Assembly: GCF_006345805.1 (NCBI RefSeq)
Contig: NC_043012.1
Location: 27,776,001 to 27,840,000, forward strand
Length of the DNA stretch: 64,000 nt
Reading direction: 5' to 3'
From: Octopus sinensis
Taxonomy: Eukaryota
Shown: piece by piece, positions 1-64,000 of the stretch
Layout of the letters: every line of letters starts with the position of its first letter
Numbering within the stretch: position 1 is the stretch's first letter
Notes under the pieces: model-generated
What the model was told of the DNA's origin: nothing
Database searches by the model: none
The model's input: only the letters and a program-made list of their open reading frames with translations
Program-made: the position numbers and the translations under genes

Positions 1-137
1 TGAGTTAGCTTACCATCTACTTTATGTGCTATGTGCAAACAAAGAAACCTCCCCACCAACAATGCGCTACCTGAGAACTGTGCATGATTTTTTCTATCGG
101 CAACTTAAACATCTTCCATTTATTGGAGAATCATCCA
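1..137 (+). CDS. NUP205: NUP205 internal exon (5' part outside window)
   Basis: Frame from nt 2 reads ELAYHLLYVLCANKETSPPTMRYLRTVHDFFYRQLKHLPF, matching recalled human NUP205 ELCYQVIYQLCACSDTSGPTMRYLRTSQDFLFSQLQYLPF. Donor GTAAGA at 138, phase 1. Confidence 0.93.
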
Positions 138-1079
138 GTAAGAAATTATCTTTTTATCTTGTGTGTGTGTTGTATATCTTATTAAATCTCACCTGTAAAT
201 TAATTAAAGCTGGGAGTATTTTTGTTTAGTTCATAATATGCTTGTTAGATCATAGGTTCATACACCTTGTCAGATATAGCATTGTGTTTGCAGCTGCATT
301 CTCTGTTTTGTTTGTTTGTTTGTTTTTTGTTACATTTGAAAACTTGTAGAAGACAACCTTCTTAAAAATCATATCATATTTTTCAAGAATGCTTACAGTG
401 CTTCCATGTTTAAACTGGCAAGGGAAAAAAAATTAATGTTAAATAAATATTGGATGAGATATTTTGAAATGTGAAAGATTTAGAGAATCTATTTACACTG
501 CATAGATGCTGTTTTATATTGTCATGAATGAAGCTTGTAGAATCACATCTTACATGATCACTTATAGTCAGCACATGCATCACCTAATTCAATTAATTTT
601 GTCATGATTTACTCGATATTGACTGATTTTGTTTTAGTTTGTCAATATTTTTATCGTAAGCTTTTAATGTATAACATGAAAATTTATTCTTTTCCGTATA
701 TAATTATGATTCATTGGTTAACAATACTGAGTAAATAATTTTCTGGAAACTGTAAAGGGAACAAATAAACTAATATAGCTCATTTTCCACTTTTATTACA
801 CTCAATTTTACCAATATAGGACATCACTTACAAAAATTTCTATACTGGCATGCAATTAGAAACTGAAGAAGCTCATGCAGAGGAAAGGAAAAGTCTAAAA
901 AAGATGCAATAAAGAATTGGTACTCTATAGGCCAGAAGTGAGGGTGCTTAAGAACCAAGATGGGCTCATAGTGAAGACAAAGAGAAGAGGGAAAACCTTC
1001 CACATGATAATTTTTAAATCATCAATGAAGTCCATTCTCCACTGTCTCAAATTTTGGAAAAGGTGCCACCTATTCTGGT

Positions 1080-1680
1080 TTGTGAAATTAAAAATACCCC
1101 CAAGCTGAAGAGACCAAACAAAGCCTCAGGAAAAGATGTTATGACTACAGAGATGTTAAGATGTGAAGGTGAAGAGCTTTGAGAATTCCTTGTTCTATGC
1201 TTCAGTTGCCATCTGAAGGTGGGTAAAATACCCTCGTTGTGGAAAGAGTTGATACCATCTTGCTTCATAAGAAAGGCAATAAAGAAGATTCAAGAAGCTA
1301 TTACCCCACATGCCTCTTGTCTCATCTCTATAAACTGTTTACAAAGGTTATGGTTACCAGAACATTGAGATATCTCAATGACCAGCTGCTGAGAAAGAAA
1401 ACAAGTTTCTGTAAGAACTACAGCATTGTGGATCACATATTCACTCTAACACAACATATAGAATGAGTGAAAGAATACAAGGTGCATTCCTTTGGTCCAC
1501 TACAAAAAGATTGGGAATGGCATCAAACCAAGAAATACCATCTTTTCCAAATTCTCCACTGTATGTTTAGAAATGGTCATTGGCAATAATGATTAGATGA
1601 ATAGACTGAACATCAATGGCAAGCTACTGACACACCTCCAATTCATTTCTGAAACAACAGATCAGCTGATCAGAAATGAT
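1080..1680 (+). mobile_element. Degenerate non-LTR (RTE-like) reverse transcriptase fragment
   Basis: LLHKKGNKEDSRSYYPTCLLSHLYKLFTKV...FCKNYSIVDHIFTL, i.e. RT domains 0-2. Many stops; bounds approximate. Confidence 0.75.
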
Positions 1681-2098
1681 GATGGTTGTTGTGATGAGAA
1701 ATAGACTGGACCCCCTTGTGAGAAATAGACTGGACCAAGCAATTATAAATAGTAGCAGTTGGAGTGAAGTTTGTCTGTTACAGTTGAGTTTGCAGTGAAA
1801 TTGGAAGGTTGGCTGCTATTTCATTTGGAATATTGATTGTTGGATCATTATGTCATTATTACAGCTGCATCATTATCTTGTTTATTGTTACAACACTGGT
1901 ACAATGTATCAAAACTGTCACAATATCTGAGCAGTTCTATGACACTGGAGATGGAGGATACAACATTTGGCAATGAGGGTTTTGAAGCTCACATAAGTTG
2001 TTTAACAATTTGTTCGTGATACAACTTGTTAAACGATGGAAGACCTATTAGCTTCCATAATACAATTGTAAAAGCAACAACAAGAACAGTAGCATTGG

Positions 2099-2153
2099 GC
2101 TGCAGGAGCAGCAGGCTGAGGAGCAGCAGGCTGAGGAGCAGCAGGCTGAGGAG
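2099..2153 (+). repeat. 15-bp tandem repeat (GAGGAGCAGCAGGCT) x ~3.5
   Basis: Seen directly. Confidence 0.85.
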
Positions 2154-2267
2154 AAACAAGTGCAGGACGAGTTACAGTTTGGTTCATTAGGGATTGAATG
2201 TAACATGGGTATAGAATACCTAATATGCAGAACTTTCAGGACTCAGTTTCTTTGAGTCTTCTCAAGA

Positions 2268-2410
2268 GTTTCAAATTTTGGAGATGGGGCTAAGTTGATT
2301 ATATTAACTCCAGTACTCAACTGGTACTTATTTTATTGACCCCAAGTGGATGAAAGATAAAGTCAGCCTCAATGGAATTTGATCTCAGAGGATAAAGATG
2401 GAGCAAATGA
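2268..2410 (-). mobile_element. SINE fragment with Nin/Deu-like central domain
   Basis: Reverse complement contains GACTTTATCTTTCATCC...GGGGTCAATAAAATAAGTACCAGTTGAGTACTGG, resembling the Nin/Deu SINE domain as I recall it. Confidence 0.6.
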
Positions 2411-3048
2411 CCCACCATTGCTTGTCACTACCTTACCACCAACTACAACTAGGATTTGTACCGCAAATGCCATAAATGTCTACTGTTGTGGCAGTACCAC
2501 CACCACCACAATACGAATGTAGAAGCCATTGTCACCACCACTGCTGTCAACCTACAGCAAGCCATCCACCACCACCACCTGTATCATGACATCTTTGGCT
2601 AATGACACCGTTTTTGGGGAACAACTGTGGTTATTACAATCACTGGACAAAATGGGGTCACTGCCCATTCAGCAATATAAAGTCAGGGTCTACATAAATG
2701 CACATCTCTAAAGTGTATTCTTCTGATGATGATGGGCTTCTGTGCCTGAAATATAAAGGTTTTTCAACTTCCCTCTTTGAATTGTTTAGAAGCTCTCCTC
2801 TTTTCATTTTGGTTTATTCATCTTTGTTATAAACTAGCCTTTGACCAGCATTATGATGTCTTCAGACATAGCAACTGCCAGTTAATGAAGCACATGTTGA
2901 ATAAATCTAAAAAAATTATCTTCAGACTTTTTTTATTTTTGCTTATATATATATATATAGTGTGTGTTTGCATATACTTGTGTGTATTAGTATGAGCATA
3001 TATAGATATGTGCGTGTGTATGTATATGTATAAAATTGTTTTTTTTAG

Positions 3049-3192
3049 AAAGCCCTTTGATGAACCAGCAGTCTTGGCTTTTGAAAGCTATGGCTCTAGA
3101 ATTGCGCCTGACATCCATGAACAGACATCGCTCCCACACTCAGCGCTTAATGAAATTACTGCTTGAAGATGTTGATGTTGATCACATTTCAG
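3049..3192 (+). CDS. NUP205: NUP205 exon
   Basis: Acceptor TTTTTTAG, donor GTAAGT. KSPLMNQQSWLLKAMALELRLTSMNRHRSHTQRLMKLLL vs human NQMSWLMKTASIELRVTSLNRQRSHTQRLLHLLL. Phase 1-1. Confidence 0.95.
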
Positions 3193-3844
3193 GTAAGTTC
3201 TTTGAATCATTTAATCAAGTGTAATGATTTTGAACATTTCTGTAATGTGACTAGCATTCCAGATTTTTACTTGCTTAAATGTGCTACTAAATAATACACC
3301 TGATCATATTTCTGATTGTTTACTGAAATAAAATTGCCAACATAGTGAAAACAGTCAATACTTGAATTTAATATTACCCCTGAGCATTGTTTCATTGATC
3401 ATAGATGTATTGCTTCTCAGAATTATAGGGAATTTGTATGTCACTCACACTAATGTTTTGCTTATTTATGTGTAAGTAGAAACTCACAGTACGAGTGCAC
3501 CATTGTACAAGTAATTTACTGTACAAGCTAAGTCTAATGTGAATTTTTGTCTTGAAGTACAAGTGGAAATTGGCAGTACAAGTGAGTGAAAAATGGATGT
3601 AATCCTGGTATTCTATTGATTTGATGAGCTAGCCTTCTATACCTGCATTATCTTGGTAAAATGTACAATAGTACTAGGTAATTTATAACATATGCACTAG
3701 TGGACATTGTAAAACAATTCGTTATACACTAAAATGAATTATTTCTCAATGATGTTGGTTATGAATGCATTCATCTCATGCCTCCTGACTCTCTTTATAT
3801 TCTATATATGTATGTGTGTGTATGTATGCACACAGGCACACACA

Positions 3845-3995
3845 ACGGGCTTCTTTCAGTTTCAGTCTGTGAAATCCACTCACAAGGCTTTGGTTAGCCT
3901 GAGGCTATAGTAGAAGACACTTGCCCATAGTGCCATGCAGTGGGACTTAACTTGGAACCATATGGTTGGGAAGCAAACTTCTTACCACAGTCATT
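3845..3995 (-). mobile_element. tRNA-derived SINE, 5' part
   Basis: Reverse complement has a tRNA-like head (TGTGGTAAG...GGTTCCAAGTTAAGTCCC) then GGGCAAGTGTCTTCTACTATAGCC. Similar to the copy at 15893-16045. Confidence 0.75.
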
Positions 3996-4959
3996 CTCAC
4001 ACCCATATATTGTTGAATATTTCTTCTTTATGAGCATTAACTTTAAAGCTGATGCTTTCTGCACACGTGTGCATTATTATTGACTTTGACACGTGAATGC
4101 ATTTAACCTTCCATATGTAAAAAGCGAGTTTCTCTCAAATCATACCACTCTTTTTTTTACAAAAAGAGAAAATGGAAAAGCTCACTGATAATACAATGCC
4201 CGAAAAAACATGTTGGTCAAAACTGGAATCCTTTTGATCCTAAATCTTCTCAATAAAGGCTGATTTGGAGGTAGCAACAACTTCAAAATAGTTACAACTT
4301 ATCATCTCTCAAAATAATAACCCTTCCTCTAATTTCACATTAATGAATGTCTCAACAATCCTTGCTAACTAATTCGATTTTATTTCTCATCACACTTTCT
4401 TTTGTACTTTGGGCCTTTTTTATTTTAGCTAATCACCTCAAACAATTCACGCAGCTGATACACCTCTTCAACCCTCATGACTACACATTTATAACATAAC
4501 CAAAACAATACCCCAAAAGCCAAACTCTCTAGAAAGTTTGTTAATAAAAACACTGTTATCAACAAAGACTGACTTCAGCTGTGTCAGTCACTAAAAATGG
4601 TTGGTAAAGTTACCTGTTAATGGACTTCATTTTAAATGAGTCTGACAACTCATTGCTTTCACCAACACTTTATTTACGTAGATTGAAACAATGACAAAAT
4701 GGGTCTTCAGTATACTTGAAATGTGAAGGAAAAGATGATGGATAATGAAACACATGATGTATGGCTAATTGAATGTAATGTAATAAATGATAATATATAT
4801 GTGTGTTTAGTTATAATCCTCTATGGCCTTCCAAAATTTTTGGAGGGAAGGAAAGAAGACTGATAATATGTTGTAAATGGTTTAAGAAAATAGGATAATT
4901 AACATGAGAGACAGTTAATTAATATTGATGGTGTTATGATCAAGGAGCAATGTGTCAGT

Positions 4960-6010
4960 TGTGCATCAGGCTTTGCCAGTTGGGCGAAGCTATGAACGGG
5001 GCAATTGCTGGAAGTGGGATCAGTTGCATCAAACAAGGGCCACTCTTGGAGGCCAGGGGTGATGTGTGATCATAAGGCTTGAAGGGCTCTTGTGGTACAA
5101 CCATTGGTGGCACAGCCTGAGGTAGGTGAGGCAGTAAAGGCAGGGAAGTTGGTGTGGTTCTTGGGGTAGGTGGTGAAACACATTTGTGTCACCCTGATGC
5201 ATTGAGTGTAATGCCTGGAGGACCTGCATGTGAAGGGCGGTAAGTACGACAACCCTGAAGCTAGTAGTTCATTGAAGCTAGTAGTTCATCACAAAACTAG
5301 TAGTAATGCCGCAGCTCTGGTGGGACTTTGGAACAGTCTTCTAGGAAGCTGTATTCAATTGCATCCGTGAGTTTGGTCATGCTTGGGTTGCTAGTAGTAG
5401 TAGTAGTAGTGTGGACCATGTCCCATGTTACAGATTGGACAGTCTCAGTGACCGTTGAAATGTAGTTGTTGTGAGAGCATGTTGCAGTGTTGTCATCTCC
5501 GGTAGAGCAGATGGTTGCTAGGAAAGACTATGGCTGAGCAGCTCTGTTGGATGGGTCATGACAGCAACATCGTCTGGGGTGGGGTCTGGTAGTATGGGCT
5601 AGCCAACATGGTGGCTTGAGACAGCGTTAGCTGTTGCATGCCGAGCACCTGGTACATGAACAATGCTGAAGTTATGCCACAGGATTTTTTTCTTTCAGGT
5701 TGCACAATTGAGGGTTCAGGATGTTGTCCAGGCAGCAATCACCAAATACTTTCAAGAGAGGTTTACGATCAACTGTAACAATGAGCCAAGGGTGAAATGG
5801 TGTCCAATGCAGCGGTCACTGCCAGTGCTTTCCCCTCTACTGGTGCATAACGAGATTCTATCACTCAAGTAAAGCTGCTCCCAACCAGGGTGATTTTCCA
5901 GCCAGATTTGCAGCAAAAGAGGCAGAGGAAGGGCATGCGCTATGTGTTTGGAACAGCCAGAAGCGCAATGCCATCTTTGCTCCAGTCAGTGGCAAGACAA
6001 ATCAGCTTGG
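4960..6010 (-). mobile_element. Degenerate Ty3/Gypsy pol fragment (RNase H to integrase Zn finger)
   Basis: Minus-strand frames give ATDWSKDGI, ESRYAPVEGKALAV, VDRKPLLKVFGD, IVHVPGARHAAANAVS and VLQALHSMHQG. Bounds approximate. Confidence 0.8.
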
Positions 6011-6945
6011 TTTTGTCAGAGATCTCCACACCTCTTTAGATTTCAAACAGAACCAATTCAGCTGGTCTGTCCATACATACCGGGAGCCTGGCTTGAAGAG
6101 TTCCTGGAACTTCCACGAGATTTTGAGCTCTCATAAGGAGGCGAGTGTAGGTTCCATCCAACCGCCTCTCAAGCTTCTTTGATAACGTCCAGGTTTCTGA
6201 GCCATATAGTAGAATTGGTTCGACTGTGGCTTTGAAAATTTCAAGTTTGAAGTCTCTACCTAGATTTGATGATCAGATCTTATGCATGTCATTACAGGCT
6301 GACTAGGCCATACCCTTTCTAGTTAGAAAGTCTTTTCCAGATGATGATATGTATGACCCAAGATATTTGTAATCAGAAACCATATTTAAGGGCGCATTGT
6401 TGAGAGTATGGATGATGCAATCACTGTTGGACAGGCACTTGTTTATGTATTCAGTCTTGGCCTCATTGAGGTAAAGACCTACACAATTTGAGGTTTGTTC
6501 AAGAGATTGTAAAAGAGACTGGGCATTGGAGAGAGAATCACTGATAAGAGCAATGTCGTCAGCAAAGTCAGTGTCTGTCAAGTACTCAGCTGGGTGTCTG
6601 GAACTTCTTCTTGGTTTTATTTCAAAGCCCTTGCCAGAGATGGTATCAACTGACATACGTAGAACATAGTCAACGACAATGATGAAAAGAAATGGGGCGA
6701 GTGTGTCTCCCTGCAATATTCCGGCTTTGATTGAGAAAGATGATGTTTCTCCTTCAGGGGTTAAGATGGTTGAAAACGTATCTGTGTAGAGGACCTTGAT
6801 GGCAGAAATGATTTTGTCTGGTATCCCATAGAGCTTAAGGATTTCAAACATCTTGTACCTATCTACAGAGTCGAACGCTTTAGAAAAGTCTACAAATATC
6901 ATTGCAAGATCGCGATTAAATGCTTTTGATTCTTCAATAAGTCTG
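6010..6945 (-). mobile_element. LINE (RTE-like) RT core fragment
   Basis: FVDFSKAFDSV, GILQGDTLAPFLF, DFADDIALI, YKYLGS in ORF 6303-7100. The N-terminal part of that ORF is SINE/flank sequence. Confidence 0.9.
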
Positions 6946-7515
6946 GAACCATATGGTTGGGAAGCAAACTTTTTGCTCCACAATAGTCTGTCCATATATG
7001 TGTTATTTACATTCTTAAATGAATCTTGACTTCCATCAACTCGTATTTTGAAAACATTTACCATACTAGCACTAATTTTTCTTTTCATGAATACATACAA
7101 ATAAAACCTTCAAACTTGCTACAAATCCTGAGCCTTACTATTTCAGATAATTTTCATGTTGTGTCACAATTTATGCATGACCTGAGGATTAAAATGGGAA
7201 TTCTATTTGAGAGGCAATCTTTTCCCCTTCTTTGTGTTCATGGTGCACACATTTGCTTGCCAAATTCTTTTTAAAAGTGTTACACTTTTGCTGTATTTTC
7301 TGTGTATATGTTTTCTCTGTATACCTATATAGCTAATATTATTCAGGTTCAATGATCATTTACAAATAATTTACAATTTTGTATTTCAAATAGCTTTTGG
7401 CTATTTTTATCCTTATCGTTTTTCTTTGAGAAGTAAGAAAAACTTGTTTTCCTTGCTCTCTAAGTGGCTTTTTGTTAAGCAATATTCTTAATATAATTTT
7501 ATTTATGATTCTTAG

Positions 7516-7620
7516 TGACACAGGCGTATGGAGCAGAAGAAAATGATTATAGCACTTATGGAGGAAAAGAAGCTTCTCTATCGCAGTATCCAACAATTCC
7601 TTCGAGCTGTTTCATGACTG
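7516..7620 (+). CDS. NUP205: Probable NUP205 exon (poorly conserved linker)
   Basis: Acceptor TTCTTAG, donor GTTTGT. 105 nt, stop-free, phase 1-1 (VTQAYGAEENDYSTYGGKEASLSQYPTIPSSCFMT). Occupies the position of the variable human linker before VRRKIL; sequence similarity is weak. Confidence 0.65.
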
Positions 7621-7679
7621 GTTTGTATCTGTTTTTCTTTGCTGACCTTTTTTCATGATGATGATAATGTTGACAACAA

Positions 7680-8830
7680 CAATTGACATCAAACATCCAT
7701 CTTCCATGCTGGTGTGGGTCAGAAGCTTTCTGGCAAGTCTCGGGTTGTGCTAAACTCCAACGCCAGGCTTGGCATGTTTTCTATGATAGGACACCCTTTC
7801 TAATGCCAACTCTCTTATAGCTTGTACGGGGTGCTTTTATCATGCACCAGCATTAATGAGGTTGCCAAGTAATTTGCAAGACAGAAAAAGCCCTAAAGAA
7901 GGTATGAAGCCCTCAGGGTATTAGGGAGGGTGTGTTGTAACTGGGGAAAAGATGAAGATGGTGGTGAGCAAACTCAAAATACAAAAAGAGGATACAGTCA
8001 GTGAATCAGGTGGGGTTGGGTAGTTTCATAAGAATGTGAGAGGAAAAATGGAGGTAGAGGTGAATGTATTGAGTGATGAGCAAGGGTGGAGGCCAGTTGA
8101 TGGGAAATATCAATATGGAGAGAGCTAAGTTGAGAGAGAAATCTGCAGCTTAGGAAGGTAAATGAGTGGGAGCAATGGAGAGGGAGGTGTGGAGTTATAT
8201 ATGGGTGTCTGATGTGGGTGAGGCATGATGATGGTGGATATGGGAAGATGTTGAGAATGAGAAGTTATGAGGAGTATGGCAGAGGAGAGTGGTTATGTGA
8301 AGGCAAGGAAGAAGATGACTAGTGAGAGTAGTGTGGGAAGGGAGGATAATGAGAATAAGAGATGGAAGGTTCTAAGAGGTTAGTGGTGGTGCAGAGGATG
8401 AAGAATAATAGAAGTTGAGTCTGCTCTCAAGTGATTTTAGCTGCTGAGTATTGCCATAGGATGAGGACTGGTGGAAGGCTGGGTGTCAGGGGAATGAGGT
8501 GCGGTGGTAGAGTGTTTGATGGGTTTGCAAGTTTACGCAGAATGTATTTAGGTTGTTGTTTTTGCTGTGAGTTTTCTTGAGCAGATTTCCAATCATCTTG
8601 ATCCTTTGTTATCTCCACTGTGAGGCTCAGCATCATGTGCTCTACCTTTGTTTCCACAACCCATGCCTTCCTGGGTCTCCTTTTCTACAAGTTTCATCCA
8701 CTTCAAACAACCAGCATTTCTTTACACAGCTGTGCTCATCCAATGCATTACATGACCAAACATTTGCATCACAGAACTCCAGTATCCTTGTGGATACATA
8801 TTCATGCAATATGTGTTGAATGGATTGAAA
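7680..8830 (-). mobile_element. RTE-family 3' end (ORF2 C-terminus, 3' UTR, tail)
   Basis: DEHSCVKKCWLFEVDETCRKGDPG resembles 52770-52850. Tail motif CCCTTTCTAATGCCAAC is shared with other copies in the window. Confidence 0.65.
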
Positions 8831-9210
8831 ACATATGAACAAATTACTCAAATACATGTTGGGATAAGACAAACTGAATAGGAAAGAATGTAATTTTCAG
8901 CTCTTCTTAATTTTGCAGCAGGTATGTTTATATAGTTGCAACAGGTATGGTTTTGTTATTCTCATTATACCCACAGTTTCTTGTTCACTTTCATTATAAT
9001 TTTTGTATGATAATGCGGTTACTATTTCAGTCTAAATTCATTGTTCTTCTTACTGTTAAACTTAATTAAATGATTTAAATGTTTTCACATTTTGAATATT
9101 CCAGTTCGAAAATGCCATATTTATGAACAGTTCTAAGTAATTCATTGAAATATCCACATATTTTAAATCCCTAATTTTAGTTCTCAGAACTTTTTCTCTT
9201 TTCTTTTCAG

Positions 9211-9458
9211 GTACTCAGACAAGACGCAAAATTTTACGCATATTAGACTCTTTAGATTTCACTCAAGCCTGCCCTCAACGTTGTCCACTTCAATTTTTTG
9301 AAGAAAATTTGATTGAAGATGTCATAAAATCATGTTGCAAAAGGCCTAAAAATGGACCAGCAATATGTGATGTCAAAGCCTTGCGCCGAGTTCTTATTGG
9401 AGAAATTAGCAACTTACAGGGCACAACTCTGGCAGGACAAAGGAGTTTAATTTTAAGG
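9211..9458 (+). CDS. NUP205: NUP205 exon
   Basis: Strong polypyrimidine+CAG acceptor, donor GTCAGT. TQTRRKILRILDSLDFTQ...CDVKALRRVLIGEISNLQGTTLAGQRSLILR vs human RRKILNILDSIDFSQ...CNVKLLHRVLVAEVNALQG. Confidence 0.95.
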
Positions 9459-9755
9459 GTCAGTGCTGAATTTTTTAAAATCAGTTATAACATTTGTTGT
9501 ATGTAGTCCAGTGAGTATAAATATGTCAGTGACGTAATGAATAAGATGTTAAAATACAGCTTTGCAAATACTCATACACACAGACACATATATTGCACGT
9601 TTATATGTATGAATGTTAGTGTGTATTTATGCAGGGAATTTTATGAAATTCTCTATTTTATTTAATGTTCTCAGTTTTGCTTGCCAGTTATGTTTGTCTA
9701 TGTGTATATGCACCATTATGTGTCTAAATATATTCATTACCCATTTATTTCTCAG

Positions 9756-9947
9756 GAAGTTGAAATCATCTTGGAACAGGTGGTCTCCAGCAATGCAGTA
9801 TATCAAAGTCTGTACTCCAAGTATGTAGCTTTTGAGGCTTGGCGTCAGGTGACTGAAGTTTTGGTAACTGCTTGTACTCCTGATTTATTGGACAAAGAGA
9901 GTCAACATACTCTTTTGTTTGAATTATTGCAAGACCTTCTCATTAAG
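9756..9947 (+). CDS. NUP205: NUP205 exon
   Basis: CAG/GTAAAG, 192 nt, phase 0-0. AFEAWRQVTEVLVTACTPDLL...ELLQDLLIK vs human ALESWRQLVEIILTACPQDLI...DILQDVHDK. Confidence 0.95.
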
Positions 9948-10409
9948 GTAAAGATACTATTGATATTATGTTCATTGTTACCTTACTTCATGCTCTCTAT
10001 TATTGCATTCATTGGTTAGCATTTGGAAGGGCCTCCAGCCTTAGAAACCATGGAGCTCAGGCAGTTCTTCAGCTGTCCAGCTCCTATCAAACTCTCCAAC
10101 CCATGCCAACATGGAAAACAGACATTAGATGATGATGATTGTCATCATTAACTTTTAAGTCCTATTATTTCTGTCTCCTTCCAACTTTTTTTTCATTTTA
10201 GGAAAAATTTGTAGAAATTGTTGTGTATCTATTTTGTAGTCAAAGAAGATTTTCGATACATTTGCAAATAATGTTTCCTGATGCTTAAATTTTATCAATT
10301 TCGTCTTAAGATGTGCAGATTAAATACTCTTTTGTAACCAACCTGTTGGAAACGGCTTGATAATTTTCCTGCTTTATTTTTACCAACCCACTCAGAACTG
10401 CCCAAGATA

Positions 10410-10895
10410 TGAGGTGGTATCAAAAAATTCCTGGACTATTTCATGAGGTAGTGTGCCAAATGGCATCGCTGTATTTACTTCACAAGTTGTGAATTTTTTT
10501 TTTTACGATCATATGTATGCTATACACTGTGATTTTGTCATGGACAGGAACAAAGCGCTAACATGAAATTTTGCATTAAACTTCTGAAGTTTGCTACAGA
10601 GGCTTTGGGCATTCTTTGGTAAGCTTATGGTGACAAGGCAATGATTTATACACAATGTTTTGAGTGGCATGGGTGCTTCAAGTGCAGAAGAACATCTCTG
10701 GAAGACATGCCATGAGCATCACCCCTGGAAATGTGGTATTATGCATTGAGGCTTCGTCCCCCAGTACCAGACTGTCAATTGAGAGTTTTACTAGGATGTT
10801 TTGAAGTGTTTGTGGGAAGACATTCGGCAAAAGCAACAATATCTCTGTAGCACAAACAATTGGTTTCTTTACAACAATGTTGCACCCTGTCACTA
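10410..10895 (+). mobile_element. Internally deleted mariner relic
   Basis: TIR-like GAGGTGGTATCAAAAAATTCCTGGACTA. Degenerate transposase N-terminus (MKFCIKL..QAYGDKA..CFEWHG). Homologous to 22691-25411. Confidence 0.8.
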
Positions 10896-10929
10896 GATGT
10901 GGAAATATCCCTTGTACAGAAATGTGTTT

Positions 10930-11145
10930 AAGCATTTAAACCGGCCATATCCGACCAGATGTATTCTGCCTGTTTTATGTTCAAACTGGCCAGATCTGGT
11001 CTCTCACACCAACCTTACAATATTGTTTTAAAAATTAACAGCTACCTCGTCAAAATCTTATAGCTACAAGATAATGCATGATTAGTTCAAAACAATGTGG
11101 ATAAAAAAGGATTAATTTTGGCAGAATAATGTGAATACTAAAGGG
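10930..11145. mobile_element. piggyBac-type MITE (partial)
   Basis: Ends CTAAAGGG-TTAA. Homologous in reverse to 27524-28059 and about 34390-34580. Confidence 0.65.
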
Positions 11146-12161
11146 TTAACCCACGAAGATGCATCTATAGGCCTATTTAAACATGCCTTTGTATACATAT
11201 AGATATATACACTGGACTGTGTATATCCCTTTCAGAGACTGGTAGCTGGCAATCTAACAAGTACTAATTGATGCATACAAAAGTAGCATAGTGGGACAGT
11301 ACAGGAATTAAAAAACAAAACCTTAGAAAAGCATCAAAAGATAATAATCAAACTTTATGGTTCCTTGCTTTCAAATTAATGATAAATGATCTAGAGTAAA
11401 GGTGAAAGCATAGAACTTAGGATAACTGATAGATCATCACTATCTCCATTTTAATCTAAACAGTACTATCTTCTAACAGAACCTGATTATCATGACCAAG
11501 AGTTGTAGGTGGAGACACCACCCTTAACTTGAATATTATATTCTCTACCCTCTTCTTATGTTATTTTGAATTAAAAGTGTTGGACTGACCCTTTTTGTTT
11601 TAATTTTGTCCACGTTTGTTCCTTCATAAGACACACCCACCAGTTGATGGATAGGTATGACCTTTTTGATATGTTTTTTTAAAGTTTCTGTGTTCCTTTA
11701 TCTGTGACTATTGCAAGAATTGCTTAATGATTGAATAGAATGATTTAACTAGTGTGTACTAAATACTTCAGTAAAATACTAAAGTCAGTAGATCTGGTTT
11801 ACAGAAACAAAAAATTTAACATCTAAGGAAGCACCCACGTTGAAATGGAGTTGAAAAAATTTCAAATTCATAAGTATTAAGAGTAATCTTAACTAAAATC
11901 TTTTGAATATGGAAAATTGTTACCTAATAAATATGTAGGGGTGCAGAAACATGTTGTGATGCATTAATAAAGCCTATGAATTTCCATCCAAAAAATATTA
12001 CTGTTATTATTATATTTATTCTAAGCTGAAAGGAGTTCCACACTGTATAACCATATCATTAAATTACCATGATAGATGGAATTAACAGGCAGTAGTGGAT
12101 GAGAAGCACAGGAGCTTTTAAGAGCACATTCTGGGGCTTTTGTCCAAACAAAACTAAACAG

Positions 12162-12234
<73 letters not shown>
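12162..12234. repeat. (TA)n microsatellite
   Basis: Seen directly. Another (TA)n lies at about 27194-27239. Confidence 0.95.
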
Positions 12235-12235
<1 letters not shown>

Positions 12236-12724
12236 ACAGGCTAAATGTTGTGATTATTGTCTCAGAGAAGGCTGGTAAATGAGAGAATGAAGTTGAACAA
12301 AGATCAATAGAATGAAGGTGGCAATAATAGTAACTAATAATACAATGATAATAATTCACAGTACATGCAAAAACCATTGATATGCAAGCTTGTCATTAGC
12401 AATAAAGATTGTAAAAGTAATATTAAATTATGCTGGTGATCAATATATCAGTAAGCTTGAAATACAAATAGAGATAAGGTGATGGGTGTAGTCGAGAACT
12501 GAATTCCTATATTAGTGATAATGCTTGAAAAAAAGCTGTTGATTGAAGTCTTTTACAGTGAGAAATGTAAGATGACTGAACTTAGTGTAAAAGCCAAGAA
12601 GGAATGAGCAGTAGGAAGAAAGAGAGATGTGAATGGCTAAAGAGTAAATGTTGAAGGCATTTAAAAGAATAAAAATATAGATACATGTACTTACACATAG
12701 ATACATATACATACATAGATATAT

Positions 12725-14275
12725 AAGTAACGGAGAGGCTCATAGCCCAACTAATTAATGAGAGGGTTAGTCTAGATGTGATGCAGTTTAGTTTTGTGCT
12801 AGGGAGAAGCACCACTGATGCTATACTTCTGGTAAGGCAGCTGCAGAAGTACCTAGCCAAAGATAAACCTCTGTACTTGGCTTTTGTTCATGTGGAGAAA
12901 GCCTTTGACACTCCCTTATCTGGTGGTCAATGCAGAAATTAGGGATAGATGAGTGGTTGGTGAGAGCTGTACAAACCATGTACAGGGATGCAGTCAGTAA
13001 GATGAGGGTTGGCAACAAGTATAGCAATGAATTTAGGGTATAAGTAGGGGTTTACCAAGGATCAGGCCTCAGCTCCCTCCTGTTCATCATAGTCCTCTAG
13101 GCTATAACAGGAATTTAAGACAGGTTGCCCCTGGGAGCTCCTGTATACTGATGACCTTGTTCTTATAGCTGAATCACTATTAGAACTAGAAAAGTTTCAG
13201 GTGTGGAAGCAAAGTCTAGAATCGAAAGGTCTTAGAGTTAATCTAGCAAAAACCAAAGACTTAGTAAGTAGGAAAGCAGACAAATCACTAATGCCTTCAG
13301 GTAGATGGCCCTGCTTGATCTGTAGGAAAGGCATAAATAGAAATTCCATAAGATGTACCTGGTGCAAACTGTGGACACATAAGAGGTGCAACAATATCAA
13401 AGGAAGGTTAACAGGGAAAAATAGTCTTTGTGTAGAAGGTGCACAGGTACAGTAAACACTGAAAATGTACAGAAAATAGACCCCATCAAATGCCAGTGAG
13501 GTAAGCTAGAAGTAGTTGATAGCATCCATTATCTAGGTGACCAAGTTGGTAATGGAGGTGGATGCTCTGAGAGTGTAGCTGCAAAAATAAGAATAAGCTG
13601 GGCAAGTTAAACATGGGCTGTAACTGTTGAAGACATGCATAAACTTGAAAGAAATGAAGCTGGCTTGCTTCACTAGATGTTCAGTGTCAGTGTGCATGTA
13701 CGATATAATACATATGCGTTTTGAGAGAAAGGCATCAGATGTGGTGTACAGGGAAAACAAATGCATTTGTATGGTCATGTGATGTGTATGGACAAGGACA
13801 GCTGTGGAAGAAGTAGATCCAGGAAGACTTGGAATGAGATGGCAAAGCAGGATCTTCAAATGTTGGGCCTCATGCTGGCAATGACTAGTGACCAAGACCT
13901 TGAGACGCATTAGAAAACCCATCAAGCCAAGTGAAATCATAGTCATGGCTGATGCTGGTGTCATGTGACTGGCACCCATGCTGGTGGCACATTATAAGCA
14001 TCTTTCAAGCATTGGGCTTCACAGAGGCAATGTAGCTGATGCCAGTGTCTCGTAACTAACACCTATGCTGGTGGTACATGAAAAGCACCTTTCAAGTGTT
14101 GGGGCCTTGCAGAGGCAATGACAAATGACCGAGACCTTTGGCAATATTCTGTGCCTGAGGAGAAGACCCATCAAGCTAAGTGAAACTGTAGTTTTGGCAG
14201 ATACTGTTGTCATGCAACTGGCACCTGTGTTGGTGGCACATAATACCACCCATTGCACTTAGAGTGGTTGGTGTT
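12725..14275 (+). mobile_element. 5'-truncated degenerate RTE LINE with modular 3' UTR
   Basis: LAFVHVEKAFD, GVYQGSGLSSLLF, LLYTDDLVL, GLRVNLAKTK, then a Cys/His finger and GGTGGCAC..AAAAGCAC 3' modules. Confidence 0.85.
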
Positions 14276-15435
14276 GTTGTTATATATATATAATGTATTG
14301 AGTATTAAAGGAAGTAGTGAGTACTTAGTATGAAAGATTAAGAAAATGAGAGAGACTGAAAAAACGTGTTAACGATACGAGATACTTTATTAGACTGCCG
14401 TTGTTGTACAAGGTATTTGTTGTGGCGGGAAACTTACTGAATGTCCTTGTATCAAGGGAGACAATGGGCAACGTTGATTGTTCATGTTTGTTGTGATGAT
14501 TACATAACAGTTGGCATTAGGAAGGGCATCCAGCCACAGAAACCATGCAAAGTCAGACTGGAGTCTGTGCAGCCCCTCAGAGTGCCAGCCCTGCTCAAAC
14601 CATCCAACTGATGCCAGCATGGACAACGGATGTTAAATGATGATATGTCATACACATTTACATGCACACACTTATGTGTTTGTGTCAACGATTTCATGCT
14701 TCTTGCTGTCTTTATAAACAACCTCCCTATCGAATGCAGGCTGTACTCTGTGTTTATAGTCAACCATGAAAGCATGTCTGGGCTTCTTGGCATGACATGT
14801 GCAATTCTTCTAAACAAAAGAGGATCATAACTATGTCCAGACTATTTGGTTGCAGGTTGGCAACTGTGGGGGCATCCAAAGTTTAGCCTGATATATGCAA
14901 GCACGACAAGGTCGACTTTAAAAACATGGTTATGGATGGATGGATGGATGCATGCATGTTTACACACATGATGGACTTCTTTATTGTTTCTGTGTATGAA
15001 ATTTTGTTGACGTGGAGAAAGCCTTTGACAGGATCCCCCACTCTTCTATCTAGTGGATAAATGAGGAACTAGGGATAGATGAGTGGTTGGTGAGAGCTGT
15101 ACATTGATCAACTTGGGCCACTAGTAATCTTATTTTCTCAGTTTAAGTCGTGTAGTAAAGTTTAAAAAAAACTCTCCAAATATTCTTTGTGAAACATATC
15201 ACTTTTAACAAAACTATCTATGCAGTCTTTTATAATAGTTCGATTTTAGATAAACATTTGTAGTGTTGATCTCTCTTTTTCAGTTTTATTCTGTAGGTGT
15301 CCTGTCAATTTTGTGTTCCTTATAAAATGTTTGGATATACAAGAGTGTAAAGATTCCAAAGTAGCATGAATTGCAAAGTTATTGTTTGGTTATATACTAC
15401 TATAAAATTATTTTTGCCCTTGTTTGATCACACAG

Positions 15436-15667
15436 GTAGCAGATAATGATGCACTGCAAGAACTTACTGCACCGGTTGCTGGAGTTATCCTAGTGGTGAT
15501 GGCGAATTTAAGGAGGTGCTTTTCAGCTTCAGAATTCTTTACTAGTCATGAAGAATTACAACAAAATCATTCTCTAACACCTTCAGCAAAGATTGGAACT
15601 CGTACTCTGTTTGCAACTTCACTACATATTGTTTTGAAAGGCCTACTAGATTACATACAGAAGTCTT
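15436..15667 (+). CDS. NUP205: NUP205 exon
   Basis: CAG/GTAAGT. VADNDALQELTAPVAGVILVVMANL...SLHIVLKGLLDYIQKS vs human QELMPVVAGAVFTLTAHL...SLYIILKKLLDFILKT. Confidence 0.93.
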
Positions 15668-15692
15668 GTAAGTTGACAGAGTTTCTTTTCAT

Positions 15693-16050
15693 TTTATTCT
15701 TTTACTTGTTTCAGTCATTTGACTGTGGCCATGCTGGAGCACTGCCTTAAATGGTTTTAGTTGCAGAAATTGACTCCAGGACTTATTCTATCAGTCTCTT
15801 TTGTCAAACCATTAAATTGTAGTTAACATACCAGCATCAGTTGTCAAGCGATGTTGATGGGGGTGAACACTGGCACAATAACATACATATATACGGCAGG
15901 CTTCTTTCAGTTTCCGTCTACCAAATCCACTCACATGGTTTTGGGTAATTCAAGGCTTTATTAGAAGACACTTGCCCAAGGTGCCATGCAGTGGGACTGA
16001 ACCTGGAACTGTGTGGTTGGGAAGCAAGCTTCTTACCACACAGACATGCC
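15693..16050 (-). mobile_element. Near full-length tRNA-derived SINE about 25 bp from an exon donor
   Basis: tRNA-like head at 16045-15990, CCTTGGGCAAGTGTCTTC core, A-rich tail at 15693-15720 (minus strand). Confidence 0.8.
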
Positions 16051-16215
16051 TGCACCTGTTGTTAACTTATCCATTGCTTATATATCTTATTATCATCCTG
16101 AGAGTTGCCAACATAGTTGTTCAAATAGCTTTTTCAAATTAACACAGTATTTTAGAGTAATATTCCATTTTGAGTTTTACTAACTTGAATTAATTTTTTG
16201 CTTATTTTTATATAG

Positions 16216-16314
16216 GTGGGAGTCAGCAGAAAGTGCGAACATATTTATATGGTTCCCTTCTTTATTATCTTCAAATTGCACAGAAATCTACCATACCTAG
16301 TTGGTTGTCTTCAG
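16216..16314 (+). CDS. NUP205: NUP205 exon
   Basis: TAG/GTTTGT, 99 nt, phase 1-1. GSQQKVRTYLYGSLLYYLQIAQK vs human GFQRVRTHLYGSLLYYLQIAQR. Confidence 0.95.
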
Positions 16315-16530
16315 GTTTGTTGAATACTTTTTGTTACTGATATAGTTTAACATCATTGAGTCAGTGGCTTAATTATCTGATTGCATATACATAATAAGAT
16401 TCAAAGTTCCTCCTCAGATATCATTTTCATTATAGAATGTCAAAATATCTTTGTATGTTTATGTTAATAGCTTTTTATAGAGGTAACTGCAGAAATAGAT
16501 GTTGTAACTTGTTTATATGGCTCTTTACAG

Positions 16531-16688
16531 AAACCGAGGCTTTAGGTGTTGCCCAAGTATTGGTTGCTTCAGGTGAAGGAGAATTTGACAATTTATCCAA
16601 AGAGAATTTGTCAATTATTTTATCATATGGTGATTCCTTACTAGAAATAATCTGCAAAGATATATGTGATGGACATAATGTAGGAAGA
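16531..16688 (+). CDS. NUP205: NUP205 exon
   Basis: CAG/GTAAGT. ENLSIILSYGDSLLEIICKDICDGHNVGR vs human ENIAIIESYGAALMEVVCRDACDGHEIGR. Confidence 0.95.
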
Positions 16689-16921
16689 GTAAGTAGACAT
16701 TTTTGTTCATTTTTTTTATAAGAATTAAAATTAGTTTTGATTTGAGAGATAAATCAACATTGCCTTTCTTATATCACAGAAACAAATTGAAAGTATGTGT
16801 TGTTTTTAGTTTATGAATGAATTCATTGGATGACCATGTCAAATTTATAGATTTTAATATCTCATACCTGCATATGCCTGTACTTACAGCTATATTTGCA
16901 CTGAAGGTGTAGTTTCTATAC

Positions 16922-17460
16922 TACAGGGTGGCCATAAAGTCATGCACCATCCTGTAATATGTGAAATTGCTAACATTCTCTTTTTTATATCTTTTCACAA
17001 ATGCTCATATTACTTACAGACCAATCCTCATTGGATGGGGGCAGATAATCAACAAGGTGAGAGCAAGGTAGTGGTGTGGTGTAGGATTTGCCACAATCAA
17101 GTAATTGGACCGTTTTATTTTGAGGGCTCTGTGACAGGTGATTCATATCTGGACATGCTTGGCAACAAGGTGATGCCTCACATGCATTCACTTGGAAGGG
17201 GAAATCCTGCCTGGTTTCAGCAGTAAAGGGCTCCACCCCATTATGCATTACAGGTTTGTGGTTTTCTTAATGAACATTTTCCAGGCAGAAAAATTGGCCT
17301 GCTCGGGCGTTGCAGACCAATTGTATGGGCACCACAAGTCACCAGATTGAACTGCCATGAACTTTTTCTTTTGGAGCTACATTAATTCCTATGTGCTTTC
17401 TGAAAAGATTCGTGACCAAGGACAACTTCAAAGAATTGTTGAAGTGTGTGAACAAATCAA
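16922..17460 (+). mobile_element. Tc1/mariner-superfamily transposase relic
   Basis: TA-CAGGGTGG terminus. KVVVWC..VIGPFYFEGSVTGDSYLDML, WFQQ*xAPPHY, degenerate WPPxSPD / NFFFWSYI. Right bound approximate. Confidence 0.8.
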
Positions 17461-18039
17461 TGACAATGATGAAACACTTTTTTATATTTATAACTACATT
17501 TTGTTTCCTGTTCTCATTGCTCTTATCCACTGTACCACTGCATGTACGTTTATCAGTGGCAGTAGCATCAGAGATATGCCAGGATTTAAAGGAACACAAG
17601 AAATTACTGCAATACCTTTAGTGTGATGCCCTACGGATGAACTCTTTAACATTTTCATTTGAGTGATTACCAAGTTCTACCTAGAACCAGATGTTCTGTA
17701 GGCTACCTTGACCGATCTTAAATGTAAAGACAGAAGCAAAAGGATATTTGGTACATTCATGATAATCATTTCCATTCAAAATGTTATGGGTCTGTACTTT
17801 TTCTCACAGCATGATTCATGCTAACGTATTATTTACCAACTTACACCTTCCCAGTGTTGTTCTTCATTTACACCTTTTTGTTACCTATTAAAGTGCAACT
17901 GTCAGTTAAAGATATTTTCAAGAGAACTTAACGATTATGGATAATCTTTAAAAGTCCTTATAGTTTATTAAGACTCTTCTACTACAATGTCTGTGAGAGT
18001 TATATTAATATTTATGCATAATCTTTCTGTGTTTTACAG

Positions 18040-18231
18040 TTACTGGCTCTTTCACTTCTGGATTGCATACTTTCTCTGGACAAGAGCAATCAGTGCTTGA
18101 ACTTCATGATCTCCAAAGGTTATCTGCAACATCTTATTGATGGCATTCTTACTGATGATAGTCACTTGCAAAATCTTTTAAACCCATCAGTGGAATCTTT
18201 AAAGCATCTTTACAGTTTTGAAGGACGTATG
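18040..18231 (+). CDS. NUP205: NUP205 exon
   Basis: CAG/GTAAGT, 192 nt, phase 0-0. LLALSLLDCILSLDKSNQCLNFMISKGYLQHLIDG...LKHLYSFEGRM vs human MLALALLDRIVSVDKQQQWLLYLSNSGYLKVLVDS...LKALYTYESKM. Confidence 0.95.
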
Positions 18232-18490
18232 GTAAGTTGTTATTGTAGGGTAAAGCCATTTTGATAATGAGTATCCACTTCACACTTGTTCATTGCATAC
18301 ACATTTCTGAAGTAGGTTAAAGAAAATTGAATCAAGGATTTGTTTAGTCTCTGTAGTAAATATGAATTAATTATTTAATTTATTTGATTAGTTTCTGTAG
18401 TAAATATACAACTGTCATGGGGCTCTTTTTACAGGGGCTCTTCATTTCATTTGTTAAAATTCTGAAATTTATACTTTATATTTATTTTAG

Positions 18491-18606
18491 ACATTTTGCA
18501 GTCGCGTGGCATCATCACCTGCTGGAGCATATTCATTACTGCGCCATGGTTTCATGCAACGGTTAGCTGAATGTGAAGTGTTCTCTATGCGTCCAGAGCA
18601 TGAAAG
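18491..18606 (+). CDS. NUP205: NUP205 exon
   Basis: TAG/GTAGTG, phase 0-2. TFCSRVASSPAGAYSLLRHGFMQRLAECEVFSMRPE vs human AFLTRVAKIQQGALELLRSGVIVRLAQCQVYDMRPE. Confidence 0.93.
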
Positions 18607-18976
18607 GTAGTGCACACCTCTTTATGCAAGGCATCTGCAATTACATATATATATATAATTTCATTGTTAATATCTATGAATTTGTGTACAATTGAAAAAA
18701 TTCTCTTTACATTTCCATCTAGAATTCATGGTTTGAGAGTAAACTTTATTTTTATGCAAGGAAAAATCTTTTTGAGTGACAAAAGAGAACCTCGGAAGAT
18801 ATAAAAAATTATTTTTCTTGTTCAAGATATCTACTGTTTTACTATGCTCACATAATTGTATAACCCTCTGTTAATGTGCTATCATGTATTTCTGATAATT
18901 GTTGCTTCATTATTTTCTGTTAATAATGCTATTGAAATTATTTAGTTGTAATAACAAACAACATACTGATTCTTAA

Positions 18977-21900
18977 CCCCTTGACGCTGGTATTACCCGA
19001 AGCATGCGAGACACTGCTCCGTTTTTTTTTTATCTAAAGAGGCCACACAAACGTACAAGTGCCAACAAGCTCGCATCTGTTTACGTTCACCGTTACAATA
19101 ACATAGCCGTCGTACATTTACGTCTACCGGTTTATGAAAACAAACTATGTGAAGCTATTTATCATAATATGATATACAAGAGTTATTCTGCTCAAGTTTA
19201 AAAAATAGCTTGCGTGTGGTACAACTCAAAACACGGTATTATGCAAAAGGACACATCACAGTCCAGACAACGATATCTGGTTTCGCGCTTATGGTGGTGT
19301 GAGGTGCATACAACACATTTCCTTGCCGGATTCTGCTTTTTGTTCCGTTGGCAGTATGAAACGTGGGAAATGTCCTTATCGGTTCAGAAGCCAGTTTGGA
19401 GTCGGTCGGGCGTTAGGACATCCACGAGTTCAGAAACTTCGATAATTTCATTTATCAAAGCCTCGCGAAATGCGAGTCAATTTCTTCGCCACCCAGCATT
19501 TGCCAACGTGACCGTAGCCAGTACCGCATCGACTGGTCTCCGTGCTGTGGGCACGTAACAAACACCATCCGATCGTAGCTGTTCGCCAGCCTCGTCTGAC
19601 ACCTGTGTCAGTGGCACATAAGAAAACACCATCCGAGCGTGGCCGTCTGCCAGCCTCGTCTGGCACCTGTGTCGGTGGCACATAAAAAACACCATCCGAG
19701 TGTGGCCATCTGCCAGCCTCGTCTGGCACCTGTGTCGGTGGCACATAAAAAACACCATCCGAGCGTGGCCATCTGCCAGCCTCGTCTGGCACCTGTGTCG
19801 GTGGCACATAAAAAACACCATCCGAGCATGGCCGTCTGCCAACCTCGTCTGGCACCTGTGTCGGTGGCACATAAAATCACCCACTACACTCTCGGAGTGG
19901 TTGGTGTTAGGAAGGGCATCCAGCTGTAGAAACACTGCCAGATCTGACTGGCCTGGTGCAGCCTTCAGGCTTGCCAGACCCCAGTTGAACCGTCCTAACC
20001 CATGCTAGCATGGAAAGCGGACGTTAAACGATGATGATGATGATGATGATGATGATCAGATGTGTGTTCATTAGTGCCATATCCACAATGTACAAAAATA
20101 TTTCTTTGTACCATTTTCCAAATCTTTGTGCAGATTTGTGCATAGTAGCCAGCTGATCGGACCTATCCACCCCACTCATTGCTCTGTTGTAGTCCTGTAC
20201 AACATCGGCTTTTATGATGGGGTTCCCTGCATGATTCCGTTTGCCAGTTTCAGACATTGCAGCAGAGTGCATCATACTCAGCATGGTCATGTACTTTCTG
20301 TCTTGCCAGACCAACGCCAGGAGACCACTGTTTGTCGGATGGTATGCAAATTCTCCTTTCTCAAGTTTCGGCTTTCGAAGATCGAGGGTTATGTTCCTTC
20401 TGAAAGTATGGACCATCCCACAGGCATTTGTTCTCCTGACATGCAGCTGCTGAAACATGTTGGGGCTGGAAAACTAGTTATCCATATAAATGTTATACCC
20501 TTTGTCTAATGACATTAGTTGATGCTACAACATCCACGACCCTGTCCTTGCCAGTATATATTTTATGGTTCCAGGTATAGCCACATGCGACAACGGATGA
20601 CTGGCAAACTTTACATACTTTCACTCCAAAGCGCGCATGTTTTATAGGGTTGTACTGTCTGAATCACAACCGTCCACTGAATTTCCAGAGACTTTCGTCT
20701 GTGGAAATATCTTGTGTAGGTGTATAGACAGTTTTGAAATTGTCCACGACTGCGTCAACAATTGGCCGAAGTTTGTGCAGCTTGTCATCGGTGTTGACGC
20801 CCAAGTTGAAGTGTAGGTTTTTCTGTAGCACGAAAAAATTATCGCTCGGCATCGTGTTGGCGAAAAATAGCGTCGCCATTTGAGGGTTCCTGCTCCATTA
20901 CAAACTGAGGATAGGTTTTCTTAAGATTCCCATGAGAATAAGAAGCGCAAGAAACACTTTGATTTCATTGCCTGTCGTCGGGAACTAGTCAGTGCTATGC
21001 TTGGATTCACGTTGAGGATGAGTAGCAGCGTAGCTGTTTGTTTCGTCTGCCATATGCTCGAAAAGTTCCTCCGTGAGAAACTCGTGGAATATTTCCAAGG
21101 GCAAAGTGTGATTGTTCAGGTTCGCTTTTATCCCAGAGTTGCCTAAGAATCCGTATTGTCACGGAAAATTGTCTATTCTCCACCATACCACATTCTGCTG
21201 GCCAGGGGCATCGACTCTTGCCCTTCTGTTGTTTCATGGCAATTGCAAAGTACCCGAATCAGAGTTCGGCAAAAACTCAGAGCCAGAATCACCATCAGAT
21301 GAGTGAAAATCATCAGAAAAGTCTGAGCCTGAATCACCAATTCTTCTCGATTCAGCAGCAGCAGCTGACGATCGAGCTGAGGATGTGGGTGTGGTCTGAC
21401 GTGAAGCAGCTGATGGACTCGGATGCGACCGCAAATTTGCTGAAGGTGTATCACTGGCCTCTGCAACAGCTGCAGCAACACCGGAAGTACGATGTTGCCG
21501 CTCAATTTCACATGTAGGTGTCGGTCAAGTGGATGTTTGATGCGATGATGAGCAAGTTGACGTAGGTGTTGGTTGTGCCGACATTTTACGTGACGAGTTG
21601 GTTGCCTCAGGTGTTGTCGGGTGTGATGACGAGCGTAAATTCGCTGATGGAGGACTGAAGCGTGAATGCAGAACTTGTAATTGATTTGAAGACATTTTGA
21701 ATTATGATGTGTTTTCGCTGGAGACCGTTACTTTTATACCTCCTGTACCAATGCATATGCATGTAAAGTATCCGCATGTCATTGGTCTACTGCTAGTCTC
21801 ATGAGTTGAACGTAACCTAAAATAGCTAAGATAATGCACGGGACAGCGATCATGCGCACCTCAAAAGATAAAGTACATGATAGTGAACGTAAATATACGT

Positions 21901-22016
21901 CAACCACTAAAAAGTCCGTGATAGATGTAGGGCAGCTCTACATCGTATATTTACATTAACCGCGGGTAGGCAAGCAAAAGTGTGATCACATATTTGCGTC
22001 AACCGTTGTCAAGGGG
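18977..22016 (-). mobile_element. Full-length degenerate piggyBac (PGBD4-like), interrupted by an RTE tail insertion
   Basis: TTAA-CCCCTTGAC...GTCAAGGGG-TTAG. Catalytic motifs STDESL, YMDN, SGVDRSDQ. C-terminal RYRCLDCDVSFCIIPCFELYH. Confidence 0.9.
19501..20057 (+). repeat. RTE-derived 3' tail insertion with ~5 tandem 63-bp units and (GAT)n end
   Basis: 63-bp period seen directly (CATAAAAAAC at 19681 and 19744). Tail nearly identical to 62000-62241. Confidence 0.9.
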
Positions 22017-22690
22017 TTAGAAGCCTGGCATCTAAGAATTTTTTACTGGCTGTGCAAACTAGTTGTGAAGGTTCAATTTATGTCATTGTACAACTAAATG
22101 CCTAATTTCTACTGCTTTTTCTGGAGTACTGCTCACGAATTTATTTTTGTTGATCTAGGATTATTTTAAACAGTTTTCAGGATTATTATATCTGAAAAAA
22201 AATTTAATGTTTAAGATTGACAGTTTCTGAATATTGTGTATATAGATTAGAAGTTACTAATTTTATAAGATGTGCATGCATAATTTCAAGCATTCTATAT
22301 ATACATTTACGAGTATGATGTTTATGAAAAATATCCATGGAAGTCACCAATGACTCAGTTGCTGAGATAAGAAACAACCAGCTGAAGAATACTTTGGTAA
22401 TTTCTTGACAGTGTTATGTTCCCTTAATAGTCTAATCGATCTTATAAGATATATGCACCACAGAATAGTATAGGTTACTGTTAACAACTATTTTGCTTGC
22501 TTAAAGTGTTGAGATCATCCCACCCCCACCCCTACAGCTCTTGTTAGAGGGGACTGCACTGTCTTCATCAGTACACCTTTTAGCACTTGTGTAGATGTGC
22601 ATACGTGTGTATCTTTGCATACATGTACATATGAGTATGTGAATATATGCGACACTTGCTCTGGTGATTATCTCAACTTATTGGGAACAT

Positions 22691-25411
22691 ATAGGTAGTA
22701 TCAAAAAGTTCCCTAACAAGTTATCTCTTATTATAAAAGCAGATTTTATCTGCCTCCCTTTGTCTCTTATAGAAATCTACAATATAGGATTTCTTCAATT
22801 ACAATTTACCTAGCACTTTTAAGAGTAGAATGCATCGGGTCGTGCCAGGTCCAGTTTTTAAAATTTCAACCCCAATTAAGCAAAATTTAGAGAAAACTCA
22901 CATTGTGGTGTGTGAGTCAAGTGCTTTTCTTAGTGTGGGCTATAGCACACGCACACACACACACACACAAAAAGGGAGCGATCTGATTCACTCACGCTAT
23001 CACTCTAATTTCTACGACTTTCTCTTTGCAAGTTTGCAACGATTAAAGTGAAACTATTTGGATAAAACGAGAGAAGTGTACCTTAAACCACTACTAAAAA
23101 AAAAAAAAACAGCAAACAGAAACAAATAAATACATAACGATTTACTCCTCACACAATTTCTTCAATTAGAGTTTACCCATGATTTTTCAAAGTACTTCCA
23201 TTGGGTCATGCCATACAAAATTTCTTTCAATTTTACCCCCAATTATGACAAAATTCGAGAAAACTCAATATTTTAACATTTCACTCCGAAAGCATTGATG
23301 TACATGTGTGCGTGCGTGAGTGTGTGTGTGTCATTCCTCACACACACGCATACACATACATATATGACAGTGACAAACACAAACGTTTCAAATAACTACA
23401 TACAAACACGTGTGTGTTTGTTATTAGTAAAAAAGGCGCCAAAACACAACTCACTTCTCATTCCAACACATTTGCAAAGACACACGGACGGTCGAATTGC
23501 TATAACAATACAGAAAAGGTAAATTGGTTTTTATTTTACTTTCTGTCGTTAAATTTTGGTAGTATTATTTGGCGAGCCGAGCTTGCAGTATGAAACAGTA
23601 TTTATGTATAAACAGACGACACTTATATATAGTTATTAATAAATGTATGCATCCGTTTAAAAGAAAAACCAAAAGATATTTTATTCTTTATAAATGTTGT
23701 GTTCAAAATAACATTTTCTTTTAAGAATGTGTATATAACAAAGTATGTGTATATAACTACGTGGCTTATATCTTTATATAAAAGTGAAGTTGTGTGTCTG
23801 TCTCCTACGATTTAGATTCCTAACTACTCCCACATTTTGCGGTGCAGTGTAACCAAAACCGGGTATCTTATAGTCGTGATTCATATCGAGCCCTTCTGGG
23901 TATTAGCGTGCGTCTACGATTTAAAAAAAATTTACCATCATATTTTTCCATTTTAATGCATTTTTTTCGCTATTATATAAGGGAAGTAACTCTCTAAAAA
24001 TATCTACGATGTGTCAACGATTAAAAAAAAAAATTTACCTTAATTTTTTTCCCATTTTTAATGCATTTTTTTGCTATTTTTTGGCTATAACTCTCTAAAA
24101 ATGCTTATATAGTTATTTCCCTTACAAACCCGAGCAACGTCGGGCGATACTGCTAGTGTTTAATAAAAAATAACTTTACCTAAGTTTTAACACGATCTCC
24201 TTCGAAATAGTTATCTTGCACAGCAGTACACCAGTCCCAGCATTTCTTCCACTTTCAGAATCCAGCCTGGAAGTTGTTTTCTGTAAGCGAGTCGAGGACC
24301 TTCTGTAATTTGCTCTTAATCTCAACAGTGGTGTTAAAATGGTGATCTTTGAGCTGCATTTGCATCTTGGGGAAGAGATGGAAGTTCACAGGGGCTAAAT
24401 CTGGTGAATAGGGTGGGTACAGAAGTGATGCCAAGTTGTTTTTGGTGAGAAACTCATGAGTGAGGAGAGGTTGGTGACAGGGTGCATTGTCACTGTGAAG
24501 AATCTAGTTCTTCATGTTCCACAGATCTGGTTGCTTTCACCAAATGTCCTCCCTCAAACACTTCAAAACATTGCTGTAGGTAGTGCACACCTCTTTATGC
24601 AAGGCATCTGCAATTACAGTCTAGCCCTGGGGGATGAATTCTCAATGCACAATATCACTGATGTCAAAAAAAAAAAATCAATGTGCATGCTCTTGATTGA
24701 GCTGAAACTCTGTCATGCCTTTTTGATCATGGAGAAGAAGAGCTCTTCTCCTGTGACGACTGCTGCTTTGTCTGAGGGTCATACCTGTAGACCCAGCTTT
24801 CATCACCGGTGATGATACTCAACATGAAGGATGGGTCATCAGTGGTACGCTGATGGAGATCTTGACAGATTTCAACACACCACATGTTCAGTTCAGACAT
24901 TAGTATTGCCTGCACAGGCCCATACGACAGACCCACACAACATCAACAATGTCGTTGATTGTTCTCCAACAATCCTCATTCAGAAGCTGATGAATTTTCT
25001 CCACATTTCCAGGGATGATGCTCATGGCAAGTCTTCCAGATCACTCATCATCTTCCAAAGATATTCTTCTGCTTTTGAAGTGCCCATGCCACTCAAAACA
25101 TCTCATACCACCCATTGCCTCATCACTAAACTTTTTGAAGCTCAGTGTCTCTGTAGCAGACTTCACAAGTTTAATGCAAAATTTCATGTTGGCTCTTTGT
25201 TCCAACTTCCTGTCCATGACAAAATTACAGAGTACAGCATACATGTGATCACAAAAACACAAATTTCACAATTTGCGATGTAAACACAATGATGTCACTT
25301 GACACACTGTCTCATTAAGGTCACTGCTAGCTCTTACTGCACATGCAACTGTGAGCTACCATCTGTTGGCACGCTACAGTACTAGTCCAGGAACTTTTTG
25401 ATGCCACCTCA
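22691..25411 (-). mobile_element. Mariner relic with nested Helitron
   Basis: TIRs AGGTAGTATCAAAAAGTTCC / GGAACTTTTTGATGCCACCTC. EQRANMKFCIKLVKSATET, IITGDESWVY, and a YSPDLAP-like motif. Confidence 0.88.
22724..24156 (+). mobile_element. Composite non-autonomous Helitron
   Basis: 5' TC at 22724 and a second 5'-like start TCTTTATATAAAAG at 23771. 3' hairpin CCCGAGCAACGTCGGG then CTAG. Inserted between A and T; removal restores mariner CAAGTTA|TGTTTAAT. Confidence 0.8.
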
Positions 25412-25591
25412 CATGATAATGAACTAGACTCTCAAGACACTTTGGATATACAAATCACTTGCTCTCTGAATTAGATACATTTTATGAGCATTAGATGCAC
25501 AATTGGTGATTATTGTTAAATGCTAAAAATTTTTCAACAAGATTTTTGTCATTATTTCGTATCTGTTGTAACTCATATAGTATAATTGCAG

Positions 25592-25739
25592 GGGACACAC
25601 TGAAGGCAATACACTTATGGATGAAGAAATGGGTTTATCACCTTTGGCCCGCTATCGCCGACTTCTTTTCCCCGTCCTCAAAGTCTGTTTAGCTATCATT
25701 TCTTCAGTTGGAGTAGAAAACTGCAATGCAGCCAAAGAG
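25592..25739 (+). CDS. NUP205: NUP205 exon
   Basis: CAG/GTAGTG, phase 2-0. LSPLARYRRLLFPVLKVCLAIISSVGVENCNAAKE vs human PTPVDRYRQILLPALQLCQVILTSSMAQHLQAAGQ. Confidence 0.92.
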
Positions 25740-26029
25740 GTAGTGTATTCCAATTTCCGTTAACTTTCAGCATTTCTTTTGTAGATGAACTTCTGATGGT
25801 TATTGCTTGCATACTTTTTTTAAGTGTAATTTGGTCTGTCAGTACCTCAGTTCTGTTTTTTTTTTTTGTCCAACTTTATTGAAAATGAAAATAATTTTTT
25901 TCTTTAATAACATCCTTTAGTAGTCCACCAAAACCATTATGAATGACAATGAAGACAATAGTATTATTCATAATGACTATCAAATCAAAAAGCTATAAAT
26001 ATTAGTAATGGCAATAATATTCCAAATCC

Positions 26030-26617
26030 TCATCATCATTTAATGATTGTGTTCCATGCTGGTTTGGTTTGGGCATTTTAACAGGATCCAACCAGCATCA
26101 GGGCTGTCTTGGTCTCCAGTGTATGCTTTGGCAGCTGAATACCCTTCTTAATGCCAACCACTTTACAGTGTGTACTGGATGCTCTTTTCTTGGTACCTGT
26201 ACTAGTGAGCTCACCAAATAACTTGTATGACCTCTCGACAAAGTAAAATTGCCATATTGAAGGAGACAACTATTTGTGGAAGGGGTAGGCCCCGGAAGAC
26301 GTGGGATGAAGTAGTGAGAAAAGTTATCTGAGTGCTGGGCCTTACTGAGGAAATGACAAGGGACCAGGTCTGGCGATTTGCTGTACTTGAAAAGGGACGT
26401 CAAGCTAAGAAAAATCGCTGTCCTTCGTACATGCAGGCTTGTCCTTTCAGATGCCAGTGCCACATAAAAGCACTCATTGTTGCATGAATGCATCTGTGCT
26501 GTTAAGCACACTGTTAAGTGGTTGGCATTAGGAAGGGCATCCAGCTATAGGAACTATGTCACAACAGACAATTAGAGTCTTGCCAGCATAGAAAACATAT
26601 TAAATGATGATGATGAT
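26030..26617. mobile_element. Two back-to-back RTE 3' tail fragments (- then +)
   Basis: (CAT)n...CCCTTCTTAATGCCAAC on the left. GRPRKTWDEVV and GGAAGGGCATCCAGCT...(GAT)n on the right. Confidence 0.7.
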
Positions 26618-27190
26618 ATATGCAAGTGTATGTGGTTATGTATGTGTGTTTAGTCTTGAAAGACTCTGAAATGGTGAATCTTTGAGAAAAACGAATTTGA
26701 TTTTTGAAATCTGTATCCCAAAAACAGTGTTGTCCATAAATAATAAAAAATTTGCTATGAGAAATAACTCAACTTTTAGATCTACAAATCTCACATACTC
26801 TTTTTGTCACCATCAATCTATCTTTTTTTTTAAAAAATGCTGTTTTTCACTTCTTCATCAATTTGCTATACTCTTTGTTACACACACACTCTCTCTCTCT
26901 CTCTCTCTCTCTACTCTCACACATTACTTTCATTTTGTTTAAAACTGTGTTTTCTAATGTTTACTTTCATTTTATGGCAGCCATCATGAACAAATCCTGT
27001 TTTCTGATTAGATGAAAATGATCAAACTTTAAACATCTTCCTAAAATTTTTCAGGAATAAACGAACAACTAACTCAGATTTAGTGTGAAAATGTACATCA
27101 ATATGCATAATTTGAAAATTTTCTCTTAATTTTAAAATTTCAAAATCTGTAACTGCAGCAGAAAAGATCTCTCTCTATATATATTTGTCA

Positions 27191-27242
<52 letters not shown>

Positions 27243-27523
27243 ATTCATTTTCCCATGGTAAACTTTCTCACTCTATAGCATATCGCTCATGTTGAATATG
27301 TGTATGTTTGTCAGTGTGTATATATGCATGTGTGTAAGGAATTTCATTACGGTGACAGCAGGATTTTAAAAAGGTATGTTGAAGACAATTTATTTAAATA
27401 GCATACCTTTCTGTTAGTAAATATGTTTTTTCTTACACACACATACAGATACACACAAATGAACTTACTTGGTGCAGGATGGGGTTTAAAAATTTAAATA
27501 AAATTTTTTTTGTTTTTACTTAA

Positions 27524-28059
27524 CCCTTTAGTGTTCAGATTATTCTGTCAAGTCATCATCATCATTGTTTAACGTCTGCTTTCTATGCTAGCATGGGTTG
27601 GATGATTTGACTGAGGACTGGCGAACCAGATGGCTGCACCAGGATCCAGTCTTGATCTGGCAGAGTTTCTACAGCTGGATGCCCTTTCTACAGCTGGATG
27701 CCAACCTCTCCGAGAGTGTAGTGTGTGCTTTTACGTGCCACCGGCACGAGGGCTAGTCAGGCAGTACTGGCAACGGCCACTCTCAAATGGTGTTTTTTTA
27801 CATGCCACCTGCACAGGAGCCAGTCCAGCGGCACTGGCAACGACCTCGCTCGAATGTTTTTTCACATAAAGCTTATTATTAATTCAGATTATTTTGAATT
27901 AATCAAGCATTATTTTGTTACTTTGAGAGTTTGATGATGTGATTGTTAATTTTTAGAATGACGCTAAAGGGTAAATGAGGGTGAGCCAGATCTGACCAGT
28001 TTGAACATAAATCAGGTAGAATTATTTGGCCAGATGTGGCCGGTTTAAGTGCTAAAGGC
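27524..28059. mobile_element. piggyBac-type MITE with nested RTE tail (about 27553-27862)
   Basis: TTAA-CCCTTTAG...CTAAAGGC-TTAA. Confidence 0.8.
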
Positions 28060-28719
28060 TTAAACCCCAGCAATGGACTACTACATCATCATTCCATAAA
28101 ATGTATTTATGATGAGAAAAACATTGAAAAACATCAATACATGTCAGAGTGGTGAAGAAATAAGGAAGGTGACAGGTGGTCATGGGATGTGTTAGAAAAA
28201 CACAGCTAAATCTCCCTTAAGTCACACACCTGTTTGTGTGAAAATTATTTTGAAATTATAAACAGAAATAAATTGCAGATTCAGACTGTCTGTATTTTAA
28301 AACTATGATTAAACAAAACTTGGGAAAAAAACCCAGAATTTATGGATGGGATTAAATGAAAAAATTAAAAAAGATTTCACTATTGTTTTTAAATTATGTT
28401 TCATTTTCTGTTTGAAAATAAAGGCAGTGGGTATTATAACAGTGATTGCTTGCTGTTACTATTATTTATATGTTAACGATTTATCACATTTATTCTTTAA
28501 AAAATATACTTCACTATTTAAAAAATTACATTTATTTCTTTTCTGTCTGTCTGTCTCTCTCTCTTTCATAAAGCACTTCAAAATATTTAATTTTAACCTA
28601 TTGTTAAAATAATACTGCTTGAAGATGTTGAATTGCTGAAACTAAATAATCTGCGATAAAAGAGGAAGTTAGATGAAAATTTATCTTTTATTAAATGTTT
28701 GTTGTTCTTGTTCATTTAG

Positions 28720-28852
28720 ATACTCATCTTTATTGTTTCCCATGGAGATGTGTTTCATGGCATTTTGAGAGATCGCCACAGCTTGCATGATTTAGGTGCT
28801 CTACAGGAGCTGGAACTGGCAACAGCTGTCATCAGTAAAGTTGCTGTACATG
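28720..28852 (+). CDS. NUP205: NUP205 exon
   Basis: TAG/GTATGT. ILIFIVSHGDVFHGILRDRHSLHDLGALQELELATAVISKVA vs human VLQFLISHSDTIQAILR...GSLQELALLTGIISKAA. Confidence 0.93.
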
Positions 28853-29899
28853 GTATGTAGATGAAAATGTTTCTTCTGAGAAGTTTACTTTAAAGGATTT
28901 CCTGTTTTTCATTCTTTCCAGAAGTCAATAATGAATTATTCAAGCATTTCCTTATAAACCATCTTTTGTTCATATTTACATTTTCTTTTGCACTCTATGA
29001 TTTGATACAGATAAACAAATACCAAATGACTTCTTACTAATTCTTATCTTTAATAGACAATAAGAGTTATGACATTGAAATACTTTATTCAACCAAATTT
29101 TCTCATTTTAGCAACTTAAATATACTTTATACACTCCACTTTCTTTTTCTTGTCTTCTCTATTCCAACTCCTATATGGCATACTTTTTCTAAACTCTCTT
29201 CACCTAAATTGCTTCATACAGACTATTTTTTTCACTTTTATTTCCTGCTTCTAATCTACAACACTTCATATTTAAACAGATTTTCTCCAATGTTGCAAGC
29301 CCTTAAAAGTCTATGGACCTAGTTTTTCCTTCTCAGTACTTATTGATTATAGTAACTGCTAATTACTATATAAAATTTCCTGATAAACTACTTAGCACTA
29401 ATTTTTATAGATCAAGCCTAAGGGCACATAAGTTGTTGACAAAAGGACCTGGTGTAATCCATGGATCTATTGTTCCATGTTTCTCACAGATGACTATACA
29501 TCGCTCACTGATATGCTATAGTTAATTGCATCTGTTGTAAACTGGACATGTGGTATCCTCTCCACGATTTGTTTGTATGGCTGTAGATTCTGGTTGTAGC
29601 CATAGCAGAAGCATATTTGTACAAATATAAACGTCCACTGACATACAAGCATGCACGCGCACACACACACATGCACACATGGACGCTAGTGTGGCTGTGT
29701 GGTAACAAGCACACAGTATAAAATCTGAATAAACTGAAGGATGGTGAAATGTATAACTTCAGACAAACACTCCAGGAATTGAAAGCAGAACCAAACTTTC
29801 ATATGGAAAGAAAAAAAGCAGAGAGATAGAGAGAGGGAACAGAGCTGTGGAAAACATAAAATAAAACCCTAAATTTGCAAAGGAAACAGCCACAATGCA

Positions 29900-30325
29900 G
29901 TACAAAGTAGGATCATTGTTACAAGGGAATTTCTTACTGAGCACAGACCCCCAAAATGGTGAGTGAACTGCTCAGGAAACAGTTCAAAAGTGTATTCCCC
30001 TCCCTACTGGGACACCCAGCTGAGTTCTTTGACATTACAGCTTTGCAGAGGAAGGAGGTAACTATTAATCACATCAACATTGAGAAAGCAGTTTGTAACA
30101 GCAGCTGTAGATTAAACAGGTGCCAGTGGTTTCTCAGCTATTCTCTTGAAGTCATGTAACTAGGTTCAGCAAAATCACATCAGATACTCTTCCAAATTCT
30201 CCTTACAATGGTAAACCTCCTGAAAACCTAAACAAAGGTATCATTATATATATATATATGCTATTCATAAAGGTAGAGCAGAGGCTAAAAGCTACAGGCC
30301 CACCTCTCTGATTTCACATATCAAC
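29900..30325 (+). mobile_element. Degenerate CR1-like LINE fragment
   Basis: IHKG..AEAKSYRPTSLISHI RT N-terminal motif at about 30263-30322. Heavily decayed; bounds approximate. Confidence 0.5.
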
Positions 30326-30339
30326 AATGAAACTTCAGA

Positions 30340-32136
30340 ATGAAACTAACATTCCTCGAAAAAAATAACTTGCTGAACAATACTCAAAGAAGATTTCGAT
30401 AACGAAAGTGAAGAAAATGAAAGTGATGGAAATGATAGTGTAAACAAGGCAACATGGTCGAAAATTACAACACCAGTCACAATTTCTGATTTTACTGAAA
30501 ACACTGGTCCACAACACAATTTACCTCCTGATGCTCAACCACTGGATTATCTATTTTTATTTTTGCCTGAAAGTTTTTTTGAAAATGTTGCGGAGCAAAC
30601 GAACAAATATGCGCAACATTTAATTTCTGTTCGTGGAAGAAGCGATCCACTATGGCAGCCAACTAATACTGCGGAAATGAGAGCATTTTTTATGATTAAC
30701 ATTATGTTTGGAGTTAAACAGCTTCCTCGACTGTGGAACTATTGGGGTCCCGATATAAGGTATGGCGACTCATATATTTCGAGCATCATGTCGAAGACGA
30801 GGTATTCGAAAATATCTCAGTATTTACATTTAACTGATTCTTCCAATGCCCCCAACAAAAACGACCCAAACTACGATCCCCTGTACAAAGTACGTACCGT
30901 GATAGATTTACTTGTAAATAATTATAAAACTATTTATTTACCTGGAAAAAATCTCAGTGTAGATGAAGCCATGATAGGATTTAAGGGCAGAGTACATTTT
31001 CGGCAGTACATGCCTGCCAAACCTACTAAATGGGGGATCAAGGTATGGGAAGTTTGTGAATCGGAGACAGGATACTGTGTAAACTTCGATGTTTACACAG
31101 GTAAGAAGTATAATGGGAAAAGACCGCATGGATTGGGACATGATGTTGTATGGTCCCCTTACACAACCTTTTCACCATCAGCACCGACACCTCTATTTTG
31201 ATCGTTTTTTTTCTTCAGTGGCTTTGGCTGAAAATCTTGCCCGTAAGCACTTACATGTGCAGCACTGTTATGGGAAACCGTAAAAGTTTACCCGATGAAA
31301 TAAAAACCAAATTAAAAAAAAGAGGGGACATTTTGCAAATGCAAAAACAAAATTTATTAGTTACTGCATTTAAAGACAAAAGACAGATTTTATTTCTGTC
31401 TTCTAACGAACAACCTGGTGTTGGGGCTGAGGAGAAACCCCTCGTGAATATTTGTTACAACAAATATATGGGTGGGGTAGACAAATCCGACCAATATTGG
31501 GCATATTACCTAGTTGGTCGACCTGGGAAGAAATGGTGGAGGTACATTTTGTGGTTTTTAGTTAATTTAACTATAGTAAATGCACACATTGTATACGTAA
31601 AAAGCCACAAAGTACCTCCGCCACCGAAAGATTACGACCACTTGAAATTTCGGGTTGACATTGCATCTCAGTTACGTGGGGGCTTTTCTTCTAGAAAGCA
31701 CAGAACTGGGAGAAGAGCAAAATTAACTGAGGTGGATGTCAACAGAGAAAATATTGACTTTCATCAAGTGGAAAAAATAAATGGAAGGAAAAAAGTTTGC
31801 AGACTGTGTTCGCAGCAAAAAAGAAAAGCTGCGAAAGGGTACCAGATCGAGGCTTCATACATGTGTTCGTTTTGCCAAGTGCCCTTGTGTAAAGGGTGCT
31901 TTGGACAATTTCACTACAGAAATATGCCATGAATGTATAATTTTGCATATTCCTTTTAGTTTTATAATATAATATGTGAAAGTGAGAACTACATATTAAT
32001 TTCCAGTATGTTACACACCTGTATTCACCTTTGTCTCACCTGTTAATTTTTTTATTAGATGCATTCTGTTATGTGAATGAATTCGTTAAATTGTATAAGA
32101 GTGCATAGCCAATGGTATATTGACTAGTAAAAGAGT
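30340..32136 (+). mobile_element. piggyBac transposase pseudogene (PGBD4-like)
   Basis: SVDEAMIGFKGR, YMPAKPTKWGIK, YFDRFFSS, MGGVDKSDQ and a C-terminal Cys-rich domain. Two frameshifts near 31158 and 31245. TIRs not clearly seen. Confidence 0.9.
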
Positions 32137-33394
32137 TTTGTACTTTCTTTTCAATGATGTAGCTAGTTAAATCTAGAATGGCCTGTAGAGTTGCCGATTG
32201 CTTCAAATCAGGATCCAACAAACTGCTACTGGAGACAAAGAAGGAGAGACAGCAGCATCTGTGCTGCCAGTTTACTCTAATATCTTGTTGGCTGAAGAAA
32301 CCAATTGATCCACTGAACTGACCTCCATCATAGGGGTGAGGATGGCATTGTCCTCAGATGATACTTCAGTAAGTTCCCATATCCTACGAAGGAGTTGGGT
32401 TGGCATCAGGTCGCAAAGTCCTATGGAGAACTTCATTCTTTATGGAAAAATAAGATGCATCTTATTTTGTTTGGTAAATATTTCTGAAAGAAATATTTAA
32501 ACGTTTGGGTCATCAATGTAACAGTAAAGCCAGTGGGACATTACTAATGTAGGTAAGGTCAATGTGACAGTAAAGTTGCAATGCAAATGTCCAGTGCGTG
32601 TTCTTTTGTAAAGCAGGAGAAATAATATCAGAAGGCAATTTAAATTATGACATTGTAATTTATTTGGTAACGAAGAAATGCTAGCAAGTAAGCAAAATAT
32701 GTGTCCTGTATGTGTATGTATGTGAGTCAAGGAAGCCAGGTAAGTTACATTCGAAAAGAATATCTTAGTGGTAAGTTGCAATAAGCTAGCAGTTGGAAGC
32801 TATTATGTGTTAGCTGGGACAAGAAGTAATCTCATTGTTACAGGTAGTGATGTGTTGTTAAGGACTGACAGTAACATTACTTGCAAAGTGAATTGGATAT
32901 AAATGCAATAGGATGTCCATGGAGTGGTTGGTGTGGATAGCTTAAAATAATCAGTAGTTTACTGTGCTAAGTTGATGAAACAAACAAGCTGTTCATATTT
33001 AAGAAATACTGTTAGACATCAGCATCTTTTCAATGACTGACCAAGAATAGCTGTTACTTGTGATGAAATTGTCTGATAACTAACTAAAGGCATGATTACT
33101 GCTGGACAGATGCCTACTGTTTGTATTAAATACAAGGCAAGCTCTGATCAACTGAAGTTGCCATAGCATGACCGTGCTAATATGCGACGACAAAATAGAA
33201 CTTCCTTGACTAACTACAAACATTAGGCCATATGTCTTCATAATTGAATTACGCATTGTAAATGCTGCTTGTTTTCAGCTTAGTAGTTGTTATTTATGAT
33301 AGTTTCCATCATCAGAAGAACACTTGAGTTTTACAGTTGTACTGCAAAAGCTTTTATTTTTCATGTTTTAAAGTACACATTCTATTATTTTCAG

Positions 33395-33658
33395 CTGAAG
33401 CAAAAAATTCAAATTTAGAAAGTAATGTGGGAGTGATGACTTCAATGGAATTTTATAGCCAAGTGAGCCGCATTCAAAGGGAAATGCTTGGACTACTTCA
33501 ACGTTTTGTTTTGACTGAGAAAGTGCTGAAAGTTTTTCAAAACCTTGACACTAAGCTGACTGTTGATGGTAATGATATCAGAGCTGACATTTCTCTTACC
33601 TATAAAAAGGTGATGACCAATGCTGTAGCTTATTGTCGTTTGCTCATCACAAAATCCA
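33395..33658 (+). CDS. NUP205: NUP205 exon
   Basis: CAG/GTAAGA, 264 nt, phase 1-1. MEFYSQVSRIQREMLGLLQRF...NAVAYCRLL vs human MELQGHIGRFQRQCLGLLSRF...NVMEYCQSL. Confidence 0.92.
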
Positions 33659-34726
33659 GTAAGAGCGCTTATTTTTTTGTTTATATATTATTTATCTTAA
33701 AAGTCTACACTATCCCAGTTTCTCCTATTTTACTTAGAAATGTTTCTTTTAGTTGATTGTCACCCAATAAATATTGTATTTTTTCCAGATTTTTTTAACC
33801 TAAAAATTATGTTTACACATACATGTGAACTAATTGTTACCCTTTTTTGGGATGGCTTAAATTATGTTTAGCATCTAAGCTAGCTGATGTTTAATGAAGA
33901 CCTACAACCACTATAATAATTTTACATTTTTCTATGATAGTGATCCTATAATGAATGTCCATTGTATCTCCTACATGTGACTGTAAGGTCATATTGCTTA
34001 AAGTTGCTTACTATTTTACTAGTTCATCAAAATAATTCACAAAATATGTAAGACCAAAACTGAAGCAGTAAAATGAGGAAATGTACATATGCCATGTGTC
34101 TCAGTTTGTGAATATATGCTGCTACAAGAAGTTTTACTTCTTGAAATTTTTTATTTGTGTTTCATTTCCCATTATTGCCTGTTATATTTTAAATTACATG
34201 GAAATTACTCTACATAGTGTGTGTGTGTGTGTATAAGGAAAAATAAGAAAATGGAGATAAAATTGATAATTGATAAACATCAATTATTATTGGTTGCAAA
34301 AAAAGACAATATCTCATCTAACAGCTATTTCTGTTCGTGCTCAATAAAATTGTCCAAATTTTAGATTCATCTTTGAACCTTTGTATCTCAGGAATGCTTA
34401 TTTATTCACATTGTTTTGAATTAATTATGTATCATCTTTCAGCTTTGAGATTTTCATGATGTGATTGCTTGTTTTTAGGACATTGTAGGGTAAATTTGAG
34501 TGGTTGCATCTGGCTGGTTTGAGCATAAGACAGGGAGAATATATAGGCTGGATATGGCTGGTTTGAATGCTAAAGGGTTTGAATGATAACTTAATGGAAT
34601 TATCAGAGTTTTTTTTAACACTATTGGACTCTACTTTGAGCAAGAAAAATGTTGATTACTCTCCTAGCTCACCAGAAGAATCATGACAAAGTTGTTCATG
34701 GATGAAAATGACATTTTCATAAATAA

Positions 34727-35551
34727 CTAACAGCATAGCCCGGCGTTGCCCGGGTATGTAAGAAACTTTGTCGATAAGCAATACCCTTTACCTTTTTACC
34801 CTTTTTTGTACTCATTGAACCGTTATTTTGTAAAATCATGGTCGGTAAAAAGTGATATGGTTTTGTCGATTTCTCCCAATACTTGTTAACAGCATTGACA
34901 AAAGGTCGTTAGTTTGACATTTAATGCAAACTTGATGTCCAACATCGGTGTAGGGAAAATCTATGTGAACTTTCAAAAAATATCGCAGAAAAATCGGTTT
35001 GCTATGTGTGCCACATATGATGTAATTAACCAATTTTTTCCAGTAATAAGGTATCCTATTGGAATCAAAAGGGCCATATAGCTCCTTGGAGCAGACATGA
35101 TGCTCGCTGTGAATTTCAAAAAAATTCCTGCCAATTTGGTAAAGATATTGTCGAAAATATATCAACTTGAATTTGAACACGATTTCCCAAAATGGCATGA
35201 TTTTATCGATTTTTTCTGATGGTAAGGTATTACATGGAAAACTAACGTTAGAATTAAGTTCCTTGGGGTAACATTAAGCTTCACCATGAGTTTGGTGAAA
35301 ATCGATTGCAAGTTGCGAAAAGTACAACAGAAAATGTGTTGCATATGATAAGCTTAGATTCTCGACCACATGTCGAATTTATTGATTTTTTTTCAGAATT
35401 AGGGGAACTTTCAAAATTTTCGCTGCATTAGTTTTGAATTATGACATTGGGCTATGTGTGTGTCAAGTTTCATCAGAATCAGTTTAAAGCCGTGGTCAGG
35501 GTGAAGGTACAACTTGACAGACAGACAAACTGCCTTTTATATATAGAGAGA
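34727..35551 (-). mobile_element. Non-autonomous Helitron
   Basis: Minus strand starts A|TCTCTCTATATATAAAAGGC and ends CCCGGGCAACGCCGGG-CTATGCTG-TTAG|T (CTAG variant). Confidence 0.75.
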
Positions 35552-35587
35552 TTAATCTTAGCTCAGGATTAGGAGCTCATAAAGGAT

Positions 35588-36070
35588 TGCTTTCCATGCT
35601 AGCATGAGTTGGACGTGTGACTGAGGGCTGGCGAACCGGATGGCTGCACCAGGCTTCAATCTTGATCTGACAGAGTTTCTACAGCTGGATGCCCTTCCTA
35701 ATGCTAACCACTCCAAGAATGTAGTGGGTGCTTTTACGTGCCACCGGCATGGGGCCAGTCAGGTGGCATTGGCAATGACCTAGCTTGAATCTTTTACATA
35801 TGCCACTGGCGCGGGTGCCAGTAAGGCAATGCTGGTAACGATCCCACTCGAATGGTGTTTTTTACGTGCCACTGGCAACGACTACCTTGGATGGTGCTCT
35901 TAATACCCTACTAGCACGGGGCTCGAGTGCCAGTAGTACGACGCTGGTAACGATCACACTCGAATGGTGCCTTCTAAGTGCCACTGGCACGGAAGCCGGT
36001 TAGCCACTCTGTCAATGATCACACTCATATGGTTCTTTTTGCACCCTGCTAGCATGGACGCCAGTCATCG
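35588..36070 (-). mobile_element. RTE 3' tail with diverged tandem ~60-bp modules
   Basis: CAGCTGGATGCCCTTCC motif and repeated CGAATGGTG...CGTGCCAC modules. Confidence 0.8.
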
Positions 36071-36856
36071 TTTTCTCTCTCTCTTTGATTCCTTTGCCCC
36101 CTTTTTTTCTCTCTCTTCTCCTCTCACGTGACCGCTGGTCAACCAGCCTTTCGGCTTCTGACCACCGCCACGAGAACATCGTTTTCTTCGTCTGCCGAAA
36201 AAGGCATTTTTTTCCAAATACACCAGCTAAGCTAAGTTGAACTGTCTAAAGTCGTAAGATACCCGCTGTTTTTGTCCTGTTATTACTATTATTGTTTTTG
36301 TATTTATATTCGTGTTGCATCGTCCGTTTTTCTGTCCTTGTTTCGTATACATTTGATCCTTTTTCCAAGAAATCTAATGCTCGTAGCTTAGTTTTTCCTT
36401 GGGGCTGGCCGGATCGGAGTGATCTCAAGATTAATCAGCCGAAATTGCGAGGATGATCCGGTTCTTGACTGAAGATGGAAGGCTTCGAATGTCCCGTCCG
36501 TGTTTTTTGTATCGTCTTCTAAATGTTTTGCGTTCTTGTCCCAGTTTGTATTTTTTTACATATACATATATACATAGATAATGGAATTTCAGTGTCATTG
36601 AAATTGTAGTGGCCATTATATACAAATAAATATGATATTTCAGATCCATTGAGAACTCTGTTGTTAATTCTTTTTCCTCTTACGATTGATTCAGATATTC
36701 CATTTTTAATTATGTTTGTACTAAAGCCTTCAAGCAATGTGAAAATTCATTATAAAACATTTGAAGCACATTTTCTTTTTTTATATTAACAAATGTGTTG
36801 ATTTTTTTCTTTGTTTTTATCTGTTATGAAAAAATTATTTTTTACATCTTACATAG

Positions 36857-36925
36857 GCTCCAATGCTGAGTTTTGCAAGATCATTTTTGGACCCAATCTG
36901 GAAGAAAGGAATATAGGCCAAGATG
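36857..36925 (+). CDS. NUP205: NUP205 short exon
   Basis: TAG/GTAAAT, 69 nt, phase 1-1. SSNAEFCKIIFGPNLEERNIGQD vs human SSPTFQHAVCLFTPSLSE. Confidence 0.85.
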
Positions 36926-36966
36926 GTAAATTATCTATTTAGTTTGAGATTTAAAAATTATAAATA

Positions 36967-38196
36967 TTAGGTCATCCCATAAATAATGCGGGCTTTTTAT
37001 ACTTCATTTATTTTTCAAAATTAAGATAAATGACGTTCTTTTTTTATCTAAAATATACTCTCCTTCATTTTCTACAATGCTCTTCCATCTATCTGGTAGA
37101 TTTGCAAGGCTCCTCTTCAAAAATTCACTTGTCCATGACAAAAAATACTCCTCCAGTATTGTTCTGACTTCATCTACAGAATTCATATTTTTTCCGTCCA
37201 AATGATTTTAAAGACTGCAGAATAAATGATAATCAGATGGGGCACCGTCCAGCAAATATGGTGGGTGGGGCATTGTTTCCCATTCAAACTGCTCCAGCCT
37301 TTGGAATATCATCCTCCCTGTATGGTCGTTTTTCTTCTGGTGCTGACTTAAGCTGCTTGCAGTAGATCTCTTTTGTTATTGTTTGGTTTGGGTTTAAAAG
37401 TTCTAAGTGGACTAAACATTTTGTATCCCACCAAACAGACAACAGCACCTTACATGGGTGAAGAACTTCTTTAACCTGGGGTGTCAGTGTTTTTCTTTCC
37501 CTACTCACAGTCTTTGGTGCTTGATATCTTTATAGAGAACCCATTTCTCGTCACCAGTCACTATTCGGCCCAAAAAAGGGTTCATTCATGAGACTTGACA
37601 GCAAAGAAGTGGACACATTCACTCTCTGTGCACAATTAAACTCAGAAATTTTGTGTGGAACCCATTGACCCAATTTGATGACTTTTCCAATGGCGCACAA
37701 GTGTTGATGAATGGTTGAATGACTAAATCCAAGCTTCTCTGCTAGTTCCTCAATGGTTAAGATTAGATTTTGTTCCATCAGGGTTTGCAGGACGTCCTCA
37801 TTGAGCTCTGCAGATCTTCCAGGATAAGGCTTGTCTTCTTGGCTGTAGTTTCCAGCTTGGAATTTCTGGAACCACCTTTGACACTGGCTTACACTTATTG
37901 TCCAACCCTCATATACTGCATTAATATTCCTTGCACTTTCTGTTGCATTGTTCCCTGTATTGAACTCATAAAGCAAAATATACTAAATATGCTCCTTTGT
38001 CACTTCCATTATAGCTTTGAAAAATAACTGTTAAAATCGAACTGCACTCTTCAAAACTTGCACTAAGAATAAGGACAAAGTAAAATTATTACCTGCTTTT
38101 ATAGCAAGTTGATGCATACATTTCATCCCATCTCCCTACGAGTTTTAGTTAATGCAATTGAAAAAAAAACTACATTATTTTTATGGGATGACCCAG
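36967..38196 (-). mobile_element. Full-length (1.23 kb) degenerate mariner
   Basis: TA at both ends. TIRs TTAGGTCATCCCATAAATAATG / CATTATTTTTATGGGATGACCCAG. MLYEF..GNNATESARNI, WVPH, TGDEKW and PSDYHLF motifs. Confidence 0.92.
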
Positions 38197-38494
38197 TATT
38201 CTAAAAACATGTCAAAATAGACAACAGAATGCAGCTATTTTTCCTTTTCACATGAGCTGTATTTTATGTCACTTACACAAATTATAGTTTACAAATTTTA
38301 TAAAAATCGATAGAAATGCAATATTTTCTCCCAATATCTAAATCATTTTTATAATTCCTACTCTGTCAGTTTTTAAGAAACTGTTTTGTATCTGCTGGTA
38401 GATATATGTCACTATTTAAGATAGTGGTTATAGTAAAAATTCACTTAGATAGTTTATAGAAACTGTTCTGAATGTACTCTTACTAGTTTCAACT

Positions 38495-39572
38495 CAGGAG
38501 CTGTGACCACATTAAGTTGGAATTTCTCTATTTTGATGGGGAAATTTTTTTGCACCACAGCCTTGGAAATGATGGGGTGCATGTTTTTATGGGGGAAAAA
38601 ATGCTTGAAAATTTGTGTGCATGTGTTTTATTTTCCTCCAACACACACCCCACCTCCGGACCAATGTTTTTGGCAATACACATTTAGAAGCCATAGGAGA
38701 AATCTTCTCAGAAAAACAAAAAAAATTGTAAATATTTTCAGACAGAAAGGTTTGTGATTTAAGGAAGACTTGGCTGTTGTTTCTAGTGCAACCCATGACC
38801 ACCTTCCTCATTTCTTTGTCATTCTGAAAATGAATTGATGCTTTTCAGTATTTTTTTCCCCGTAAACAGATACTATTTAAAAAAAAGTTTGAAAATATAT
38901 GATTTTTTTTCAACCCCAATTCTCTGCTCGTTGTCCCTCCCCATTTCTGTTTATAATTTTAAAATATTAGGAAAGCCTAAGAAGGATTTATCCTCAGTGA
39001 TTTAAAAAAGAGGCCAGTAAAAGATAATTTATTTTAACGGCATACTTTTCTGTTTGTAAATATGTTTTTTGCTTGGTTAGGCGGGGGTTTCATTGAAATT
39101 ACGAATTGTAAATTCTTTTTGGTGCTTATTTCCCAGCAATGAACCAAATGTGGGTTACTTCTGCATCATCAAACCATAAAATGTTTTTAAAGAAGAAAAA
39201 TATTAAAAATCATCAGTACATGTGAAAGTGACAAAGAAATAAAAAAAGTGGTCGTGCAATGTACAAGAAAAAGCAGCTAAATCTCCCTTAAATTCCACAC
39301 CTTTATATCTGAAAATATTTACAAAATTTTTCTTTCTTTTTTACTGGAAAGGCTTCTAACATGGTTTTTAAGTGTGTAAAGCCAAAAAAAAAAAAAATGG
39401 CCAAAATTGGTCTGGAATGTAATGGTGGTAGATGGGAGGTGAAAAAATCTTTTCAAGCAATTTTTTTTTTCATAAAAAGATGCCCCCGCATCATTTCAAA
39501 GGCCATAGTGAAAAAGGAGTTGGAAATTCCCCGTCAAAACGGAGAAATTCCAATTTACTTTGGCCTCCCCTG
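38495..39572. mobile_element. Fold-back MITE-like DNA element
   Basis: Imperfect ~50-bp terminal inverted repeats (TTGGAATTTCTCTATTTTGATGGGGAA vs TTCCCCGTCAAAACGGAGAAATTCCAA). Inner inverted arms 38749-38823 / 39224-39300. No TSD seen. Confidence 0.6.
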
Positions 39573-39579
39573 ATCTGAA

Positions 39580-39880
39580 ACTCCATCCCAACATCAATAG
39601 TAAAACATATGCAATTGATCCAGAAGCTTCCACCATAGCTGTATGCAAACTGCATAATGGAAGGCACCTGGAATGGACCTAATGTACTGGTATAAAGGGC
39701 TGACATTTTACAGGAAGCCACAAATATATATATTCAGAAGCTTGACATACCAAATTGGCTTGTTATACCAATGACAAATCTTGTAACCAAGAATGAAACC
39801 ACCAAGTTGGATGAAAACTACAGGCCCATTGCTTGTTTAAACATTGTGCAAACTGTACACATGCTGCCTCAACCAATTAA
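39580..39880 (+). mobile_element. Short R4/Dong-like RT fragment
   Basis: PNWL...KNETTKLDENYRPIACLNI motif. Confidence 0.55.
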
Positions 39881-39899
39881 TTAAAACATAAAGGGACAA

Positions 39900-41318
39900 A
39901 ACACAGGACAAAAGTTACAAAGGGTTTTGTCTGTTTGCAAAAAAAAAACGGGTAAAAACTCTAGAGATAACAATTAAAATTCCCAATAGGGGGAGGCGCT
40001 TTGAAAGGTTACTCATGGAAACACCCATAAAAGCCACGGGAGCCTGGTCAAAAGGTGGGTAGAGAGCCCCTTTCTCCTTTTATAATACTTTTTATTTATA
40101 CTACAGGTGTATCCTCAGAATTGGTCCATTTATACTGGCCATTCTTGCGACATTTACCCACCTTTCAGTAAACTTGCTATTAGACAGCACTTCCCTCTCT
40201 ACTCTCACCTTCCTTTTCAAGTGGAACTTGAAAAAGTTGATGAGGCCTTGGCCAAAGAGGAAAGTGTCTGACCTTAACCCTTTCAAACAGGTCCACTATA
40301 CCACCTCTTTCGCTACAGCCACTAGACACAGGTAAATGGGCTTTCTCTCCTTGTTAAAGGAGGTCGGTGGGACAATCCTCACTATGGATTCAGCTGATAG
40401 CTGGATCCGTCCTGTACGCGACAGTAGCTGTTTGACATAAACCCATAGTTCAGCAATACTCGGGCACTGGACGAGTGTGTGCAGAACGGTTTTGTCGTCC
40501 TGGGTGCACCTCGGGCAGGCCTGGCTGACGGCACTTCCGTGCCGGTAGAGTTTATCTCGAACAGGCAGAGCCCCTCAGTAGCACTGCCAGGCAAGGGACT
40601 TTTGGAAATTGTCCATTGGCCCTGGCCCAAAAGTTCTTCCAAACAAACTGTTCAATTCATTATCGTCAATGCCTAGAGTTTCCCCAAGAATGTCGTTGCA
40701 CTTTTCTTCCACTAACCCTCTATAGAACGCTAGAGTGGAACTACAACCGATCACATTGCCTGCTTGGCGGAGGGTGGAGAGAGCTTGACTGCACTCGAAG
40801 TGCCAAGCGCCCTTTCTCGGTCTGCGTTTGATCCAGGTTTGCAGCTCTGTCAAAGAGACGAGACGAGCTGCGGAAAGTCACGTCTGACAAAAGACAACCA
40901 CACCTGTTCACCGTCTAGGAAACACTTGAGATGCCGTGGCCTGAGCGCATGTCTGCGCATCAGTAACCACGGCATGCCAAGGCCTCTGTTCAACAGCCGT
41001 TGACAGCAGATGGATCGCCTGACCAGTGGTACCTGACTCTTCCACAAAAAGTCAAAGAGCAAGCGCACCAGCTTGGCCAACCAGCGGTTGGGACAAGGGA
41101 CGACGGTCAAGCGGTAATAGATGACGGATGCGATGTACGTATTCGCCACCTCCGCTCGACCTTTCAGGGACAGCTTCCTCTTGGCCCATTTCTGGGTGAG
41201 ATTGGCCACCCTGCTCGTCACCTCTTCCCAGTTTGTATCCACCTGGAGGTCCGGACCGAACCAAACCCCGAGCAGTTTAACAGGTCCGTCTGTCCAGAGC
41301 CCTGGAATGCTCCTCCCA
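39900..41318 (-). mobile_element. 5'-truncated Tx1/L1-clade LINE
   Basis: VKLLGVWFG, WAKRKLSLKGRAEVAN, LFDFLWK, GLGMP, plus a downstream CCHC-like remnant. Confidence 0.88.
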
Positions 41319-41404
41319 TGTGACAAGTGGTATGTGCTCACCATTACAAATATTTTGATGTCGAGAAGTCGAGGTAGTCGGTCATAGATAGTCATGTCTT
41401 GTCT

Positions 41405-44400
41405 AACTAACTATACTGCTATACTGGAGTGGATGTTATAACAGTGTGATGTTAAATTACAGCAGTGGCGACAAGGAGTTACGAAACGCAAAAAAGTTTT
41501 TGTGTGAATTTTACAGAATACAAAAAGCATAAAATTATGGAAGATTTGTTAGCTGGTTTGCTCAACTTGCAAAACAGCAACAACAGTTGCAGCTGTAAGA
41601 ACAACAACAATTAATATTACAACAATAAATGCTGCAATTAATGAATAGTAAGTCGTCAGGGAATGCTGAAAAAATGTTCTCAGCAGATTATGTTGCAAAC
41701 TCAATAATGAAATTTAAGTATTAACCTTTGAGCCATACTTCAGAAGATACAACAGATCTTCAATAAAGAGTTCAGAGATTGGGACGACGATATGAAGATG
41801 CATCTAATCCTAAGAACCCTGGCAGCAGAAGAACCTGAGCATTACAGCAATTACATACTCCCCAAAGAACCTGACATAAACTTTAGAAATACAATAGACA
41901 TATTGTCTAAAATTTTTAGCAAGAAAAGCTCATTGTTCAATACACACTGTTAATGTTTGAACCTAGAAAAAGCAATGAGAACTCCATCATTTATGCTGAT
42001 AGAGTTAACAGAGAATGTGAAAAGTTCAAACTGGACAAATAAATGCCAGATATGTTTAACTGCAGAAAAAGAAGAAGTAAGAACGAGAATTCTCACTAAG
42101 CTGGAACAAAACCAAGCTGTAACCTTAAAAGTGTGAAAGAATAGTAAATTTAAGACATGACACAGAGAAAATTGAACATAAAATTTGCTCCCAAGTGAAA
42201 CAAGTGCAAAATAGGCAGAACAGACATCAAATATGTGCTAAAATATAGTACAAACAGGACAGAATCAGGAAACAAACCCATATTTTGCGTGTGGAGGTCT
42301 ACACCTGAGGAAAACTGCCCATTTAAGAAAGCAGAATGTTTCCGTTGTGGAAAAAATGACATGTAAAAGCGCACTGTGACACCAAGATGACAAAACATTG
42401 GAACAATGAAAAAAGAATAAACAAGATGTCATTGAAATAAAATGGTAATGTGACAAAGAGGAAATTCGTAAATGTAAAAATTGCACATATAAGAGTAAAA
42501 AGAAAATTGAAAATATAAGAGTAAAAGACACAGGAAGGGATATTACCATTATGAATGGAGAAACTTGGAAGTATGTTGGTAAGCCAAAATGAAGTAAATC
42601 TACAAAAGTAACACATGTATTTTGTAGGTGAATTTGTGTGTAATGTGACATTTCGTGACCAAATGAAAACGGCAAAAGCATATGTGCTGAAAAATTCAGT
42701 TAATCTATTTGGCACAGAGTGGATGGAACTGTTCAAATTGTAGAATACACCCATAAGTGTTTTGTGTGGAAATATAATCAGTTCAGTCGAAGGTTTGAAT
42801 GCAGCTATGGGATTGAAACAGAAAATAAAACATTTATTTCCAGATGTTTTCTCAGATGAACTGGGATGCTGCACAAAAACGAAGGCAAAAATTGTAGTAA
42901 AACAAAGTGCAACACCTGTATATAAGCGAAAACCTAATGTACCGTTCATGGCTTTGGAGCAGGTAAATAAGGGACTTGAAAGCCTAGGAATAATCAAGAA
43001 GATGGATCACTCAGATTGGGTCTATTTAAAAAAGAAAAATAAGTTAAGGGTTTGTGCAGATTTTTCCACAGGGTTGAATGATTGCTTAATCTCACATAAC
43101 TACTCAATGCCAAGTCCTGAGGAAGTGTTCGTAAAATTGAAGGGAGGAAAATTCTTCTGAAAATTAGACCTCTCAGAGGCATATTTACAAATCTGAGTAG
43201 AAGAAGAATGCTCACACTTATTACCCATTAATACACACTGTGGCTTATTTAAATTTAAGTGGCTTCCCTTTGGTATTAAAGTGGCCCCTTCCATGTTTCA
43301 GTAAGAAATGGATACAATGCTGGCAGACAGTGATTTTGCTTTCGCCTATTTAGACTATATCCTAATAAAAAGTGAATCATATGAACAACCTGCAGAACAT
43401 GTAAAAAGGGTATTCGAACAGATAAAAGAATACAGTTTTAAGTTAAGTGAAGAAAAATACAAGTTCTGAAAAAAATAAAAACTTGGGTTGGATAAAAAAT
43501 AAAAATGGACGGAAACCGGATCCATCCAGAGCAATTGCGATAAAAAATATGCCTACACTGAATAATGTGAGTATGCTACAAGTCAGTTCAGGATCCCACT
43601 CAATGATTTGTTAAAGAAAAATGCAAAATGGTGCTGCACTGATAAGGCATTTGAAATTAAGAAACATTTTAAAATCAAACTTATCAATCACGCATTTTGT
43701 TCTGAAGCTGGATATGATATCGATTACAGTGTAGAAGCAATGCTTCTGCAGAAATATGACAATGGGAGTAAAAAGCTATAGGCTATGCATCACAATTGTT
43801 ATTACCAACAGAAAGGAACTATAGTCAGATAGAAAAAGAAGCGTTAGCAATGAAATACGGTATGAAAAATTTTGATAGATTTATTACATGGGCGAAGGTT
43901 CTGTCTACAAACAAATCATCGCCCACTACTGAAAATATACAGTTCTAAAAAAGGAATACCAACACACACAGCGAATAAACTACAGCAGTGGGGCACTAGA
44001 TTATTGAATTACAATTACAAAATGGGAATATTTACTGTCAAAGAGATGAGGGCATGCTGATGGTTTGTCCAGACTGTTACTGAAACATTGTGAGCCATTT
44101 GAAGATATGGTAATCGCAGCTTTAAGATCAGGAGGAAGAATAAAAAATATAATGTGGAGTGTGATACGAGAATTGCTGGTGGCCCTCGAAGACATAAAAC
44201 AAAATGCGAAAAAAAGGACAAATTTGTAACAGAAATGGTAAGAATACTGTGGACAAGAAAATTAAATAGGAACAGAATTGGTGCAAAGCGAAACCAAGAT
44301 GTGAACCTATACTCAATCTGTGATGGCATGCTGATGTGTGCACAGAGAGTAGTGATACCTGAAACACTGCAAAAGAAAGTGTTGAGGGAATTCCATGTTG

Positions 44401-45610
44401 GGCACACTGGTATTTCGAGGATGAAAGCTTTAATGCATAGCTATGTGTACTGGCCAAAAATGGATAGAAAAATTGAAAGTTTAGTGAAAGGCTGCAGAAG
44501 TTGTGCTCTGGCAGCAAAATTACCAATGATAAAAAATGAAACTTAGCCAAAAGTAGATGTCCCGTGGTCAAAACTACACATTGATTTCACTGATCCCTTA
44601 AATGGTTCACGCTACTTAGTGGTAGTAGATAGTTTCTTTAAATGGTCAGAAATTTGTAAGTGTAAAAAACCAACCTCTTCAACTATAACAAACTTTCTAG
44701 CTGTTTGCAAGATTTGGCATCCCAGACATGATAGTCTCTGACAATGGGACACAATTTGTGTTTTGAGTTTAAAATTTTTGTAAAACGTTTGCTATAGAAC
44801 ATGTAACTATGGTGCCATACTGTCCCAGATCTAACGGACAAGTGAACGCTTTGTCAATACGTTCAAGAGATCCCTGAGAAAGTCAAATAAGGCTGTCACA
44901 GATGAGGTAGTTCTACAACAATTTTTAAGAGTATACTGTGTGACACCAAATCCAAGTACACCAGTAGGTATGTCACCAGCAGAGCTAATGTTTGGATGAA
45001 AAATAAAATTAGTCTTCGACTAATTATTAGCTGGCAAGAAAAGAAAAATTCCAATGGATAATACAGAAAGCTATTTTAAAATTGGTGAAAATGTATTTGT
45101 TAGGGCATATAAGAATGAAAAACAAAGTTGGGAAGATGGCATGATAACCAAATGCATAGGAAAAATGCTATACTTGGTAAAAGGAAAAAAATGGGTGTAC
45201 AAGAGACACCTGAATCAACTTAAAAGAAGATTCATTGAGAGTGAACCCAAGAGAATGGAAGAAATAATGGAATGGTTATATGATACTTTACATGTACCAA
45301 CACTGCTACAAATAATTGAACCCAGACACACAAGTGAAAGAAAAAGAAAATGTATGGATTTCCTGGAAGTGAATGCCAAATGAAATAAATACTAAATTTG
45401 TTACTGTATATAAAAAAAAAAAAAACCCTCAAAAAAGGGAGGTGGGATTATGTAAAAATTATTGTTAATATAAAGAAATAAAATTACACTCCCTAAGAAA
45501 AAGAACTTAAAAGGTAAGATATTATGGGGATAAACTAACTATACTGCTATATTGGAGTGGACATTATAACAGTCTTCTTTATATGAATTACAACAGTCTT
45601 CTTTACATGT
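41405..45610 (+). mobile_element. Degenerate Ty3/Gypsy LTR retrotransposon
   Basis: LTR remnants AACTAACTATACTGCTATA.TGGAGTGGA at 41405 and 45533. PBS-like TGGCGAC at 41467. Gag Zn knuckles, RT LRVCADFSTGLN / AYLDYILI, integrase HVGHTGISRMK..YWP..CRSC. Confidence 0.9.
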
Positions 45611-47353
45611 ACAACAACATGTGAATTACTTGCATATTTAGAGTTTGTTTCAGAAGTATCACTAATATCCTTGTTCATTCACTTAGCTGTCTCAGATAGG
45701 TCACACACAAACTATATTTCTGCCCAGGAAGCGAAGCATAGAACTAGTAGACCTTGAAACAGCAGTGTTAGGTGTATGTTCATTAAAACAATGTCAGTGG
45801 AGGAGCCTTGATTAAGAAGAGAATAATAATAAGATATTTCACGGATTTGTGATTAAGAAAAGGCTCAAGAATGTTTCTAGTATTTTTACAAAGTCTAACC
45901 GATGCAAACAGTTTGAAGTGGCATTTAGGCCACTTGGAATGTGCATTGTAAACATATTAAGTCATTGAGGTCGCTGACTTTAAAAAGTGGTCATGAAAGC
46001 TAATAAAATCATTGGTGGTGGTTAATGAATGAAGGGGAGAGAGGAGAGGAATTTCAAATAAATAGGAAAGCAACTTTCAGCAAGACCAACTGATATTCTT
46101 TATTGCTTATTTCCATGTGAGGAAACGGAGTAAATCTCTCTAAATAAAAACACTGTCTTTCAGCAACATGCTGGAGTGTAATGTGTAACTTAGTTACACA
46201 TTACACAAATGGACTGAGATTTGAGTTATGTAGTATGTATGTGAATGGAAGGTGATGTAGGTAGACATGCCTGGTATAGTGGAGGAAGAATAGTCTAATG
46301 GCTTCTTATTCATCTTTTCATGCATTTTGTAATAGGTGAAAGATAAGATAGTTAAAAGAGAAGAAATCATGGTTCATGTTTTGCTGTTAGCAATTTCATT
46401 GGTCATTTCTGTTCATATCCCTATGAATGGATCTCTCAAAAACCTGTGCTTGCTTAAGTAGGGAAGAAAAAGATGGGGGATTATGTGCCAGCTGAAGTTA
46501 GTTTGAACGCTAGCAACGTGGAAACTGCAAAAATCACCTCAAATCTGGGAGATGGTTTTAAACAAGGAGGTCTGTTCCATAAATAGCCCCCAGAAACAGT
46601 GACTTTACCTTGACATCAGAAAGCTTTCTTTAAGTGGGAAATGGCTTGATTCATGTAACTGCACAAGAAGCATGATAACACTCACAAACAGAATTCAAAA
46701 CAAACAAAAATTGAAATAAGAAAAGTGAAGAGCTGAGTAAAAAAAGCAAACCACAAGTAACTGAAACCCTCACTAGATTCCCAACCACACAATTCTAATT
46801 CACAAAGTGTTGTTGTTTTGGACTGTAAAATGGAAAACCTCGTTGTGTTTTGTGGTTTCAGTGAAGTTTTTTGAATTTGCTTTACTTGCTTTGATTTTTT
46901 AGCATCATGGCAAGTATCTCTGAAGTGATGAGTTAGAATTCAGTTATATGATTTATTAATGATTTACTTTGAGAAAGAGAGATTGGGCTAGAGAAATAAC
47001 CAAAGAAGAAAATGAAATTTGATCTTGCGGAACCAAAACAAACTGAATAGGTGAGTGAGGGTAAAAGCTCGGAGGAACATGAAAGTCAAAGCAAAAGAAT
47101 ATTTAAGAAAGGATTTAATTATTAATGTTGCAGAAATTATTAAAACAAAGGAATTAAATGTCTTTACGTGTCACATCTTTTGATTTCGTAAAAACTTTTT
47201 TAGAGGAATTTCAATTTTATTTCCTAATAAAAATACACTCAATTCAAAAACAACAAAAATCCCAAAACTGCTATATTGCACTTTAGAAAGATACTGTATG
47301 AGAGACATATTTAGCAGAACAAAGTAAAACATTAAATTGGTTTAATTTTTCAG

Positions 47354-47523
47354 ATACATCCTTCTCTCGTACCTATGCTGCTGGTCATCCACCCAACCTT
47401 ACCATTGTTGTGCAGCATCTGAAGCAATGTAGCAGTCAGTTTATGTCAGTATTTGATAGCTACCAACAGCTGAAGAGGAAACTGGCCAGTGTTACTGACT
47501 TGACAGCAGATGACCTGAAAGAA
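47354..47523 (+). CDS. NUP205: NUP205 exon (last one found; gene continues beyond window)
   Basis: CAG/GTAAGA. PNLTIVVQHLKQCSSQFMSVFDSYQQLKRKLASVTDLTADDLKE vs human PGLGIIIYLLKQSANDFFSYYDSHRQSVSKLQNVEQLPPDEIKE. Confidence 0.93.
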
Positions 47524-48238
47524 GTAAGATTTTAATGTTATGATCCTGTGTGAAAAAGGAAAATTGTTCACCATTATAGAGATGTAATAAGAGCACTAGA
47601 CACTTATTGGCTAAAGCATGAACATTTTAAAGTCATGATAGAGTTCTGGATTAATGTTATTTCGTTAAGTTCTATTGCATCTTTTTGAATATCTGTATAA
47701 GTGGCAGAGAGAGAGAGAGAGAGAGATAAAGATGTTTGGGTAAGAAATAAATAGAGACTTTCTGTTATCTGCTCCAAGGTTTACATGTTTGATTTCACAG
47801 CTTTCGTCCCCTCTAATGTATTCTGCAAAAGCACTCTATATTACTTACTGAATTTTAATATTCTATTAACTGTATCATAACTGACAGGTAATTTTGCCAT
47901 TAATAGAGGAATGTATGTTTTGGTTATCAATAATTTGTCATTTTCTTATTTCAATCCTATGTCTATCAGTGGCTTATGGTGGTTGTTATCATTGGGTTTG
48001 CTGCCACACTGACCATATTAAGGCTAACATTAGTATTACTCAAATTAAGCATACAAACTGTGTATTTCTATCCAAAATGTAAATAACGTAAACTTAATTC
48101 ATTTGGATACAGATAATTGGCACTAAAGTAAAATGAATTAATAATACTCTATAAATTGCAAGCGTTATAAAATAAACCATAATTTTCTTATACGCACACA
48201 CTGTAAAATAAGAAACCATGTAATTTTAGTTGCTTAAA

Positions 48239-48420
48239 TTACTTACATGTAAGTTCTATTCTTCTTTGTGATGTAAAATGTTGGATAACCTCATTGTACA
48301 ATGAACCACTTTGCTTGAGCTGCATTAGTACTATTTTTTTAATTGAAAATAAACCAAGGCCACTTTCTGCTGAAGCTGTGTACGAACAACTTTTTGTGTT
48401 GTTATGCACAACTTTTTGCC
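48239..48420 (-). mobile_element. Possible hAT transposase C-terminal remnant
   Basis: TASAES..LGLFSI..LYNEVIQHFTSQRRIEL resembles the end of the hAT dimerisation domain. Confidence 0.4.
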
Positions 48421-48899
48421 ATGAAAATGAACATGCAACCATGCTCTCAAAACTGTTACACACCCTTCACATTAATTTTTGGCCATTCTCCCATTATCCT
48501 ATGCTATTCCTGGTATCATATTATGATACAATGCACTGTGAGGTGTGCAGTGTTATTTCAGGACACCCGCCACCAAATTTCAAGCTGAGGTATAACAAAA
48601 ATTTTCCATTATGATTTGTGATTAAATCAATGAGTAAGGTTAATATTTATAATGAATTTGCCATTTTCAATTGATGTACAGTGCACACCTAGCACACCCA
48701 GAACATATGCCCCTGATGTATAAATTTCTCAAGCTGATGTAGTTAATGCTGGCTAAAAATTTTTGATAGTTGCTGTTGGGGTCAGTTTGCACGGGCATTA
48801 ATGGTTGGTGGTTGGTACCCCAGTCCTTGGTTGTAGAGCAACCAGTGTAAAGGTGGTATGTCTGGATTGTCCACAACCAGTAGTTTGAAGTTCACCAGG

Positions 48900-51000
48900 A
48901 GGGCATACCTCTGGTGGCAGCAATAGGACAGTTTATAATTCCTGTCAATAGATATGGCAGGTTGATGGAGGATGTGCTATCTTTCACAGAGGCAAGGCTG
49001 GCAGATGCAGGCACCAGGTCAATAAGGTGGTGCCCTGTCAGTAATGGTGTATTCAATGCTAGGTGTTTCATTCTGGAGGTCATGGCGCCTCCAGAGGAAG
49101 CAAGATAAAGAATCAAAGAAGAGAAGTTCTCTCTTTCCCTGCATCTGAGCAAGTGCATGTACTGTGTATATTCTTTTCCTGAAATCATTGACTGTCATGC
49201 CTGTGTAGTCCCTTGTGGTGCCATCGGATAGTGTGAGAGTGGCTCTGTAGACTACAGCCCTTGAGAGACAGGATCCTCCTAAGGTGCAGCTAGTAGGGTT
49301 TTCAGAAGTTACAGGTTGGGGCTGAGAATTTTGTGTTTGCATCTATTGTAGCTTGCAATATTAGAAGCAATGTTATCTATGCAGGAATAGCTCACCTTGC
49401 TATAATGTGGATTAACCCTTTCATTACTAACCCGGCCAAAAAATTTTTTTGTTCATAATACCAACCCTGCCGTACCTGGCCGAGAGAATCTATTGTTATT
49501 TAAATGTAAATATGAACCCAAATCTCGTCGGTACATTCGTTAAAACACGTGATTTCACTTTGTTGGGTTATAGTATCCAACATTGCTTGACCTGATATGT
49601 GAACTCAGTGAATTTTGGGAGATTTTTTTCGGCATCGATTTTTCTTCAACTTTGAAAATGGATAGGAGTTTCATGTTATCAAGCATTGATTCTGAATTTA
49701 AAGCTTTTTCAACGGAAAATAGGGAGATATTGAGAAAAAGAATGAATGAGGTACAAAAGTACATGGTGTACGAGAATGAATAGGATATTTCGGTATCCGA
49801 AACTGAAAGCAGCGATAGCAACAGCAAAGACGACTTTACATTGGAATGAAGTAAAAATGTTTTTATTAGTAATTTTTCTGAGGAGTTGGGGTCTATCCAT
49901 AGTCTTTCTTAGGAAGCGAAACCGTTAGACTTTTATTTTTTTCAGTATGCTTGTTTGAAGTGATTGCTACGGAAACAAATTGTTACGCAGAATGTAAACA
50001 AGCACAAAATGGGGGAATCAAAGTTTGGAAAATTTGTGAAACAAATACTGGGTACTGCTGTGGATTTAGTTTTTATACAGGGAAAATAATGTTAGTCAGC
50101 ATGGCCTACGGAACGATGTGGTCTGGAATTTATCACTTCCATACCATAACCAGGGTTGTATATTATTTTTTGACCGATTTCTTTAGTTCGGTCAAACTTG
50201 CTGTGGATTTAGGTGGATTCCAGTATTTCAGTTTATTCCACCTTTATGGTACACCTGTTCTGTTGTGCATTAAATTCAACTGATGATCTAGTGATGTGCA
50301 CAATTCTTCTATATCAAAATTTTGTTGCATACCCAATTGAATATTAGCTGATGATTCATTTTCTATGGTGATGTTTAAACAAAATTTTAATATTTTTATC
50401 ATTTGCTCAGTTTACCTGGATTTACCTGTAATTAGAGTCACTTTGAGACAAAATTTATGCAATAGAATTAAGAACCCTTTCTTTAACTATGTTCCAAATA
50501 TTACATTAATATGTTAAGTAAAAAAAGTAACAGTTATTTAATGAAACAAGCCTAAATTCATGATTATTTTAGAATTTAATTGAAACTCATGAGGGGTGTA
50601 TTTTGGTCAGAAATATAGTAACGAAAGGGTTAAGGAGCTTGTAGTACCTGTAACCTCTTGGGTAATACTCCTTAATCAACAACAGGAAACTCCAAGCTAT
50701 GTTAATGGAAATTTCTAGGTTGCATGGAGGATCAAACCAGATTATCTTTCTCTTTCTGGTCCTTTTCATGTGCAGAGTGGAAGGTTGTGGCTCCTCAATA
50801 TGTTAACTTGGTAATCCCACTCTTAGCTAGAGCAGCATTATAGTGGAGCAGGGCCCTGTTAAAGACCTCTCTATCTGTTGAGAGCTTGGATATTTTCCTA
50901 CTAACACCTGAGACTAGGTTTCTAATTACAGTGGGGAGAATGAGCTCCTGTGGATGTATAATTTCCTGTAAGGCTAGTACTTACCTATATTCAGGTCTAA
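48900..51000 (-). mobile_element. Penelope-like element relic (RT C-terminus + GIY-YIG), split by a piggyBac
   Basis: RKRKIIWFDPP...YKLLN|PHYSKVSYSC, then CTLGGSCLSRAVVYRA...YTGMTVNDFRKR. Bounds approximate. Confidence 0.85.
49416..50629 (+). mobile_element. Non-autonomous piggyBac deletion derivative
   Basis: TTAA TSD on both sides. TIR CCCTTTCATTACTA / TAGTAACGAAAGGG. Transposase pieces IATETNCYA and GIKVWKICETNTGYC. Confidence 0.92.
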
Positions 51001-51019
51001 CGTCACATCCAATTGTGAA

Positions 51020-53975
51020 ATTATGATGTAGAAAAGTATTTGGCCAAAAGTAAACCATTGTACTTAGCCTCTGTTGACGTGGAGGAAACTTTCAACAGGG
51101 TTCTCTGTTCTCTTATCCGGTAATCTCTAAGGAAGCTAGGAGTAGAGGAGTGGCATCTTAAAGCCATACAAGCCATGTACAGTGAAGCTGTCAATTGGTT
51201 CGATATTTGGAAGAATCTACTTCTCCCATTCATTTTCCACATTTAATAACCTTTCATAGTGGCAACTCCATGCATCTTTCTTCTCAAAGTCACTAAGCAC
51301 AAGCATACCATTATCCATTCGCACACATTCCTCACCTACCACTTCTCTATTCTCTCTGATACACTGCTTTGCAATCCTGAACACCTCACGCCTCTGATCT
51401 TCATGCTATAGAACATTGGCAAACTTCTTACCTTCTGCTATTCCTTTTGCTATGTAAACCTGTCACCTACCCTCCCCTCTGACTCCCTGATACAATGCTC
51501 TGCTTCCACTGTTTTTCCAGTCCTTCCAGACCTGTCTTATTGCTTTTATAACACTGTCCACCTCCTTGTTCCACCTCATGTCACCCTTGGCCTAACTGGC
51601 ACTTTGCACCAACCACAGATTTGGCCAGCGGCACCCAGTAAATTGTCCCACAGTAACTTCCAGTTGTCCTCTAAGTTAATGTATGTGTCCTTTCCTCCTT
51701 TTCCTCCCTATCATCATAGGCTTCCATTAGAATGTTTCTAAATTCTTGTTCATTTGCTGGGTCTTTGAGCTTCCATAATCTTTTCAATTGAGATTTATTT
51801 CTACAAGTCTTTCTAGCCCTAATTCTGATGTCATAAGCTAGTAACCTATGTTGGAGTGTACACTCTTCACTTGGGAAAGACTTTGCATTTGTGAGCATCG
51901 GCCTATCTCATTGCCTGGTGAGGAGGTAATCAACCTGGATTATGTTCCCACCAGACTGATAAGTGATTAGGTGGCTGGCTGGATTTCTGAAGTTAGTGTT
52001 GCAGATCATGAGATCATTTGCATCACTGAACTCAAGTAGCCTTGTTCCCTCCTCATTCCTGAGGCCAAAGATATAACCACCATGCACCCCATGGAATATA
52101 TGAGACTGCTGCCCAACATGTCTATTAAAGTTACATGTCTATTAAAGAAGATAAAGCTCTCTTTCTACCAGGTAAATGGCCCTGCTCACTATATAGGAAA
52201 GGAGTTGGAAGAATTTCCATTCACTGCACTCAGGCACTAAGTGTAAACTATGGACACACAGGAGATGCAGTGAAATCACAGGTAGATTAACAGAAAGTTG
52301 TCTTTGTATGTGGCAAATGTGCAGGAACAATAAGCACTAAGAGCACACGGGCCTTAGATTCTCTCAAAAGAGGTTATGGATAGTTTCTGTTACCTAGGTG
52401 ACCAAATTAGCAATGGTAGAGGATGCTCTGAAAGTATTGTTTCTTGAATAAGAATTGGGTGGAGGAAGTCCAGTGAGCTATTACCTCTGTTGGCAACAAA
52501 AGGACTCTCTTTCAGAGTGAAAGGTAGAATATATAATGCTTGTGTGCGAACAGCTATACTCTATGGTAGTGAGACATGGGGTCTGAATGCAGAAGACATG
52601 CATAGAGTGGAGAGAAACGAAGGTAGTATGCTCCATTGGATTTGCAACATCAGTGCACTTGTATTGCACAGTGCAAATGTATTGAGAGAAAAGTTGAGCA
52701 TAAGAGGAATCAAATGTAGCATGCAAGAGAGAAGACTACATTGGTTTGGACATGTGATGCTTATGAATGAGAACAACTGCATAAAGAAGCACCAATCACT
52801 GAAAGTGGATGGTGCTCGCAGAAGAAGGAGACCTAGGAAGACATGAGATGAAGTGGTAAGGACTGATCTCAAGATGTTGGGCCTCATGGAGTAAATGACA
52901 ATGAACCGAGATGTCTGGTGATATAAAGTTCTAGCGAAGACCCACCCACATCAGGACAAACTCAGTTCTAGAAGTGCTGTGCATCCCACCCACACTTAAG
53001 GAAACTTCTCTCATGCAACAAACCAAACTATGTCTCTACAACACTTCTTCAACATTTCCACTTCATGCACTATGCTTACCGCCCACTCCCCAATCCTGTC
53101 CTCTTGGCCCTGTGCCACTCTATCATTGCTTTCTGCTAGCCCCTGACCTGACAAGAAAACTTTTCACTCACCCTACCCCAACAAACCAATCTACATCTCC
53201 ATATCTCTTCTCTTCCTCACATTTCTCCCTTCATATACTATGCCTAGCTCTCACTCCCCAATCCTGTCCTCACGGCCCTGCTCCTCCATATCATTGCTAT
53301 CCAGTGTGTCCCCTCCCACTATACCCTGGTTTTCACTCCCCACCACTCTTTGATCACACTTCCTTTGCAATATCTTGTTATTTATATTATGGTGTTTCGA
53401 ACCTCATGGATATGCCATGGCACTTGTCACATTCTATATATCTCTCTTCCTTTACTCAACCATCCCATTTATATTCTGAATCCTCTACCTTGTGAGTATG
53501 CCTGGCATTTTGCCACCATCTCTATCCTGCTGTTGCCCACCCTCTCTCTTCTCCTACACTTCCCTCAGGTTGGGTAACCATGTATTCCTTTGTGATAGCA
53601 CACTTGTTTGTGTCTTCATTCCTGATCTCTCTCTCTCTCCCTTCAGGTAACCTTGTACTTCCTCTACAGCAAGACACCTATTTCTATCTCTCTGTCTCAC
53701 TATAACTTTTCATCATCTGACACAAGATCACCTCCTCCAATTCCTCCTCCACTCTTGAAAGTTTTTTTTTGTTTTTTGTCTTGCAAGTACTTAGTGACTC
53801 TGTCAGTGCAGGTGCTACTCGAAAGTACCCAGTCCATACTGTAAAGTGGTTGGTGTTCAGAAGTAGCCATCCAGCTGTAAAAACCTTGCCTAAAACTGAC
53901 CTCGCCTGTGCTTATGCCACATAAAAAGCACCAAGTCCAGAGTGGTTGGCGTTAGGAAGGACATTCTAGCATGGA
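51020..53975. mobile_element. Rearranged RTE LINE relic (RT-mid +, endonuclease -, RT-C/3' UTR +)
   Basis: 51020-51195 (+): LYLASVDVEETF. 51300-52135 (-): RNEEGTRLLEF..QVDYLL..QHRLL. 52150-52900 (+): KGRIYNACVRTAILYGSETW..RRLHWFGHV. Confidence 0.8.
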
Positions 53976-54576
53976 AGGCAGATGTTTCTTACCCAAGAGT
54001 AACCTAGCAGAGGCTCCTTTCCATCTCACTTCTCGCACACCAAACATCATTATGGCGACGCTCCATCATTTTGATAATCTCACCAGATCTCCCCTTCGTT
54101 GTGCTAACGTTAATGTCTGCAGCCCTAAAATTGTGTACTTGGGAGGGAAAACGAGAGGGTAGTTGTTACGGGGCTTTTCTCCAGGTTTGAAAAGAAGGTC
54201 TGTACAAACATTTGCTAGGTAGTGTAATGTATATTGTGTATTTGATTCAATGAAGTATAATTTCCACCTGCCCATGCAGCATCCAGATTAAGAGCCAGAG
54301 AGAGAGGGGTAAGAAGGGCATGAAAGTCATATATGCCTATACATACATATACACAGTATTAACCTTATATGCTTATATATGCTACATCATATATATCTAC
54401 ATATACAAACACTACACAGGTTTACATACTCATACACGTACATGTAAATACACCCATACACCCTCATAAACATGAACATGCAGTCCACATAAACGTACAC
54501 ATAGTTGTAAATATATACATATATATTCATAAACATACATCTACACTGATATATATATATACGTGTGTATGTATAA

Positions 54577-54815
54577 AATCAAAATAAGCAACAAGGATAT
54601 CCAGAGGTAATGCAGTACGATCGTTTCATGCAATTCCATTTAATTGAACAATGCAAACATTACATCAATTTAAAATGTAGAGCAATCTTCAGCTGTGCGA
54701 AAAGATATCCTTGTTGCTTATTTTGATTATAATCACCTTATTTTAAATTGTATGGATAATACCATACTAAATTCTAGTACCATATTCATCTGAATCTAAA
54801 TTTTACTGAACTTAT
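54577..54815. mobile_element. Mini inverted-repeat cassette, Penelope pLTR-like
   Basis: Perfect 25-bp inverted repeat 54577-54601 / 54704-54728 enclosing a hammerhead motif. Confidence 0.65.
54611..54698 (-). ncRNA. Candidate type I hammerhead ribozyme
   Basis: Minus strand: CAG-CUGAAGA-UUGC...GCAU-GAA-ACGAUCGU-A-CUG. Intact core, palindromic stem III, GUA cleavage triplet. Confidence 0.7.
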
Positions 54816-55488
54816 ATATACACAAAATGAGGTTCACATAAGTACATACACTTGTATGGTTGGTTGGTTGGTTGGCATCCTTTTTGTCTCGGGAGACAAT
54901 GGAGTTGCGCATAAAGTAGTCTAGTCCGGCTTTTACATTTCATGTCCTGATACATTTCCTGCTGTGGCTGTGTAGTCCTATTATTTGTATGGTAATCTGA
55001 TAGTTACATGCACACAAGTGTATGGGTACAGGGAGGGGAAACCTCTCCTCACAGAACAGGAGTACAGTTAGCTAGGGAAGTCATGTATGTTTAGAATGAA
55101 ACAGTGGGGGTGGGAAGGCAAAACATGTAAGCAAGATGGACGCTGTTTGTAATGCACATTAATATTAAAACTTTTATTATACTAGGCCACATAACATCAT
55201 AAATTTAACTTTTCAAGCTGTATAGTATCATATAAATTTAGGAGCATATGAAAAACATCATACTATTCTAATCTGCATACTAACATAAAATATAAAAGAA
55301 TTCATACTTAATCTAAGCCACATAATATCAAATAAACATATGAGAAATTGGCCAAGGAAGGACACTGAGTGAGAGAGAAGAAGATTAAACAGCATTACAT
55401 GAAAATAACACAAGGGTTAAAAACTTAGCTATGTTTCCAATTTCGCTTCCTAGCAATATATACATTCACATGTACACACATATATATA

Positions 55489-58400
55489 ATAATATAATAA
55501 TAATAATGTTCGTCCTTCGGTTCGAAGATGACCAACTGACATCATCTGATGGAACTGCCGCCATGAGACCGGAGGTGGCTGGTGAGGCCAATCCGGGCAA
55601 GGAAGCCCCTCCCACAGGTGGGGCAGAAGTGGGTAGGGGCAGTGCTACTGGTGCAGGCGGCTCTGACTTTACGCATCTGACGTTTCTGCTCCGCTGACCG
55701 AATCCGTCCCTCCTCGGCTGTCCCTGCTCCCACGGTGATTGCGCTGCGCCAGGATGAGCGGTTGGCAGCAAGTGTCTCCCAGGTCTCTGTTCCGATGGAG
55801 AAGTCTTTGAGAGAGACCTTGAGACTATCCTTGTAGCGCTTTTTCTGCCCTCCGACTTTGCGCCTGCCCTGGCCGAGTTCACCGTAGAAGAGCTGTTTTG
55901 GGATGCGAGTGTCGGACATGCGGGAGACATGGCCCGCCCATCTCAGCTGGTCCTTGCGCATGATTGTGATGGTGCTAGGGAGATCTGCCTGCTTCAGAAC
56001 TTCCGTGTCTGGGACTTTGTCCTGCCAGTGGATGTGAAGGAGATTCCGAAGACACCTGAGATGGAAGTGGTTTATCTGGCGCTCGTGCCTTCGGTAAGCA
56101 GTCCACGTCTCGCAGCCGTATAGTAGAGTGGTAAGCACGACTGCCCGGTAGACTTTCAGCTTGGTGTTGAGGCTGATTCCTCTCCGCTCCCAGACTTTCT
56201 CTCACAGTCTCCCAAACGCGCTGCTTGCCTTGGAGATTCTGTTGATGGTTTCAGCATCTATGTTGGCATTGCAGGAGAGAGTGCTGCCCAGGTAGGTGAA
56301 GTTTTCCACCACTCGTAAGATCCGTCCGTTCACCCTTATCTGAGGCTCATGGTATTGTTTGCCGGGGGCTGGCTGAAACATCACTTCGGTTTTCTTTGCA
56401 CTGATGGTGAGACCGAAGTTGTCACAGGCTGATGAGAACCTGTCCATCTCGAGCTGCATCTCCTGCTCATCGATTGCATTAAGGGCGCAGTCGTCAGCAA
56501 AGAGAAAGTCTCTGACGACTGTCTCCCTCACCTTTGTGACAGCCTGCAATCTCCTGGAGTTGAAAAGTTTCCCGTCTGTCCTGTACTTGATGTTGATACC
56601 GGACTTGCAGTCCCTAAAGGCGTCGGACATCATTGCCGAGAACATGATGCTGAACAGTGTTGGGGCCAGGACACAGCCCTGCCTGACTCCGTTGGTCACC
56701 TGGAAGGCTTCAGATGAGTCGCCGTCCTCAAGGATTCTGGCTGTCATTCCGTCGTGGAACTGGCGGACAATTGCAATAAATTTGCTGGGGCAACCAAATT
56801 TTCCCATGACCTTCCATAGTCCCTCCCGACTGACTGTATCAAAGGCCTTGGTGAGGTCAACAAAGGTCATGCAGAGGTCAAGGTGCTGCTCCATGCATTT
56901 CTCCTGGAGCTGGCGGGCGGCGAATATCATGTCAGTGGTCCCTCGACCCGCACGGAAGCCACACTGGCTCTCAGGGAGAAGGCCTTGCTCCAAGTGTTCC
57001 AGAAGGCGGTCAAGCAGGACCCGGGCCAGGATCTTGCCTGCTATGGACAAGAGGGAAATACCTCGGTGGTTGTCGCAGGACTGCCGATCTCCTTTCCGCT
57101 TATAAATGTGGACGATTGTTGCATCCCGGAAATCTTGAGGGAGTTGTTCCCTGTCCCACATCGACTGGAACAGGCTGGTGAGCTGACTGATCATGGTGGG
57201 GCCTCCCGACTTGAACACCTCTGCAGGGATGGCGTCAGAGCCTGGAGCTTTGCCGGTGGACATTTTTTTGATGGCTCTGCTCACTTCCCCGACTGCAGGG
57301 GGAACAGCCAACTCGTGGTTTGTCGGCACCTGGGGGAGTCGTGCGATGGCTTCCTCGTTGATCTGGGCTGGTCGGTTGAGCACGATGTTGAAGTGCTCCG
57401 CCCATCTCTCCAGGATCAGCCTCTTGTTAGTCAGGAGTGAGGTTCCATCTGAGCTGAGCAGGGGGGTTGATCCAAAGGAGAACTGCGGTCCATAGACAGC
57501 TTTCAGCGCCTCGTAGAATTTCTTGGTGTCGTGTTTGTCTGCGTATCCCTGAATCTCATCCGCCTTGGCGCTTAACCATGCATCTTGCATGAGGCGGAGT
57601 TTAGCCTGGACTGTGCTGCGAATGTTGTTGAAAGCGGCCTTCTTTGCCGTGCAGGTGGTGTCATTTTGGTGAGCCCGCAGCAGACGGCGTTTCTCTTCCA
57701 GGAGCTTTTGGATTTCCTGGTCGTTTTCGTCGAACCAGTCCTGGTGGTTCCTCGTAATTTGGCCCAGAGTTTCAAGGGCGATGGAATGAACCGTGTCCCT
57801 GAATGATTCCCACTGCTCATCGATGCTGGACTGGTCACTCCGAATGTCCAACAGCTTACTGTCCATACGTGACTGGAGATCTTGTGCAGTCAGCTGGTTC
57901 CTTAATTTCGTGATGTTAAGCTTCCTCGTCACTTTCTGACCCTGTGGTCTTCTCTTAGGTCGGATGTAGAAATCCATCCTGGAGATGATGAGGCGATGGT
58001 CCGTCCAGCAGTCAGCTCCGCACATGGCTTTGACCAGTCTCACGTCCCGCCTGTCTTTCGCCCTGACGATGACGTAATCTATCAGATGCCAGTGTTTGGA
58101 GCGTGGATGCATCCATGATGTCTTGTTGCGTGTTGGCAGACGGAACAAGGTGTTGGCGATGGTAAGATCATGAGAGGCACACGCACGCAGGAGGAGCTGT
58201 CCGTTGCTGTTGCACTTTCCGATTCCTTGCTTTCCCAGTACGCGATGCCAGGCTTGGTGGTCAGTCCCGACACGGGCGTTAAAATCCCCAAGGAGGATGA
58301 GCTTCCCAGGCTGGGCTGACGTGATGAGGGAGTCGAGTTCCTCATAGAACCTGTCCTTAACTTCTTCAGGGTTGGTCATGGTGGGGGCGTAAGCACTGAT

Positions 58401-59470
58401 GATGGTCGCACTAGTCTTGTTTCCAAGTGGGAGCTGCATCTTCATCAGCCGATCGTTGATACCCTCGGGGGGGCTTTCCAGTTTCCGCACGTGTACTGAC
58501 TTAATGGCAAAACCAACACCAGCCTCACGACGCTCTTCGCTGCTGCGACCACTCCAAAAGAAAGTGTAGCCGCCGCCTGTCTCTGTCAGCTGGCCTTTGT
58601 CCGCAAGGCGGGTCTCGCTCAGTGCTGCAATATCGACACTGTATCGGCTCAGTTCTCTGGCCACCAGGGCAGTTCGTCTCTCTGGTCTGTCCGCTTTGGT
58701 GTTGTCAAGCAGAGTTCTCACGTTCCAAGTTGCGAAAGTGAGCACCTTTGTTTGTTTTCTTCTTTCTTTGTTTCGACCGCTTGGAAAGGATCCCCGCCAG
58801 CCGCGGTTTGCTGACCAGGGTGAGGTGAGGCAGGCTATGTTTAGGGCAACCTTTTCTAGCCCCGTCCTCATGCTGGGGAGGCGAGCAGAGCGATCCTGAA
58901 GAGGGCTGCTCGGTCACTCAGGAGGCTGCCGGACTCCACTGCTGCCTCAGTTCAGTGAGGGGCGACCACATGTCCTGAGCCGCCTGTGTGTGGGTTCACG
59001 ACTGCAGCTCCCAGTGTATCCTCACCTGCTACTTCGCCGTTTCCCCATCGCCACAGGACTTTGGGATGGTGTCATGGCGTCATGATGTCGTGACATGCGC
59101 GTGACTTGGATTATAGTGAGGGTGACTTGCGCAGGATCAGCCTCACTCTCTCGTCCTGGTGCGCCGGATCCAGTGGCAAGACAAAGTCAAGACGACTGGG
59201 GGTAGACCAAGATGCAGGAGCTGCCGGAAGGTGGCACGCATGGCGCAATCCAACCGCCTAAGGGGCTCCACTCCGGATTTTGGATGGCCATTGACTCATG
59301 AGAGAGTTCCTCTGCCCTTTGACAGGTTTTGTTTTTAGTCCTGCTGGGTGTCCAAATCACCCTCCTCACCAAGAAATCTTGGTGGGGTTGCCAGTTTAGT
59401 CGCCAACGACCCGACCATGTAACAGGTTGTACTGGGTTACATGTTACCAGTAGCTCCAAGCGGAGACCTG
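55489..59470 (-). mobile_element. Full-length RTE-clade LINE (~4 kb) with (ATT)n tail
   Basis: Single EN-RT ORF, ~600-nt 5' UTR, short 3' UTR. Possible low-complexity TSD ACACATATA(T/C)ATA at 55476 and 59471. Confidence 0.95.
55542..58871 (-). pseudogene. RTE ORF (APE endonuclease + RT + C2H2 finger), 1109 codons, one in-frame TGA at 56202-56204
   Basis: TWNVRTL, LSETRL, GDFNARVG, IDYVIV, TDHRLI; FVDLTKAFD, GVRQGCVLAP, LFADD; CPTC..SHLRSH. ORFs 56202-58871 and 55542-56138 are in the same frame. Confidence 0.95.
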
Positions 59471-59509
59471 ACACATATACATACACACACATACACATGT
59501 TTATTTACA

Positions 59510-59561
<52 letters not shown>

Positions 59562-62241
59562 ATCAAAATCAAAATAAATCAAAATAGATGAACATCAATG
59601 GAATTTGTATCTTTGTGGTACCAGTGCTGGTGGCACACAAGAAAACCATCCGAACGTGGCCGTAGCCAGTACCGCATCGACTGGCCTCCGTGCTGTGGGC
59701 ACGTAACAAGCACCATCCGATCGTGGCTGTTCGCCAGCCTCATCTGGCACCTGTGTCGGTGACACATAAAAACACCATCCGAAGACCCGGCAAGACGAGT
59801 CAGGCCATAACCCGTGGCCCCTACCAGGGACGTAGTCAGTCCACCTGTGCATACCTTCCTTCTTGTGACACTTGTGAAGACCGTTGAGGCAAGTGAAAAT
59901 CAAAATCAAAATCAAAACAAATCAAAATAGATGAACATCAATGGAATTTGTATCTTTGTGGTACCAGTGCCGGTGGCACACAAGCAAACTATCCGAACGT
60001 GGCCGTAGCCAGTACCGCATCGACTGGCCTCCGTGCTGTGGGCACGTAACAAACACCATCCGATCGTTCGCCAGCCTCATCTGGCACCTGTGTCGGTGGC
60101 GCATAAAAACACCATCCGAAGACCCGGCAAGACTAGTCAGGCCATAACCCGTGGACCCTACCTGGGACGTGCATACCTTCCTTCTTGTGACACTTGTGAA
60201 GACCTGTTGAGGCAAGTGAAAATCAAATCAAATCAAAATAGATGAACATCAATGGAATTTGTATCTTTGTGGCACACAAGAAAACCATCCGAACGTGGCC
60301 GTAGCCAGTACCGCATCGACTGGCCTCCGTGCTGTGGGCACGTAACAAGCACCATCCGATCGTGGCTGTTCGCCAGCCTCATCTGGCACCTGTGTCGGTG
60401 ACACATAAAAACACCATCCGAAGACCCGGCAAGACGAGTCAGGCCATAACCCGTGGCCCCTACCAGGGACGTAGTCAGTCCACCTGTGCATACCTTCCTT
60501 CTTGTGACACTTGTGAAGACCGTTGAGGCAAGTGAAAATCAAAATCAAAACAAATCAAAATAGATGAACATCAATGGAATTTGTATCTTTGTGGTACCAG
60601 TGCCGGTGGCACACAAGCAAACTATCCGAACGTGGCCGTAGCCAGTACCGCATCGACTGGCCTCCGTGCTGTGGGCACGTAACAAACACCATCCGATCGT
60701 TCGCCAGCCTCATCTGGCACCTGTGTCGGTGGCGCATAAAAACGCCATCCGAAGACCCGGCAAGACTAGTCAGGCCATAACCCGTGGACCCTACCTGGGA
60801 CGTGCATACCTTCCTTCTTGTGACACTTGTGAAGACCTGTTGAGGCAAGTGAAAATCAAATCAAATCAAAATAGATGAACATCAATGGAATTTGTATCTT
60901 TGTGGCACACAAGAAAACCATCCGAACGTGGCCGTAGCCAGTACCGCATCGACTGGCCTCTGTGCTGTGGGCACGTAACAAACACCATCCGATCGTGGCC
61001 GTTCGCCAGCCTCATCTGGCACCTGTGTTGGTGGCACATAAAAACACCATCCGAAGACCCGGCAAGAATAGTCAGGCCATAACCCTGGACCCTACCTGGG
61101 ACGTGCATACCTTCCTTCTTGTGACACTTGTGAAGACCTGTTGAGGCAAGTGAAAATCAAATCAAATCAAAATAGATGAACATCAATGGAATTTGTATCT
61201 TTGTGGCACACAAGAAAACCATCCGAACGTGGCCGTAGCCAGTACCGCATCGACTGGCCTCTGTGCTGTGGGCACGTAACAAACACCATCCGATCGTGGC
61301 CGTTCGCCAGCCTCATCTGGCACCTGTGTCGGTGGCACATAAAAACACCATCCGAAGACCCGGCAAGAATAGTCAGGCCATAACCCGTGACCCCTACCTG
61401 GGACGTAGTCAGTCCACCTGTGCATACCTTCCTTCTTGTGACACTTGTGAAGACCTGTTGAGGCAAGTGAAAATCAAAATCAAAATCAAATCAAATCAAA
61501 TCAAATCAAAACAAATCAAAATAGATGAACATCTTGTGAAGACCTGTTGAGGCAAGTGAAAATCAAAATCAAATCAAAACAAATCAAAATAGATGAACAT
61601 CTTGTGAAGACCTGTTGAGGCAAGTGAAAATCAAAATCAAAATCAAATCAAATCAAATCAAAACAAATCAAAATAGATGAACATCTTGTGAAGACCTGTT
61701 GAGGCAAGTGAAAATCAAAATCAAATCAAAACAAATCAAAATAGATGAACATCTTGTGAAGACCTGTTGAGGCAAGTGAAAATCAAAATCAAAATCAAAA
61801 TCAAAATCAAATCAAATCAAATCAAAATAGATGAACATCAATGGAATTTGTATCTTTGTGGTACCAGTGCCGGTGGCATACAAGAAAACCATCCGAACGT
61901 GGCCGTAGCCAGTACAGCATCGACTGGCCTCCGTGCTGTGGGCACGTAACAAACACCATCCGATCGTGGCCGTTCACCAGCCTCATCTGGCACCTGTGTC
62001 GGTGGCACATAAAAACACCATCCGAGCGTGGCCGTCTGCCAGCCTCGTCTGGCACTGTGTTGGTGGCACATAAAATCACCCACTACACTCTCGGAGTGGT
62101 TGGCGTTAGGAAGGGCATCCAGCTGTAGAAACACTGCCAGATCTGACTGACCTGGTGCAGCCTTCGGGCTCCTCAGACCCCAGTTGAACCGTCCAACCCA
62201 TGCTAGCATGGAAAGCGGACGTTAAATGATGATGATGATGA
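59562..62241 (+). repeat. Tandem array (~2.7 kb) derived from an RTE 3' UTR, ending in the element's (GAT)n tail
   Basis: Anchor ATAGATGAAC at 59584, 59927, 60238, 60560, 60871, 61172, 61521, 61589, 61673, 61741 and 61827. Confidence 0.95.
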
Positions 62242-62245
62242 TATA

Positions 62246-62470
62246 TAAAATAATATGTGACAATTATTCAATAGCCAAGATAAAACTCGTTTTTCAGATG
62301 GCCAGATAACCAAAGAGATGGTGTTGTGGATTTACACCTCTGCATCGGAAACTCAGAGTTTTATCTTGGCTATTGAATAATTGTCACATATTATTTTACA
62401 GATAAATTTCCTCTATTTACATAATATTGAGGTCTCTTTCTTTCTTTTGTTATCTTACTGTTTTTACCAA
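62246..62470. mobile_element. Second mini inverted-repeat cassette with degenerate hammerhead motif
   Basis: Perfect 43-bp inverted repeat 62246-62288 / 62356-62398. Confidence 0.6.
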
Positions 62471-63239
62471 TATATATATATGTGCATGTCATCAAACAAA
62501 CTCCAAGGAGGCTGGTTGTTGTGTCAGCAAGACATTTATTATGTAGTAAAATTGATAAAAGGAACAAAGTGAACTTGTCATTAGGAGTGGAAAATTCAAA
62601 GTTTCAGGTAGTGTCCTATAGGGGAAAAGTTGAAAGGAGAGAAATTAAGGAGAGACTGCAGAATTTTACATTCTCTAAATTGAAAAGACTGACTGTAACT
62701 CACAAAGAACACTGGATGACATGAGCTTCATATGTGAACAAGAAGTGATGGGAGAAACAATGTTAGAAGGAAGAAAGAATTATGGAGGCAAAGTTGCAAG
62801 TGAGATTAAGGGAAAAGATGAGAGAGAGGGTTTAATGGATAAGGAAGGGTTTAAAGAACAAGGAAGAGATGTAGGAGGAGAAGGTAAAATGTTATTGAAA
62901 CCAGTCAGTGACATGGTGCCAAGTTCAAATGTGAAACGTTGTTCCTTCCTTTTCTGTGAGAATGTGGATTCACAGAATTTCTGTTATCATACCATGGCAA
63001 ACTATTCTCGCTTCTTGTCACTGCCTTACCCTCACACATTAAGGACACCAGCCATGCCCTAAACCTTTTCAACTCATTCTCTTTTCCACATAATGAGTTC
63101 AAATTCCTTTCACCATGGACATCATATCACTATATACAATCATCCCCTATAATTATGGCCTTCAAACACTTCTGAAACTGTTGCCTTCTACCCAAACCTA
63201 GTAATACGACGCTCCTTCACCAAGCCAAACTTGTCTTAA

Positions 63240-64000
63240 CCCTTTCGTTACTAACCCAGCCGTACCCAGCCGAAAAATTTGTTTGGTTCATAATACCAAC
63301 CCGGCTGAGAGAACCTATTGTTATTTAAATGTAAATTCGAACCCAAATCTCGTTGGTACATTCGTTAAAACATGTGATTTCACTTTGTAAATAGTTGGCT
63401 TATAGTATCCGACATTGCTTGACGTGATATCTCAACTCAGTGAATTTTGGGATATTTTTTTCGGCATCGATTTTTCTTCAACTTTGAAAATGGATAGGAG
63501 TTTCATGTTATCAAGCATTGATTCTGAACTTAAAGCTTTTTCTACGGAAAATAGGGAGATATCGAGAAAAGGAATGAATGAGGTCCAAAAGCTTCCACAG
63601 TGATCGCTCCAAACAAGCATACTGAAAAAAAATAAAGTCTTATGGTTTCACTTCATAAGAAAGACTATAGATAGACTCTATCTCCTCAGAAAAATTGCTA
63701 ATGAAAACATTATTAAAGTTTTTTACTTCATTCCGATGTAAAATCGTCTTTGCTGTCGCCAACGCCGCTTTGATTCTTCGGAATCCCTGCTTTCATTTTC
63801 GGATAAAAAAATATCCTATTCATTATTGTACACCACGTGCTTTTGGACCTCATTCATTCTTTTTCTCGATATCTCCCTATTTTCTGTAGAAAAAGCTTTA
63901 AGTTCGGAATCAATGCTTGATAACATGAAACTCCTATCCATTTTCAAAGTTGAAGAAAAATCGATGCCGAAAAAAATGTGGAAAAAAATCTCCCAAAATT
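63240..64000. mobile_element. piggyBac derivative (same family as 49416-50629) in fold-back form; runs off window
   Basis: TTAA-CCCTTTCGTTACTA terminus. 63441-63592 is inverted at 63839-64000. Confidence 0.88.

What the first reader, a model, noticed from the sequence alone, without database searches (positions are those of the whole stretch)
24525..24618. Exact 41-bp copy of a NUP205 splice donor pasted into a mariner relic, creating a candidate poison exon
Seen: 18605-18645 (AG|GTAGTGCACACCTCTTTATGCAAGGCATCTGCAATTACA, the exon-intron junction of exon 18491-18606) recurs exactly at 24578-24618, in the same intron and orientation. The homologous mariner copy near 10770-10810 lacks it, and both junctions show microhomology (AG; CAATT.ACA). 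Upstream lies an acceptor-like TTCTTCATGTTCCACAG ending at 24524, defining a 55-nt pseudo-exon (24525-24579). Entered in the gene's phase 2 it reads SGCFHQMSSLKHFKTLL and ends in TAG. Inference: a recent templated insertion (polymerase-theta-like repair or template switch) that could give NMD-coupled splicing of an essential nucleoporin.
Basis: partly seen in the sequence, partly recalled or inferred. Interest (0 to 1): 0.72.

Follow-up and report, generated by a model that had tools for sequence, protein, structure and literature searches.

The report
DNA-repair patch copies NUP205 splice donor
In an octopus nuclear-pore gene (NUP205), the first 36 bases of an intron have an exact second copy 6 kb downstream inside a dead transposon; this is likely an ordinary scar of error-prone DNA repair, and the exon-like stretch it creates would cut the protein short if spliced in, but such splicing is untested.

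Summary
The 41-mer at 18605-18645 recurs exactly at 24578-24618 and nowhere else in the 2.72-Gb genome. None of 30 other mariner copies carries it. In the 25 that run through the site, about 12 bp stand where this copy has 36 bp, so it is a deletion-insertion with 2-3 bp microhomology. Contigs from two studies bridge the left junction and one bridges both, so an assembly chimera is unlikely.

It fits known templated insertions (class 2 TSIP, MMB-TI). Similar isolated copies occur at about 2 per Mb here and cluster within 10 kb. The scan has noted comparable donor copies in this and other genomes.

The poison exon is possible on paper only. Its acceptor is old mariner sequence, and its donor pairs with U1 like the true donor but has a -3 T seen in 0 of 25 real donors. 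Equally good decoys number 85 in 92 kb of this gene's introns. An overlapping donor 4 nt upstream would give an in-frame, stop-free exon.

One oddity remains: the copy starts at intron base +1, which leaves an RNA-template origin open (about 12%).

The parts
18491..18606 (+). NUP205 coding exon (residues 986-1024 of P0003), ends in phase 2
18605..18645 (+). Template: last 2 exon bases (AG) plus first 39 intron bases; true donor AAG|GTAGTG
18607..25591 (+). NUP205 intron, 6,985 bp, holding both template start and copy
24152..25411 (-). Old mariner relic; terminal repeat kept at 25381-25411, the other end cut back to a few bases; about 9% from the majority of its copies over 107 bp left of the insert
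24508..24524 (+). Acceptor-like site, ancestral mariner antisense sequence (14 of 363 AG sites of the intron score as well, itself included)
24525..24579 (+). 55-nt candidate pseudo-exon ending in TAG (stop in the gene's frame); use not shown
24525..24575 (+). Alternative 51-nt in-frame, stop-free pseudo-exon using the overlapping donor GCT|GTAGGT that the insert also strengthened; use not shown
24578..24618 (+). 41-bp exact copy: AG microhomology (24578-24579), 36-bp insert (24580-24615) replacing about 12 bp of mariner, AC(A) microhomology (24616-24618)
25592..25739 (+). Next NUP205 coding exon (residues 1025-1073 of P0003)

Best explanation
The 36-bp insert is likely a neutral scar of one germline DNA-repair or template-switch event that copied the start of this NUP205 intron into a break in a dead mariner 6 kb downstream. 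Shown: the exact copy, its uniqueness, the replaced 12 bp or so, AG and AC(A) at the joints, and its presence in independent runs. Inferred: a broken or stalled DNA end in the mariner annealed by 2-3 bases to the template 6 kb away, was extended 36-41 bases, then rejoined the other end and lost about 12 bp (MMBIR/FoSTeS-like or alternative end joining; enzyme unknown). Also inferred: the start at the exon-intron border is chance helped by the AG that donors commonly carry, and the resulting exon-like stretch is one of many decoys that are rarely spliced.
For: Empty sites: 0 of 30 copies carry the insert, 25 of 30 run through the site, and 22 of those 25 have the AG (tallies partly read by eye). 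No target-site duplication or poly(A) at the joints. Background in 1.664 Mb: 21 isolated exact pairs of 25 bp or more with only two hits. Four lie 1-10 kb apart (this one plus 3, all direct) in 1.1% of the pair space, and 4 lie beyond 50 kb or on other chromosomes in 94.6% of it. Leaving this one out, p=5e-5 and the rate is 1.9 per Mb (95% CI 0.4-5.5). Decoys: 85 acceptor-donor combinations as good as the candidate on both scores (distinct starts, candidate included) in 91,989 bp of 20 NUP205 introns. A -3 T occurs in 0 of 25 real donors, and on a matrix from 24 real donors 198 of 451 GT sites of the intron score at least as well as the copy. Germline templated insertions with junction microhomology are common in humans (PMC8421209 section 10, part 1; PMC5110952 parts 1-2 of 4).
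Against: By U1 duplex energy the copied donor (-6.9) equals the true donor (-7.0), only 12 of 451 GT sites are as stable, and on the two-score test this intron has just 2 distinct decoy starts, the candidate being one. The pseudo-acceptor (4.9) outscores the intron's real acceptor (2.7) on the small matrix. The template starting at a donor is a rare draw: 3 of 2,294 AG dinucleotides within 10 kb. A 6-kb template distance is longer than the 25-100 bp used to define Pol theta and MMB-TI templates in the passages read. The 3 background pairs were not checked for empty sites, and one (99 bp) runs on past a mismatch, so the rate may be too high.
Confidence: 0.74

Rival explanations
1. RNA-templated patch. 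The right-hand broken end primed on the gene's own excised intron RNA (or on an intron circle closed at the AG at 24579), was reverse-transcribed to the RNA's 5' end at intron base +1, and was joined to the left end.
For: The unique part of the insert begins exactly at intron +1, in sense orientation, in the same intron; the chance under a DNA template is about 0.1% per event. Experimental templated insertions were reported to be enriched for transcribed sequence and reduced by RT inhibitors (PMC5110952, part 2 of 4). Transcripts can template break repair in human cells (PMC12065846, abstract and outline). The genome has LINE reverse transcriptases.
Against: The shared AG is explained for free by a DNA or pre-mRNA template but is a roughly 1-in-17 coincidence for a linear excised intron (AG plus CT 2,294 in 40 kb of strand). 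The circle version needs 24579 to act as an acceptor, and it scores -6.9, matched or beaten by 220 of 363 AG sites. With some 5,000 such copies expected genome-wide (inference), a few donor-start coincidences are expected by chance.
Confidence: 0.12
2. Whatever its origin, the copy acts as a real donor and turns mariner antisense sequence into a low-level poison exon (24525-24579) that sends some NUP205 mRNA to nonsense-mediated decay, or into a 51-nt in-frame cassette (24525-24575).
For: Stop codon in frame. U1 pairing equal to the true donor. Acceptor among the top 14 of 363 AG sites and stronger than the real one on the matrix. The insert improved the overlapping donor at 24575 from -1.3 to -6.7, assuming the majority pre-insertion state.
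Against: -3 T in 0 of 25 real donors and a low matrix score. About 6.5 equally good decoys per 7 kb of intron across the gene. Two overlapping weak donors compete. No conservation is shown. The annotated protein P0003 and the O. bimaculoides protein P0004 both join the two canonical exons directly.
Confidence: 0.1
3. The AG|GT at 24579/24580 is a new recursive splice site: splicing 18606 to it would rebuild the original donor letter for letter.
For: The geometry is exact: the 39 bases after the AG equal the intron's first 39.
Against: No usable polypyrimidine tract: acceptor score -6.9 against 2.2-15.1 for the 25 real acceptors; AGGT occurs 18 times in this intron.
Confidence: 0.03
4. Assembly or polishing chimera.
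For: Any one laid run may be the source of the assembly; the tool flags X5 as near-identical.
Against: X5 (study P4) spans the whole stretch with 0 differences. X6 (P5) bridges the left junction and carries one extra A in the nearby A-run. Junction contigs in X2 (P2, left) and X6 (right) reach 30 letters into the repeat.
Confidence: 0.01

Closest known systems
Class 2 templated sequence insertion polymorphisms (TSIPs; PMC5110952, parts 1-2 of 4 of the text read)
   Same: Copy of another genomic stretch patched into a site with the donor left intact; microdeletion and microhomology at the joints; no target-site duplication or poly(A); heritable.
   Different: Templates there are described as distant and the experimental inserts as 73-414 bp; here 36 bp from 6 kb away in the same intron. 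Polymorphism is not shown here.
Germline microhomology-mediated templated insertions (MMB-TI, MMBIR/FoSTeS-like; PMC8421209, passages and section 10 part 1)
   Same: Insertions of 25 bp or more, microhomology or microhomeology at most joints, about 100 per human genome as germline variants.
   Different: Their search looks for inverted templates within 100 bp; this one is a direct copy from 5,973 bp away.
Polymerase theta-mediated end joining with templated inserts (PMC9834056, passages)
   Same: Small deletion with insertion and 1-6 bp microhomology.
   Different: Templates are called within 25 bp of the break there; the enzyme cannot be identified here.
Mutation-created pseudoexons (DMD review, PMC7175933, passages)
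   Same: A deep intronic change supplies a donor next to a latent acceptor in repeat sequence.
   Different: Those are defined by presence in mature transcripts, which is not shown here.

Membership tests
Class 2 TSIP / templated insertion | Insert matches another locus whose own copy is intact | tested here: met
Class 2 TSIP / templated insertion | Microdeletion and microhomology at the joints | tested here: met
   About 12 bp replaced; AG in 22 of 25 continuous copies; ACAG in 9 of 30, other CpG states in the rest
Class 2 TSIP / templated insertion | No target-site duplication, no poly(A) tail | tested here: met
   Joint sequences
Class 2 TSIP / templated insertion | Polymorphic in the population | tested here: inconclusive
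   Present in 3 of 4 runs laid; the fourth has no cover at the site
MMB-TI as defined in PMC8421209 | Inverted template within 100 bp | tested here: not met
   Direct orientation, 5,973 bp
Pol theta end-joining scar | Template within about 25 bp of the break | tested here: not met
   Only other copy is 6 kb away
Pol theta end-joining scar | Dependence on POLQ | not testable with these tools
   Needs genetics
Poison exon | Premature stop upstream of later junctions | tested here: met
   TAG at 24577-24579; 8 more resolved introns follow; the decay rule itself is recalled
Poison exon | Included in transcripts, rising when NMD is blocked | tested here: inconclusive
   Only assembled contigs of two guessed-RNA runs could be laid; these cannot show absence
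Poison exon | Conservation across species | not testable with these tools
   No relatives held for G000
Recursive splice site | Strong acceptor directly before the regenerated donor | tested here: not met
   Acceptor score -6.9, below all 25 real acceptors
Mariner (Tc1/mariner) relic | Terminal inverted repeats and mariner transposase remains | tested here: met
   About 31-bp inverted ends in sister copies L007, L012, L013; Pfam Transposase_1 E=1.4e-6 in L010

The most novel reading that the evidence does not exclude
The patch was reverse-transcribed in cis from the gene's own excised intron: synthesis ran off the RNA's 5' end at intron base +1. That would be a germline footprint of intron-RNA-templated break repair, and a route by which introns seed copies of their own splice donors and so new exons.
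Probability: 0.1. Interest if true: 0.7.

Novelty: new member of a known kind. Interest (0 to 1): 0.2.

Why it matters
As it most likely stands, it is a clean, readable example of a common mutation type: the many mariner copies give the empty site, so both joints can be read to the base. It would matter more if inserts starting at intron +1 prove enriched genome-wide, which would point to spliced-out intron RNA as a repair template in an animal germline. It would also matter if the copied donor is used, because that would show a poison or cassette exon born in one step in a core nucleoporin gene.

Tried and rejected
RNA evidence: no RNA holder listed (10 of the 20 holders are only guessed RNA). 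In one search the two guessed-RNA runs gave 1 and 2 records, none laid only partly, so no contig enters at 24525 or leaves at 24575/24579. Contigs drop rare variants, the runs may hold DNA and the canonical junction was outside the stretch, so this counts neither way.

Empty allele: neither of the 2 joints listed is the 12-for-36 replacement, but 20 loose-end rows and 295 pieces were not shown. X10 has no cover over 24582-24613, and X2 none over 24608-24613, which proves nothing. X2's left-junction depth (39.8) against flanking contigs (46.2, 48.9) looks homozygous but is weak.

(1,551 bp at 85% likeness, runs X4, X2, X10, X15) was swamped by other mariner copies and gave nothing on the insert.

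Rejected: the 41-mer as part of a repeat consensus; retro-insertion with target-site duplication (no duplication or tail); a strong hairpin at template or target (-5.4 and -7.6 kcal/mol over 90-110 nt, no shuffled control). Dating by orthologues was not possible: no related genome is held.

Literature: 'NUP205' with 'poison exon' gave 0 papers. Searches listed no paper whose title or abstract start describes an insert copied from its own intron's first bases; only listings were seen, except PMC7175933 (passages). No supplements were read.

Full report
Observation. The 41 bases at 18605-18645 recur without a difference at 24578-24618. An exact search of the window's 2.72-Gb genome finds these two copies only, and none for the reversed control. 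By base composition the match is expected about 1e-15 times in the window.

Gene. Five translated exon stretches hit Pfam Nup192 in profile order; only one passes the cut-off alone, and a sixth stretch had no hit. An exon search returned 2 proteins among 49 candidates: P0003 (100%, unnamed, 1,449 aa) and P0004, named by its source as Nup205-like of Octopus bimaculoides (98%). The genome is therefore an octopus. P0003 scores E=4.8e-165 on Nup192. Mapping it on the window and its neighbours resolved 25 junctions with GT-AG ends. The template spans donor 18606 (AAG|GTAGTG, phase 2), and the intron runs to 25591.

Target and empty site. The copy lies in a mariner relic on the minus strand. A genome search scored 40 of 2,505 candidates and gave 29 other loci, which I aligned with the window's 10.7-kb copy. 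None of the 30 has the insert. Five leave the element at or before the site. The other 25 run through it, almost all with about 12 bases where the window has 36 (L030 has a short deletion). The AG left of the insert is present in 22 of those 25. On the right, ACAG stands in 9 of 30, and others show different states of a decaying CpG, so the right microhomology is 2-3 bases. There is no target-site duplication or A-tail. The acceptor-like tract ending at 24524 is in most copies and so predates the event.

Is it real? On 24470-24700 at 96% likeness, X5 (study P4) gives one contig across the whole stretch with 0 differences; the tool notes it may be the source of this DNA. X6 (P5) gives one contig bridging the left joint and a second that starts 30 letters inside the repeat and crosses the right joint, with one extra A in the downstream A-run. 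X2 (P2) gives a left-joint contig with 31 and 30 letters on its two sides. The two 30-letter cases fall one short of the tool's bridging rule, as expected (my inference) where a 31-mer graph breaks at a 41-bp repeat. X10 has no cover there. Leaving any one run out as a possible source, at least one study still bridges a joint and another shows a joint contig.

How unusual? I scanned 1.664 Mb (464 kb around the window and six other 200-kb stretches) for exact matches of 25-300 bp with unrelated flanks. Of 6,183 candidates, 709 passed length, complexity and two-copy filters, 35 had unrelated flanks, and 21 had only two BLAST hits; the 14 with more hits were dropped. Of the 21, thirteen lie within 1 kb, four at 1-10 kb (this one and three others, all direct), none at 10-50 kb, and four farther or on other chromosomes, where 94.6% of the pair space lies. 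Without this case the local excess has p=5e-5 and the rate is 1.9 per Mb (0.4-5.5), some 5,000 genome-wide by extrapolation. Those three were not checked for empty sites, so the rate is rough. Local copying of short stretches is thus an ordinary process here.

Mechanism. Shown: deletion-insertion, intact template, short shared ends. Inferred: one end of a break or stalled fork in the mariner annealed by 2-3 bases 6 kb upstream, copied 36-41 bases and rejoined. This matches class 2 TSIPs (PMC5110952) and germline MMB-TIs (PMC8421209). The distance and direct orientation fall outside the working definitions of MMB-TI (inverted, 100 bp) and of Pol theta templated inserts (25 bp; PMC9834056). It works like them, but the enzyme cannot be named. 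Zero differences in 36 bases allow up to 8% divergence, while the mariner copy is about 9% from its family majority; the insert postdates this copy's arrival but cannot be dated finely.

The start at +1. The unique part begins with the intron's first base. Three of 2,294 AG dinucleotides within 10 kb are donors, so this is about a 0.1% draw. Against thousands of events per genome, and a scan that has flagged several donor copies elsewhere (unchecked AI notes), chance is enough. An RNA template would explain it directly, and RNA-templated repair is reported (PMC5110952 part 2; PMC12065846 abstract). But a linear excised intron leaves the shared AG unexplained, and an intron circle needs an acceptor at 24579 that scores below every real one. 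I give this about 12%.

Poison exon. Entered from 18606, 24525-24579 ends in a stop. The scores disagree. A matrix from 24 real donors ranks the copy low (198 of 451 GT sites as good), mainly for its -3 T, seen in 0 of 25 real donors. Pairing energy with the U1 5' end (sequence recalled) ranks it with the true donor (12 of 451 as stable). The acceptor is in the top 14 of 363. With both favourable thresholds, 85 such exon starts occur in 91,989 bp of 20 NUP205 introns (5 introns under 400 bp left out), though only 2 in this intron. The insert also built a second donor 4 nt upstream (GCT|GTAGGT) that would give a 51-nt in-frame exon without a stop, so even if the region is spliced the outcome need not be decay. 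The matrices rest on one gene and are crude. Use in RNA could not be tested with contigs.

Verdict. A real, unique, well-resolved templated insertion of a known kind; function not shown and probably absent. Interest 0.2.

Noticed in passing
window 23767-24157: A repeat of about 390 bp (40 BLAST hits in 1.66 Mb) abuts and truncates the mariner's end. It starts with TC and ends in a short hairpin plus CTAG, which resembles a non-autonomous Helitron (motif recalled).
   Followed up: partly
window 25737-25747: The next NUP205 donor (GAG|GTAGTGTA) has the same uncommon first six intron bases as donor 18606 (AAG|GTAGTGCA); probably coincidence.
   Followed up: no
window 24200-25750: Several runs guessed to be RNA hold 35-73% of the words of this mostly intronic stretch, and X5 and X6 cover the insert at depth 12-16: intron retention, pre-mRNA or DNA in the library.
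   Followed up: no
window 30377-31932 (+) and 20024-20473 (-): Two transposase relics with Pfam DDE_Tnp_1_7 (piggyBac-like, label recalled) inside NUP205 introns; the first is split over two frames.
   Followed up: partly
window 56202-58913 (-): A 903-codon open frame with endonuclease and reverse-transcriptase domains (LINE ORF2-like) inside the 21-kb NUP205 intron.
   Followed up: partly
window 59561-62240 and 19505-20044: Tandem arrays of about 300-340 bp and 63 bp units of one SINE-like repeat family.
   Followed up: no
G000:C16 about 28027979 and 28030127; C2 about 100122376 and 100123557; C13 about 30080747 and 30082532: Three other isolated direct exact copies (28, 31, 99 bp) 1-2 kb apart, candidates for the same kind of event.
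   Followed up: no
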